64,000 bases of DNA from Camelus ferus (taxonomy: Eukaryota). Made by a program: the position numbers and the translations under genes. Of the stretch, positions 1-64,000 are shown in pieces; position 1 is the first letter of the stretch, and each line of letters opens with the position of its first letter. The stretch is taken from contig NC_045702.1 in NCBI RefSeq assembly GCF_009834535.1, forward strand, positions 5,952,001 through 6,016,000. The letters are read 5' to 3'. The notes beneath the pieces are model-generated. The model was not told where the DNA came from, ran no database searches, and saw only the letters and a list, made by a program, of their open reading frames with translations.

Positions 1-83
1 GTTTAATAGGTACAGAGTTTCAGTTTGGGATAATGAAAACGTTCTGGAGGTGGGTAGTGGTCATGGTTACACAACAATGTGTT
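1..83 (+). mobile_element. Ancient LINE-1 (L1M-type) 3' end fragment
   Basis: GAGTTTCAGTTTGGGATAATGAAAACGTTCTGGAGGTGGGTAGTGGTCATGGTTACACAACAATGTG resembles the L1MB-type 3' UTR consensus (pattern recognition only). Confidence 0.65.
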
Positions 84-124
84 TTCCCTTCTAGAAATAG
101 TCCATGAATTTATGAACATATATA

Positions 125-1080
125 GATACACATCATTCTTAATTAGCACTTGCCACCTGACCAGTGCGACTAGGGTATGGAATAAAACAAGAGACTGGTG
201 TTTACCACGTGGCTTCATCCCACTGAATGCTGCACATTGAAGATACTTGTGCTCACTTTTCTGAATGGACTCTCTGCAAGAGAGTGACGCAGCTGTTAAA
301 ATCGTTATGTATTTAAGTGCAAATGCTCTGAAACATCCCCAGTTTATAGGACTGTTGAAAGAACTAGAAGGCAATGCATTTAATAATCTTTTCTCTGCCA
401 ACATTCAGTGGTTGTATTGTGGAAGGGTTTTACTAAGGTTTACTGTATTGTTAACTCCAAGATTTTCTGGAAACAAAAAGAATATTAACCAAATATTCGA
501 TAATCAAAGATCAAAAGTTTCCTCACCAACAGTACACTACTGATTGACCAAGGTAAATTTGAAGCTCTGGAGAAAGGAAAAGCTCATTTGAGATCTAGCC
601 AGACAAATATAAGAATTTCAAATTAAATCTTATACTAACAGTGATCAATAATTTTGCCTTTGCCTACTTTTCTCACACAAATCAGTATGTCAAAGATTCT
701 AACTGTGGTAGATAACATTATGTAAACCGGCTACAAAAATTACAAGAAAAATTTGAAGGATACGTTGTTGAAATTGATAAACACATGAAGCTTTTGAATT
801 TATGCAATGTTATTTTTCTTTTATGTGAATTATACTGAGTTGACACGGAGTTAGTGACTTTACCTAACTTGGACAGATGTAGTTTTGAAACTGATAAGCT
901 TTTGCTTCAAGGTCAAGTCGGTTCTTTCAAAAAACATATACTAGTTTGTCTCTGCGGTTGCAAATGTTAAAGGAAAATGTTTTTGGTAGTCAGTTTGGTC
1001 ACTGGAAAACTTCGCCGGAATGACTTGGATCTGTGAATCTCCAGTTTCAACTGCGGTGCTGGGAAGGTTGTTAACCACCG
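125..1080 (+). mobile_element. Decayed hAT-Charlie/Buster-type DNA transposon (transposase fossil)
   Basis: Degenerate motifs appear in transposase order. A TDG-like segment lies at ~140-165, and H*MLHIEDTCAHFSE (CxxH region) at ~213-257. AVKIVMYLSANALKHPQFIGLLKELE...ANIQWLYCGRVLLRFTVLLTP (ORF 265-543) covers the RWLSRG region, and GMTWICESPVST at ~1017-1052 matches the CES motif. It is broken by stops and frameshifts. Confidence 0.75.
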
Positions 1081-2276
1081 TTAAGTAGCTTAGGGCTGTT
1101 ACCCCTCCCCTGGGTTGGGACATGGCACCTGGCGCTGAGCTCACAGATGTGCACTTAGTAACCCCTTCACATGTCCCCACCTGTGACTGCTCTGCAGTGC
1201 GGTGGCCCACCCATCACAGTCTTTTCACCCACAGGGGATTTTTGTCTGGCGGTGTGACCTACATTGTGTCTGCCCCCAGCAACATCCCCCCCCTTCGCCA
1301 GCGTCTCCTTCCTTTCCCGTTGCCACTGCCCTGCTCCCTGCCCCCCTTGCTCACCCCGGGACTGATGCAGCCCCCACCAAAGACAGGATGACTTCTGTGA
1401 TTTCCTCAGCTCCCACCTTGTCTTGGAAGTTTTCTCTGGTCACCCACCCCCAGGACGTCCCCCAGCATGCGGCCCTGGGCCCCAGTGTCTTCTGTGTGCC
1501 TGTTGTCTCTCTAGCCCCACCTGAAGCTCTTGGAGAACAAAGACCCCAGCTCTCATCTCTGCTTAATGATCGTGGACAACTCACAGATGGGACTGAAACA
1601 CTGATGGTGGGATTCCAGCCACAGAATTGGCTCATTGAAGCCAAAGGTCTTCCTGGTGCCCCCAGAGCATATTGCAAAGGAAGCTCCCAGCTCCACACAG
1701 AGAATCCTGGCAGGGTGCATGGGGAAGGGAAGACAGCCTGGTGCCAAAGACTGGCCACTCTCATTTCATCCTCAGAACAACCTTGCAGAGAAAGGAACAG
1801 AAGTTCCAGGGGTCTGGGCAGTTCAATGAGGTCCTCTCCGTGGGAGATGGGCAGGGGTCCTGGGCCCGGAAGCTGCAGTCCTGGTGAGAGACACACCAAG
1901 TCCCAGAGCTTGTTCCTATTTGCGCAGGACAAGTGGGAGCGGGACCCCTGTTTTCTCTGACTCCCTGGCGAGGTTACGAATCCCTCCACGCCGTCCACCC
2001 ACAGGAGTCATCTCTAGGGACGCCCCTTCCTTCTCAGCGTGGCTTTGGGGCCGCGGGGCCAGGAGGAGGATCTAATGACTCCTTATGTTCTCCTATGCTT
2101 TGAGGATGTCTGTATTTCTGGGAAGAATTTCTTGAGATGAGTGTTGCTGGGGACTGGTCGCCCAGGAAGGGCCCAAGGAAAGGGCAGCCCTACCTGGGGC
2201 AGGGCCGTCCTGCATTCTGCAGAGACGTGGCCCAGCGGAGACTGCGGACAGCTGGCGGAGGGGAGGGCGGCTCCGT

Positions 2277-2322
2277 CAGGGGCAGGGGCAGGGGCAGCGG
2301 CAGCGGCAGCGGCAGCGGCAGG
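2277..2322 (+). repeat. G-rich hexamer tandem repeat (CAGGGG)3(CAGCGG)4 in the RARRES2 upstream region
   Basis: Read directly: caggggcaggggcaggggcagcggcagcggcagcggcagcggcagg. Confidence 0.9.
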
Positions 2323-2479
2323 CGGGACAAAGGGCAGGGGGCAGGCGGGTGGGATGGGGAGGGAAGTCCCGGAGGGCAAGCGCCTAGAGGCAAGTCCCGG
2401 CGGGTGGGGAGGAGCCTCGGCTGCGCTGAGATCTGGAGGGGGCCCAGGAGGTGGGAGTGGGAGGAGATGGGGGCTGACC

Positions 2480-2578
2480 CGCAGGAGGGAGGAGGGGGTA
2501 CCGGGAAGAGGCTGACAGCCTGGCCAAGAGTCGGCCTTGGGAGGCGTAGGAGAGAGACCCCAAGGCGCAGGAAAGGAG
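2480..2578 (+). other. RARRES2: RARRES2 putative non-coding exon 1 (start approximate)
   Basis: Ends at donor GAG|GTGAGG (GT 2579-2580). The segment GGGAAGAGGCTGACAGCCTGGCCAAGA...GAGACCCCAAGGCGCAGGAAAGGAG resembles my recollection of the human RARRES2 5' UTR. The exon 2 acceptor is at ~3501. Confidence 0.6.
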
Positions 2579-3524
2579 GTGAGGAGGGGACAGTGGCGGG
2601 GGCAGCTGGACCGGAGGACAGGGAGGGTAAAGGGTGCACCTCAGAAGGGTGAGATTTGTCACCTTGTCCGTGAGCCCTCTCTTTAAGGCACATGTGTGGC
2701 TTTCTGGTCCTAAGACCACTGTAAAGGTAGAGTTCTCAGGGAGGGTCCAGCCCTCAGGCGACCCCAGTAGTAGATGGGGGGCAGGATCAGAGGTCTGGGA
2801 GAGCCGTGGTGGGGAGGGCCCCAGAGAAAACAGCAAGGGAGGGAGGGTCTACCTTAAGAAGAAAGCCGCGGGTGGGGCCGAGGCGAGACCCTCATTTCTG
2901 GGGTTGGGGGTAGGGCTGATGGCGACGGGCACTTTCAGCACCGGGAGGGTTACGCATCCCAGTTCCCACCCGCTCTGGGCCCCTCCCACGTGTTTACGTC
3001 CTCCCAAAAATATTCAGCCTCCAGCCGGCCTCCTTTCTGTGCCTGCCCCTCCCCTTCCCCCCAGCTGCAGGGGCCGGATGGTGAGGGTCAGGGGCCAGGA
3101 CCCAGCGAGCCAGCGGTGGGGGGGTGGGGCAGGAGCAGGGGTCAGAGACAGCGAGAGAGAACACAGGCCAGAAAAAGGGGAAGGGTCGGAGTGGGCAACA
3201 GCATCACTTCCCGAGCTGTTGGCTTGAGGACTGAAGCCGACACAGCCCCGACCAGGGTCAGGGCCAAACCCAGGCTGAGCTGGACTGGGCAAGAGTTGGG
3301 GCAGGGCTAGGAGGAGAAGGCCCCGGGGAATACCAGGGGCGTCTCTGAACACAGGGCTACTTCCCGTCCCTCCACCTCTGGAGGGCCGGGGGTCTGGAGC
3401 TCTGCCAGGTGTAGCCCCCCAGCCACACGGCCAGGGAGTTGGTGGCTCCACAGGCAGCCTGGAAGAGCTGAGGGTCCACCCACACCCGCACCTTTCGCAA
3501 GGTCAGGGTGACTGAGGCGGAGCC

Positions 3525-3698
3525 ATGTGGCAGCTGCTGCTCCCGCTGGCCCTGTGGCTGGGCGCGATGGGCTTGGGCAGGGCTGAGCTCACGGAGGCCC
3601 AGCACCGGGGCCTGCAGGTGGCCCTGGAAGAATTCCACAAGCATCCGCCCGTGCAGTGGGCCTTCCAGAAGACCAGCATGGACAGTGCCATGGACATG
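3525..3698 (+). CDS. RARRES2: Chemerin (retinoic acid receptor responder 2), coding exon 1: signal peptide + N-terminus
   Basis: gccATG Kozak; MWQLLLPLALWLGAMGLGRA-ELTEAQHRGLQVALEEFHKHPPVQWAF; 174 nt; donor GTGAGC at 3699. Confidence 0.97.
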
Positions 3699-3936
3699 GT
3701 GAGCGACACCGCAGGGAGGGGTGGGGGACAGGGCCACGGCCCGGGACACCGGTGCCTTCTCAGGAAGCAGCAGCAAGAGCACTTGGGCTCCAAGCACCCA
3801 GCTCTCCAGAGAAAGGCCACCACCCCAGCCACCTCCTGGGAATGTGCTGTTTCACTGAGGGGAGCAGGGACAGGTCACACCCAGGAACTGCTCTGCCCGC
3901 TTAGCTGGCCGCTGGCCTCCCTCTGTCTGTTGGCAG

Positions 3937-4041
3937 CCCTTGTCGGCCGGGACCTTTGTGAGGCTGGAATTTAAGCTCCAGCAGACGAGCTGCCGGAAGA
4001 AGGACTGGAAGAATGCTGAGTGCAAGGTCAAGCCCAACGGG
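3937..4041 (+). CDS. RARRES2: Chemerin coding exon 2
   Basis: tggcAG acceptor; PLSAGTFVRLEFKLQQTSCRKKDWKNAECKVKPNG; 105 nt; donor GTGAGT. Confidence 0.97.
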
Positions 4042-4922
4042 GTGAGTGAGGGCACGTGTATGTGACGGGGCACGCGCTCCCGGTGGGCATGGGACTGGGG
4101 TTCAGCAGCAGATAGGGTTGGAGACCCCAGGGTGGAGCAGCCTCCCTACAGCTGACTGCCTCAGTCTGAGCCTGTGGTCATGATGGTTGTGGGTGGGCTG
4201 GCGGCCTGGACGGGAGGGAAGAGGGAAGCTGAGCTGTTCAGAGGACACGAGTTCCTTAAGGTGGGTCTACCTCCCATCCGGGTTCCTCTCTCAGGCTTCA
4301 GGTCACTGGTGAAAGAAGCCCATGGTGTGGGGTTTGTTGGGCCCCCACCCTAGGCCTGGTGAACTCCCCATTTTCCATGAGTTTTCAAGTGGAGGTAGCC
4401 CAACCTGGGCTGATTCAAAACCAGGCTTGACTGTCCACTGCCCCAAGGGAGCTCCGTGGGCTGGGAGCCAATGATCTGGGGTCTAGTCCCAGCTCCACCA
4501 AGCACCAGCCCTGTTACTCTGTAGACTCTTTGAAGATCTCAGTTCCCTCCATCTTTTAAAGTGGGGACTGGATTATACTTGTGGTTTTCCAGACTTTTAT
4601 ACCAGGACTCTTGTGTTCACATCAAATCTTAGAAAATGCAAATGAATGTAATAGGTGACAGCAGAGTGGCTCTGGTGGGGAGAACCCACCTGGGGGAGGA
4701 GTCCTGCCTACACACACTCACACCCTCAAGTTCCATAGCTGGGAAACTGCAGGATGGTCTGGCTTCTGAAATGCCCCAGTTCCAGGTGCGCTGCACCTGG
4801 AACCAGCTGGCCTGCCAAGGGGAACAACCCCCGCTGTAGGCTGCCCCCCAGCTTCCCCATTCTTGGGGCGGCATGCCTCCCCTCACCCCTTTCCTCTCCC
4901 GGCTCCATGCCCCCCTCCCCAG

Positions 4923-5018
4923 AGAAAGCGGAAATGCCTGGCCTGCATCAAATTGGACTCTGAGGATAAAGTCTTGGGCCGGATGGTCCACTGCCCCTTA
5001 GAGATGCAGGCTCAACAG
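4923..5018 (+). CDS. RARRES2: Chemerin coding exon 3
   Basis: ccccAG acceptor; RKRKCLACIKLDSEDKVLGRMVHCPLEMQAQQ; 96 nt; donor GTATGC. Confidence 0.97.
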
Positions 5019-5204
5019 GTATGCGTGGGCACAGGAGGGGGCTGGCAAGATGGATAGCAACTGGGTCTGTGGGAGAGGTGGGAGGCCGAAGCCTGGATGG
5101 AGGGGTGAGGAGGGGCTCTGGGACTTGGGGATGTGGTGGTGGACACTGCCAGCCCTCCCTGGGCGCTGCTTGGCGTGGGCCTGAGCAGCCGCTGGTGCCA
5201 GCAG

Positions 5205-5321
5205 GGAAGCAAGGAGCACCAGGAGGCCCAGTGCAGCAGGGTGCAGCGGGCCGGTGAGGACCTCCAGAGCTACTACTTACCCGGACAGTTTGCCTTCCTC
5301 AAAGCCTTGCCCCCCAGCTGA
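5205..5321 (+). CDS. RARRES2: Chemerin coding exon 4 (C-terminal receptor-activating peptide, stop)
   Basis: GSKEHQEAQCSRVQRAGEDLQSYYLPGQFAFLKALPPS-TGA. The spliced total is 163 aa, the known prochemerin length. Donor GTAGGT at 5331 leads to a 3'UTR exon starting ~5527. Confidence 0.96.
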   Translation, partial: GSKEHQEAQCSRVQRAGEDLQSYYLPGQFAFLKALPPS

Positions 5322-5624
5322 GGACTGAAGGTAGGTGGCCAGAGGGAGGAAGAGAGGACGGAGTGGGGCGAGGACAGCCTGGGGTGGGGTTGGGCTGGGA
5401 GACTGAGCTGCAGCTAGGCTGTGGGAGGCAGGGAGGAGAAGGATTCACAGCCTGAGAAGAAAGCTGGGACCGGGCCCAAACAGCCTCCCTCACACCCAGT
5501 CTTAGTTTCTTTCCCCTTTCCTCTAGAAGTTCATCTGGCTTCCTGGAAGCTGTGGGAGGTAACCAGTGAGAGACCACCCTCCCTTCTCCGCGCCCAGGGA
5601 GGACCAGCCCACTATCCCTGAGCT

Positions 5625-5630
5625 AATAAA
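5625..5630 (+). terminator. RARRES2: RARRES2 poly(A) signal AATAAA
   Basis: AATAAA ~100 nt into the terminal non-coding exon (acceptor ...ctctAG at 5525-5526). Confidence 0.8.
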
Positions 5631-5897
5631 ACTGCTCTCCAGCTGTGTTCCCTCCTCCCGTACATATCCCCTCTCCATCCCCCCAGCTTAACTGGTCAGA
5701 GGCCTGGTATGTGAAGAAAGGCCCTGGATGCAGTGAAGCCTGATGGGGGAGGGGCACAGGATACTTCCCATTGGACACCCAGAAGGCAGTGTGCTCCTCC
5801 GCCTCCCCCAGGAGAGACCAGAGCTGGCAGGGACCCAGGCTTGCTTTCAAGAGCCCACGGGAAATGACAGGCAGTGATGCAAACAAAAACACAAGTA

Positions 5898-5903
5898 TTT
5901 AAT
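5898..5903 (-). terminator. LRRC61: Putative LRRC61 poly(A) signal ATTAAA
   Basis: TTTAAT on + (ATTAAA on -) ~600 nt downstream of the LRRC61 stop, followed on - by a TG/T-rich tract. Confidence 0.6.
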
Positions 5904-6507
5904 AGGGATGGGCGTGGGTGGGAACAGTCAGCGCAGGCTCCGGGGAGACCCAGGACTGGGGGCACAGCAGAGGGTCACTGGGACAGGCGAATTCGGAAGG
6001 TGGGTAGGTGCGGCTTCCACGCTCTGTGCTCTGCCCTGTCCTCACCCAGGACTGGCTGGAACAGGAGGCTCGCTATCTGTGTCTTTCTCTCACCTTGAGC
6101 CTTAGGAAGAAGCAACTTTCTTCCACTGAGTCTCGGGCTCTCGCAGCCAGGAGTGGCAGCAGCTGTGGACACGGGGCCTCTTCCAAGGCGCAGTGTAGGT
6201 TGCAGGACAGCCTCACACAATGCCAGCTGCCAATGGAGGGCTTGAGGGCCCTCACACCTGCTAGAGGCCGCTCTGGAGGGAGGTGTGTCCCTGACGTATG
6301 TGGCAGAGGGTGGGGAATTTTTCTTGAGGTCAGAGTGGGAGGGAGGGGGCTGCTCTTGGGGACAGGGACCCATGAAGAGCCCCAGGTGCAGGGCCAGTGA
6401 CCAGCATGATGAAATGGTGAAAACAAGCACGGAGGCAAGCGGGGACTTGTAGGTGAGGAGGCATAATGTGCCAACCCCATGGCCCTGGGCCAGGCCGCAG
6501 GACACGC

Positions 6508-7253
6508 TCAAAAGACAAAGGAGGAGGTGGTGCCTGCAGGGCCGAGCGCCCGCTCAGCCTGGGCCAGGCTGTCCCCGGCCTGGCGGTCCAGGTCGCGGCA
6601 CTCCTGTAGGGTGGCCTGGAACTGCCGGCAGGCCTCCTCTAGGATGGCGCTGCTGGGGGTGGGCCAGGACTCCCAGTACCCAGGCTCTACCCAGGGCTGG
6701 GCCTCCCGGGCTCGGGGGCCGGGGCCTGAGCTGGGGCGCAGGGAGCTGTCCAGGTCCCGGCACAGCTGGTAGAAGTCACTGCCGCACCCGCTCACGCGCT
6801 CGCCATCGATGGCCTTCAGGCCGGGCAGCAGCTCCCGGACCGCGGCCCCGTAGGTGGGGCTGGCGCAGAGCGGGTTGCTGAGCCGGGCCAGCGGGTCGCG
6901 GAGCCGCAGGCACTCGAGGCCCCGGCCAGCAGGTTGCCGGCCACGTTGAGGCTCTGCAGGTTCTCGCAGGCGGCCAGGGGCTCCAGCCCCGTCAGCCGGT
7001 TGTTAGCGACGTTGAGCACAGCCAGCTGGCGCAGGGAGGCCAGCGGGCCCAGCTGGGTGAGCGCGTTGCCCGACAGGTCCAGCCACTCGAGGCCCAGGCA
7101 CTCCCCCAAGCAGCCCAGGTCCACCAGCCCCAGGCCCCGCAGCTTCAGCAGCAGGATGGACTCCAGGGCGAACTCGCCCGAGCGTGACTTGAGCAGCTGG
7201 GGTGTGACGCGCACCCCATCAGCCTCACCTGGCTTCTCACCCCGAGGCTCCAT
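6508..7253 (-). CDS. LRRC61: Leucine-rich repeat-containing protein 61, single coding exon, frameshifted by an apparent 34-nt deletion near 6922
   Basis: The N-terminal frame reads MEPRGEKPGEADGVRVTPQLLKSRSGEFALESILLLKLRGLGL...NVAGNLLA. The C-terminal frame reads GLECLRLRDPLARLSNPLC...DFYQLCRDLDSSLRP...TSSFVF-TGA. The span is 746 nt versus 780 nt for the 259-aa human protein as I recall it. The exon acceptor is at 7382-7383. Confidence 0.9.
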
Positions 7254-10252
7254 GAGACAAAGTGGGCCACCTAGGCCCTGGCAGGTCCGTCCCTGGGATG
7301 TAGGTGCCACTGGAGGTCAGCTGGCTGCTCTCCCTGAAGGAGGCCTGTTTCCAACACCCCGACTCACAGGCCTGCAGGTCCCTGAGGAGAGACAATGACA
7401 TAGTCAGCGGGCCTCCGAGCACCTCCGTGACCACCCAGCCTCTACCGCCAGGGCCAGAAACCTAGATGGCCCAGCATGACGTGAGGACTCAAGTCCAAGG
7501 CAAAGGAGGGCAAAGAGCCCCTTAGAGAGAGGTGGGTGGGCACAGGCCCCCACCTAAGGGGGGCCCCCGACTTGGCTCTGGGGGTCATGGCCATGCTGGA
7601 TGGAATTCAGGCCCAATGTTGCCAATTATTCCCATTTTCCAAATCTGCACTCAGGCACAATCGCGGTATTTTCCTTTCTTGGTAACCACTCATGATTATC
7701 TGTTATTATTTCTGAGGTGCTTCTTTTTAACCATTTAAATTTATTTTTGAATAGATAACAGGTCACCATCATCGCTGATCTTGTTTCCTTCCTGGGAGAG
7801 CTATACATTTGCAAACACAAAGTAGAGCACGCTGGGCCTTGCTTTATTCGCCCGAATGTATTCTGGACTCAATTTTTCTTTTAAGCAATGAATTCAAAAT
7901 GGTTTCCGGGTTCCATGGGCCAACTTGTAACCTCTGGTTGCAGCTGTGGGGCCTGAAGGCTCAGCCTTCAGTCCCAGATGAGGCAACTGAGGGACGCCAG
8001 ACGCCCGGGGAGTAGGCGGCAGGACTGCCAGGCCCCAGGCCTTTGCTACCGCTACCCCCGCCCCCGCCCGCCCGCTGGCCCGCCCGGGCACTGGCTCTTC
8101 ACTCCGGCGTCCACAGAACAGCATTTCTCTGGATGCCAGATAACACAGTTCCAACTGCAAACATGACATCATTTCCAAAGTGGGCAAAGGGGGTCTGGGG
8201 AGGGCAGGCCAGGCAGTCAAGGAAGCCATCTTGGAGGGAGGGGCAGGGTGGCACCTATGTTAGCTCCAGAAAGGCAAGGGAAGGAGGGGACTTTCAAGTC
8301 ACCAGGGGCCACAGAAGCCGAAGTGCCAGTGCAAGACCAGCCGTGACAGAGGAGGCCTGGGGGTGGGTCGCTGGCGATGCTGAGCACAGAGGGGTCAGGG
8401 TTTAGGCGAGAGGAAAACAAACAGGGACTTCTGCTCCAAGTGGCAGCTCCCCAACCCAGCAGACGCCGGCCAGGCCCAGGCCAGGCCAGGCCAGGCAGGG
8501 TGACGCCTGCAGAGAACCAAGGGGCCTTTCACTCCCGCTGTTTACAAAACCCACCGGGGCTGGAGTGTCCGCCAGGCCCAAGCTGCGTTTCTATAGTAAC
8601 GTCACTTTCCATTCCCCCTCCTAGGAAACCAGACCCAAAGCTCCTCCCACACCCCACTCCTCCAGCCCTGGGGAGCTGGGGAGGCTGCTAACGTATCTGG
8701 CCCCAACCCTCCCACCCCACGTCTGAGAAAGGGGTCCCCCATCTTTACCCAGCACCCCCCTCGTGGGCAGCAGTCCAGCTCCTTCATTTCCACCAGAGTT
8801 TCTTGCCAAAAGGCATTGGAGGCACCTGAAGAAGCCTGGCTCATTCTCCGCAGGAGCATCTGCTGGGGTTTGTCAGCAGGGAGTGACGCAGTCCCCTCTG
8901 CATCTGGTTACACCTGCTCTGGCCTGTAGGGTGGGGTGGGGCACGAGGGGCACCAGACCCTGAAAACATGCCATAAAAGCACTAGCAAGCGACAAGGACC
9001 CCGCCAAAGGCAACGAGAGATGGAGAGGAGGGAGAACACGTGCTTGGGACCTGGCCACGTGACCAGACGCACAGCTCCTACCTCCCACGCAGCTGGGACA
9101 GGCAGGGTGGGGGCAAGAAGACTTAGCTGGGACAAGGCTATAGGGTGCCTGTGGCATCGGCCTTAGGAGGCAGGTGCAGATCCACCCACCATGTGAGCAC
9201 ACAGCACACCAGGCCAGCCTTAAGGGGACACGGGCTTCTTTCAGTTATCTGTGGACCTTACTCTAGGAGGATGGCTATCCTCCCAGCCATACTATTTTGG
9301 GGGTGAAAGTGGTCAGGAACCCCTGGGGTACACTGGGTCCAAACGAGAAGAGGCCATCAGGTGGGGCAGTCTGGGGCAGAGGGGAGGCCACAGTGGACCA
9401 CGAGGGTCAGGGAGAGATGCCCTGAGGAGCAGGTTAGTGATGGAGATGGAGGTGGTGGCCCGAAGGGAAGGAAAGAACGAGGGAGCAGGGACAGAATGGT
9501 GTACCCGCTGCCCACGGTAAAGCCGGAGGGTAGAGGAATGCTTTCTGCAGAAGAGGAACCAGAGGAGCAGAAAGATCCCACTGGGACTGCAAATCAAGCC
9601 TTCTGTGCCCCAAGGTCCTATCTGGTGGGAAATACATGCCCCTCCAGCCCACGGCTCTGTGCCTTCGGTCCTGCACCCTTGTCCGCAGTTAGATGAACAG
9701 CACCACAGTCAAAACACGATTTGCCAGTGCATCAACCGTCTCCGTTCTGCTCCTAGTCACTGTCTTACCTCAGATCTGCACACCTCAACAAGGCAAGGGC
9801 CCACACACCTGTGCAAACCCAGGTGTACCCAAATGGAGAGGCTAGCAACTGAGAGGAGGCTCTTCACGATGGGAGAATGGCTCAGCCACACCTAACCCTG
9901 TCAGCCCTCCTCTCTGAAAAGCAAGGAAATGAGCAGAGGCTGTTGGCCCAGTGCGGGTCTGTGAAAAGGACTTAGTTATGTGGATGAGACTATGACCAAG
10001 ACACAGGTGACATTCAGCTCTCCGGAGGGAGGCCCATCTTCCCTTGTTCAGAGCCAGCTTTTCTGAATCTCAGGTTACCTCTGTAGGAAATGGGCCAGGA
10101 AAGGATGCCCGTGAGTCAGGAAGAGTGGGGCAGAGCTAAGTCTAGGAGAGAAAAAGTTCAACTCAGAGCAGCCTCAGGTGGACAGTCACCTGGCAGCTTC
10201 GGCGGACTGGGGACCCTCCTCCACCCCATCGCCTCCCGTCCCCGATCTGGCA

Positions 10253-10464
10253 CAGGTTCTTCAACCCTGGCCCTACCACCATTTGGGGCTGGATTGCGTC
10301 TGTTGTGGGGTCTGCTCTGGCCATTGCAGGATGTTCAGCAGCATGTGTTTTCCACCCACGAGAGGACAGGAACAATTCCCCCTACAGGCTGTGCCAACCA
10401 AAACCTCTCCAGAAACTGCTGAATGTCCCCTGGGGAACAAAACTTTTCCTGTTGAGAACCACTG
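10253..10464 (-). mobile_element. MER20-like hAT-Charlie MITE, near full length
   Basis: The minus strand begins CAGTGGTTCTCAACAGG...CCCCAGGGGACATTCAGCAG and ends ...GGTTGAAGAACCTG, matching the MER20 pattern. Confidence 0.75.
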
Positions 10465-11064
10465 CTCTGGAGCCCAAGCCCCCAAGACCGTGAAGCTTCT
10501 CACCCTCCTCCTTGCACCGACCCCCGTCTTCCTCACATGCTCCCACCCCACTGCCTCTCCATTCCAGCCCCTCACCCTCAGGAACACAGAGTGCGGTTCC
10601 GTGACGCCGAACAGCAAGGGGACGGTGCCCCTGCCAAGGACAGCTCAAGGGGATAGTGGCACTGACCATGAGCGGCCCCCAGAACAACTTGGGGTGCATC
10701 ACATCCCCGCCCCCACCTTACCTACTGCACCCGCATGTGGGAGGCAGGGACAGGATGATGCAGTTTTAAGATGATCTCAGGCGATTCACATTCAAGTCTG
10801 AGCCACATGTGCAATTTAAGGGAGGGAGGCAGGGAGGGGGCCGGGCTGGTGCAGGGCAGCGCCCTGATCTCATCACCAAATGAGGTTGATACAGAGTCGG
10901 GGACGTTACAGAGCACAGCCTCAGTCCTGGCCTCTCATCACAGGGAGCCGGTGACACACACCCTCTCCAACGGCTGGGACAGGAGATGCGACCTAAGCAG
11001 TGTGGAGGCCAGACCTGACTTCCAGTCACGCTGCTCCAACCACTGAACGTGATCTGTACGAAGC

Positions 11065-11070
11065 TTTATT
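11065..11070 (-). terminator. Putative ZBED10 poly(A) signal AATAAA (inside LRRC61 intron)
   Basis: First canonical minus-strand AATAAA I find downstream of the ZBED10 stop (~1.17 kb 3'UTR). Confidence 0.6.
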
Positions 11071-12242
11071 CAAGAAGATGCCACAATGACACCGTTAAAA
11101 TGAAAATACACCATGCTAAGTAGGACAGGGTATGATCTCAAAGTAAAAAAAGGAAATATGTTTAAGTAGTAACAGAGGCCATCTGAATGAAAGGATGACT
11201 GTGAATTTCTCCAGCTCCTCGTGTTCTCAGTAACTTCCGAATGTCCTGCAGTGAATTAGTCACAGTGACACAGGGGAAGCAAGGGGACAGGCCTCCCAGG
11301 CTCACCCCCACAGCCAGGGCCACAGTGCAGATTAGGCCTTGGTGCCTCGCCCTGCGTCTCCCCACCTTCCGTCTCATCGCCACGTCCCCTGGTGACCCAG
11401 CACCTTGGGAGAGCTAGACTCGCGTCTTGTGGGGTGGGACGGGCCACCCCACACACCCCTACCTCGCCTTTTCCTTCTTCTCCACCGGATCCCCCCAGTG
11501 CCTGGTCCCACGCCCTCAGGTCCTGCCCTGGCCCCAAAAGAACTCAGGCCAGGCTGTTCCATTCCTAGGATATACATCTTTCCTTGCTTCCTGAGGTGTT
11601 CACTATAGAAAGGAAGAAACCCCAAGGTTTCTGGGGGTCTGCAAACTACAGGTAAAAATGACAGTGTGAGGACTGGGGGGTCTCAGCTCTCCTCAGTCAC
11701 ATGCCCTCAGCTCCCAGCCACCAGAGCTCTGGGGCACTCTGGGATCCAGGGAGAGTACAGGCCTGAGAAGCCCTGTGTGCCCGTGGGCCCCTTCCTCTTA
11801 AAACAGCTCCTCTGTCTCAGGGAAGAGCGCCCACAGTGTCCCCCTGCCCTGGGTGGCTGGGCATATCCCCCCCCGCAGCACACACGGCTCCCCTGGCCTC
11901 TGGCTGCTCTCAGGGCCCGCACCCCCGACACACACGGACAAGCTGCATGGGGGGCCCTTACTACCCACTGGTATTTTAAAAGAGCACCACAGTTAATAAG
12001 CTGTGTAGTACAACTGGGAGTCACCCATGAGCGGAGTAAACCTTTCCACACACACACCGCTGGCCATAAGTCAAGCGGCGGCCAGATGGAAAAGGACACC
12101 TCCCTGAAGCGAAAGCAGCCATCTGGCAAGAGGTGAGAAACTGCCCTCATTCTTTTCAAACATGTTTAAGGTTCCCGCTGCCCTTGTCTAATGTCCTCCG
12201 GTGCAATACTCTGCTTCTTTCCACAGGCAGCTTTTCGGGGCA

Positions 12243-15200
12243 TCAGACCGTGCGGTCAGGCTCACTGGTCTGTTCCACATCAGCCAGGTCTCCACTGGGG
12301 AAGATAAGGGGCGGCGGGGTGTAGCTGGGGAAATTCTCCAGGTTGGTCTTCAGGAAGAGAAGATGCTGGATGGCGTCCACTGGGAGAGGGGGGTCATGTT
12401 CCGTGATGGTCCGGCTGCCCAGGGAGGCCAAGACACTTGCCGAGAAGGTGCCCGTCGGGGGGCAGGACAGATAGATGGTGGCCAGTCTCGCCAGGGCTGG
12501 CCAGACATCCCACCTCTTCTCCCAGTAAGCCAGGGGGTCCTCCTGGGCACCCACCACCTCATTCTCGCGCAAGTACTTCTTCACAATGACGCTGGCCTGG
12601 TGGTTCTCCATGGAGAGCGAGGCACCACTCCTCCTGGAGGCCAGCAGCCCCACGCTTTCCAGCTGCTCCAGCAGGCTCTTCTCCCTCTGGCCAAACAGCA
12701 AAGACTCAGAGGCACTGCCTCTCTGCACAGGGTCCTCTTGGTCCTTTCCCTCTGCCCCGGAGCTCTTGGCCACTCTGCCACTCAAGGCGGCGTCCGCACG
12801 CACAGCCCTGGGGCTCTGCAGGGACGGCGAGGGAGGCAAGGAGTATTCCGACACCATGATCTCCTTCACCTTGTACACAAGCACCTGCTTCCAGTGGTCA
12901 ATGTCGGCCCCCGCGGGCAGGATGGCCTCGATCCTCCCCTTGAAGCGGGGATCCAAGAGGGTCGCCAGCACAAACTCCTCGCGGTGGAAGAGCTCGGTGA
13001 GCTGGCCATCAGTGGTCAGCTGCAGGGCCAAGCCCTCAGCCAGCCGCACAGCTGCACCCATCTCCCCAGCGCTCTGCTCCTCAAAGTACCCGCGAACCTG
13101 CTCCAGGAAGATGTGCAGGTAGCGCAGCTGGGGCAGCACCAGGCTCAAGGAAGCCTGTGTGGTGCTCGCCTCCCGGACCACCATCTGGAAGGGCCGCAGG
13201 AGCTGGACCAGGCTGTCTGTCAGGCTCCAAAACATGGCCGACAGGGCCGTCCCCGCCTTCCCCAGCTGGTGTTTCTCCTCATACTCCTGCAGTGGCCGCT
13301 GCTGCTCCACCAGCCACTCCATCAGGTGGTAGGCAGAGACCCAGTGGTCCGAGAGCTCCCAAAAGGGCTGGTGCGCTGGGAGGCCGCACCGCCGCTGCAG
13401 CCGGGAGAGGAGCCGCCGGGCCTCTGCGGAGCCTTGGAAGTGGCTGCAGATGGCCCTGGCCGTGCCCAGGATGATCTGGACGCTGTGATGGTGACACAGA
13501 AAGCTTCCCACCAGAGAGTCGAGGCAGTGGACAAAGCAAGGGACAGGGATGTAGCCCTCTGTCCTCACCGCCTGCTCCAGGCTGGGGCAGCCACCCGCCA
13601 CCAGAAAGCCCGGCCTCAGGGAGCCGTGGCTGAGCCACAAGCTGAGCTGCTCCCGCAGCTCCCGCTGCCTGTCCTCTAGGGCACTCTCCAGGGGAAGGCC
13701 CCAGACCCAGAGCACAGCCTGCTTCCTTGGGCTCCCAGACCCCACCTGTTGGCTACCCGGCCGTGTCATCCCCCAGTGGGCAGTGATGGCCACATAGTCC
13801 ACAACTGTGTCCTGGGCTGCCACGGACACACTGAGGTGAACGCAGCCACCCTTAGCCCACCGCATTTCCTGACGCACCTGCTCCCCCATTGCTTCATAGA
13901 GCAGAGGCAAGGCTTTCCCAGAGAAGAAGGCTGGAGGTGGCAGGTGGTAGCAGGGATCCACCTGGGCCATAAATCTTCTGAAGGGTGGGGACGAAACAAA
14001 AGAAAGTGGCAAGGCCAGGCTGCAGAGTAACTCGGCAATGCTGTGGTTCCAGGCCTGTGCTCGGGGCTGGTTGGGGGCATACAGGCCACCCTGGTCCTCC
14101 CCACCCGCCACAGGGGCAGCAGTAGGTTTATCTCTGGTGGGAGTAGGCAGCGGGGGCAGATCTTGTACCAACTGCTCAGGCCTGCCTGGGGCTGCCTGCC
14201 CCTCCCCGTCTTCTGGAGGTGAGGCATCCGGGCAGCGTCGTGGTGATGGGAGCCCCTCGGAGACCTGGCCAGCGGCACCTGCGGGCAGGCCCTTCTGTTT
14301 CTTCTCAGCCCCTCCCCGCTCCCTCCCAGGGCCGGCCGCAGTTGGCTTTCTCCCCACGTCCAGCCCATGCTTACTTGCCAAGTGGCGGACCAGACCCGAG
14401 GGCTGGGACTGCCCCTTCACCTTGCCCTGTCTGATGCTCGCATGGCACAGAGTGCAGGTGACCCGGCAGATGTTCCTGTAGTTGACGGTGAAGAATCGTC
14501 TCAGGTCGGGTGTGGGCTTCTGACCCATGGTGTCCAGGGGGCCTGGGGGCGGCCCAGGGGCCCAGCCCTTGGCCTCCGCCCCTGCCGTGCTGACCAGCTT
14601 CTTGGGGCAGAGTGGCCTCTGGAGGCTCAGCAGGGGCGGCTGCTCCCCAACGCCAGGGAGCAAATGCCTCTTCTTCCACTTCTTGAGGTGACGCACCTCT
14701 CTGGCCAGGCGGGCTATGAGGACGTCGGTCTGCCTCACCTCCTCATTCTCACCAGGCTGGCCCACCTCTCGCCTGTCCGGGCTGCTGGTCTGAACCAGTA
14801 CCAGGCTGGAAGGGGCCTGTCCAGAGCTGAGCACTGGGTCCCTCGATGTCCTTGCTGCCTGCTCCCCCTCCTTTCTCCGTCCACGTGCCTTCTGCTTGGA
14901 CACCTTCTTCCTAGGCTGCACCGGGGGCTCCTGCCCCAGCACAGATTTGAGACCACAGGGTCCAGGGTCTCCCTTTGGCTTATTCTTATCCTGCCCAGGG
15001 CTGGCGTGGCAATTTGCCCCAGAGACAGCTGGGTGAAGACCAGGCCTCTCCAGGGAGTAGGCCCTTCTCTTCTTGTTGCAGACATGCAGGCCCAGGGGAC
15101 CTTCCTCCTGCTCCTCCAGGAAAGCCTGGTCAGGCGAAGGGACAGACAAGGCTCTGGGGAGGGATCGAGGTCTCTTCCTCTGCAGGGGCAGCTCCCTCTC

Positions 15201-15497
15201 ACTCTTCTTCTGGGAGTTGGAGGCGCTGATCTTCCTGGAGCCACCAGCCTTCTCCTCTATGTCTGCAAACTCAAGTTTGACCTCGTTCTCTGGCAGGTGC
15301 CCCCCTGCAACCCAGCCAAGTCCACAAGAGGTGTTGGTGGCTCTGGTGTTGAACTTGGAGCTGGAAGAAGCCAGAGTGGTAACTGGGCTCTTGGCTCTAG
15401 TCTTGGCAGAGTCAGAACACAGAGGGGGCTCTTGCCCCACTGATCTTGAGGGTGTATGTTTCTTGGGGGGCTTTCTGACCTTTTCTACTTCCGACAT
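12243..15497 (-). CDS. ZBED10: Full-length BED zinc finger / hAT-transposase-derived protein (1084 aa); intact orthologue of human ZBED10P (ZBED6CL/C7orf29)
   Basis: Uninterrupted ORF; first ATG at 15497 (agcATG); acceptor ctgttcttctcatcttgccttacAG at 15531-15532. It has a BED finger FF...CTLC...LVRHLASKH and Ac-type hAT motifs: ITAHW, PCFVH, HWVS, ATLLDPRFK, DPLAYW...WPALARLA..YLSCPPT, LLFLKTN. It sits in an LRRC61 intron on the same strand, as for human ZBED10P. The symbol rests on synteny plus domain content. Confidence 0.88.
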   Translation of the reverse strand: MSEVEKVRKPPKKHTPSRSVGQEPPLCSDSAKTRAKSPVTTLASSSSKFNTRATNTSCGLGWVAGGHLPENEVKLEFADIEEKAGGSRKISASNSQKKSERELPLQRKRPRSLPRALSVPSPDQAFLEEQEEGPLGLHVCNKKRRAYSLERPGLHPAVSGANCHASPGQDKNKPKGDPGPCGLKSVLGQEPPVQPRKKVSKQKARGRRKEGEQAARTSRDPVLSSGQAPSSLVLVQTSSPDRREVGQPGENEEVRQTDVLIARLAREVRHLKKWKKRHLLPGVGEQPPLLSLQRPLCPKKLVSTAGAEAKGWAPGPPPGPLDTMGQKPTPDLRRFFTVNYRNICRVTCTLCHASIRQGKVKGQSQPSGLVRHLASKHGLDVGRKPTAAGPGRERGGAEKKQKGLPAGAAGQVSEGLPSPRRCPDASPPEDGEGQAAPGRPEQLVQDLPPLPTPTRDKPTAAPVAGGEDQGGLYAPNQPRAQAWNHSIAELLCSLALPLSFVSSPPFRRFMAQVDPCYHLPPPAFFSGKALPLLYEAMGEQVRQEMRWAKGGCVHLSVSVAAQDTVVDYVAITAHWGMTRPGSQQVGSGSPRKQAVLWVWGLPLESALEDRQRELREQLSLWLSHGSLRPGFLVAGGCPSLEQAVRTEGYIPVPCFVHCLDSLVGSFLCHHHSVQIILGTARAICSHFQGSAEARRLLSRLQRRCGLPAHQPFWELSDHWVSAYHLMEWLVEQQRPLQEYEEKHQLGKAGTALSAMFWSLTDSLVQLLRPFQMVVREASTTQASLSLVLPQLRYLHIFLEQVRGYFEEQSAGEMGAAVRLAEGLALQLTTDGQLTELFHREEFVLATLLDPRFKGRIEAILPAGADIDHWKQVLVYKVKEIMVSEYSLPPSPSLQSPRAVRADAALSGRVAKSSGAEGKDQEDPVQRGSASESLLFGQREKSLLEQLESVGLLASRRSGASLSMENHQASVIVKKYLRENEVVGAQEDPLAYWEKRWDVWPALARLATIYLSCPPTGTFSASVLASLGSRTITEHDPPLPVDAIQHLLFLKTNLENFPSYTPPPLIFPSGDLADVEQTSEPDRTV
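14367..14503 (-). other. BED zinc finger domain of ZBED10
   Basis: RRFFTVNYRNICRVTCTLCHASIRQGKVKGQSQPSGLVRHLASKH fits the BED consensus (aromatic pair, CxxC, L.RHL...H). Confidence 0.88.
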
Positions 15498-16662
15498 GCT
15501 TGGGAGCTTGGGGCAATGAGAAGGCCCAGGCTGTAAGGCAAGATGAGAAGAACAGCTCAACGAGGGGAGGTGAGGCCGGAGAGGGGAGAAGAGAGCTGAG
15601 GATGGAGGTGCAGTTACCACATGGAATCAGCCCCAGGACAAAACTCTCCAGACCCCGACCTCCTTGGTGAATGAAGCCTGACGTTCACTCCTCCAGACCC
15701 AACGGAGCCGCCCTGGACCAGAACCCCCACAGCCCTCTGCACGTTAGTGGTTTCTGGGTCCATCTTCTTTGCCAAATTAACTGAGGTTTCTCTCTTTTCT
15801 TTCAATGTTCACCCAGAACCTAGTAGGCACTTGGCAATGTTCCTGTGTGATGGATACAATATAAAGTTGGCAAGGCACCTGCATGCACATGGCCCTCAGG
15901 CTGGTGGGCGAGACAAACGTGAATAAGAGACATGCACGACACAGACAATTTAAGCCAAGGTGTAGGGTGTGGAGGAGCACTACAGGGGCTGTGAGACCCC
16001 ATAAGGAAGACACTCATGAGGAAAACAGCTAGGTCTCCCTGGAAGAGCTGCAGGCCGGCAGCGAGTGGAGGTGGCCGGTCTCTGCATCCTGTGCCCCTAG
16101 GTGGTACTTGGCACCTCCAGGGCACCATGAAAAGGTAACAGCGATCAGTTTTCACGGATCATGCAGCCCGAGGCTTCCTAAGCCTCCTGCCAGAGCACAC
16201 GGTGTGGGGCCACTCCCGATGCCACTGACCCAGACCCCCGGCATCCTATCACAGACAAACTCCTGAAGGGCTGTTTCTACCTTCTCACCTCCCATTCCTC
16301 GAAAGCCCACTCCTCTCCAGCTCCCGCCCCAACAGGTCCCTGACACTGACACAGCTGAGGCCCCCTGGTGACCCTCATGGCCCCACCTCAGGGGACTTCT
16401 CTGCACTGGAGCAATTGCTCGAGCCCTCCATCTAGAATGCTGTGGCCCAAGGCCCTGGGACACCATGTTCTCTTGGCTTTCCTGTCACCTGTGACTCCTT
16501 TTCAGTCTCTGCCCATCCCTCAATGGCGATTCCCAGGGTTCCTCGTTTCCAGGCCCTGGTTCTACTTCCATACCTCCTCCCCAACTGGAGCTGCATCTGC
16601 ATTTCCACACAGACCCCTGTGAACCCCTCTTGGCTCCCAACTCCCTCCCAGGCTCCCCTCAC

Positions 16663-16796
16663 CTGCTCTTCCCACAGTCAACTCCATCTCGGTAAATGGG
16701 ACACCTGTTCACCCAGATGCTCAGACCCCAAACCTATGGACAATCCTTAATTCCCTTCCCCGCATTCATCTTCCGGAGATGAGGTCAAATTCAGGA
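16663..16796 (-). other. LRRC61: Predicted non-coding exon 2 of the LRRC61/ZBED10 transcription unit
   Basis: A ~70-nt polypyrimidine tract ends in TAG (16797-16799); donor CAG|GTGAGG at 16662; 134 nt. Confidence 0.55.
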
Positions 16797-18399
16797 CTAT
16801 CAAAAGAAAAGAGACATGAAGAAAACAAAAGAGAAATGTGTGGAAAGAAGAGAATGTGAGGAAGGAGGAGCCCGGGGAGCCAGGACACGTGTCCCGGGGA
16901 AAGAGAAGGTTCAAAGGAAGGTGGCTCAGATCCCCACCCTGAACATCTGAGAGCAGGGAGTGTGCGTCTCTCCAGACCAGAGCAAAGTGCAGGGTAAGTG
17001 AGGAGATGGGAGCCAGAACATTCTGACACTGGGCAATGATAACCATTCAGAAGGATCACCAGGGCTGGCAGGATGGCCTTCACTGTTGACCGGTGGCTCA
17101 AGCGAGAACTGGCCATGGAGAAGCGTGGACAATATGATGCAGAGGAGCCCCTTCCAGCAGGAGGGCCCTCAGAAGAACTAAGAGAAATTACCCAGGCAGC
17201 CGCCACCGAACCCGATGTCTGCGGCCCACGGGCAGTGACACTGTGGAGGCGCTGTGGATGACGCTGTGGGTCAAGGTGCAAATGAAGTGCAAGACCCTGT
17301 CCTGCCCCACAGGAGGTGCTCCAGGCATCAGAACCACAGGGGCTCACCTCCGCTCTTGTTTTGATTGAGGAAACGGAAACCCAGAGCAGCAACGTGATGG
17401 TCAGTGGCAGAGTGGAGGTCCAGAGCCAGCGCCGGGCCTCCAGAAGCAGTTGGTAGGCTTCATTGCTCCCAGGAACACAGAACTAGGTGGGCCCGTGGCT
17501 GGCCTGCTCTCACTGATAAGAGCAAGGAAAAGGAAAACACTTGAGTCAGGCTGCTGCCTAGGTCACACCCCAAAGCCTTTACCTGAGGACCTGCTAGTTT
17601 ACCCCAGGGCACCAATCCTGTTCTGTCCGCCAACTTGCCTTGTCCCACCAGTCTGTCCATATTCTGCAGAGACTCTTGATCCACTTGACCATTTAACAAA
17701 AATTTGTCAAATGTCTACCGTGAGTCAGCCCTGTACCCTAGAAACACAAACCTAAAGATGAGTAACTGCCTGGCTGCATGCGGGCTCAGGAGGAGAGGAT
17801 GACTTGGAAATGCCTCCCAGCGCCAGGGCAAGGCACCCTGGAGCCAGGCCTCGGGCTGACCTAGAGGCAAACCGGGCCTATGACATGGGAGTTTCGATTC
17901 TGTCTTGGAAGGGTGGCTTACCTTAGGCTACTGCTTCCGGATCCTTATCTCCTGACAGCCCCCTGGGGATAGGTCCAGGATCGTGTGCAATCCCTGGGAC
18001 CCACAGTAATGCTACCTCTCTCTTTTCCACTGAACCACGTCAGGATGACAGCGAGGTGGACACTGTGCAGAGCCAACCTTGAATCTACGTGAATCTAAAA
18101 TAAGAAATGTAAAAAGAAAGTCACCCACAAATTCCAGGACTTTGGTTATCAGAAGTTGTTTGTGACACTTCTCATAACGGATGACACACGCACACACTTG
18201 AGGACAACAAGATGGATCACCAGCTGTGACTGAGCGCTACGTGCACTAGTGTGCTTGGGTTTCCTGGTCTATACAACAGGGCTAACAGCAGCCAGCTCAC
18301 TGGCTTGTTACGGATTAAGGGAGTCCATGTCTGCATACCACAGTGTTTAAGGGCAGTTACTGGCGCAGAGTGCGCAATGGATACGTTACGAGCCGCCGT

Positions 18400-19150
18400 C
18401 CAGTACATTCTGGCCTCACCTCGTGTTTCAGGTGCAGGGCACTGGGAAGGAGAGGCTAGGCTAGGAGGGGGTCACCTGAGCCGCCAATGAGCGGGGCAGG
18501 CCAGAGCAAGCCATCTCCGCATCCCCCGAGTCCACAGCTGTGAAGCGGGACCACAACGCCCCCACCCCGGCTCACCTACGGCCAGGGGTCCGGCTGGCTG
18601 GGCTGGCGGAGCTGGACGCGGCTCCTGCTGTGGCCGACCGCGCCCCCGCGGCGGGTAGCAAGGCGCCGCCACCCGCACCCACCTCCGCGCCACCGCGAGT
18701 CGTACCCGAAGGCGCCAAAGGCCCCCGCAGAGCCGGGGGGGTCCCGGGTCGCAAAGAGCTACACCTCCGGGAGCAACAGCCCGCGGCGCCGCGCCCACCC
18801 CCGTCCCGCGGTTGGTACGTTCCCCGAGCCGGCGGCCAGCACCAAGTGCGCAGGCGCAAGAGGCCGAGGCCGGAAGTGGGTGGGGGTCACGCCGCCTCCT
18901 CCGCCGGATGTCGGCCGCTGCTCCCTCCTTGACCTAGGTCCCTTGGTATTAGCTCAGTAGTGCTAGTTTAATAGGCCTTAAAAGGAACACTTGCACGCTC
19001 TCCGGGCCGACGTAGTCCAGTCATACTTCTCCACCAGCCGATTCCCCAAGGCCCCTTCCGCCCCGGCCTCTCTGCGCCACCGGAGTCTGACTGCCCGAGT
19101 GCAACCTGGGTCTCGTTCGCACGTGCAGACGGAAGGGACCACGGTGACGG
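18400..19150 (-). promoter_or_regulatory. LRRC61: CpG-island promoter and exon 1 of LRRC61/ZBED10
   Basis: CpG-dense. NRF1 motif TGCGCAGGCGCA at 18847-18858; ETS/GABP motif CCGGAAGTG at 18870-18878; minus-strand donor TAG|GTGAGC with the exon ending at 18576. Confidence 0.75.
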
Positions 19151-19899
19151 CAGTGATCCATGTGTTCGGAGTCTCTTCCTGCCTTGAAGGCTCACCCAGC
19201 ATTTCAGGAAGCCCATAAAGCGTCTTATGGGGCACATTCCCGGTGATGCGCTGATGGCCTCTCCCAGAACCCAGGGGTCATCCATGCCTTCCACCACTGT
19301 GGTGCTCTGCCAACTCCCCAAACAATTGTCCCTCTCTCCTTGCGCTGGTCCCACCTGGGCACTAACCCAACTCTTGCTTCACAGGCTACCTTGAGCTTCT
19401 TTCCACCACTACAGTAAGACAAATTCAAGGGCCTCTGCTGGGACACCACTGGGCCTTGGGCAGTCCTCCCTACTCACCTTCCCAGGGCTGGTCTCGGTTC
19501 TTGCCATCTTTTTCTGGCTCCCCTCCTCTGGGCCCAAGTCCATCAGCTCCAGGCTGGTGCAGTCCTCCGGCTTGGGCTAAAACTAGGACCCCTGCAATGA
19601 GAGTATATATCTTTTCACTTTACCAAAGCTATTTTAAATCTTGTTTGATTCCATGCCTCCGAGATGGTGGTTATTGATTTTTCCATTATACAGATGAGGA
19701 AACAGAGACCCAGTCCCACAGTGTGTTACAGTAGGAGATGGGAGGAGCCACAAGTGATACTAAAATCATACTGTTGTGTCGGGGTCCGTATATAGTGGGC
19801 TCAGAGCTGGTCCCTTTGCAGTGTTAACCCAGAGGCACTCTAGAACCAAGGGTGGTTTGATTGCAAAACTGGGAGACACAGATAATAAGCTGAAAGAAC

Positions 19900-22420
19900 T
19901 GTTATACACGATAAGAGAACTCAGTAAACTGGCTGGATTTAATGCTAATATATAGAAATCAAAAGCAAATATATGCAAACAACAACCATTTAACAAATAT
20001 AAAGAAAAGATTCAATTTTACTAACGATAAAGATTAAACGTCATGGAATAAGCTTAATAAAATGTACAAAATTTATGTGAAAAATACATTTTTAAACATA
20101 GGACTACAAAAAGAACACCTGAACAAGTGGACAGGCAGATCATGTTCAGGGCTAGGAAGACCTGAACAAAGAGGGGACTATTCACTGTAAATTCATTCAA
20201 CAATGTTCCCATTTTGAAAACAATTGGGTTTTTTTGTCTTTTCCTTACTGACTTTTAGGAGTTGTTAATATTTTCTGGACATATATCCTTTATTAGGCAT
20301 ATATATTGTGAATACTCTCTCCCAATCTGTCTCTTAACTTCTCTCTTAATCATGTATTGTGAGGTCAGAAGTTCATCACAACGAAGTTCAACTTTTCAGT
20401 GTTTCTTTGATGGTTAGTGCTTTTTGTGTCCTTTTAAAGAAATCTTCAACTACCTCATGACTTGTATATATTTTTAGATATAAAGTATTACAAACATCTA
20501 ATAAAGCACAGAAAAAATATGACACCTATGAAAAAACACCTCATAGATAACTAGATGTTTGCTTCTGTCTTTAACCCACCTGAACTTTACTTTTGTGCGT
20601 GATCTGAGAGATTAAATCTAACCTTTTTTTTTTTTTTTTTTTCATTTAGAGAGCCAGTTCTTTTGCAGTCCATCCTTTCCTCACTGATTTGTTCTTGGGG
20701 ATCTTCTCCTAGGCTCTATATTTCTGTTCTAATGTCTTTCTGTTCCTGTACTAATTATCTCTCCCTACAGGAATACATCTATTTTTTCAGGTATAATTTA
20801 GATCCAATATATGTCTCAATTTTAAGTGCACATTTCAATGAGTTTTAACAAATTTATTCACCTGCAGAACCACCACCACAATCACGATGTAGGATATTTC
20901 TACCACACATACCCCAAAGTAATAGATCCATCTTGCTTTTTCCCAGTTAACCTCTCACCTTGGGCTCCAGCTAACTGTTACTATACCTTCTGTTATGAAA
21001 GATTGGGTTTACAGTTCCTAGTGCTTCATATAGATGGAACTATCCTGTATGCAGTCTTTATATGTTTGGCCTCTTTTACTTAACACAATGTTTTTGAGAT
21101 TCATCCATGTTGATGTGTGAATCAGGAACCCATTACTTTTTATTGCTGAGTAGAATTCCTTTAGAGGAATACAGTGCCATTTGTTGACCCATTCACCCTG
21201 TTGATGATTTGGGTTGTTTTCAGTTTTAGGCTATCACAAATAAAGCTGCTGTGAACATACCTGTATAAGTCTTTGTGTGGACTGACATTTTCAATTATCT
21301 TTGGTAAATAAGATTGAGTGGAGTGGATGGTAAATTATGTTTAACTCTCTAAGAAACTGCCAAGCTGTTTGTGCCATTTTATATTCCTGGCAGCAATGTT
21401 CAAGTTGCTCCAAATCTTTGTCAACACTTTGTATTGTCAGTCTTTTTCATCTTAGCCATTCAAATGGGTGTGGTGACATCTCATTCTGGTTATAATTTGC
21501 ACTCCCAGATGACATGATGTTGATTATGCTTCTGTGTGCTTACTTGCCATTTGTATGTCTTCTTTTGTGAAGTGTGGGTTCACATTACTTGCCTGCTTTT
21601 AAAAATTGGGCTTGTCTTATTGTTGAATTCTTTATATTCTTTATAGATTTGTATTTTATTCAGTCCTTTATATATTCAGGGTGGAAGCCCTTTGACAGTT
21701 ATATGTATTACAAATATTTTCTCCTAATTTGTGGTTAGCTTTTCATTTTCTTAACAATGATTGTGAAGAGCAGTAGAAGAGATGGGGCTGTCTGATCTCA
21801 CTGCCCCCAACCCCACCCCACACACACCATCTTCTTCCCTCTCTCTTCCTGGAACTAGATTCCCAAGGATTAGGGGGACTTGTAGCTAAAATAGATAAAG
21901 AAATTCTATAGATCAATAAGAAAAAGACCAAAAAAAAAAAAAAACCCTAATAGAAAAGCAAGCAAACAATATGAACAGGCAAATTAGAGAAGCTGAAATC
22001 CAAATGAACAAACAACAAACAGAAAAAAGAGAGTCAGCATCACCAGTTATTAGGAAAATGCAACTTAAAACAAGATACCATTTCACACACATTATCTGAT
22101 TGAAAAAATTTAAAAGGCTGAATAATAAATGAAGTCCAGGAATTCAGACAAGGTTGGTAGGAGTGTAAATGGAAACAGTTGCTTTGGAGGGGAATTTGGC
22201 AGTATCTGGTAATGCTGAAAGTAAGCATCACCCACAGCTCCACTCTCTACACAGACACGTACATGCCAGGGGAGTTCCAGCGCATTTGCACAAAGACGTA
22301 TTACAGGGATGCTTACTGTTTGCAACAGGAAGAGCTGGCAGTGATGCAAGTGTCATCAATAACACTAATGCAGAAACAGAACCTGTATGTCACACTGGAC
22401 TAGATCTGTCTGTAATAACA
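19900..22420. mobile_element. Patchwork of old LINE-1 (L1M) fragments in both orientations
   Basis: AT-rich with typical L1 ORF2/3' motifs, e.g. CATCCATGTTG, AATAAAGCTGCTGTGAACAT, GGAAAATGCAACTTAAAAC..GATACCATTTCACAC. Confidence 0.7.
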
Positions 22421-22421
22421 T

Positions 22422-22740
22422 TGTATTAGTCAGTGATGCCACCTTAATGCTGCATAAGACACCTGAAAACCCTGACTTAAAATGAACCTTTTTTTTTTTT
22501 TTTTCGCTCATATAACTGCTTCCGCTGAGGTTTGGCCAAACTAGTCGAGGTATGGCCCAACTTGGCTCCAGGTCATGTTTCTTCTCTGGGGTCAGAAGGC
22601 TGCCCAGGGCACAGCATTTCTCATGATCAAGGCAGAAGTGCAAGCCATCCACTCTATGAGTGACTGGAGCTGGAGAAACTCTGGGAACATTTACATACAA
22701 AACCCCTTCAGTCTTTGGTTGAAGAGTGTGCTGATGACAA
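22422..22740. mobile_element. MaLR solo LTR (MLT1J/K-like), end approximate
   Basis: Begins TGTATTAGTCAG...; contains TTCTCATGATCAAGGCAGAAGTGCAAG, typical of old MLT1 LTRs. Confidence 0.5.
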
Positions 22741-22899
22741 TAATTTCCTGATAGCACCTCCAGCCTTTGCACAGGGCTTAAAGGTGGTGTTGGCAGTTGG
22801 AAGTCAGGCTGGTGGGCATGGAAGTACTCAGACCAAGGGGCAATGCATGGACATTGGCTGTGTCTACTAAGAGATGTGTCCACTACAGTCTCATCAGTT

Positions 22900-23720
22900 T
22901 TGATCTTTGCTAATATAATAGGTAATGATGAAGTTACATTGTTGTTTCAATTTGTTTTCTCTGATTATAAATGTTCTGAAGCATCTTTTCATGCAGAAAA
23001 ATCACTTCTACTTCTTTGATGAATTGCCTGCTTGCCTCCTTTGCCATTTACCTACGTGTGTTGTTCTCACCTTGTTGCTGAGCTCTGTGTCTATGAGTTG
23101 CAAATCACTTTCCCTGTTTTTCCTTTATCTTTTTTCTTTACTTTTTTTTTTTTTTTTTGCCTTGCAGGAAATTCAAATTTGTCAAACTTTATCATCATCG
23201 CTGCTGGATTTCTTCCCCCACCCCCTTAGTTAGACCTTCCCCGTTACAAGATCAGTTTTTTTTAATTTAATTTTTTAATATTTTCTTCTGGTACATTTAT
23301 AGTTTCATTTAAATTTGTTAAATCTCTGATCCATCTGGCATTTATTTGGTTGCCAGGAGAGAGTCTCAACACTGTTCATTGCCTTTATTCATTTTTTCCT
23401 TGTGGACTTGACTTGCCATGTTTATCAATTTATTTCTGGACCCTCGTTTTCTTCCATTGATTTGTCTGTCTTATCACGTGCCAGCACTATTGCTTTCATT
23501 TCTGCCTTTCAAATTGTGACTTTATATTTATACTACTTTTAAATATCTGGGAGGGCTGGTGTCCTTGCCAATACTCTGCTTTTTTTCAGAAATTCCCTGG
23601 TTATTTCTTACCTTCTTATTTTCCTTGAGAACTTTAGATTCAGCGTGTCCAGTCTGAATCTCCCCTCCTCCCCCCACCTCCAGGAGTATTAGCATTTTTA
23701 TTGCGAGGACACTACATTTC
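22900..23720 (-). mobile_element. Old LINE-1 fragment
   Basis: T-rich antisense L1 ORF2-like text (CCATCTGGCATTTATTTGG, GTGCCAGCACTATTG, TTTATTGCGAGGACACTACATTT). Confidence 0.55.
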
Positions 23721-23949
23721 CAGATTACGTTAAGGACATTTGACTCGAAACCTAGAAATACAGACACATAAACAGGCCCCAGGTATTCTTCGTGGCGCTT
23801 ATTTCTCAAGTCCTAGCTCCCGGGACTGTCACTTCGTTTTCCAAGGTGTCTGTGACGGGGAACAAGAAACGGGGAAGGAAGCTGAGATCCTGGAAGAACG
23901 AAGGGGGCTGTGGCGGCAGGGTTATGATATAAAGATCATGTGATTCGCA

Positions 23950-24160
23950 GCTGTCATTTATTGATGAGGCAGGCACTTTAGGCCATTCTCTCAGCTCCTC
24001 TCACATCCTATACGAGGCAGGCAGTAGGATTATTCTACCAGCTCCGCAATAAAACTGAAGCTCGGGGAGACTAAATAACTTTTGCTCAGCTAATAATTGG
24101 AGGAGCTGGAATTTGAACCCAGGCAGCCCAGTTCTGTAGCTCAACGATGAAGCTGAGCTG
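23950..24160. mobile_element. MIR SINE
   Basis: CTCACATCCTATACGAGGCAGG...AATAAAACTGAAGCTCGGGGAG...GGAGCTGGAATTTGAACCCAGGCAG matches the MIR core. Confidence 0.65.
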
Positions 24161-24169
24161 AGCTGCTCA

Positions 24170-24720
24170 GTCAAGGTGAACGGCTTCCGGGAGGCTGGGC
24201 AGAAAGAAAAAAGAGAGAAATGTTTGGCGAATCGATGGCTGCAGACCAAGGGCACGGCCGCTTTGCCTGGTATCATAACGGGTCAAGGTCGCAGCCTCTG
24301 CAGCAATCCTTCCGGCCCCGAGCTCCCCCGTGAGACCCAGAATGCGCATGCGCAGGAACCCCCCCCCCATCCCCCCCAGGGGCCTCCGTCTGTCAGGAGA
24401 CAGAAGGCTGACCTTCGCAGTAGCGCGGAAAAGCCTTGCTGTCATCACGGCCCTTCCTCCTGAGGTGAAGGAGCTGAGGTGGGGGTTCTGTGGCTTTCTG
24501 AGAATATCCATCCCAGCCCTTTTCAGGGCAAGATGCCCGCTGGGTGAGCTAAGGTTCCGCGACGCCCGCGCCCTCACCTGGCCTCCGACTGAGGCACCGT
24601 CTCACTGCTGCACCGCATGCGCTGGGATTGGAATCCGCTCAGACACCCGATAATCCCCTAAAGCTTGGGTCTTCCTTCTCCCCAGGGCGTGGTTTCCAGA
24701 TCAGGAGCTCCAGGTTCTGC
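24170..24720. promoter_or_regulatory. Orphan CpG-enriched promoter-like element with a perfect NRF1 palindrome
   Basis: TGCGCATGCGCA at 24343-24354; second CGCATGCGC at ~24613-24621; local CpG enrichment; splice-donor matches on both strands. Confidence 0.55.
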
Positions 24721-24854
24721 GGGGAAATGCTCGTGGGACACCCTGGTGCTCCGGATACCACCTTCCGTAGAGGTTTCCCAATCTTTTCACAGGGGCTCTG
24801 GGTGGATAACTGATGAAATCTTATCAGTCACCTGAGGGGTCGAGATACTAGAGT

Positions 24855-25097
24855 CGTGATTCCCTACTCGTGGAGGGGGGAAGGGACTTGGCCCCCCAGG
24901 GAACATTTCACAAAGGCTGGAGACATGTAAGGTGATCACAACCAGGAGCAGGGAGAACAATTTCACCGGCGTCCGCTAGGTAGAGGTCAGGGGGCTGCTA
25001 ACATTCCTACAAGGCACAGGACAGCACCCCCCCTCCCGCCCCCAACAAAGAATTATCCAGCCCAAACTCCAGTAGTGCCGAGGTAGGGGAACCCCTG
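24855..25097 (+). mobile_element. MER20-like hAT-Charlie MITE
   Basis: GCCCCCCAGGGAACATTT...CTGGAGACAT...AACAAAGAATTATCCAGCCCAAA...AGTAGTGCCGAGG...AACCCCTG. Confidence 0.75.
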
Positions 25098-25104
25098 TCT
25101 TTGG

Positions 25105-25275
25105 GGGTTTCAGCTAGCATTGTTTAAAATGCAGAGTCTTGACTCCTGTCTGTGACATTCTAATCCAGTGGGGTTTGGAAGTGGGACCCCGGAATCTGCA
25201 TTTTCAAGATTTCCAGGCAATTCTAGTAGAGGTGGGCCACGTTCCACCCTGACAAATGCTGTTGCATGATTCCAC
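25105..25275. mobile_element. MER5A-like hAT-Charlie MITE
   Basis: TTGTTTAAAATGCAGA...GGAATCTGCATTTTCAAG...CCAGGCAATTC matches the MER5A palindromic core. Confidence 0.6.
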
Positions 25276-27419
25276 AACGCTGCTCCCTAGACCTGAGTGG
25301 GCCTGCCTAAGAACAACCCAGAGCACTTGTTCAAAGTCTGGGATCCTCACTCCATCCCTGGGAGTCTGTCCTTGTAGACCTGGCTTCGGTTCCAGCATTC
25401 TGTGGGTTGGTTTGTTCTGAGCGGTTCTCAAGCAAGTTCATTACACGGAGCATGGGCTGAGTTAGCGTAGACTTTGGTCCCCTGCCCTCAACCTTCTGGT
25501 GTTACAAGTCAAGCAAACTGTGGTGGCTGCCAACTGACTTCATTCCCGGAAACCCCAAGGTTTATAAACAAAGGTCACTTACAGCACTCGAACTTGGAGA
25601 TTCTCAGAAGCAACGCCAACTACCCCCACTTGATTTCACCTCTACTCCTCAAATTCCCAATATTATCAATGATCCCACTTTTGTTCAAAAATCCCAAATT
25701 CTCCAAGGGCCTTGGTTTAGGGGCTTCATCAGGGAGGGGTGACCCTGTGGATGCAGTAACAGCCACCTTCTGTATTATTTCCTTCTTTCCATTGAGAATC
25801 TGGGCTGATGGGCGTCCCTGCTATGGCTTGGAATGTGCCAGATGGCAGGATGCTGAGGTGGGAAAAGTCACAGAGGATTGTTGGGAAGCCGGGCATCGGT
25901 GCAGCATCCAGCTAGCAAGTCCCCTTAGTTCTTTGCCTTTTGGGTTCCCCGAGCAGTGCCTGGCACCTAGCTGTTGTGGTTCCATTATCATTCAAGGGCT
26001 TTTAGTCAGTGTGAGAGCGCGTGGCCCCAGGGACCGCCCAACCAGTTCTGTCTGGAGGTCTCCATCCCTTGTGCAGCACTGCCCTCTGTCGGCCGCTCTG
26101 TGTGTGTGCAGCTTAGCTAATCTCGCCGGCCTTTGTCTTCTCTGGGGCTTGTCGGGCCCAGGGTGGTCTCCCAGGCTGCTTCCTGCTCTGCCATTAGGGG
26201 TGGTGCAGGGGTACCCACCCTGGGCCACTGCCCATCTTTAGGGATCTTTTGCTTCCTGTAGGTGCTGGGAGCGTCTGCGTCAGAGGCCGACATTTACAGA
26301 TGTGCTTCCCACTTGGCAGGGGAAGGGGCGCTTCTTGCTTGAAACAAACTACAAAAGAACTCTCGGCACAAGTCGGTCCACACCCTGAACTAAGACTCGC
26401 CCAACCTGGCATGGCTTCTGGCCGCATAAGGCTGCATCCCTGGGCAAGCCGGCCCCATCGAGTTCCTGTCTGACCAAACTCTGGGCTGTGAGAACCGACT
26501 GTCTAGCCAATACCTGACCTTTCTTAGAGCATTTACCACTGTGAACACTTCTTCTGTGCCTCTGGGACATCCATGTATGGATCTCCTGCCACCCAGGAGT
26601 GCCTCTCCAGGACTGCTCCTCGGAGGTGAAGTCGGGATGACTCGGGCCTCTGTCCCCAGTCTCTGTGCCTGGATGCACTTACAGCCCCCAATCCTCTGTG
26701 ACTTTTCACTTTCCTGACTCTACTCAGGCCCCGCTCACCCCACCCCACCCTCCCTTGTTCTCCTGTTAAAGTGCCCAGTCACCTCACATAGGCACAGGCA
26801 CTACAGAGCTCACATTTCCCTACTGTCAGTGGTTACAGAATAAAACCTACTTCATGGCTTTGACTCACGTCTGGCTGTGTTCATTTCTGACAAAACCTTC
26901 TCTCCCCGCAGTCCCTGTCCTGCAGGTGGGATGAAAGCTTTGAGAGGAACCCCAACTTCACAAAGCAGGCGGGCCCAGACCCTGGGGGGAGCATCCCAAG
27001 CTCCCGGCCTCTCCTCTCACCCTGAATGGCTGCACAGGCAGCGAGAGAGGAAGGGGTGGGTAGTCACCATGCTGGGAAGGGGACGGGACACCAGACCCAG
27101 GGTGCTCCCCAGGGCCCCGGGAACAGGCTGCCCGGTCGTGGTTCCACGAGAACTCAGGGACAGACACACACATCCCACCTCTGCAGGCTACATCTTCCTC
27201 TTGACCTTTAAACTCGTGTTTCCAACTCACCAAGCGTGGATGCCCCAGACACACCCAGCTTACCAGGACACAAAGGAGACCCCAGGTCATCACCGCCCTC
27301 CAGCCTGCTCCTCCTTCACAGCCTGTCACTGAGAGGGTCCAGGTGCCAGGTACTGGGCACTCTTTTAGCCCACTGCTCATCACAGGGTCCACCTTGCCGC
27401 CTCTCTCTCCCCACCACCT

Positions 27420-27790
27420 ACTCCCTACTCACCTTCAGCTCCTAACCAGACCTTCAGTCTGCCCATGCATGCCCATCTTCACCACCACTCCCATCCGGAG
27501 CCCTGGTAACAGGCTGCCTCCCATCACGCACCCTGTGGAGATCCTAGAAACCAAGTGGGGTCATGTGACAACCCTGCTTCCGAACCTTTTGTGGCTCCAC
27601 ATTCCCTTGGATCAACCCAGACTCCTCAGTGTTCAGGCCCTCAGTGGTCCTTCCTCATTTCTCCCGGTTCCTCCCCTGTGCAACTCCTACCCCCACACTC
27701 TGTAGCGCCTCCCATGAGCTACACTCTCTGGCCTCAGAGTGCCAGCTCCCTCTCCTCACTCTGCCTGGAAGCTGATCCTCACTCAAGCCC
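27420..27790. mobile_element. LINE-2 fragment
   Basis: GGTCATGTGACAACCCTGCTTCCGAACCTTTTGTGGCTCCACATT resembles the L2 consensus. Confidence 0.45.
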
Positions 27791-27853
27791 AGCGCAGAGC
27801 CCTTGGGTATTTAGGAATGAGGCAGACCACACTCCGGAATGTTGGGGACCTGC

Positions 27854-27859
27854 TTTATT
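27854..27859 (-). terminator. ATP6V0E2: Putative ATP6V0E2 poly(A) signal AATAAA
   Basis: TTTATT on +, ~1.35 kb downstream of a candidate terminal-exon acceptor (ccccAG at 29201-29202). Confidence 0.55.
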
Positions 27860-30052
27860 GCAGAGCCCCAGGAACCACATGCTCTGTAATCCGGGACACG
27901 GACAATGGTGGTCAAGTTTCCATTTGAATGAGTCCTCTGTCTTCCTCCTCCTGCCAGGCCTAGTTCTGGGCAGCATCCAGTCTCCTCTGGTCTCAGGAAA
28001 ATGCAGTTCTCAGTATCCACGTCCCAGAGCTGCAGCTCCAAGCAGCTGCCAGTCCCCTTTCCTGTCCCCCAGATCCACACACTGAGGGAATGGGAAGCGG
28101 GTGGGCAGAGGAAGAGCAGCCTCAGCCAGGACTCTGCCACCAAACAAACAGTAATTCCCCCACCACGCGTGAGTCACTAGACACGGGTCAGGTTTCCAGT
28201 ACAATCCAGACTCGACACCCCCCACTCCAGGAGGCCCACAGAGGTCAGCACAGGAAGGGAGTTTGAAAGGGGTTGGGTGGGATGTCAAAGGGAGGCCCCA
28301 ATCTGAGCAACAGGCCAAGCCCAGAGCCAAGAAATCCAGGTGAGATGTGTCACCTTCTACCACTGTTCCCAAAAATGACACCCACCAAATAGAATGCCAG
28401 TCTAATAAACAGTCAATATATACAGATACTGGCTCCTTCCCCCTGGGAGGAAAGGCGGCAGAGTAGAGTCAGGGGACTCCAGTTAGCTCTGGGACTGCAG
28501 GCAAGTGTCTGAGATCTCAGCTCCACCTCTCCTGGGAGAAGTGAGGCCATGAGCTAGGGGTCCTAGGTTTGCTCTGGTCTGACGCCCTCGCCAGGCAGGT
28601 GCTCCTCCACCCCTCAGCATCCCAGCACAGAGCCCGGCCACTCCGCAGGATAGGTCTGGTGCTGGCCTCAGGAGCCAGGGTGGGCCCAGGGGCCCACGGT
28701 GCCACCCACAGCTCACCTATACCTGTCTCCCCACCCTCTCTAGCTCCAGGTGACGTATGTGCTGCCGTGAGGGGCTCTGAATCTACCCCCACTGCAGCCA
28801 AATGAGGGAGAGGCCAGGCCTGGGGCAGGAGCTGCCTTCCCTTTCTCCCGGCTCACGCAGTGCTCAGACGAAGCCTCTGGGCGGGGAGACAGCTTGTCCA
28901 CAGACGAGGAGGCCCAGGTAGGGAAGGCGGAACAGAATACTCTGAGGATATACCACTTTCTGAGCAAGCCAATTTAAGTGACTGTAACTATAAAAGATGC
29001 TAAACATACAGGTTTCAATCCTGACCCAAGAGACTATGTTGCTTTTTTGTGTGCGAATGTTTTTCCATTATTTCAACATTTTCACACACTTCACATCTAC
29101 ATGTGTCAGAAAATTAAAGAACTCCAATAAAGGCCTTTGACACACCCCGATCGAGCCCCTCCAGCTCATGGGTGAGGAGGCCCACGCGGGCAGATGCTTC
29201 CTGGGGTCACACAGCAGGATGGTGGCCAGGCTGACATAACTGGTCCCCTGACTCCTCACCCAGGGCTTCCTCTCCGGCCTGGCCCATCCCAGGCTCAGAG
29301 CACCTGGGCTGGATGCCCCTTCTCCACAGGGCACATGGCCTTCCCTGGGCCGCCCCCTTTTGTAAAAGGTAGGCTCCCAGGCAGTATCTACATGGGAGGG
29401 GGCAGTGGCACCAGAGGGCTGGGTATCTCCTGCGCCAGCTTGACTCTGAGCTCAGGGCTTCCTGAGGCCCAGACTGGCTGGGAAGGTGGGACTTTCCAGA
29501 ACCAGGGAGGCCTTGAAGGAGGGTGCACAGAGGAACCAGGACACAGCTGTGGGGGTGACAAAAGGGTCATCAGGGGCGGTGGAGCCAAGGTGATCCAGAG
29601 CGCTGGGACACCTGAAAATCACATCACATGAAAGAGTCACCTCCTCGCCGTGGAGACCCCCTCCCCCAACCCCTCCCCCAACCCCTCCATGGAGAGCCTG
29701 AGTTGGTCACCCAGCTTACCTCAAACATCCCTCTGCCTGGGTAGCGTCTCAGGGCTCCGGTGCCCCAGCCCTCCCCCCACTCACAACAGACTGCGTTCCC
29801 GGCCGCCTCTCTGTGGTCTGCAAACCCACAAGCGGGCTGGGCAGCTGTGCTCCCCAGGGACTCCAGTCTTCCATCCATCCCAGCACAGCACCAGGTGGGG
29901 AGGGAGCAGGTGCTTAGCACTTTTTTTTCTTAATAAATGAATGCCTGAATCCAGCACAAACTCTTATAACAACCCTGCCCGGGCTCTTCCTCCTGGGGCC
30001 CTTCCCCACCCTGCCCGCCGCCCCATGGTACCTGGGGCCGAAGCGGCAGCGG

Positions 30053-30146
30053 TCACTCCCACAGGAAGCGCACATACCAGATGGTCTCATTCTTCAGCTG
30101 GGGCCCAAACAGGGGGTTGAGCTGAGCCAGGATGGCGATGAGCCAG
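30053..30146 (-). CDS. ATP6V0E2: V-ATPase V0 subunit e2, coding exon 3 (stop)
   Basis: (F)[33 protein letters not shown]; 94 nt; acceptor gcAG. The donor after the stop is at 30031. Spliced total 81 aa. Confidence 0.97.
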
Positions 30147-31918
30147 CTGCCAGGGACAGCAGAGCGAGGGTGAGCCTGGATGCAAGGAACTGCCATGCAC
30201 CCCTCACATCAGGCCGCTGGTCAAGTGACCAACCCAACAGACGAAGGGTCTGGCTTCCAGAGTGAAGGGTCCCGCCGAGCCATCCACACTGCAGCCAGCA
30301 CGGAGGCTCTGTCTGGGGCGTGTGGGTTTGGGTTTAGGCTTGGTATGACTTGATATTTTGTAGATTTATAGGATCACTGAATCAGGCTGGACCTGGGATT
30401 AGGCAAGAGGAAAGACAGCCTCCAGCAGCACCTAGGGAGCAACTCGCAGCTGTGCCCTAATACGTTTCTGGTCCGGGCCCCTCCAACCTGCACTTGGAGC
30501 AGGACAAGGCTGGGCTGATGGCAGGCATGTCAGAACCACTGCCTTTTAGGAGCAAGATGAAGGAACTACCCCGATGTGTGGAACTGAACACCAAGAGCCC
30601 CACTCCCAGGCCTGCTGAGGACAGGACAGGGACTGTCCTTCAGGCCAGTGAGCTCTCAGGGCCCATCAGCAGGCTGCACATCACATCTCGGGGGGGGGCC
30701 TGGGCCCCATCACTGTGACTGCGCTTGCCACAGTGGCAGGCCCCCAAGGCCTCTGGAGGTGGGTGACTTTACATGCCTTAGGTGATGGTACTGCGGTGCT
30801 CGGTCTGGTTTTGCAGGAAGGGTCAGCTCTTCTCACCCGTGAATCCCCCACAGCAGCCGGGCACGTGCCTGATGCCCAGGAAGCTGTCAGAAATCACTGC
30901 CCACTTATCATCGTACTATTCTGAGCATGTAATTTCTAGACGTGGTCCCACCTGACTGTGTGCATCCAATCTGCAGCCCAGTCTCCCTTTCCCACATGTT
31001 GACTTGATGTTTGTACACTCCGCCTCCCCATGTTCCCAGGCACCATCCTCTATGTCCCGGTCTCTGAGCCCCTCTGAGGTCCTGCTTGGGTCAGATGGAG
31101 ACATTCTGCCAAGGTCCGAAGAACCAAGAAGCAACACAGAGACAGGACCGTAGAGATGCTCTCTGTCAGGAAGAATTCTGAAACACTGTATGTCCCTATG
31201 TATTTAAGCTAACATCTAACAGTCATCATTATTTTTTACAAGTTTTATTTTTTCATTAATAGGTAGAAAATATTAAATATTATATAAAGTGAAACAAGAG
31301 AGAATTCACTAATAGGAATAAATAGTTCATAATCTAATTAGATAAAACAGGTTTTAACTACATAACATGTACCAAATCTGAAATTAGTCATGTAAATTTT
31401 TTTAAATGTGGGTTTTATTCTACGTATTTTGACAAATTTGGCAGTCCTGAGAAATATTCCAGTTACTTTTAAAATAATATTACCTTTTAAAGAATCAGCT
31501 TCTCATCATGTTACCTGTCCTGATTGTTCTGGATTCAGAATATACCAACTATGCCAAGCTTAACACATAAAAGTAGTGTATGAGACCCAGGAAGGTGAGA
31601 AGCCAAAAAGGCTTAATGTGGCTGAACCGATTAGGAGAGAGGCCACCCTCAAAGCCAGAACTTGGACTTATTCCTCAGTTTGGCAGCCAGGATGATTTAA
31701 CATGGAGAAACCTAACACAGAAGGATTGGGGACGGATGGCAGGGTGTCTTTTTTTGTAAAAGAGGAGCAGGCTATCACAATGGCAGCTTTAGAAAGGGAA
31801 CATCTGGACATGAGGACCCTGGAAGTGGATTCCCTCACACTGTCCTCGTACTCACATCTCTTGGAATGTTTCCCTATCTCCCAGGGACCTTTTCCAAGTT
31901 TGAAGACCTCTGTTCATC

Positions 31919-32092
31919 CAGTGGTTCTAAACTGGCTGCATCACAATCACCCAGGGGCAAGCACTAAAAATACAGATTCCCAAGTGCAGATCTTGAGAAC
32001 TGTGGTTTAGTGGCTGCAGGGGGAGCCCTGCAAGCTGTGTTTTACAATCTCTCCGGGTGATTCTGATGCCCAGTCAGGCATAAAAAGCACTG
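31919..32092. mobile_element. MER5-like hAT-Charlie MITE
   Basis: CAGTGGTTCTAAACTGGCTGCATCACAATCACCCAGG...GGTGATTCTGATGC...AGCACTG. Confidence 0.65.
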
Positions 32093-32354
32093 GCTCATTT
32101 CACAGATGAGAAAACTGGCGCCTTGGACATTACAAAGCTTGTCAGGTGATACATTTGGAACCAGAACCCAGAGTTCATGACTTCCAGCTCATCACTCTGC
32201 CACTGCACACCACCTCGTCTTCTGTGTTTTACTCGGCCTTTCAAGACCTGAAAGTGTCAGGACCAGGACAGAGGGGAGAGCAGGGCTGGGAGAGGAGGAA
32301 AGAAGGGAGGACAAAGGCACCCACTGACTTTGAGCAGGGGAGAGCAGTACTTAC

Positions 32355-32402
32355 AAGAGGTAACAGCAGACGGCGGTGGCCACCAGCATGGTGATGATCA
32401 CT
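32355..32402 (-). CDS. ATP6V0E2: V-ATPase V0 subunit e2, coding exon 2
   Basis: (G)VIITMLVATAVCCYL(F); 48 nt; ttgcAG / GTAAGT. Confidence 0.97.
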
Positions 32403-33589
32403 CTGCAATGGAAGAGGCCGTCAGGTCAGGGCAGGTGGAACCAGAGCCCTTAGGAGGACTGGCCGGGGCCAGAGAAAGAGCTCCTGGTGCCAGCCTTTTT
32501 TCCGTTGGCCTTTCCGATGCCACCTGAACACAAGGAGGCTGAGGTCTACTTGGGGTGAGAATTGCAAGATGGAAAATAAAAACTCCCAGCGTCACCTTAC
32601 GGGGAGGTCAACCTTGACCATATCCAAGTTACATTATGAATCTTTCCCTTTACCTGTCTTCCTTCTCCATCACCTACTATTTCTCCATCGTAGAGTAGAC
32701 ATGTTGGGAAAAGATACCATACAGGGCTGCATCTGCAGCAACCCACCGTGGAGTGATCTCTGGAATTCAAATTTCACTGGGCAAGGGGAAGGGAGACAGA
32801 AGACAGGGCAAGAAGCACGGAGCCTGTGAGCCATCTCTGAGACTAAGTGAGCAGTTACAATGAGAACGGGGCCTAGCTACACTGAGTTCACTCAAAGACT
32901 GGAGACAGAGGCTTTAAATGCAGCAAGAGAGACTTCAGTTAGACAGAAGAACTCACCAAGTTTTGCAGGAGAGGTGAGGAACTAAACTGGTTTACAAAGT
33001 GAAGCCGTGCAACCTTAGCCCCTCAGATCTTGAAGAACAGAGGCAACACCCATATGCCCAAGCAGCCTTCAGCCAAAGCTAAACCTAACCCAGACCAGGC
33101 CCTATGACCTCTGATCTAAATAAAGCACGCGAAGTTGCTGCCAGAGAAATTAGCATCGAATCCATTCTTTTAACATAACTAAGAACGGTGAATCTGTCCT
33201 GTGCTGGGCACTTGGGTATACAGTGGTGAACAAAACAATTTTCCACCTCAAGGAACTTGTAATCAGGAGACAGAGCACTTTACAACTGAAGATTATATAA
33301 AGCAGAAACTGGTGAATGGTGCAACAGGTACAGAAATCTGCTGGGGGACCTTCAAAAAGCAATGATACCGGCTAAAAATTATTTAACATAATATGTGCCA
33401 TGCATTAAGAATTTTATATACAATATTTCGTGTCATCTTCACAGCAGCCTTAAAAGGCAGGTATCATCACAACCCCCAATTACCTAAGACAAAAGCGAGG
33501 CTTGAAGGGGTGACAAATGCTCAAGGTCACAGCTGGGCAGGAGTAGACAAACTGCACCAGCGCCTAGCCATAGCCTTTACCTTTACTGG

Positions 33590-34130
33590 CGGGAGGAGGT
33601 GCCCGCGGCTGTCTCCACCTTTCTAATGCACGACCGTCTCTACTCTTTGGCCCCGACAGCCTGCCTGCTCCCAGCTCCCGGCTGAACGCGGCCCACTGCA
33701 GACCTGGGAGGAGGAATGGGGCGCCGCGCGTGCCTCGGCCAGTGCTCGCTGCACTGCGGGCCGCCGCCGCCCGGGGGAAGGGGTGGGCCCGGCCGGGGAG
33801 GGGTCCGCAGGGAGGCAAGGCCGCGCGCGATCCTTACCCGCGGTTAGGTCCTTTCGGCACGAACCAGGGCCCGGCGATGCCGATGAGGCCCCAGAACGTG
33901 GTGAAGATGATGACCGGGAGGGCGAAGGAGTGCGCGGTCATGGCCGGGCGAGGGATGCAGGTCAGAGCTGCAGGTGCTCCTGTGCGCGCAGCTCCGGGCA
34001 GGGAAGCAGGCCGAGCATGCGCAGCAGGACCCGGCCTCCCAGAGGAGCGCTTTCAGCCAACTCAACTTGCGCAGGCGCGCCAGCCCGTCACTCAGAGGCG
34101 GGGCCGGGCTTTCAGAGGAGCCAAATATAA
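33590..34130 (-). promoter_or_regulatory. ATP6V0E2: ATP6V0E2 CpG island/promoter
   Basis: CpG-dense; NRF1-like TGCGCAGGCGCG at 34068-34079; GC box at ~34097-34105. Confidence 0.75.
33838..33941 (-). CDS. ATP6V0E2: V-ATPase V0 subunit e2, coding exon 1
   Basis: gccATG; [34 protein letters not shown](G); 104 nt; donor GTAAGG. Confidence 0.97.
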
Positions 34131-34209
34131 TTAGCTTTGATCAATCAGCGCCTCCAGTTTCCAAGTTCCTGATTTACAGGACAGAGGCATGTGTCGAAAT
34201 AAACTCTGC

Positions 34210-34215
34210 TTTATT
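34210..34215 (-). terminator. ZNF862: Putative ZNF862 poly(A) signal AATAAA
   Basis: TTTATT on +, ~2.9 kb downstream of the ZNF862 stop and immediately upstream of the ATP6V0E2 promoter. Confidence 0.65.
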
Positions 34216-35006
34216 CAGATAGCAAAAGGCTGAGAATCCAACATGGTTTTTTAAACCTCATTTGCACATCTTTGAAACCAGAGGAGGAGAGGACATCCCT
34301 GGGCCCATCACCTAGGGTGACCTTGGCTAACAGACACCTGGATGAGGGGAATGGCTAATCTGCACACTGTCCTGCTAAATACTTAGCACCCTAGGAACTC
34401 AACCTGGTCTTCTCCAGAAGCAAAGGGACGAGCAGAACTACACTCAAACATGTCTGGCTAGGACAGGGCTGAGGCCTCTCCCTCCAGCCTGGTCTTTGGC
34501 TGTTGAACTCAAACTGTCAGTTATAATGCTGGTCATTCAGAACGCTGGGCCCTGTGGGCATCAGTCTAGAGATTACAGGTAGAGGATGAGGGTGGACACC
34601 AAAGGCAGTTCGCTCCTATTCCCAGTGCCCTTCAGCCTGTTTTCTTTGTGAGGCAAAACAGGAAGGCTCTCCAGGCCGTAGGGTCTGAAACACAGCAAGT
34701 CTCTTAAAACAAAACAAAGAGGCCAACCCTGGCAAAAGGTCTCACCACACTTCAGCCTTGAGGTCCTGCACAAAATCATCAGTCATCCTCTCTGCCATTA
34801 GCTAACAGAGGGGATCCAGGGCATGCCTGTGCCCCTGGAGAAACCTGGGTAGTGCAAATCCTTATGAAATAGTATTTTCAGTCACCCCCTCCAAGGGGCC
34901 CAACTTTTTCACAAGCTGGCATTAGAGGCTTCCTCAGGGCCCAGATGTGGAGGGGCAGGGTGCATCCCTACATGGGCCCCACCTCCATGCCTAGACCTGG
35001 GTAGGA

Positions 35007-35008
<2 letters not shown>

Positions 35009-35044
<36 letters not shown>
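35009..35044. repeat. (TG)18 microsatellite in the ZNF862 3'UTR region
   Basis: Read directly. Confidence 0.97.
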
Positions 35045-35046
<2 letters not shown>

Positions 35047-37123
35047 TAGAACTCACACAGCATTGCTTGTGACCTTGATCTAAGGATTCTTAAAGGAGGG
35101 AAGAAGCCACAGGAATGAGGCCAGCTAGAAAGTCACCTCAATTTGAATCCCTATGGATAGGGTGTAGGTTATAACCCCTACTTTAAAGGGTCCTTCTTTC
35201 TTCCACCCCACCATTTGCACCTGTAGCACCTGGCGTAGTACAGAGTTCTAAACTCCCCGTAGAAACCTATGTGAATAGGGGAGAGAGGCCTGGACTCCAT
35301 CTTGGCTGTATGGACCACCAGAGCTCCAGCTCCAAGGGCCCGTGGTACCCCTCAGGCCCCAGGACCAGGGGCTGGCAGGGAGATAGTTCCACAAGGTAAA
35401 AGGCAGAAAGTGAGAACAGAATTCTGGCTTGAAGCTGAAGAAAACAGGAAAGCAATGGCGCTAAGGCTAAGTGCTCCGGGGGAGAAGGGGAGGGAGAGTC
35501 AGAAAACACCGGGAACCAGGGATTCTGCCCCACAGTGAGACACTCTGATACCAGCATCTCAGGGGCTCTCAGCAACTTCTAGAGATGGGAAGTGGACAGA
35601 CCACTGGTTGACCTGCAGCGTAGAGCAGGGAGCTGGACGGCAAGGCCAGGACAGAGCACTACTTCCAGCCTGTCTAACACAAGAGGGAGGCAGCGGCACA
35701 GAAGGCCTTCCCTCTAACCCCACTTCATTTCCCACCTGTGGTTAGGAAGGCGGGACCCAGACACTACATCATCCCCAGCCAGGTAAGCAGCCTAGGAGCC
35801 TACCCCAAAGCAGCCTCCCTGGAGGGAAAAGTGCTTTACTTCAGGGAGGAAGGAGAAATGGGAGAGGGCAACAGGAACCAGACAGTGTGGGACACCCTTC
35901 TGTGCCTCCAGGGTAGTGATTCTCAAGCTTGAGTGAGCCCAAGAAGTTCCTGGGGGGCCTGGCTGAAAATAGCCAGTCACTGAGCCCTGGTGCCTGGGAT
36001 CCGATCAGGCAGGTCTGGGTGGAGCATATTTAAACAAACACCTCTACTGACTTCCAAGCTGGTCCCCACAGCAACCCTGGGAAGCATGAACTAGACCATG
36101 ATGCTGACGGCATGTTTAGAGAGCACTTCTTCCCACAAGGACGTCGGTGGCGAGGGACAAGGACAAGGGCTGAAGGCAGCCCAGTGCCCTCTGCAGCCCG
36201 AGGTGTGTTTGAGACCTTCCTGAGCCCTACAGCAGCCTGGGCACTTGGAGTCTCTGCTGCCACTTCATGGACAGGGAAACGGAGGCACAGAAATCATGGT
36301 TGAACCACTGCCTGCAGCAGAGTTGGGACTGGAGCCCAAGCCTCCCCAGTACACACTTGTCCTGTCTGCTCTGCTCCGTACAAAACCCGAGCTCAGCGTG
36401 CTACAAGGCTGTGACTGGAGGGACGTGGCAGGCTCCCTCCTGGGAAACACTCCTCCCATTCTGGAGCTGCAAGGGGATAATCTTTCTCGAGTGCTCTGTG
36501 CAAAGGGGTTCTGCTTGCCTCACCCTACAGGAAGGCCCTGGGAGGAGGTAGAGAAATTCTCTGATGTCTCCCATTTGAAGTTGAAGCTTCCTGGCTTCTG
36601 CCATGGAGCCATGGTGACAGATCCAGGCCAGCTCCCCCTGGACCTGGTCATCCTCTATCCCTTACCACATGCCTTCTCCATGCCTCTGGGGCGGCGAGCG
36701 GCCTCCTGGAACGCTCCCTAACTATCTAGGGGCTTAAGCCCTGCCCCTAACCATCTCTCCCACCTCAGAAAAGTCCTCTGGCCACCAGAACATGGGGCAA
36801 AATCTTCCATGATGGGATTATTTCCTGAAGCACCTTAAAAATGAGCTTGAGATAAGAACCTTTCTGCGTATTAAGTGCTGTGAGGTTGCAGCTCTGCTAA
36901 GGGAAGGGCCTTGGCGAACAGGCTGCATGCCTCCTGCCTCTCTGAGATGTGGGCTTAACTATCTTCTCACTGCCCACCTCCTGGTGCTTAGAGTCCCCAC
37001 CAAATGAAGATTCTGTGGCAGCCAAGACTCTCAGAGGGCCTGTCATCGTGATCACAAGGGCCAGGGCAGCATGGGGGTCTCCAAGGCGATCCCTACGATG
37101 CCTGCTTCGACCAGAGCTCTTGA

Positions 37124-37299
37124 TCAGGACAGTGTGGGGGCCTCTTGGCCGGGATGGGAACCCAGGAGTCTGTTGGGAGGGTCCAGGATGCAGTCCTTCA
37201 GGATCTCCACTGGTCCCCTATAGGACGGAATGGGCGGCTTCTGGGTCACGGCCTCCTCCACACAGAGTGCTCCCATCTTCTCTTTCCTGAGCCCAGCCC
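37124..37299 (-). CDS. ZNF862: ZNF862 coding exon 8 (C-terminus, stop)
   Basis: (R)[60 protein letters not shown], colinear with the human C-terminus as I recall it; acceptor ...cctgcatGAG. Confidence 0.85.
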
Positions 37300-37489
37300 C
37301 TCATGCAGGAGGAAAGGGAACGCACAATCAGACAGAGGAAACAGATTAGATGATAACCACTCCCCACATCCAGCTGTGCCCCAAGGTACGTTTGGTGAAA
37401 ACATCATGGCAGAAGAGGCCGGAGACAGGACAACGGCTACTCTTGGCAGGCCTGACCTATTCCCACTCTGCGGGCTCTTCCACCCAGGA

Positions 37490-37712
37490 CAGCGGATCTC
37501 ACTGGGGGTGATTCTGCCCACCAGGGGACATTCGGCAGTGTCCGGAGACATCTTTGCTTGCTCCAACTGGGAGGGTGCTACGGGTATCCAGTGAGTATGT
37601 AGTGGGAAGGGCCAGGGACGGCCAGGCTAAAGCTCCCGCAGTGCACAGGATGGGCCCCCACAATGAAGTTATCTGACCCCGAATGTCAACAGAGCTGAGG
37701 ATGAGAAACTGC
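37490..37712 (+). mobile_element. MER20-like hAT-Charlie MITE in ZNF862 intron 7
   Basis: GGGGGTGATTCTGCCCACCAGGGGACATTCGGCAGTGTCCGGAGACATC...GAATGTCAACAGAGCTGAGGATGAGAAAC. Confidence 0.8.
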
Positions 37713-38931
37713 CTGCGAAGGAAGGCTTTATTGTCTAAAATCTGGTAGTGTTCTCTGTTTGCTTCAGATTTACTAGTCCCACTGTCCCTGTGATTACAAC
37801 CCGCCAAAGGACCCGCCCGGTGGCATCTTCTCCTTCATCCCCATGGGCTGGGCACAGAAAGCAACTCACTCAGCAAATGGACGGGTGAAGGAGCCTTGTC
37901 TTGGAATCACCCTCCCTTCTTCTCTCCACTTCTACGGACCCCCCTCCACCCACCGCTCAGCAGCAGGTCCGGGGCCAGCCTACTTCCTACAGAGCCTCTG
38001 TCAACCCTGAGGCCAGTCCACTGCTGACGACCACAGACTCCGAGGGAAAATGAGAGCAGAGCAATAGGAACAGCTATCAGAAGACATCCAGAGAGAAAAG
38101 TCCTGGCTCGGTCACTGTTCAGTAAGACAGGAATAGCCTGGAGACGCTCTTTGATTTTCTTTGGTGTTCAGTGACTGCTTGAAAAGAGGAACCTTTCTTG
38201 CTTAAGACGTTCAGTGACTTGCCCTCCAGTATAATATTGCTTCCTCTTCAAGCCTAGTCCCCCCCCGCCCCGGCCCTCCGAGCTAGTGAGGTGGTTCTCC
38301 CCACTGACTCCTCCTCTGCCTGAAACACCCCGAACTTCTCCTCCGCTGGTACCTTCCTCGCAGCCCCTCAGACCTGCACTGACCTCTTCTCTCAACAGAA
38401 TCTACACACCCCCACCGGGAATGTAGTATCTCTGCCCTAATGTGTCCAGTCCTCCCATCATTTCCGGTGGTGGCCTTCACCTTTTAAGAGTGCCATCGGC
38501 ACTACCTGCCAGACATTGTTCTGAGCACTTCACAGCTCTTCACTCACTTTACAGATGAAAAACCAAAGCACAAAGAGATGAAGCTGCCCGAGGTCACATG
38601 CTAGTCAGCGGCAGGACTGGAGCTTGAACCTCGGCCAACTTGCTTGGAAATTCCTGCTCTATGCGCTCTGCCCTGCTGCCTGCAGTGTGTATGTCCTGCC
38701 TCTCCAGCTCAGTCATAAGCTCCTCGAGGATAGGTGTGCCGTCTCAAGCACCCACTGGTCTAGCAAAGGGCTGGGTACACTGTGGAAGCTCAGCGGACAC
38801 CTTGGACCAGGCCTAGTGCGATGGCTGACTTCATCAGACGCTACCAGGCTTCGCACTCAGCATGGGATTGGGGAGGTAGGATCTCTTCCTTTGCTTTCCC
38901 ACATCCAGGGGCTCCACCACGGGTTACTTAC

Positions 38932-41049
38932 TTGTGTGGGAGCGGGGTGGCACTTGTGCACAGGTGTAGACATGGCTGAAACGCCGGCCTGAGGAAGTCA
39001 GGTACCAGTGCTGGATGGCGGGCTGGGGGTCATACTCTGTGACTGCCACGCCATTCACCGCTGTCATCATGAGCATGTTGATCACCTCGTTGGAGAGCTT
39101 GGTCCTCTCATCGGTCCTGATCCGGTTCATGGCACTGAATCCCCGCTCACAGCAGGAGGTGGAGATGGGCACGCAGACCACCACAGCTATGAGCCTGCTC
39201 AGCAAGGGGAAGTGGCAGTGCTGGGCCAGGGCGTTCTTGCACAGCATGGAGAAAGGGAGGTTCTTGGCAATGGCCTTCAGGCCCAGCCACTCCTCCAGGA
39301 GTGCTTCCTCACTGTATCCTGGGGGGAGCGAGAGCTCAAAATACCTGGCTAGGGTGAGAATATCATCATTTCCAAAACTGGCAAGTTCCACGCCACTTGG
39401 CCAGGCCATGGTGTCAAACACCTCCATGTTCTTGAGCTGCAGGGGACGGTCCCTGTCAAACCTTTGCTGGAGGTATTCAATCCCTGTCAGGATCATTCTT
39501 TCCCTGTCCGCCTGGAACCGCTGTTCTGCCATTTCCATTTGGTCCAAGAAGATGCCGTGAAGCCGCCCATCCCTGAAGCTGGCATTGAACTCTTCCTCCT
39601 TGGGTCCTGCCTGGTGACGGAGGGTCTCCAGTGCTCCATAGGCCCGCCCCAGCGCAGAGTTCACCTCCGTAATCAGCACCATCTCCTTCTGGCACACCTC
39701 GGACAGGGGCCTATAGATGCTCAGGAAGTCCAAGAGGAAGTGGCAGAACTTGATGAAGTGGAAGCTCTTCACCAGCTTCAGCATGCCCCTGGCCCGGTGC
39801 CCGACCTGGCCTCCTGCATCCGCCACGCTCTGGAGGTGCCCGGCCAGGGTGGGCCAGCTTGCAACGAGTGCGTGCAGGGTGCGCCTCTTGCTGGCCACCC
39901 ACCTGACAGCGTTCAGGTCCTTCAGGCGGATGATTTCCTGCTCCAGCAGAGCCGCGCCCGCCTGCAGCTCATTCAGTCTTTTGTTCGAGGACTGATAAAA
40001 TTTGAAGACGGTCCGGATGTGCCGGTCACACTTCTTGACCAGGTCAATGCCCCCACAGGCGTCTACCACGGCCAGGTGTAGCCGGTGGGCCACACAGTGC
40101 ACCGGCAGCAGCTGGGGTATGATCTCCTGGAACTTCTCCACCAGGCCTCCTCCGCAGCTCAGCATGGCTGAGCCATCGGTTCCCAGGCCCACCACCCAGC
40201 CAGGCTTCCGGAAGGGGATGTCCAGTTCATCCAGGGCAGAGATGATGGTCTCAAAGTATCCATCCGCTGTCTCGCTGTAGAGTGGGGCCAGGGTGATGTA
40301 AGACTCTTTCACCTCCACCCCCTTAAAGTAGCGGACGTAAATGCCCACACAGGACTGGTCGAAGGCGTCTGTGGAGCTGTCCAGCAACACGCTCACACAC
40401 GGGGAGTTCCGGACATCCTGGAGGATCTCCTTCTTCAGAGTCTCAGAGATGTATTTGATGAACTGAGTGCAGGCGGTGCGATTTCGGTACTTGCCCAAAA
40501 TCATGGTCCCGGTGCTTTGAAGGAGTTGCAGGATCTTCTCAAAGTCGTTCAGGGGCCTCGAGTGGTATGCGATGGAGTAAGCGGCATTGAAAAAATGTTC
40601 CATGTTGGCCATCAGGTCACTGGAGATCTCAGGGACTAGGGCAGCCTGTGGGGAATCTTCCTTGACTTCCACAGTGTTGACACAGAGCTTGTGTGCTTTG
40701 CTAACTTCATGGTACTTCAAAGTCTCCACTTTGAAAGGGCCCGTGTAACCTCGGACTAACCGGGATGATTTGTCGTGGAGACTGGGTCTTTCTTTGCAAG
40801 CTGAGCAGAAGAGCTTGCTCTCTTTTGGGTCAATTACTAACCACGGGAACTGCCCAAACCACGACCTCTGAATTGAGCGGGGTCTGTACGTCCTCTTGAT
40901 TTTCCTTTGTCCGTCTACTTGTACTTCACAAAGGCTGGGACCACAGTAGCGGGTGCACATCTCCACAGAAGGAGCTGGAAGCAATGCAGATTCTCCAGCC
41001 GGGGCCTGTGTGTGTGCCTCACTTACAGCCACCATCTTCTTCTTTTTCC
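38932..41049 (-). CDS. ZNF862: ZNF862 coding exon 7: TTF-type zinc finger 2 + Buster-type hAT transposase core + hATC dimerisation domain
   Basis: 2118 nt open; SWFGQFPWL...FCSAC...KYHEVSKAH; [31 protein letters not shown]; cccaAG / GTAAGT. Confidence 0.96.
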
Positions 41050-41746
41050 CTTGGGAGCAAATCAAATTGCGCTTGGTTTTGCTGCCCAGAACTCTGCAGC
41101 CTCCTATCAGCTAAGACATCCCAATTCAGTAAGTACTCCTTATGCAAAGCAGAGAAGATGAATGTGATCTGCCTTTCTAGAAATCACTAGTGGCTTCTAT
41201 TTAAAACCTTCCCCGCTGTTTTCTATGAAATGCAGTCTGGCTCCCTAAGAGTTGTTTGCTAATTCCTGTGGATTCTTCAGCCAGCCTCCCCATCTCTAGC
41301 CACACAGCTACTCTGGGATCATGTGACATCAGATGCTAATAAGCTTAATTAACTACCTTGGCCATACATGCTATTGGATGGTTTTAATCCTCCTTCAAGG
41401 CACCACAAAAAATAAGGTTAAATGTTCATAAGTCTTGTGAGCCTTAGAAACAAGGGGGCACAAAAGTATACACCGTAGCCAGCAGCCAGTCAGTTACTGA
41501 CTGAGATGTGCAAAACAGCCGACTCTCACAGACCAACGGTGTCGTCACTAAATACCAGAGGAGCGGGGAGAAGGGAGGACAGGCTCGCAGGCCTGTGGGT
41601 CACATGGCCCCTCATGACCAGTATCTACCATGTTCCTCCCCCATCAGCTCTACCACAGCCCCAGTTTCACTTCCGCTCATCAAAGCTCCCTATTTTCCTA
41701 AACTGTCCCAGTTTCTCAGGCTACTCTACACTATGAGGCAGGGTTA

Positions 41747-41782
41747 GTTTCTTACTCAATTTCTTACTCAGTTTCTTACTCA
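41747..41782. repeat. 12-bp tandem triplication (RTTTCTTACTCA)3
   Basis: gtttcttactca atttcttactca gtttcttactca read directly. Confidence 0.9.
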
Positions 41783-41894
41783 ATACAGGGCCTGGTGTAC
41801 AACAGGTCCAGCGTGATGAGGGCTGAACTAACACTGTGTGACTTGCCCTCGCTGCCTGGGCGCCTGGACATAGCCTTCGGAATTCAGCAGGTCA

Positions 41895-42026
<132 letters not shown>

Positions 42027-43599
42027 TCACACTGATGTCAGTGCTCTGGACAAGCAGCCCACCTGAAATATTCAGGGATGCCTCTGGGGCTATTTCTTAA
42101 TAGCATCTATTCAGCCAGGGGCACGATGAAAGCATACCCATCTAGGGTGCCAATTTATTCTTAAAACCCAAAGAGACATCCAGATGAGGGTGTACCCCTT
42201 AGCTAGGATAAATAACTTCCTTAACCCCACGGTCAGCCACAGGAGCCATGAGTCAGCTAAACACATCCAGAGGGAAAGTGTGACAACGGGAAGAAATACA
42301 GAGGACAAAATAGAAGGAGAGAAGACAGGGATGATAAAGAAAGCCACACAAGAGGTGGGCGAGGGCCACCAACAACTGTCCCCTGCGTGTGCCAACAGCA
42401 GCACCCACAGCGACACCCACAGCTGGCCTTGGTGCAAGCGGCTAACTACACAGGGCCCTTGAAAGACCTCTTAACAATGTCTACCACCTGCAGTGGAGCC
42501 TGAAACCCAACTGAAAGAGTTTCATGTCTTTGGGTTAAGCACTGCCCTTTACTGAAAATACGAATATTTTTCAGGGGCATGCAAAGAAATCACTTTCCCG
42601 ATTTAAAAGAAAATCCATTCATCTCTACTTACATGCTTTTGTATGTATCTATGTGAATGTGTGTAGGAACTTTCTTTGGAAGCATATATACAAGCAACTG
42701 CTAGCTGTGGGTGCTTCTGTGGAGGGACTGAAGAACAAGGTAAGAAGGAGACTTTTTTCACTATTCATCTTTGGATCACTTGAATATGTTTGTATTTTCA
42801 TGTGTGTGTATGAATAAACATATTTACTACTAATAACAATATAATAAATTATTAAACTGTGGTAGATTGAACCCATATCCTTCTTCAAATATCTCTAAAA
42901 TGAGGGCAAAGAAATAATAATAATAAGCCCAAGAGAAATGCTGGATTAGAAATGTTAGTATCTTTTTAGAAGAAGGAAAGGAGATAAAAGAGAACTTACA
43001 GAGCTGAACACCAAATGCCAGCAGAGAGGGTAACAAGGAGAAGGAAGTGACCTTGACCCCAGAATCTCCAAAAAGCCAGGACCTGGAGGCACCAGGTGTG
43101 GCAGAAGGTGGTGGGTAAGGAGGCGTGGACACAGGGCTTAAGGTCTGCAGAGACCAGTTTGATCCCAGGTCCTCTCACTTATTCCAGGAAACCAGGAAAC
43201 ACCACCACCCTCCCTTTAGGAGGAGATTCGCCTACAGAAAAACTTAACCAGAAAGGTTCTGGGCCCTGGGACAGTGGGGCTGGTGAAAGATGAAAGAGAA
43301 AGGCTGCGATGCAAACAGATGAAGATGGTCTGCAGACCAGAAGCTCTGAGAATATGGACTCGGGGTACAGCCAAGCAGGAGATGGGAAGTTTTCTTTGGA
43401 GAAATGGAATTGCCCCTCCCTACCCTCTTCCCCCAAAGACCTACAGATTTACTCTTTGGAGGGCCTTTCCATGAGATCTCCAAGGTTCATAGCTGGTCAC
43501 GCTGCAGGGTTGCCCACTCCTTAGTAAGTCCCAGCCATGCACACAGAGCTCCTAGCCAGTTTTCAAGTCTTTACTCTTAAATATGAATGAATCTAAAGA

Positions 43600-44950
43600 T
43601 TTTATTTAAGACAAACTGCTAACATAAAACAAGGAGGAAGAAGGATTGAAGGAACTAGAGATACTGAAGGGAGCAAAACAAAACTTCACCCCCTTCTCCC
43701 AACTAGAATAATCTCAGAGAGAACAGTCATGACAGTTACCCATGAAAAGAGCAGCAGAGCTCTTAGACTAAAAATATGACAGAAGAAATTGCTGAAAATT
43801 AAATAGAATTATTAGAAAATAAAATTGGAGGAAATCTCCAGGAATGTAAAACAAAAAAAGACAGAAGCAGAAAATAGGAGAAAAAAAGAAAAACAAAACC
43901 AGAGGCTCGATTTAGGAAGTCTGATATCTAACTAATAGGACTTTTCAGAAGAAAGAAAAGAGAAAATAGAAAGGAAGACGTAATACAAGAATGTTTCCCC
44001 AAACTGGAAAATGTAAGTTTCCACATGGAAGGGAAGCACCAGATACCCAGAACAAAAGGTAAAGAAAGCCCTGTCATTAAGCACTAACACTGGAATAGAC
44101 CTTAAAACCTTTCAGAGTGGGAAAACAGGCTGTGTCAAAGATTTAGGAATAAAAAGGCATTTAGACTTCTCAACAGCACCTGTAAACCTAAAAGCAATGC
44201 TTTCAAAATGCTGAGGAAAATCCTTTCCAACCTGGAATTCTATACCCAACCAAGTTATCAATTGTGAGAGCAGAACAAGGGCATTTTTAGATATGCAGTC
44301 TTTTAAAAAGTTCCTCCCATGCACCTTTCTTAGGAAGTTACTGAAGGATGTGCCCAGCAAAATGAAGACATAAACCTAAAAGAAGCAATAGGTCCAGGAA
44401 ATAGGAAAGAGACAAAGCAAAGTCTGAGACCACAGCTATGCAGCAGGCCTAAAGAATAACTAGTTTAGAGACAACAGAGGAATGGAAAACCCAAGGACAG
44501 AAGTTTCCAGAAAAAAAAAAATACTAAAACCAGTAAGTCACAGGATGTTTGATTATGTGGAAAAGACTCTTCAGAGGAGCTGTTTAATTTCATGGGGGAG
44601 TTTGAGGACAACTGGTGATAGTATAGAAAACTAGGAAAATTAAAAATTAAAAAATTTCAATTCTGGGCGGGAAAATCGTACAATGAAGGAAACATCATCA
44701 CAATATGCCACTTTGATTAGAAGTAAATAATACATAATCATAATCAGGTAAATAATTTACATTGAATTAACCAAAAAAGTATGATATACCTGTTCTGAGA
44801 GGATGGAGGGAAGAGAGGTGGGGGCCTGGGGTGAAGTAAGAGGGCCATATCTTCATCCTCCACAGTAGGAATCAATAGATAATATCTAAAATCAATAAAT
44901 CAGGAATAGCAATAAACATATGCAACAGATATTAAAGTGTGATTCTGTCT
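43600..44950 (+). mobile_element. Degenerate LINE-1/HAL1 ORF1-region remnant
   Basis: A-rich; AATGCTTTCAAAATGCTGAGG...TTCCAACCTGGAATTCTATACCCAACCAAGTTATCA (L1 ORF1 C-terminal FQPRILYPAKLS-like). Confidence 0.6.
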
Positions 44951-46204
44951 GCCTGTTTTGGCTGAAGGCTCCCCAAAATAGAAGCCAACTCTTCCCCATT
45001 CCAAAGCTAGACCACAGAGGCCTGATTTGTAAAGAGGAGCTGAAATACTCGGCTGTGATGCAAGCCCTCACCACTAAGAGGGAGTCAAAGCGCTGGGAGT
45101 GAAGAGGTCAGGAAGCTGGATATTAGAGATGTTTCTGGAAAGATCTGTCAAGTTCCTGGGAGACCCCACATTACCATGGGGACGGGTGGGGTGAGCTACT
45201 TTCCTCTGACCTTAAGCCTAATGAGAATGGCATCCTGACCTGTATTTTCTGGAACTGTGGGCCTACTCATAAATCCAGGCCTGGAAAAGACTAAAGGTGT
45301 AACTGACTGATGGGCTTCTTTGTTGTGGCCATTTGGGAAGAGTCTATATTCACAGGGCTTGTCAGAGCAAAAGATATATAAGTGTTTTCCATCATCCAGA
45401 TATGAGCCCCACAGGGGAAGTGCCTGGAGCCACTTAAAGGGACTGCCCGTGACTGTCTATTGGCATGATGCTCCCCCAGGGAGCCCATGCAGGGCGGAGT
45501 GCTACAGCTGACACTACCCACTGCAGTGGAGTGAGAGGTCTCCAGTGACCGGGGTCTGGGGGAGTGGAGAACCCACTGACACACTTGGAGAATCAGCTTT
45601 CAGTTATCCCAGCTACAAGTAACTGGTATCTCATTACCCAGATGCCAGGTAAAACCTTTCTTGTACTTCTCCTCCCCACTTCCCCACGCCTGTTTCCAGC
45701 CAGGATGCAGAAGCCCTGGAACAAGCTAGGGGTAGGAGGAGAATGTCTTTCTCCTTATCGCAAGATTCCAGATTCTAGACCTCAAGCAGCTGAGATGGGA
45801 CAGGCAAGAAACTTTAGCTTCAAATGAAGTCCAGATTTTTAATTCACTACATAAGGATTGGACTTTTGTTTCCTATTTTTCAGTCAATTTTTAGGTCATT
45901 TAAAACTTATAGAAAAGTTTTAATATTAAAACAAGGAACTCTAATCATTTGCATTTTGTCCCATTTGCTTTATCATGCTCATGTGCCCTCCCTCCCTCTC
46001 CTCTATGTATATGCATAATATATAAAAACATATATATGTCTATGTGCAGGCTGCACACTGGAGTTACCTGGGGATCTTTTAAATATATAAATTATACATA
46101 TATATATTTTTTTTTTTCTGAACTATTTGAGGCTAAATTGCTTTCATACCTCCCTTTATCCCTAAATACTTCCATGAGTATTACTCAAGAAAAAGACATT
46201 ATCT

Positions 46205-46775
46205 TATGGGGTAGACAGAATTCTAACATGAGCTCCAGGGACCCCAATCTCTGCCCCTTGGAGTGTGAGTGGAATCTATGAAATGACATCACATCCATGA
46301 TTACGTTATGGATCAAAAGAGATGTTGTCTGGGTGGCTTAATGTAATCACACCAGCAGCTTAAAAGCAGAGGAAGTCAGAGCACAAAAGCACAAAGAGGA
46401 TTCAACATTTTGTTGCTGGACTGAGGATTTTATGGCCATGTGGAAAGGACCTGGGAACAGCCTCTAAGAGCTGAGAATGCTCCCTGATCAGCCCCAGAAA
46501 GAAAACAGGGACCTTAGTCCTACAACCACAAGGAGCTTGATTCTGCCAACAACCAAATAACCCAGTGATTCTTCCCAGAGCCTCCTGATTACAAGCACAA
46601 GAATATTGGTGCACAGTCTGGTGGACATCTTAATTTCAGTCATGTGAGACCCTAAGCAGGGAACCCCGCTGAGTCCACCTGGACTTCTGACCTCCAGGAT
46701 TATGAGATAATAAATGGGTGTTTTTCAGCCACTAAATTTGTGATAATTTGTGTGTGGCAACTGAAAAACTAATAT
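46205..46775. mobile_element. MaLR solo LTR (MLT1D/E-like)
   Basis: GGTAGACAGAATTCTAA...CAGTCCTACAACCACAAGGAG...GACTTCTGACCTCCAG...GAGATAATAAATGGGTG...CAGCCACTAAATTTGTG. Confidence 0.75.
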
Positions 46776-47363
46776 GTCTTATATAACCAAAGTATAATGA
46801 GCAAAAACAGAAAATTTAACATTGATATAATACTACTATTTAATCCTCAGTCCACAACTAAATGTCTTTAATTGTCCCCGAAATGTCCTTTACAGCTAGC
46901 TATACGACTATTTCCCCTAGTCCAGCATCTAATCCACAATCTTGCACTGCACTTAGGTAGCATGCTTCTCTAGTCCCTGTTAATTTGGAATAGTTTGTAA
47001 ACCCTTCTTTGTCTAATCAGGACATTTTTCCCCTCAATTAAAAAAAATGTGGTAAAATACACATAACATAAAATTAACCATTTTTAAGTGTATAGCTCAG
47101 AGATATTAAATGTGTATAAGGTTATGCAGCCATCACCAATACCCATCTACAGCACTCTTCACCTTATAAAACAAATTCTACCTCCCCATCACCCACCCCC
47201 CATCCCCTGGCAACTGCCATTCTCTCTGTCTCTATGAATTTGACCGCTCTAAGTACCTTTTCAGATTATTCATCGTAAGGGAAATCATAGTTTTTATGTT
47301 TTTGTGATTGGCTTATTTCACTGAGCATAATGCCCTCAAGATTCATCCATGTTTTGACATGTG

Positions 47364-47502
47364 NNNNNNNNNNNNNNNNNNNNNNNNNNNNNNNNNNNNN
47401 NNNNNNNNNNNNNNNNNNNNNNNNNNNNNNNNNNNNNNNNNNNNNNNNNNNNNNNNNNNNNNNNNNNNNNNNNNNNNNNNNNNNNNNNNNNNNNNNNNNN
47501 NN
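47364..47502. other. Assembly gap (139 N)
   Basis: Run of N inside the L1. Confidence 0.99.
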
Positions 47503-48018
47503 TCTCTTTGAGAACCTGCTTTTAATTATTTTGGATATATACTCAGAAGTGGAATTGCTGCGTCATATGATAATTGTATTTTAAATTCTTTAAGGAGCCA
47601 CCATAGTGTTTTCCACAGTGACTGTGCCATTTCATATTCCTACCAAGGGGCACAAGGATTCCAATTTCTCCACATCCTCAAAAACACTTGCTGTTTTCCA
47701 CTTGTTTGATATGAACCATCCTAATGGGTGTGAGGTGGTATCTCACTGTGGTATTGATTTGCGTTTCTTTAATTATCAGTGATATTGATCATATTTTCAT
47801 GTGCTCATTGGCCATTTGTACATCTTCTTTGGAGAAATGCTTATTCAAGTCCTTTGTCCATTTTTTTGAACAGGTTGTTTTTTTGTTAAGTTTTAGGGGT
47901 TCTCTGTAGATTCTGGATATGAATCCCTTACCTGATATATGATTTGCAGATATTTTCTCCCATTCTTTGCATTGCCTTTTTACTATGTTTATATGTCTTT
48001 GATGCACAAAGTTACAAT

Positions 48019-48226
48019 NNNNNNNNNNNNNNNNNNNNNNNNNNNNNNNNNNNNNNNNNNNNNNNNNNNNNNNNNNNNNNNNNNNNNNNNNNNNNNNNNN
48101 NNNNNNNNNNNNNNNNNNNNNNNNNNNNNNNNNNNNNNNNNNNNNNNNNNNNNNNNNNNNNNNNNNNNNNNNNNNNNNNNNNNNNNNNNNNNNNNNNNNN
48201 NNNNNNNNNNNNNNNNNNNNNNNNNN
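48019..48226. other. Assembly gap (208 N)
   Basis: Run of N inside the L1. Confidence 0.99.
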
Positions 48227-51200
48227 ATTTTACATATGGATATCTAGTTTTCCCAGGACCATTTGTTGAAGACTGTCTTTTCTCCATCAGCACACTTGTC
48301 GTTTGGCCGCATATGTGAAGGCTTATTTCTGGGCTCTCTGTTCTATTCCACTGGGGTATATGTCTACCTTTATGCCAGTACTGCACTGTTTTGATTACTG
48401 TCGCTTTGTAGTAAGTTTTAAAATGAGTCCTCCAGCTTTGTTGCAACATTCTAATTTCAATTTATACCAGCTAAACTTCAACAGTATACAAAAACTCTGC
48501 TCCTTTACAGCTTTCCATACCGCTTTTGACCACTGATGTCACAAAATTATATCTTTATAAATGTGTGTCCCAAAACATAAACCAGTAATTCTTTTTAATG
48601 TATTAGCCCCTTAAAGTTTGTAGAAAACAAGATTTGAAGTTACAACAAAAGCTAGAAAAATACTGGCTTTTAGACTAATAATTTTTTTCCCTTTAAGCAT
48701 ACTGGTCTCTTAAATCATTTGGAACTGAAGGTGCAGTTACAAACCATTGTTACAATAATACCAGCTTTTATAACTGCCCATGTATTTACTTTTACTGAGA
48801 TCCGTATCTCAAGTTACTGCCTAGAGTCCTTTAATTTCACCTGCAGACCCCTAGCTATGTGAGGCCTAGCTGAGTTAATGACCTCACCTGTAGGAAAGGC
48901 ACTGCCCACCTGAAGTTGAGTGACCTGCCGCTCAGCATATGATGACACCTTTACTAGTAAAAACAAGGCTTACCACATAGCCCCTATATTGGCTTGTCTG
49001 CTTCTGTTACTGACAAATATTAGTATCTTAACAGTGAAATATAACCGAGTTTTCTTTTTGGAGAAAAGCAAGAGACGTCACCAAATATGGTGAAGCCAGA
49101 ATTTAAAGTATGGAAATAAAAGAATAGTCAGAATTCTACAGAGTGATAAATAGTTCTAAATGGGCAAGTCCACAAAGTTAAACTTGACAGAGGAAAGCAT
49201 TAAAAATAAAACATAAACCTCTTTTCTCCGTAATCAAAACGACTGTCCTCTATAAGTTCAGCCCCATTGATGAGACAGCTGGTGAGGGCAAGGAGACTGT
49301 GACAGGTGAGTGGACCTGACCTGGAAACATACCATCAGCTGACAAGCTTTAGTCAATGCAATTCAACTGCCAAACAACTGACAGAAATTAATATGGAATT
49401 CAACTGCATTAAATTGAGACTGTTGTTTTTAAAACAGGTCCAATAATTACAAAATCTGAAAGAACAAATCTGCTAGTTGTAAATCCTAATAAGAGCAATG
49501 GAAAAATTAGCTGGGTTTCCTCAAGTGAAAAGAGCAAAAGGAAATCCATAGCACGAATGTGCTGGGATGCAGCATGATGACCATCAGACCCACCAAGACC
49601 CAGGGCCCGAGCAGAGCTGCTGACGTGACCACATCCCATCAGCCCAGGGCATCAGCCCTTCTGCACCCTAGTCCTTACAGAGGCCGAGGCGAGAGAATGA
49701 ACAGTGACCCGCAGAGAAGGTCGGCGAGAACCAGACCAAACCACTACCCTCTTGCAGGGGGGAAGGGTATAGGAGTGGGGACTTCCAAAAAATTCTTATA
49801 CTGTTAAAATTTTTAAATAATCTTATATTACACTTGGTGCCATTGTTATTTTAAAATTAACAACATGCTTAGCACAATCTTGAAATGAAAAGAAATGGCG
49901 TCCAATTGGTAATAAACATATATAGAGCAGGCATTTTATCTGAGTCTGATGCATATGGAACGGGCAGAAGAGTAAGAATTTCAGTTTAGCCATTTTGCAG
50001 CTAAATGGGTTGAATTCTCAGGGCTGTTTTCTCATCCGAAAATACTACTGCTACTTGCCTTACAGGTTCTGTGTAAGGGTTAGAGAGATTGTATGTAAGA
50101 CGCTCAACACAAGGACCAGCGCTTGGTAGGTGCTCAGTCAGTAGCAAAACCCACTATTATTATTTCCAGACAGGAGAATAAAAGAAAACATAGAGGCTTC
50201 CTGTAACACCCAATATAAGCAGGTCATAGTGTTTTAAAATAAGAGATAAGAAACATTAAAAATGGATGGGATTACATCTGAACTAACACAACATTGCAAA
50301 TCAACTATACTTCAATTAAAAATATGCATGGAAGATTTTTTTTAAAGACGTATAGAACTTTTCTTGGCTGCAAAAATTATGATGAGGTTTTCTTTTTCAA
50401 AATTGAGTTCACTCCAAAGAGAAGTTCTACTTGTGTTCCATTTACAAAAGATAATGCCAAATAATATTCCATTTCTAGACCCGTGTGCCCATCTTAATTT
50501 CACAGACAACTGAAGAGAACTGCCCCATCCTCCATACAGTCCTTCCTGACTCCTGCCCTCAACCCTCAAGCAAAACGAATTACTCTTCCTCTGATCATAC
50601 TTATTGTTCATCCAAACAAAATGTAACCAAGACTGATCTGCCCCTTGATTTCCCTCAGTCAGTTAAGATTTCCCCACTTCCTAATATATAGAAGTTAAGA
50701 AGAAAATGATAAAATGCTCAGATGATGCTGTCAGGCTGAACAAGCCAAGTCAGGCCCACCCTGTGGGAGACGCACTGTGGTACTACTGGGTCCCCACCAA
50801 AGGGGCCCAAAAGGCAAAGCACATCCCTGCTGCCCATTCCTTCCAAGGGAAGATCAGCTTCTTGCGGGTGGGGATGTCTTTCTTCAAAATGAATCGCCTG
50901 CTTTCAAACATCATCAGTGGCAGTCATGCTCGGGAAGGTGCACTTCATCCCAGGGCCCGCGGCCCAGGACATGATTACAGCACCTCTGTCCTCGTGAAAC
51001 AAAGTGTTTCACATCATTTCTAAATGTTGGGGGAGGCATTTAAAAACTGAACATCGATAAAAACAAGTAGTATACGGGTCACGTATGTTGAGAAAATAAT
51101 CTCTATCTTAGCTGCAGTGAGAGGATGGTGTAAACCAGGGGCTATGACATCAACTAAGCCACAAATACTCATTTCTTCTTCTGTAGAAATGATGCAGGTC

Positions 51201-52005
51201 GCTGCTGCAATTCCTAAGTTATGTACAGAAGCCTGTTCTGCAAGGTTTCTGTTACAATATATGCTAGTTAAAAAAACCCACAAAACCCAAAAATCAGATA
51301 AGATGAAAAGCTGTCATTCCATTTTAGTGCCACGTGAGAACCCTGGGTGCCTGATGGAAAAAGGAAGCAAAGAGAAGAACAAGAAGCAGGTGCAGGAGAC
51401 AAGACTCTGCCGGGAAGACAACAAACACCACACTGCTCCTGCTCCAGTGCAGACCTAGGACCTAGTGCCGCCAGGCCGAGACCGCCCGCCTGCTGGCCCC
51501 TCCCTCTGCCGTCGCTAGATGCCAGTCCTCCTCCCTCTGCACCTGGCTTTCAAGTCAGTTAAAACACTTCTGTTCAGACTGTCCTTATCCCTCCCTCAGA
51601 TGCCCAGCTCAATTAAATCACTCTCCTTGGCAGCCCCTGGGCACTTTCCTGAACCTCTTTTATGGAACTTGTATGATCTTACAGTTTCTTATCAAAGTGT
51701 CTGTCTCTCCCACAAACCTGCCAGCCCCTTGAAAGCAGAGATCTTGACTCACTCATGTTCACCCAGCACGTAGTAAGTACTCAACAAATGTCTGGTGGAA
51801 GATGGGTGACAGGTGGGGGGATGAAGAGGAGAAAAAGCACAGTATCCCAAAGCAGGGAGAGTTCTGAGATGCAAAAAATATACTCACTCTCTGCCTACGG
51901 ACAGGGAGAGGGCAGAAATGGGGTGATGACTACGAGCCACAGCTGCCCTTGTGGGTTTCCCATGTCAAGTGATGGTGGCAAACAAGGGCCTACAGGGATC
52001 TTTAC

Positions 52006-52183
52006 CCAGGGATGCCAACAGCTCATAATTCATCCGCATCACGTCTCTGTACAGCTCCTTCTGCCGCTTGTCTAGCACGCCCCACTCCTCCCGGGTGAAA
52101 TACACCGCCACATCCTCAAACACCACCGGGAGCTCCTCAAACACCACGGGAACCTCCTCAAACAGCCCCTCTTCAGAAGGATC
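52006..52183 (-). CDS. ZNF862: ZNF862 coding exon 5 (second KRAB-A box)
   Basis: [59 protein letters not shown](G); 178 nt; ttgcAG / GTAAAG. Confidence 0.96.
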
Positions 52184-53661
52184 CTGCAACAAAGAGCAGC
52201 AGTCACTCAATATTCCTCTCACATCAGACACCCACGTGTTACTTCCAGGGTCCTGCTCGAGACCTGTTTCTCCTGGAAAGCCTGCCAACAGGCCCAGATG
52301 CACTCTGAGGAACTCAGTTATCTATCGAAAGTCAAAGAAGCAAATGTGTGTGGCCCAGAGTTACTAAGTCAAAATCAAATGAACCTCAGTGCGACCGTGG
52401 AGTATCCTGGGAGGAAAGGAAAAAGCACTGAGGACTAGAGGTCTTGGCGGAAACTCGTGACTGCACACTGCCCTTTACAGCCCCAGGGGGGGCCTTCTAT
52501 TCATCCATGGCTGCACAGGTGGCCGGCTGCCTCTAAGAGCACCTGCTAAGGTTTCCCACCCAGATAGGGAGGAAGAAGTAGTAAAAAAGAACTAAAGCTG
52601 CTCACATTCAGTGAGTAGGTTAGCACACACTCTGCTGCTAAAGGAATTCAGATCCTAAAAGGTTAGACCTGTTTATTAGCTTCTACTATTAAAGACTAGA
52701 AAGAACAAGAACAAGAAGAGAAATGAGCTTTGTCACTTTTCTGGATTCTGTAAAACTCCGAGTTTACTGACTTGACCTATGATGTTAGGTACGAGGAACA
52801 TCTGAGCTATTCTCTTTGGAATACCAGAAGCCTTCCTCAAGACGATTTGTAGTAAAAGCCTGCTGATATGGAAGAGCTGAGAAATGGGGAAGGACCTAGT
52901 TACTCAAAGATTCTGATTAATGCAGTTTCCATATAGGCCAATTTTCCAAAGAGTTAGACAATTACAAAATAAACCTGAGGTGAGAACTAGGGCCTTGTAG
53001 GCTCCACCAGCCCCGCAGGGAGCAGAAGGGGAGCACTGAGCTGGCACTCAAGGGCTGTGGGGAGAGGCCACCACCACGACGGCCCTTCAACTCTGGCTAT
53101 GTCCCACCCCCTGAGTCTTAGATGCCGCCCAACGAGATGAGTTTAACCAGCCTTGCTCCACAAGCCTCAGAGCAGCATTAAAAACATGACATAAAGGAAC
53201 AAGTGTGAAGAGATTTCACAATGTTTAAAAGTGCTACATGGTTCCAAAGCTAAAGTTGAAAATGTTTTTAAAATTACGTAAGAGCTCTGAGGTTGTTTTG
53301 TGGTTATGGATTACTTCTTGAGTTCTGTGGTCATTTTGGATTCAAGATAAAGATTATCGTTCTGAATTTAGGTGTTCCCTGTATGTCAGAAGTCAGGATA
53401 TCCCGTCCCACTAATTACGTTTTGTTATCTGCCAAAAGGAGGCGATGATAACGGGGCTGTCGTCATAAATAAAGGAGATAATACATGTAAAGCACTTAAA
53501 ACAATGCCTAGCACATTATAAAGCATGTGAGCTCATGGTAACATTATATGTTAGCAGCAGATATGGCTAATGGAATTTTTTCGTCATCATCATGCAATAT
53601 ATGTTGTTCTCAGTATGGAATCCTTGCCCTTGAGATACAGCAATCATTACAAACATATTAC

Positions 53662-54359
53662 CTGTCCACGGGGTTCAGCAGAGTCATTACACAAAATGTT
53701 AACGTTTGAGGAGCCACGGATGTCATCAGCAATTTCTTTTTGCTTGAAATCGGAAATGTAGTCTAGGTACAATGCAGGAATTGCTCCATTCCCCCCAGGG
53801 TCCTCCAGGGCAGCTCTCGAGCTGGGCAGGAGCTGGGCCATGTTATCAAAGGTCCCCAGAGGCCCTGGGGGGTAAAATATGGGATAATCTGCAGTGAAGA
53901 GGTGCTCCGGGCCGGCCAGTACATCTCCAGATGCATCTTGGATTCTCTGGAAACGGGCTGCCCAGATGGGATCCCGTGCTGCCAAGGCCTTGACACAGAA
54001 CACGTGGGCTTTGCTCTTGCCGTGGTATTTGAGAGTCTCCACCTTGAATGGTCCTGTGTAACCTTCTATTAATCTTGACCGTCTGTCCCTGACAGATGGG
54101 TACTCCCGGCAAGCAGAGCAAAAGAGAGCCGTTTGCTCCTCGTTCATGACCAGCCATGGGAACTGTGCAAACCATGACTTCTGGATAGACCGAGGTTTTA
54201 AGTGCTTTTTGTTTTTTCCCATACAGTCTACCTCGATGCTGCCACTCTCTGAGCTGAAGTGGGAAAGGCAGGCTTTCTTCTGAGGTGGCAGGTACAGACC
54301 AGCTTCTCTGGCTGGACTTTGCACATCCATTTCTTCCATGAAGCCCACCTTGCTTTTTC
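53662..54359 (-). CDS. ZNF862: ZNF862 coding exon 4 (TTF-type zinc finger 1)
   Basis: (G)[13 protein letters not shown]...[15 protein letters not shown]...FCSAC...[20 protein letters not shown]...PRGQ; 698 nt; tcaaAG / GTAATA. Confidence 0.95.
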
Positions 54360-55896
54360 CTTTGAAGAAAAGAGACAGATGGAATTTGCTCTGAAATCTT
54401 ATAGGCAGAGTAACTGCAACTCACAAAGGCACTCAGATGCATGGACAGGAAGCTGGGAACCACACCCACAAAGTGACAGCCTGCCTCACGTTCTTGTCGC
54501 TCAGTCTCCCAGCCCCAGGCCCACCTTGCCTGACCCAGAAGAAACCAAATGGGCTTTAAGCAAACCTTTTTTTTTTTTTTAATTTAAAGGACAGATACAC
54601 CTGGCCAAAAAGAGATCTTTGTAATTTGATCTCTGCAACCCAAGACAGTGGCACAGTCTTCAGGAGAGCAGACTTAGTTATGGGTAAGTACACTGAACTA
54701 GGAGAATGCAGGGTGAAAAAAGGTAATTGAAGCAAACACTTCCACTCCACACTCAACGGGAATCCCCTTTCATGGTACCCCTGCCAGACAGGCATCTGCA
54801 CTTTGCTCAGGTACCTTTAGGGCAAGAGAGTGACCTACCTCCTGGGCAGGCAATTTTGGTCCCCAGAGAATTTTCCTAAAGCTGCAATCCATCTTTGAGT
54901 AACTTCCACCCAGGGGTGCTACTCCAGCCCTCAAGAAAAACACAAGTCTAATTCCTGTCTCACGCCACCCTTCAAAGAGGTGAAAACTCCCATGACCTCA
55001 CTACGATTTTCCTTCTTGAAGCTAAACCAGAAGTTTCTTTATTCACTCCTTCATTGAAATGCAGCTTAGACAACTCTAAGTCCTCTGGAGCCATTTCTTA
55101 TGCATCAACAAGTTCAGAGGCCTCGTGGCCAAGGACCCAACAGTATCTGTTCCAGGGCAATAGATCAGTCTACGAGACTGTGGCCAACCCCAGAAGCACA
55201 CAGCTGCTAACAAAGAGTAAAGAGGCTCGAAATTAAGAGCCAAGCACAAGAAAAACAAACCAAATTAGTATCTGTGAATCTAGGGCTCTATGTGGTCCAT
55301 CTGAGACAGATCACAAGGGAGAGCAAATTTTCGTCATTTGATTTATGCAGGAACTTGTTCCACCTCCCTTTTCTCCCGGAGGAGGGGCTGGGTTCATACT
55401 GTCACCTTACGGTCAGATGACAAGAGGCCGTCTGGCCTGGCTCCAGCCAAGCCAATCCCCGAACAGGACAGGCTTGTCAAAGGAGGAAAGCAAACATCAA
55501 TTCCTAGGACTTAGCAGACATCTATTCATTTACCCGTTTGTTCCATGGTTGTCTACTGAGCAACCACGTGCCAGGCTTGGTTCTCGGCACTGGGAATAGA
55601 GTAGTAAATAAGACCAGGTCGTGCCTTCATGGGACTTAGAATATATACTGATACACAAACATCTGCTCTTGGGTAGAAGTAAATAAAGGGAGGAAAAAAA
55701 TAAATAAAACGAGAGGAGAACGATGTTGGGGGAGGTGTGTGTATCTTAGATAAGGTGACAGCTTGGGGAAGAAGAACATTGTGTGTAGTCGGCAGAGAAC
55801 AGGGAGAGGCAGAGGGTGAGACCAGAGCCCTGGCATCCAGCTTCCCGCTCCTTCTCCAGCTAAGCACCCCTCCTCCCAGGGCAGGTCCACACTCAC

Positions 55897-56001
55897 CTGG
55901 GTGGTGGCTCAGGAGAGTCCTCTGGCCCTGGACTCTGGCTAGCCATGGCTCTGGCCCTCGCTCAAACTTATAGAACAGCTCTGGGTTGGCGATCGTTGGT
56001 C
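55897..56001 (-). CDS. ZNF862: ZNF862 coding exon 3 (first KRAB-B box)
   Basis: (G)[34 protein letters not shown](G); 105 nt; actcAG / GTGAGT. Confidence 0.94.
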
Positions 56002-57191
56002 CTGAGTCAGGAACAGAGAAAAGCACTGTGAGGTCCTGGATCCAGGTCACACAGGCTAAAAAGGTCAGAAAACTACTGGTTCAGAGCAGAGGCTCAAACT
56101 CAAACGCTAAGAGGGACCAGATGATAATCTGAGAAAACCAGACAGAGGTGGGAGGCTGTGGATTTGAACCCGTGTGCAGAGACAGCTGCTCGACTCCACG
56201 AGGGGGCCACCAGCCAAACACCAGGCCAGTACCACTAGACCACCCCAGTTTTCAAGAGAAAACAGAAATTATATTTCTGTGTGAAGACTCCCAATGGTTA
56301 AATATTGATGATTTATTTAAATATTTTAAAGAAGCCAAACAAAAGTGATTAAAGAAAAGAAAAAAAATGGGGGAGGCCAAAGTTGGCCCGTGAGCTGCTG
56401 CTTTGCCACTTCCGGTTTAAAAGAATTGGTTTTCAAACCGTTTTTAGCAGGCACGGAAAGCACAGTCCCTCCATCCACAGAGAGCTCAGACTTGCTCCCA
56501 CAACCCTTAGGGGCCAAGAAGAAAAGAAGCAAAGAAAGGCCTGGCAGATGGTCATCAAACAGAAGTCAGAAAGAGGACAAATGCACGTACACACACTGAA
56601 ACACAATCGCCTCTGTCCATGGTACAGAGAAAGAACATCCACAAAATAAAAAAGATGAAGAACACCTACATTGGCACAAAGTTTTAAGTTTTGCCTCATT
56701 AAACCTTTACAACAACCCTGTGAAGAAAGAAACCAAGGCTTAAAAAGGCTAATGGGCTTGGCAAACGCACACCACATCACGTGGTAGAGGTGGGACTGAG
56801 ACCAGGTTTCCACACTGCGAATCTGATGCTTGTTCAACCCTGCCCACCACCTGCAGCGTCCTATGGGCACCTGAAACAAATGCACCTTGCAGCTCCGCAG
56901 TCCACAGGTGGGGCTTCCCACCTGGAACCCCACGATATCCTGAGACATCCAGGTCTAGCCTTGATGTGCCCAATCTCTCCACTTCTTCTGGACAATTTAA
57001 ACGGAGAAGAGAAAGGGTGATGTGTGAATCCATGTGCAGCTGAGTCAGATATGGGACTGAGTGGATAAACAGTGTAAAGATGCCTGAAAACAGTGGTAGA
57101 GTTCCAGAAAATTCCCAAGTATGTCATAGTCAGACATGGTGGGAATGCTGACCTAGGGTCAGGCAGTGGGGAAATGAACAGGATTCCATAC

Positions 57192-57303
57192 CCAGTGGTG
57201 CCTCCAGCTTGTCAGAACCACAGAGCTCCTTCCGCTGCTGACTCAGCAGCATCCATTCCTCCTGAAGCAAGTACACCGTGATGTCATCAAACGTCACAGG
57301 AGC
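57192..57303 (-). CDS. ZNF862: ZNF862 coding exon 2 (first, degenerate KRAB-A box)
   Basis: [37 protein letters not shown](G); 112 nt; ttccAG / GTATGG. Confidence 0.95.
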
Positions 57304-60225
57304 CTGGAAGGAAAAATGACACCAGATAAGCACCAACTTCTTCCTTAAGCTTCTACACCTAGGATCACAACCACCGGAGGGCCCCTCTTCTCTGGGAACA
57401 GCTCCGACTGGGGGAGGGGGCACTGTCAACCTACATACAAGACCTACACCGCATCGCTCTCACAGCCTGGGTACAAGTCACAGGGCAATGAGACTCGTTC
57501 TAGGAAGGGCCATACACCGAAACAAAGCGTCATAAAGAAGGCCGACTCAGGAAATGCACCATCCTTTCCCGGCATGCTCTTCATCTGCCTTCCCCCAGGA
57601 CCCGTTACTTCTCAGCCAGGGCATCAGCAACAGCTTATGGCACATTCTTTGGCAAAATCTTGAACATGGTAAATCTTCAGTTAGGAAGATGTATCTGATT
57701 TCTAGAAACAATCTAAAGTCGCTCAGAACTATGTGAGTGAAGTTGATGATCAAGATAGGCAAAGCTTTAGAGCTGAGAACTATATTCCATGGGACTTGTA
57801 AAGTAGCTCTGTCTCACCAAAAAGGGATGAGGAAATTCAGAAAGTGTTTTGGAGAGTTCTGGATTAAGATGGCAGATTGAACAAGTACACCCAATTTTGC
57901 TTCCTTCTGTGATTCAAAAGACACCCTCCCTGCCCACCCACCCACCAAAACAAACAAAAACACCAACCTCCAAACAAAACACCCACTAGGATGGAGAACA
58001 AAACGAGGGGACAAGAGCAATACAATTTTGTTAAAGGAAAAGCAGATGAAAAAGTAATAACTAAGCAGATCCAAGAAAATCGAATCCTCACCCAGCAGTG
58101 GGCAAAGTCAGAAACAATCCAGTTTACACAGCTACATCCTCAAGACTTGGGATCCTGCAGCTGCGGAATCTCTGGCCTGGGAGTGAAGATAGTGAGGCTA
58201 AAATAATAAGAACTGGGGGAAAGCTGTTTGCTAACAAATGCCAGCCCAGTTCCCCTACACGGGATCCAAGTTGATAAACCCCTCCCTTTAGTGAGCTCAG
58301 TGCTTCCAGTTAGAATGCTGGTTTCCACTATTAAGTGTCAGCAAACAACTGGACTAGCAGACATCTGGGGAAAGGCTGTAACAGGTCTGATAGAGACCAA
58401 AATAGATGGTGGGGTGAGGGGAGGAGGGGAAGAAATGGATGTGAGGCATGGAGGAAAAAACTTTAAAAAACAAAACTATCATCAAAAGCCTCAGAGAGGT
58501 AAGATACTGCAGCCATGAAACAAGCAGTTATAAAAGAAATAATCAGAAAACCTTTCTGTTTAGCCTTTTAAATTTTATGCCACCATTTATCACCTAGTCA
58601 AAGAAAATTATCAACAACAAAAAATCTCCTACCCCCAAAGAAAAACAACATTTCGGGTAACAGCACCCTTGGAGTAAGTATAAGTCCTCCCAAAGTGACA
58701 GCTCTGAAGGGGACGCATTCATTTCCATTCATAACAAGTTCTAGTATATTTGTTTAAAATTGCCTGTAACTTTACGCTCAGATTTCAAACACATGAATCT
58801 ATTTTAACTTCAACAGTGAAACTTTTTGAGAAAAACAATACAGATAATGCTTATCAGTCACTGTTGAACTGTATGTTTAAAAATAATCTGAGTATTTTTC
58901 TGAGTAAATACACGTTCACTGCAGAAAATTTAGACAATAAGCAGAAAAAAAACCGTTTTAAGTTCACCCACAATCTCCTTACTGATCATTACTATTGACA
59001 TTTGGTAGGTAACCTTCCAGTCTTTTGTCTGTTAATATGTATGAATGAACAGGTTTTAAAACAAAAATGGAATTGTACTGCCAAATGCATATGTTTTAAA
59101 TAATTACTTGCTCTCAGAGCATCTTCCAAAGCAAAATGCAATTATAATTCCAAAAACCTGCTGGAGGCTGGGCTCTGCTAGAAGCAGGCAGGCAGACAAG
59201 AAAGGGGTACTCACAGATAAGGCCTAAGGAGAGCCAGCGTGGCGAGGGGGAAGAAAACCCTTGAGATTATACAGCAGGCAGATCCCAGGAGGACTACGGT
59301 ACACCAGGACGAGAGGGCAAGCTGCTCCCACCAGGGCCGGCTAAAGAGTTTGTGATCAAGGGTAAACAGGGTTCCCTATTCATTCCCACCTGCCGGTCTT
59401 CCTGAGGGAACAGGTGGGCATAATGAAGCCCATGGACCCACTGCTTTAGTTTATGAGCACCACAAGGATGAAGAGTATGGCCAGGACCGAATGTTTAGAT
59501 AATAAAGAAGTGTCTTCCCAACAAAAGTGATTACCTTAACCCTGGTTCCTCTCTTTTAACCAATACTATGGCAAGAGCCTTCTGATTCCAGTTGACTGCA
59601 ATGTAAAGAAAACACAAATCTGCAGAAAATTTAGACTTGACTAAGAGGAATTTCTTATCTACACAGAAAGCAAAGAGTATCTCTGGATGTTCTATTTTAG
59701 TGGTGCCCACTGTCTATAAGGTAGAGCTCTGATTTCTCAGCCACACCCCAAGTCCCCTCGATCTGAACCTAACCTTCCTCCCTAACCTTCGCTCAAAGTC
59801 CTGCCCTACCTGGAATCTCTACTGCAGCCAGATTAGCGTAAGGGTAATTGATCAACACATCTTGCAGCTTTCCTCCCTCTACACACCCAGCCTTTACGTT
59901 CCCTGACTCTGCCCACTGCCTCCCACCCACTTAGGGCCCACCCACTCACCCAGTTCCTATTCACATGCCACCTCCGTCACAAGGGACTTCCCACCCACCT
60001 GGTCCCAGTGCGTCCCCTTCCCCTGAGCAAGGAAGGCTTACATCCGTAGTGGTGCCTGGTCCTCAGGAAGCCTGTGCTGATTTTCCTTTATCTCCTTCCC
60101 CATCACCACCCCTCTCCCCATCACATTATACAGAAAATATTTCATAGGCACTTACTTTTTTCATTCAATGTGCATTTGATTTGTTTCTACGTGCCAGCAG
60201 ATCATAAGATATAAAAGACACTACA

Positions 60226-60354
60226 GGGGAGAGGGTATGGCTCTGTGGTAGAGTGCGTCCTTAGCATGCACAAGGTCCTGGGCCCACTCTCCAGTACCTC
60301 CATTAAACAAATAAATAAACCTAACTACCTCCCCCTAAAAAAACAAAAACAAAA
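60226..60354 (+). mobile_element. Camelid-type tRNA-derived SINE (Vic-1-like)
   Basis: GGGGAGAGGGTATGGCTCTGTGGTAGAGTGCGTCCTTAGCATGCACAAGGTCCTGGG...AATAAATAAACCTAACTACCTCCCCC plus an A-rich tail: a tRNA-like head with the tail pattern I associate with camelid SINEs. Confidence 0.75.
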
Positions 60355-62429
60355 TACTATATTCATCAAGCAGATTAAATTCAGGAGGTGACAGACAACT
60401 ATGATGTAAGTGCAATAATAAAACTGAGACCAGAGAAAACTGAGAAGGGAATGATCACTTCCATGGGAAGGACAGAGGGACCATGAACCCAAAATAAGGA
60501 GGCAATAAGTACATACACAATAAATACTCCCATTTGGCAGCAGGAACAACAGTCTCTCAGAGGGCACACGAGGTGTCAGGCTGCAGTGCTCCTCACAGCA
60601 CCCACCTTATAGCAAAACAGCTCCTGTAGAGATGCTATTTTGAGTCATTCATTCAATAAATACTTTCTGAGAACCTATTAAATGCCAGATACTGCTGCGC
60701 CATTCTAGCTGGGGATATAACAGAGACTAAAATCAGCAAACATGTAAATGAATAAATAAACGTGATCATCTGATATAGTGATAATGGCTGGGAAGAAAAT
60801 AAAACAGGATAATAGGAGATAGTGATGGGGCAAAGTCTTTGACTTCTATCCTATTCTGCCAATGACAGGAAAGATACTCCACACCCAATCCAATAGCCCA
60901 AGATTGCTTTTAGTTAATAAATGTCACAAAATAGCATCAAAGGAAGATTCTAATAACAGACCAAACTACTACCTCAAGTGGACCCCCTAGTCTCCAAGCT
61001 TTGAGACAAAAAAGTGATATTCAGAATAGAACTTTAGAATAGCACAGCCATTCCACCGAGGCCTTAGTATCGTCACTCGTCTGCAATACATCTTACACTG
61101 CTGGTTTGTTTTGCAATCACTTTATTTCATCTTTGGATAACATCCTCATTCCCCCTGCTAGAAAACAGACGTTCCTGGGAAAGGTGTCCTTTTGAGACAC
61201 CCTGCAAACAAGATTAGAATCATGAGTGAAATTTTCAGACTCCAAGGTTTTCAATTAGTGGTTGAGCCTGAAAAGGACATAAAATTTCTCCTCCACCTCC
61301 CAAAATGTTTGTATTTTTCTATTCTCTCATTAAAGGCTAAGAAAGCCTACAACTGAACAGAATAGCTTGAAATCAATCTCAAATCACTAATTCCAATTTT
61401 CAATGCCAATTGTTTATAACCTTCCTCCTCACTACATTCTGCCCCCTCTCTGTCCAAAATCAGATTCAGTCTAAACTAATCGGAGGATAAACCTGAGAGT
61501 AAGGGCCACTTCCCTTACTTTTTTGATATCTGCTAAAGTGCTTAACACGAGGCTGGCAAACAGTTTAATCTTTCTTCAGTTTCTTTAGTTAGGTTCTGTT
61601 GAGCTTTATTGTCTTGGACTCTTTACTTTGAGGGTTGTTTCATCTGGAAAATATATCACTGTAGCTTGTGGAAAGGAAGGAGTACAGAAGAGTTGCTTAA
61701 GCTAGGAGTAACTTTTTGTAATGCAGAGTCCTTCCCAGTCTTTCCAGGAAAAACTGGAGCATCAAAATAATCTCATTATCTTTCTCTCTTGTCTGTGGGA
61801 CAACACTTCCAGGCTTACCCAAGTTACTGAAGTGACAATTGCAGGAGAGTTCCTGGAGGAAAGTGGTCATTTCATATTTATTCTTGTACTTCCAGCATCT
61901 ACATCAACTTAAATCACAGATCAAACTGTTTATTAAATGAACAATTTTTTTGAAAGAGAGACTCAATACGCACTTGAAAATATTTGTTGAGGAAATTCCC
62001 TCTGTGCCAAAGAAGAAACGATCGTCAAGAACTTGCAGCAAAGAACATCCAGAAAGATCTTAGTCCCAAAGGCTGCTAATGTCTCAGTCAAGCGCCTACA
62101 ACCAGGCTGGTCTCTGCGGACACTGCCTCCAAGCTCCATCTCGTCAAACCTACTTAACTCTACCTTCAAGCATTTTTTCCCCTACCATTTCTTCCAACTT
62201 ACAGCCTCCTGCCCAAAGCCTGAAGGAATATGCTTCTAAGCAATACTCAGATACTCCTCGAAGTAGATAAGCTAGACACAGAAACCGGCAAGAAATATGC
62301 CAGATGCCTTGTCTTTTTCTTCTCAGTTGTTTCTTGGGAAGGGGGAATCGAGGCAGGGCGAAGCCCTCACCTTGTCTCCCGGGATTCCTACCCTTAGCTA
62401 CCACTGGGGTCTTAATCCAGCCTCAAAGC

Positions 62430-63230
62430 CTTAAAATACGCTGGGCCTCTTCAAAACGCCAACGGCGGTGTGGGAAAACAGGAAGCACTTTCGCGTTTCT
62501 ACATTGGGCGGGTCGCCCCCCCAACCCCCCAGCATCAACCCAGCGGCGACTCGGCTGACGGCGGCCGGGGAGGGAGGGAGGGAGCGAGAGAAACGCAGCG
62601 CGGGACTCGCCCGAGGCGGCCGCCCAAGTGCAGAGGAAGAGGCGGCGGGCGAGCGGGCGAGCCCTTCCCTGCAAGGCTGGCTCATCTGCGGGGACTCCGC
62701 CCGTACCGCCCGCCTCGCAGGCGCCCGGATCGGGGGCGAGGGAGTGGGAGGCCCCAGGGCCCTTCCAGGCCTACCTTCCCCGACTCCCCGGGCTCCATGG
62801 CCCCGCCTTTGGTGCCCCGTGCTGACCCCGCCACTGCCGCCAGGCCGCCCCCTCCCCCCGTGGCCTGGCCCGAGGGCGCTGCCGCCGCGACCACCGTGAG
62901 GACCGGGCCCCCGGAGGGGAGGGCGACCCGGTGAGGAGGGGGCGCGGCCTGGAGCCGACTCTCTCTTGTGGGGCGGGGAGTGGCACTCGCCGAGCCGGGA
63001 GAGGCGCGCCGCGGTCACTTGCGTCGCGTCGAGTGAACTGCTTTACGGCAGCCGCCTAGCCCGAGGCGCCGGGGCATCATGGGAAGCTCAGTCCAGGCTC
63101 GGTAAGCGGCTCTCAAAGCTGCTATTGGCTCCGGGAATTCGGGGTCCGGATTGGACGCCAAGCAGCTTGCTCTCGGCCCTTTCAGCCTCCCTCCCCGGCT
63201 ATGGTTACTAGGTAACGTACCCACGACGCC
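62430..63230 (-). promoter_or_regulatory. ZNF862: ZNF862 CpG-island promoter
   Basis: CpG-dense region around exon 1; GC box GGGGCGGGG at ~62970. Confidence 0.8.
62775..62798 (-). CDS. ZNF862: ZNF862 coding exon 1 (MEPGESGK)
   Basis: gccATGG Kozak; 24 nt; donor AAG|GTAGGC. The eight exons sum to 3516 nt (1171 aa + stop) with consistent phases. Confidence 0.92.
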
Positions 63231-63324
63231 CTCTCAGGCCCTGTAATAAGGGCAAAGTGCTCCGACTGGGCTATGAAGTTGCTTTCTCTTGCGTCTGTTC
63301 CCTCGCATTTAGTTATGTGAAGGA

Positions 63325-63672
63325 GGTTCTATTGTGTTCCCTCAGAATTCATATATAACCCCTATAGGATGGTACTTAGATGTGGGGCCTTTGGGAAGTA
63401 ATTAGGTTTAGATGAGATCATGAGGGTGGGATCCTCACGATGGGTTTGGTGTGTTTATAAGAAGAGACACGGGGAACTTTGTTTCTCTCTGCCATGTGAG
63501 GAAACAGTGAGAAGGCAGCTGTCAGCCAGAAAGAGAGTTCTTACCAGAACCTGTCCATGCTGGCACTTTGATCTTGGACTTCCAGCCTCCATAACAGTGA
63601 GAAAATAAATGTCAGTTGTTTAAGTCACCCAGTCTATAATGTTTTGTTTTTGTAGCCTGAGCCAACTGAAAC
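63325..63672. mobile_element. MaLR solo LTR (MLT1A-like)
   Basis: GGGGCCTTTGGGAAGTAATTAGG...GCCATGTGAGG...CTTGGACTTCCAGCCTCC...AAATAAATG...TTTAAG. Confidence 0.8.
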
Positions 63673-64000
63673 AGGAGGGGAAGAGAGGTGTTGTGTAGGA
63701 AGGGCAATTGGGCATAAGAAACAGCATCAGCAAAACCAGAAAGATGAGCAAATGGTGTCTATAAGGACAGTGTGTAAGACGGGAAGTTGTGGGAAGTGAT
63801 GCTGGAGAGACACTGGGGCTGGATGTGGAAGGCACTGTGTACTGCCTTAAAGGACTTGAAATAAGTTTTTAGCTGGCAAACGGTATGGGCAGATTCACAC
63901 TTCAGTTGCTCAGTACTATTGCAGAGTAGAGGGTGAATTTAAAAAGCAAAGGATAGAAGAGAAAAAAACCACTCTATAAATATATACTTGCTCTCCTTTC

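Follow-up and report, generated by a model that had tools for sequence, protein, structure and literature searches.

ZBED10 as a probable alternative terminal exon of LRRC61 in Camelus ferus

The ZBED10 gene of Camelus ferus is quite probably expressed from the LRRC61 promoter, by splicing into a terminal exon of its own that carries its own poly(A) signal. The window analyzed, a stretch of 64,000 nucleotides of contig NC_045702.1, holds ZBED10 nested in the 5'-UTR (leader) intron of LRRC61 on the same strand. A preliminary description had proposed that a common promoter and common non-coding 5' exons serve both genes, with a choice of splice and poly(A) sites between them. This proposal is supported by spliced ferret contigs and extends to the camel by homology. 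Because no camelid transcript was obtained, the claim for the camel rests on homology, the splice sites and the poly(A) signal being exactly homologous.

Promoter region and non-coding leader exons

All features of the preliminary description were found in their places when the minus strand was read directly, and the observation is confirmed. The elements upstream of ZBED10 are given below in window coordinates, with a slash at each exon boundary.

18400..19200, no strand: CpG island, the sole one of the locus and the presumed common promoter region
18576..18775, minus strand: non-coding exon 1; donor GT 18575-18574, end sequence CGTAG/GTGAGC
17922..18094, minus strand: non-coding exon 2, shared by homology with ferret exon 2 (ferret genome L004, 7349-7513)
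16663..16796, minus strand: probable optional (cassette) non-coding exon; acceptor ttttgatAG/TCCTGA, donor AGCAG/GTGAGG
15660..15763, minus strand: camelid mini-exon of the alpaca RefSeq isoform X1; weak donor GAG/GTCGGG at 15659

The CpG island has a GC content of 0.64-0.72 and a CpG observed/expected ratio of 0.75-0.94, and it is confined to 18400-19200. The ratio at 15400-17600 is just 0.17-0.40, and the 2 kb proximal to ZBED10 are CpG-depleted, indicating that ZBED10 has no CpG promoter of its own, as had been proposed. When ferret RNA contigs were mapped onto the ferret genome (L004), the LRRC61 mRNA contigs were found to start in the homologue of the island. Position 5555 of L004 corresponds to window position 18775, which is given as the 5' end of exon 1 and, being taken from a ferret contig start, is a minimum only.

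Splice sites were scored over all 731 GT and 1040 AG dinucleotides in the region using an approximate position-weight matrix, the scores serving as ranks within the region only. The donors at 18575, 17921 and 16662 fell at the 98.4th, 99.6th and 99.7th percentiles of the GT sites, respectively, and the acceptors at 15532 and 7383 at the 97.6th and 99.7th percentiles of the AG sites.

The ferret exon 1 donor (L004 5768; contigs L012, L013 and L015) maps exactly to window position 18576. The exon list of the preliminary description was incomplete, since it missed the exon at 18094-17922, the homologue of ferret exon 2. In ferret this exon is common to the LRRC61 contigs (L011-L013, L015 and L016) and the ZBED10 contig L006. 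Its camel counterpart is accordingly described here as the shared exon, with a donor predicted to feed either ZBED10 or LRRC61. Camel, alpaca and ferret retain the exon 2 acceptor, tttcttattttAG, while in the species of contig L002 the AG lies 5 nt upstream; the donor CCTAAG/GTAAGC is conserved in all four. The leader formed by exons 1 and 2, at least 373 nt long, contains no ATG, which is the case in just 1.5% of dinucleotide shuffles. Each mRNA would therefore be translated from its own first ATG, giving unrelated proteins, and a coding fusion of ZBED10 with LRRC61 exons was rejected on the same ground.

The exon at 16796-16663 had been described as a leader exon of LRRC61. The donor is conserved in five of five aligned species and is the top-scoring donor of the region, and the acceptor AG is conserved in four of the five, being shifted by 1 nt in the species of L019. 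However, the exon was not found in any ferret LRRC61 or ZBED10 contig, including the five LRRC61 contigs with the junction into the coding exon, and is probably optional. It holds three upstream ATGs, one of which opens a reading frame that overlaps the ZBED10 start in camel; its upstream reading frames are out of frame with ZBED10 or terminated. Human ESTs showing "exonization ~1.2 kb upstream" of C7orf29 (PMC3192792) and an LRRC61::ZBED6CL junction of 1365 nt, which recurs in human leukaemia RNA-seq and was filed as an unannotated read-through (PMC9315513), may correspond to this exon; the link is drawn by us.

The mini-exon comes from the alpaca protein model P0053 (1131 aa), whose coding range is interrupted by a 129-nt intron with the ZBED10 acceptor at its 3' end. 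The mini-exon donor reaches the 84.7th percentile, and its conservation is limited to camelids. The N-terminal extension of alpaca isoform X1 was ruled out for the camel, in which the leader differs by 4 nt and the upstream ATG is out of frame. Small optional leader exons vary between lineages.

The ZBED10 exon and the LRRC61 coding exon

The following elements define the candidate terminal exon of ZBED10.

15531..15556, minus strand: ZBED10 3' splice site, a polypyrimidine tract followed by AG 15532-15531; sequence ctgttcttctcatcttgccttacAG
11045..15530, minus strand: predicted ZBED10 terminal exon, made up of a 33-nt leader part, the coding sequence and about 1.2 kb of 3' UTR, with 11045 an estimate of the 3' end
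12243..15497, minus strand: ZBED10 coding sequence, ATG 15497-15495, stop at 12243; intact, 1084 aa
14370..14378, minus strand: internal donor GGCAA/GTAAGC in the BED finger; GT 14374-14373
11020..11070, minus strand: ZBED10 poly(A) signal, AATAAA hexamer 11070-11065 and a G/U-rich downstream element

The acceptor at 15531-15532, with the ATG 33 nt further on, was read directly as previously proposed. Its conservation covers camel, alpaca, ferret and two more species; ferret contig L006 and contigs L001 and L027 of two other species are spliced at the homologous site, where contig L020 begins. Identity between camel and ferret is 78% over the 50 nt preceding the acceptor and 91% in the 33-nt leader, compared with an intron background of 64-65%.

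The AATAAA that had been assigned to ZBED10 is present and is the sole canonical poly(A) hexamer on the minus strand between 18570 and 7848. Conservation of the signal AATAAAGCTT and of the block following it extends to five species, camel, alpaca and ferret among them. Ferret contig L006 follows the genomic sequence without a break from the acceptor until about 50 nt short of the AATAAA, and contig L001 terminates within the hexamer. The poly(A) signal lies within the LRRC61 intron, upstream of the coding exon, and is followed by a putative cleavage site.

ZBED10 is a domesticated hAT transposase gene, single-copy, syntenic and under purifying selection. Pfam identified the dimerization domain Dimer_Tnp_hAT (PF05699, E = 7e-08) at residues 973-1053. 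The match to zf-BED (PF02892) at residues ~345-377 is weak, with 17.4 bits against a cut-off of 20.6, and the CxxC...HxxxxH pattern is visible. The protein matches a Camelus ferus protein at 100% identity, and 47 orthologues of ~1016-1139 aa were found; the reading frame is intact in more than 40 mammals. The dN/dS ratio is 0.34-0.41 (0.34 against alpaca, 0.36 against ferret). Ferret, alpaca and dromedary likewise carry the gene upstream of the LRRC61 exon.

The LRRC61 side of the locus comprises two elements.

5898..7383, minus strand: LRRC61 coding exon, acceptor AG 7383-7382, coding 7253-6508, ATTAAA 5903-5898
6922..6925, minus strand: site of a 34-nt deletion that shifts the LRRC61 frame in this assembly, located by alignment with alpaca and ferret

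LRR domains were found in LRRC61 by Pfam. As a separate observation, the frog ZBEDX gene adjoins LRRC61. In five ferret contigs, exon 2 is spliced to the acceptor homologous to that of the coding exon. The camel RNA contig L025, which is 99.9% identical, contains the 34 nt, and so do three other Camelus assemblies, in which LRRC61 is intact with 259 aa. The possibility that LRRC61 is dead in camels was rejected, the deletion being private to this assembly.

Transcripts and alternative explanations

Ferret contigs document both outcomes. In L012, L013 and L015, exon 1 (to L004 5768) is spliced to exon 2 (7349-7513) and exon 2 to the LRRC61 exon (18070 onward), so that the LRRC61 contigs go straight from exon 2 to the coding exon and skip the ZBED10 exon. 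In L006, exon 2 (to 7513) is joined to a 114-nt exon (9348-9461) and this to the ZBED10 exon (9963-14493). GT-AG was found at every junction. In the window, 15531/15530 is homologous to the ZBED10 acceptor of ferret, and 17922 to the ferret exon 2 donor. The donor into ZBED10 had been expected at 18576 or 16663, an expectation not borne out in the other species, where it is the homologue of 17922. Contigs L011 and L016 (LRRC61) and L006 (ZBED10) all start with about 30 nt of exon 2, as would be expected where a k=31 assembly graph branches. As the ZBED10 contigs extend just about 30 nt into exon 2, their link to exon 1, and with it the start of the ZBED10 transcript there, is one that we infer.

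The same acceptor is used in two further species. In L001 the last 27 nt of the exon 2 homologue are joined directly to the ZBED10 exon. L027 has a 192-nt leader joined at this acceptor; the CpG-rich first part gave no significant local alignment to camel or ferret upstream sequence, including exon 1, and the second part matches weakly at homologous positions near window 17450. In all three spliced ZBED10 contigs (L006, L001 and L027) the leader is not colinear proximal sequence but that of far upstream exons. The donor of the 114-nt ferret exon is not conserved in camel, and since leader exons differ between species the camel junction could differ as well. By the sharing of the ferret donor, the acceptor, the intronic poly(A) signal and the skipping, the ZBED10 exon would be an alternative last exon of the host gene, in camel as predicted from these homologies.

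Camelid transcripts were sought in several ways. In an exact look-up no assembly matched the camel ZBED10 protein, and the alpaca LRRC61 protein matched in its genome only. The first 220 residues of ZBED10 compared with RNA contigs matched horse, a bat and one more contig, and no camelid transcript. Camel contig L025 is unspliced on the LRRC61 side (10715-7382), its sole splice being on the opposite strand, from RARRES2. Camel contig L024, colinear with the genome, is probably genomic DNA, and neither of the two contigs is informative on the 5' exons.

Taken from these sequences, the proposed mechanism is as follows. Transcription would start at the LRRC61 CpG island, ZBED10 having no promoter of its own, and splicing would link exon 1 (to 18576) with exon 2 (18094-17922). 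The donor of this second exon may then be joined to the moderately strong acceptor at 15531, giving a 4.5-kb ZBED10 terminal exon, and cleavage following AATAAA 11070 would yield the ZBED10 mRNA. Alternatively, the ZBED10 exon and its poly(A) site would be skipped and the stronger acceptor at 7382 used, yielding the LRRC61 mRNA. The donor in the ZBED10 reading frame (14375) would permit a minor hybrid isoform. The description of the two mRNAs as mutually exclusive was too strong, because in RefSeq models of dromedary, alpaca, horse and a bat the LRRC61 coding exon follows directly on codon 374 of ZBED10. The dromedary model P0057 (395 aa), for example, consists of ZBED10 residues 1-374 followed by 21 residues read in a different frame from the first nucleotides of the LRRC61 coding exon. 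The GTAAGC of this donor is conserved in ferret and two other species and lost in the alpaca assembly used.

The possibility was considered that ZBED10 is transcribed mainly from a CpG-poor, tissue-restricted promoter of its own, a few hundred bases upstream of 15530, the splices from LRRC61 being minor "conjoined" read-through. The alpaca isoform X1 mini-exon, which ends at window 15660, is consistent with such a promoter, and VAChT, in an intron of ChAT, likewise has internal promoters (PMC3053374). Additionally, the start of human C7ORF29 (Hayward coordinate) suggests a first exon just upstream of the exon with the reading frame, which fits an internal start; this reading comes from published coordinates, by which the start lies about 260 nt ahead of the reported acceptor breakpoint. 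However, the far upstream origin of the three leaders, the CpG depletion of the proximal 2 kb, the weak and camelid-specific mini-exon donor and the placement of these models under LRRC61 by RefSeq all argue against it, and we regard a main internal promoter as improbable. Somewhat less probable still is expression in the manner of ZBED6, the closest paralogue, from LRRC61 pre-mRNA with a retained intron (PMC5910864) and no splice into 15530. Although contigs L002, L003, L019 and L026 are colinear with the genome over the acceptor, they belong to one run-number block and, like genomic DNA, continue through the poly(A) site, introns and the region of the CpG island. Moreover, the conserved acceptor is used for splicing in three species, which is not the ZBED6 pattern, and conservation of the acceptor and the 33-nt leader clearly exceeds that of the intron background.

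That the reading frame is a silent relic in camel, with chance matches for splice and poly(A) signals, is very unlikely. The negative look-ups of camelid transcripts and the name of the human copy, called a pseudogene in one UniProt name, would fit a relic. However, the 1084 codons are intact, the dN/dS values against alpaca and ferret are low, the frame is open across the mammals compared, and the signals are conserved and used in other species. Splicing from the LRRC61 leader into the ZBED10 terminal exon remains the preferred explanation. A bolder extension, which we hold to be doubtful, is that LRRC61 and ZBED10 have formed an obligate two-gene unit since early tetrapods. The acceptor at 15531 with its poly(A) signal, set against the acceptor at 7382, would then form a regulated switch by which a domesticated transposase that binds DNA is adjusted in level reciprocally to LRRC61, and the ATG-free leader and the BED-finger donor would be selected parts.

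Known systems, annotation and significance

ZBED6 is an intronless hAT-derived reading frame in the 5' intron (intron 1) of ZC3H11A, on the same strand and transcribed from the host promoter (PMC5910864; PMC3606216). It represents the closest paralogue family of ZBED10, which likewise occupies a 5' intron of a host gene unrelated to it, whose promoter it would use. The preliminary description had drawn this parallel with a splice/poly(A) design in place of the ZBED6 route, and the difference holds: ZBED6 mRNA arises by intron retention (PMC5910864), whereas ZBED10 has a dedicated conserved 3' splice site and poly(A) signal and forms a separate, spliced terminal exon.

VAChT is a single-exon reading frame in the first intron of ChAT, on the same strand, and alternative splicing gives two unrelated proteins (PMC3053374). 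The arrangement resembles ZBED10/LRRC61 in that the frame lies in a host intron and splicing follows upstream non-coding sequence. However, VAChT shares a pathway with ChAT and has proven internal promoters, whereas ZBED10 and LRRC61 have no known functional link. In KRABINER, SETMAR and PGBD3-CSB, an intronic transposase reading frame is joined to upstream host exons and the parental transcript coexists (bioRxiv 10.1101/2020.05.07.082677). ZBED10 is similar in having an acceptor at the 5' end of its frame that is joined to upstream host exons, but those genes fuse host coding domains, whereas ZBED10 captures non-coding, ATG-free exons and makes no fusion protein. Neither ZBED nor LRRC61 occurs in the text of that report. 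The design is ordinary in kind (ZBED6/ZC3H11A, VAChT/ChAT, transposase capture) and not a new principle.

No description of a leader shared by LRRC61 and ZBED10 was found in the literature searched. In published work, C7orf29 appears as a gene nested within intron 2 of LRRC61 (PMC3192792; PMC3606216). Human LRRC61/C7orf29 (ZBED6CL) is the same locus as that of the camel; the human reading frame is truncated and the LRRC61::ZBED6CL junction has not been filed as normal expression. The design is already implicit in RefSeq naming: in RefSeq and Ensembl, "LRRC61 isoform X.." is the name given to the ZBED10 protein of alpaca and of at least eight further species, with ferret, armadillo, squirrel, jerboa, bats and pig among those so named. 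The label "LRRC61 isoform X1" for a ZBED10 protein misleads users.

With this arrangement, a barely studied gene that is conserved in mammals and truncated in humans gains a concrete route of expression. ZBED10 would be the second ZBED gene, beside ZBED6, to rely on a host promoter, and it would do so by another route, a spliced terminal exon instead of intron retention. Furthermore, knock-outs of LRRC61 or its promoter, as well as eQTLs and methylation signals assigned to it, would also affect ZBED10.

The LRRC61/ZBED10 locus in camel

Direct reading of the minus strand confirmed the feature coordinates of the preliminary description throughout, and the anatomy of the locus was established in camel itself. 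One further exon, exon 2, had been missed.

Features of the LRRC61/ZBED10 locus
18400-19200, minus strand: CpG island, CpG observed/expected 0.75-0.94
18576, then GT, minus strand: exon 1 donor, read directly, after the CpG island
18094-17922, minus strand: exon 2, non-coding; acceptor tttcttattttAG, donor CCTAAG/GTAAGC
16796-16663, minus strand: probable optional exon with good splice sites
15532-15531, minus strand: ZBED10 acceptor (polypyrimidine tract and AG), 33 nt before the ATG
15497 (ATG) to 12243 (end), minus strand: ZBED10 ORF, 1084 aa
11070-11065, minus strand: ZBED10 poly(A) signal AATAAA
7383-7382 (acceptor AG), ATG at 7253, minus strand: LRRC61 coding exon

Splice sites were scored with an approximate matrix over every GT (n=731) and AG (n=1040) of the region. 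The three donors ranked from the 98.4th to the 99.7th percentile of the GT sites, and the ZBED10 and LRRC61 acceptors at the 97.6th and 99.7th percentiles of the AG sites, respectively. The AATAAA at 11070 is the sole canonical hexamer on the minus strand from 18570 to 7848. Two AATAAA occur on the minus strand at 7740-7848, some 400 nt upstream of the acceptor of the LRRC61 coding exon, in an AT-rich patch (GC 0.43-0.48) that may derive from an inserted repeat.

Alpaca DNA aligned to the window over 15 kb with 96% identity. Between camel and ferret, identity in the flanking introns was 64-65%, against 78% over the 50 nt preceding the ZBED10 acceptor and 91% over the 33-nt leader part. Camel, alpaca, ferret and one more species all retain the exon 2 donor; the acceptor AG of this exon occupies the same place in all but the last, where it is found 5 nt upstream. 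At the poly(A) site, the hexamer and a block downstream of it are kept in camel, alpaca, ferret and two more species.

More than 40 mammals have full-length orthologues of the ZBED10 ORF, whose translation is identical (100%) to a Camelus ferus protein. Camel, alpaca, ferret and two further species all have the ORF intact. It matches the hAT dimerisation domain, with a BED finger match below threshold. The overall dN/dS was 0.34-0.41, with 0.30 in the C-terminal part vs. 0.47 in the N-terminal part.

The LRRC61 coding sequence of the window is frameshifted, lacking 34 nt near 6924 (6922-6925, minus strand) relative to alpaca and ferret. Loss of LRRC61 in camels was rejected: the missing 34 nt are present in a camel RNA contig, L025 (99.9% identical to the window), and an intact protein of 259 aa is encoded in three other Camelus assemblies. 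Probably, then, the deletion reflects either a mistake in the assembly or a private allele. L025 also contains a plus-strand GT-AG splice joining 5330 to 5525 (segments 5301-5330 and 5525 onward), which fits the last intron of a convergent RARRES2 transcript overlapping the LRRC61 3' UTR. The ferret contig L011 contains the same kind of join.

Transcripts from ferret and other mammals

Many of the hits of the protein search were short 'Logan' contigs the size of mRNAs. Ferret offered both RNA contigs and a genome sequence (L004) to map them on. The LRRC61 contigs L012, L013 and L015 join exon 1 (to L004 5768) to exon 2 (7349-7513) and then to the coding exon (from 18070). The ZBED10 contig L006 joins exon 2 (to 7513) to a 114-nt exon (9348-9461) and then to the ZBED10 exon (9963-14493), which is 4.5 kb long with no splice within. 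Every junction is GT-AG. Both mRNAs thus draw on a single exon 2 donor in ferret. About 30 nt of exon 2 form the start of L006 and of the LRRC61 contigs L011 and L016, the pattern expected of a branch point in an assembly by 31-base words. In the window alignment, the ferret donors of exons 1 and 2 correspond to 18576 and 17922, and the ZBED10 acceptor to 15531.

In a second species (L001), the ZBED10 exon is directly preceded by 27 nt from the 3' end of the exon 2 homologue, matching camel 17948-17922 at 22/25 positions. Contig L027, from a third, distant species, has a leader of 192 nt joined to the same ZBED10 acceptor; the first part of that leader is CpG-rich. In another ZBED10 contig, L020, the first base lies exactly at the acceptor. 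Exact look-ups and an N-terminal fragment search found no camelid spliced contig for the locus, and the single camel RNA contig, L025, is unspliced on the LRRC61/ZBED10 strand; shared-exon splicing was observed only in mammals other than camel. By homology, 18094-17922 would be the exon common to both mRNAs in camel. The shared leader exon and splice choice that had been proposed were thus borne out in ferret, but the donor that feeds them is that of the missed exon 2.

The exon at 16796-16663, formerly taken as exon 2, has conserved splice sites (donor kept in 5/5 aligned species, acceptor AG in 4/5) but is absent from every ferret contig; it is probably optional. In camel it would bring three upstream ATGs, with one reading frame overlapping the ZBED10 start. 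Exons 1 and 2 together (18775-18576 and 18094-17922, 373 nt) contain zero ATG; dinucleotide shuffles of this leader had a mean of 3.1, with none in 1.5%, and the flanking introns have 1.0-1.7 per 100 nt. The junction giving a translatable ZBED10 mRNA is therefore likely to be 17922>15530.

Other leader exons differ between species. The ferret 114-nt exon is homologous to window ~16108-16015, where camel has no GT at the position of its donor; the set of leader exons therefore changes from lineage to lineage around a fixed acceptor. In alpaca a mini-exon with a weak donor extends to window 15660, and L027 has still another leader exon. The ZBED10 acceptor is the constant element among these variable exons. 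The leader part of the ZBED10 exon itself (15530-15498) is 33 nt in camel vs. 37-38 nt in alpaca, ferret and two others. The 4-nt gap shifts the frame in camel, so that what is an N-terminal extension in alpaca isoform X1 becomes a 49-codon upstream reading frame. In L027 (225-245) the conserved ZBED10 start codon is ATA, the ORF opening instead with a new ATG four codons further on.

Proposed choice between terminal exons

The best reading of the locus is a skipped terminal exon combined with intronic polyadenylation. Joining of the exon 2 donor to the nearer, weaker acceptor at 15531, with subsequent cleavage beyond 11070, would give the ZBED10 mRNA, which would presumably also carry exon 1; joining to the distant, stronger acceptor at 7382 would give the LRRC61 mRNA. 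The possibility was considered that ZBED10 is instead transcribed from an internal CpG-poor promoter, CpG observed/expected in the 2 kb upstream of ZBED10 being 0.17-0.40. This explanation is disfavoured because all three ZBED10 leaders seen contain distant exon sequence.

The choice between terminal exons had been described as mutually exclusive, which is too strict in view of hybrid gene models that combine the ZBED10 start with the LRRC61 coding exon. The dromedary RefSeq protein 'LRRC61 isoform X1' (P0057, 395 aa) consists of ZBED10 residues 1-374 and then 21 residues encoded, in another frame, by the beginning of the LRRC61 coding exon, which implies a donor at 14375 (GGCAA/GTAAGC) spliced to 7381. 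Similar models exist in alpaca, horse and a bat. The strong donor-like GTAAGC (14370-14378, minus strand) falls between the two histidine codons of the BED zinc finger, and the 395-aa product is without the last zinc ligand.

Annotation and comparable loci

The ZBED10 protein is named an LRRC61 isoform by RefSeq or Ensembl in alpaca, ferret, armadillo, anteater, squirrel, jerboa, two bats and pig; such naming shows that the pipelines had detected exons in common. According to Hayward et al., C7ORF29, the human gene at this locus, lies within intron 2 of LRRC61 in human and chimpanzee, and beside LRRC61 back to frog (PMC3606216). Human ESTs include an exon ~1.2 kb upstream of C7orf29 (PMC3192792), and an LRRC61::ZBED6CL junction with a span of 1365 nt is recurrent in human RNA-seq (PMC9315513), ZBED6CL belonging to the same locus. 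Both may be counterparts of the optional exon, from which a camel junction to ZBED10 would span 1132 nt.

The literature searched contained no mention of the name ZBED10 or of the shared-promoter design. ZBED6 in ZC3H11A likewise uses the host promoter, but its defining feature, intron retention, is not seen in ZBED10 (PMC5910864). Transposase capture by alternative splicing is also similar, although no coding fusion is made at LRRC61/ZBED10 (bioRxiv 10.1101/2020.05.07.082677). The nearest design is that of the cholinergic gene locus, with VAChT in the first intron of ChAT (PMC3053374). The LRRC61/ZBED10 arrangement is a previously undescribed instance of a kind already known.
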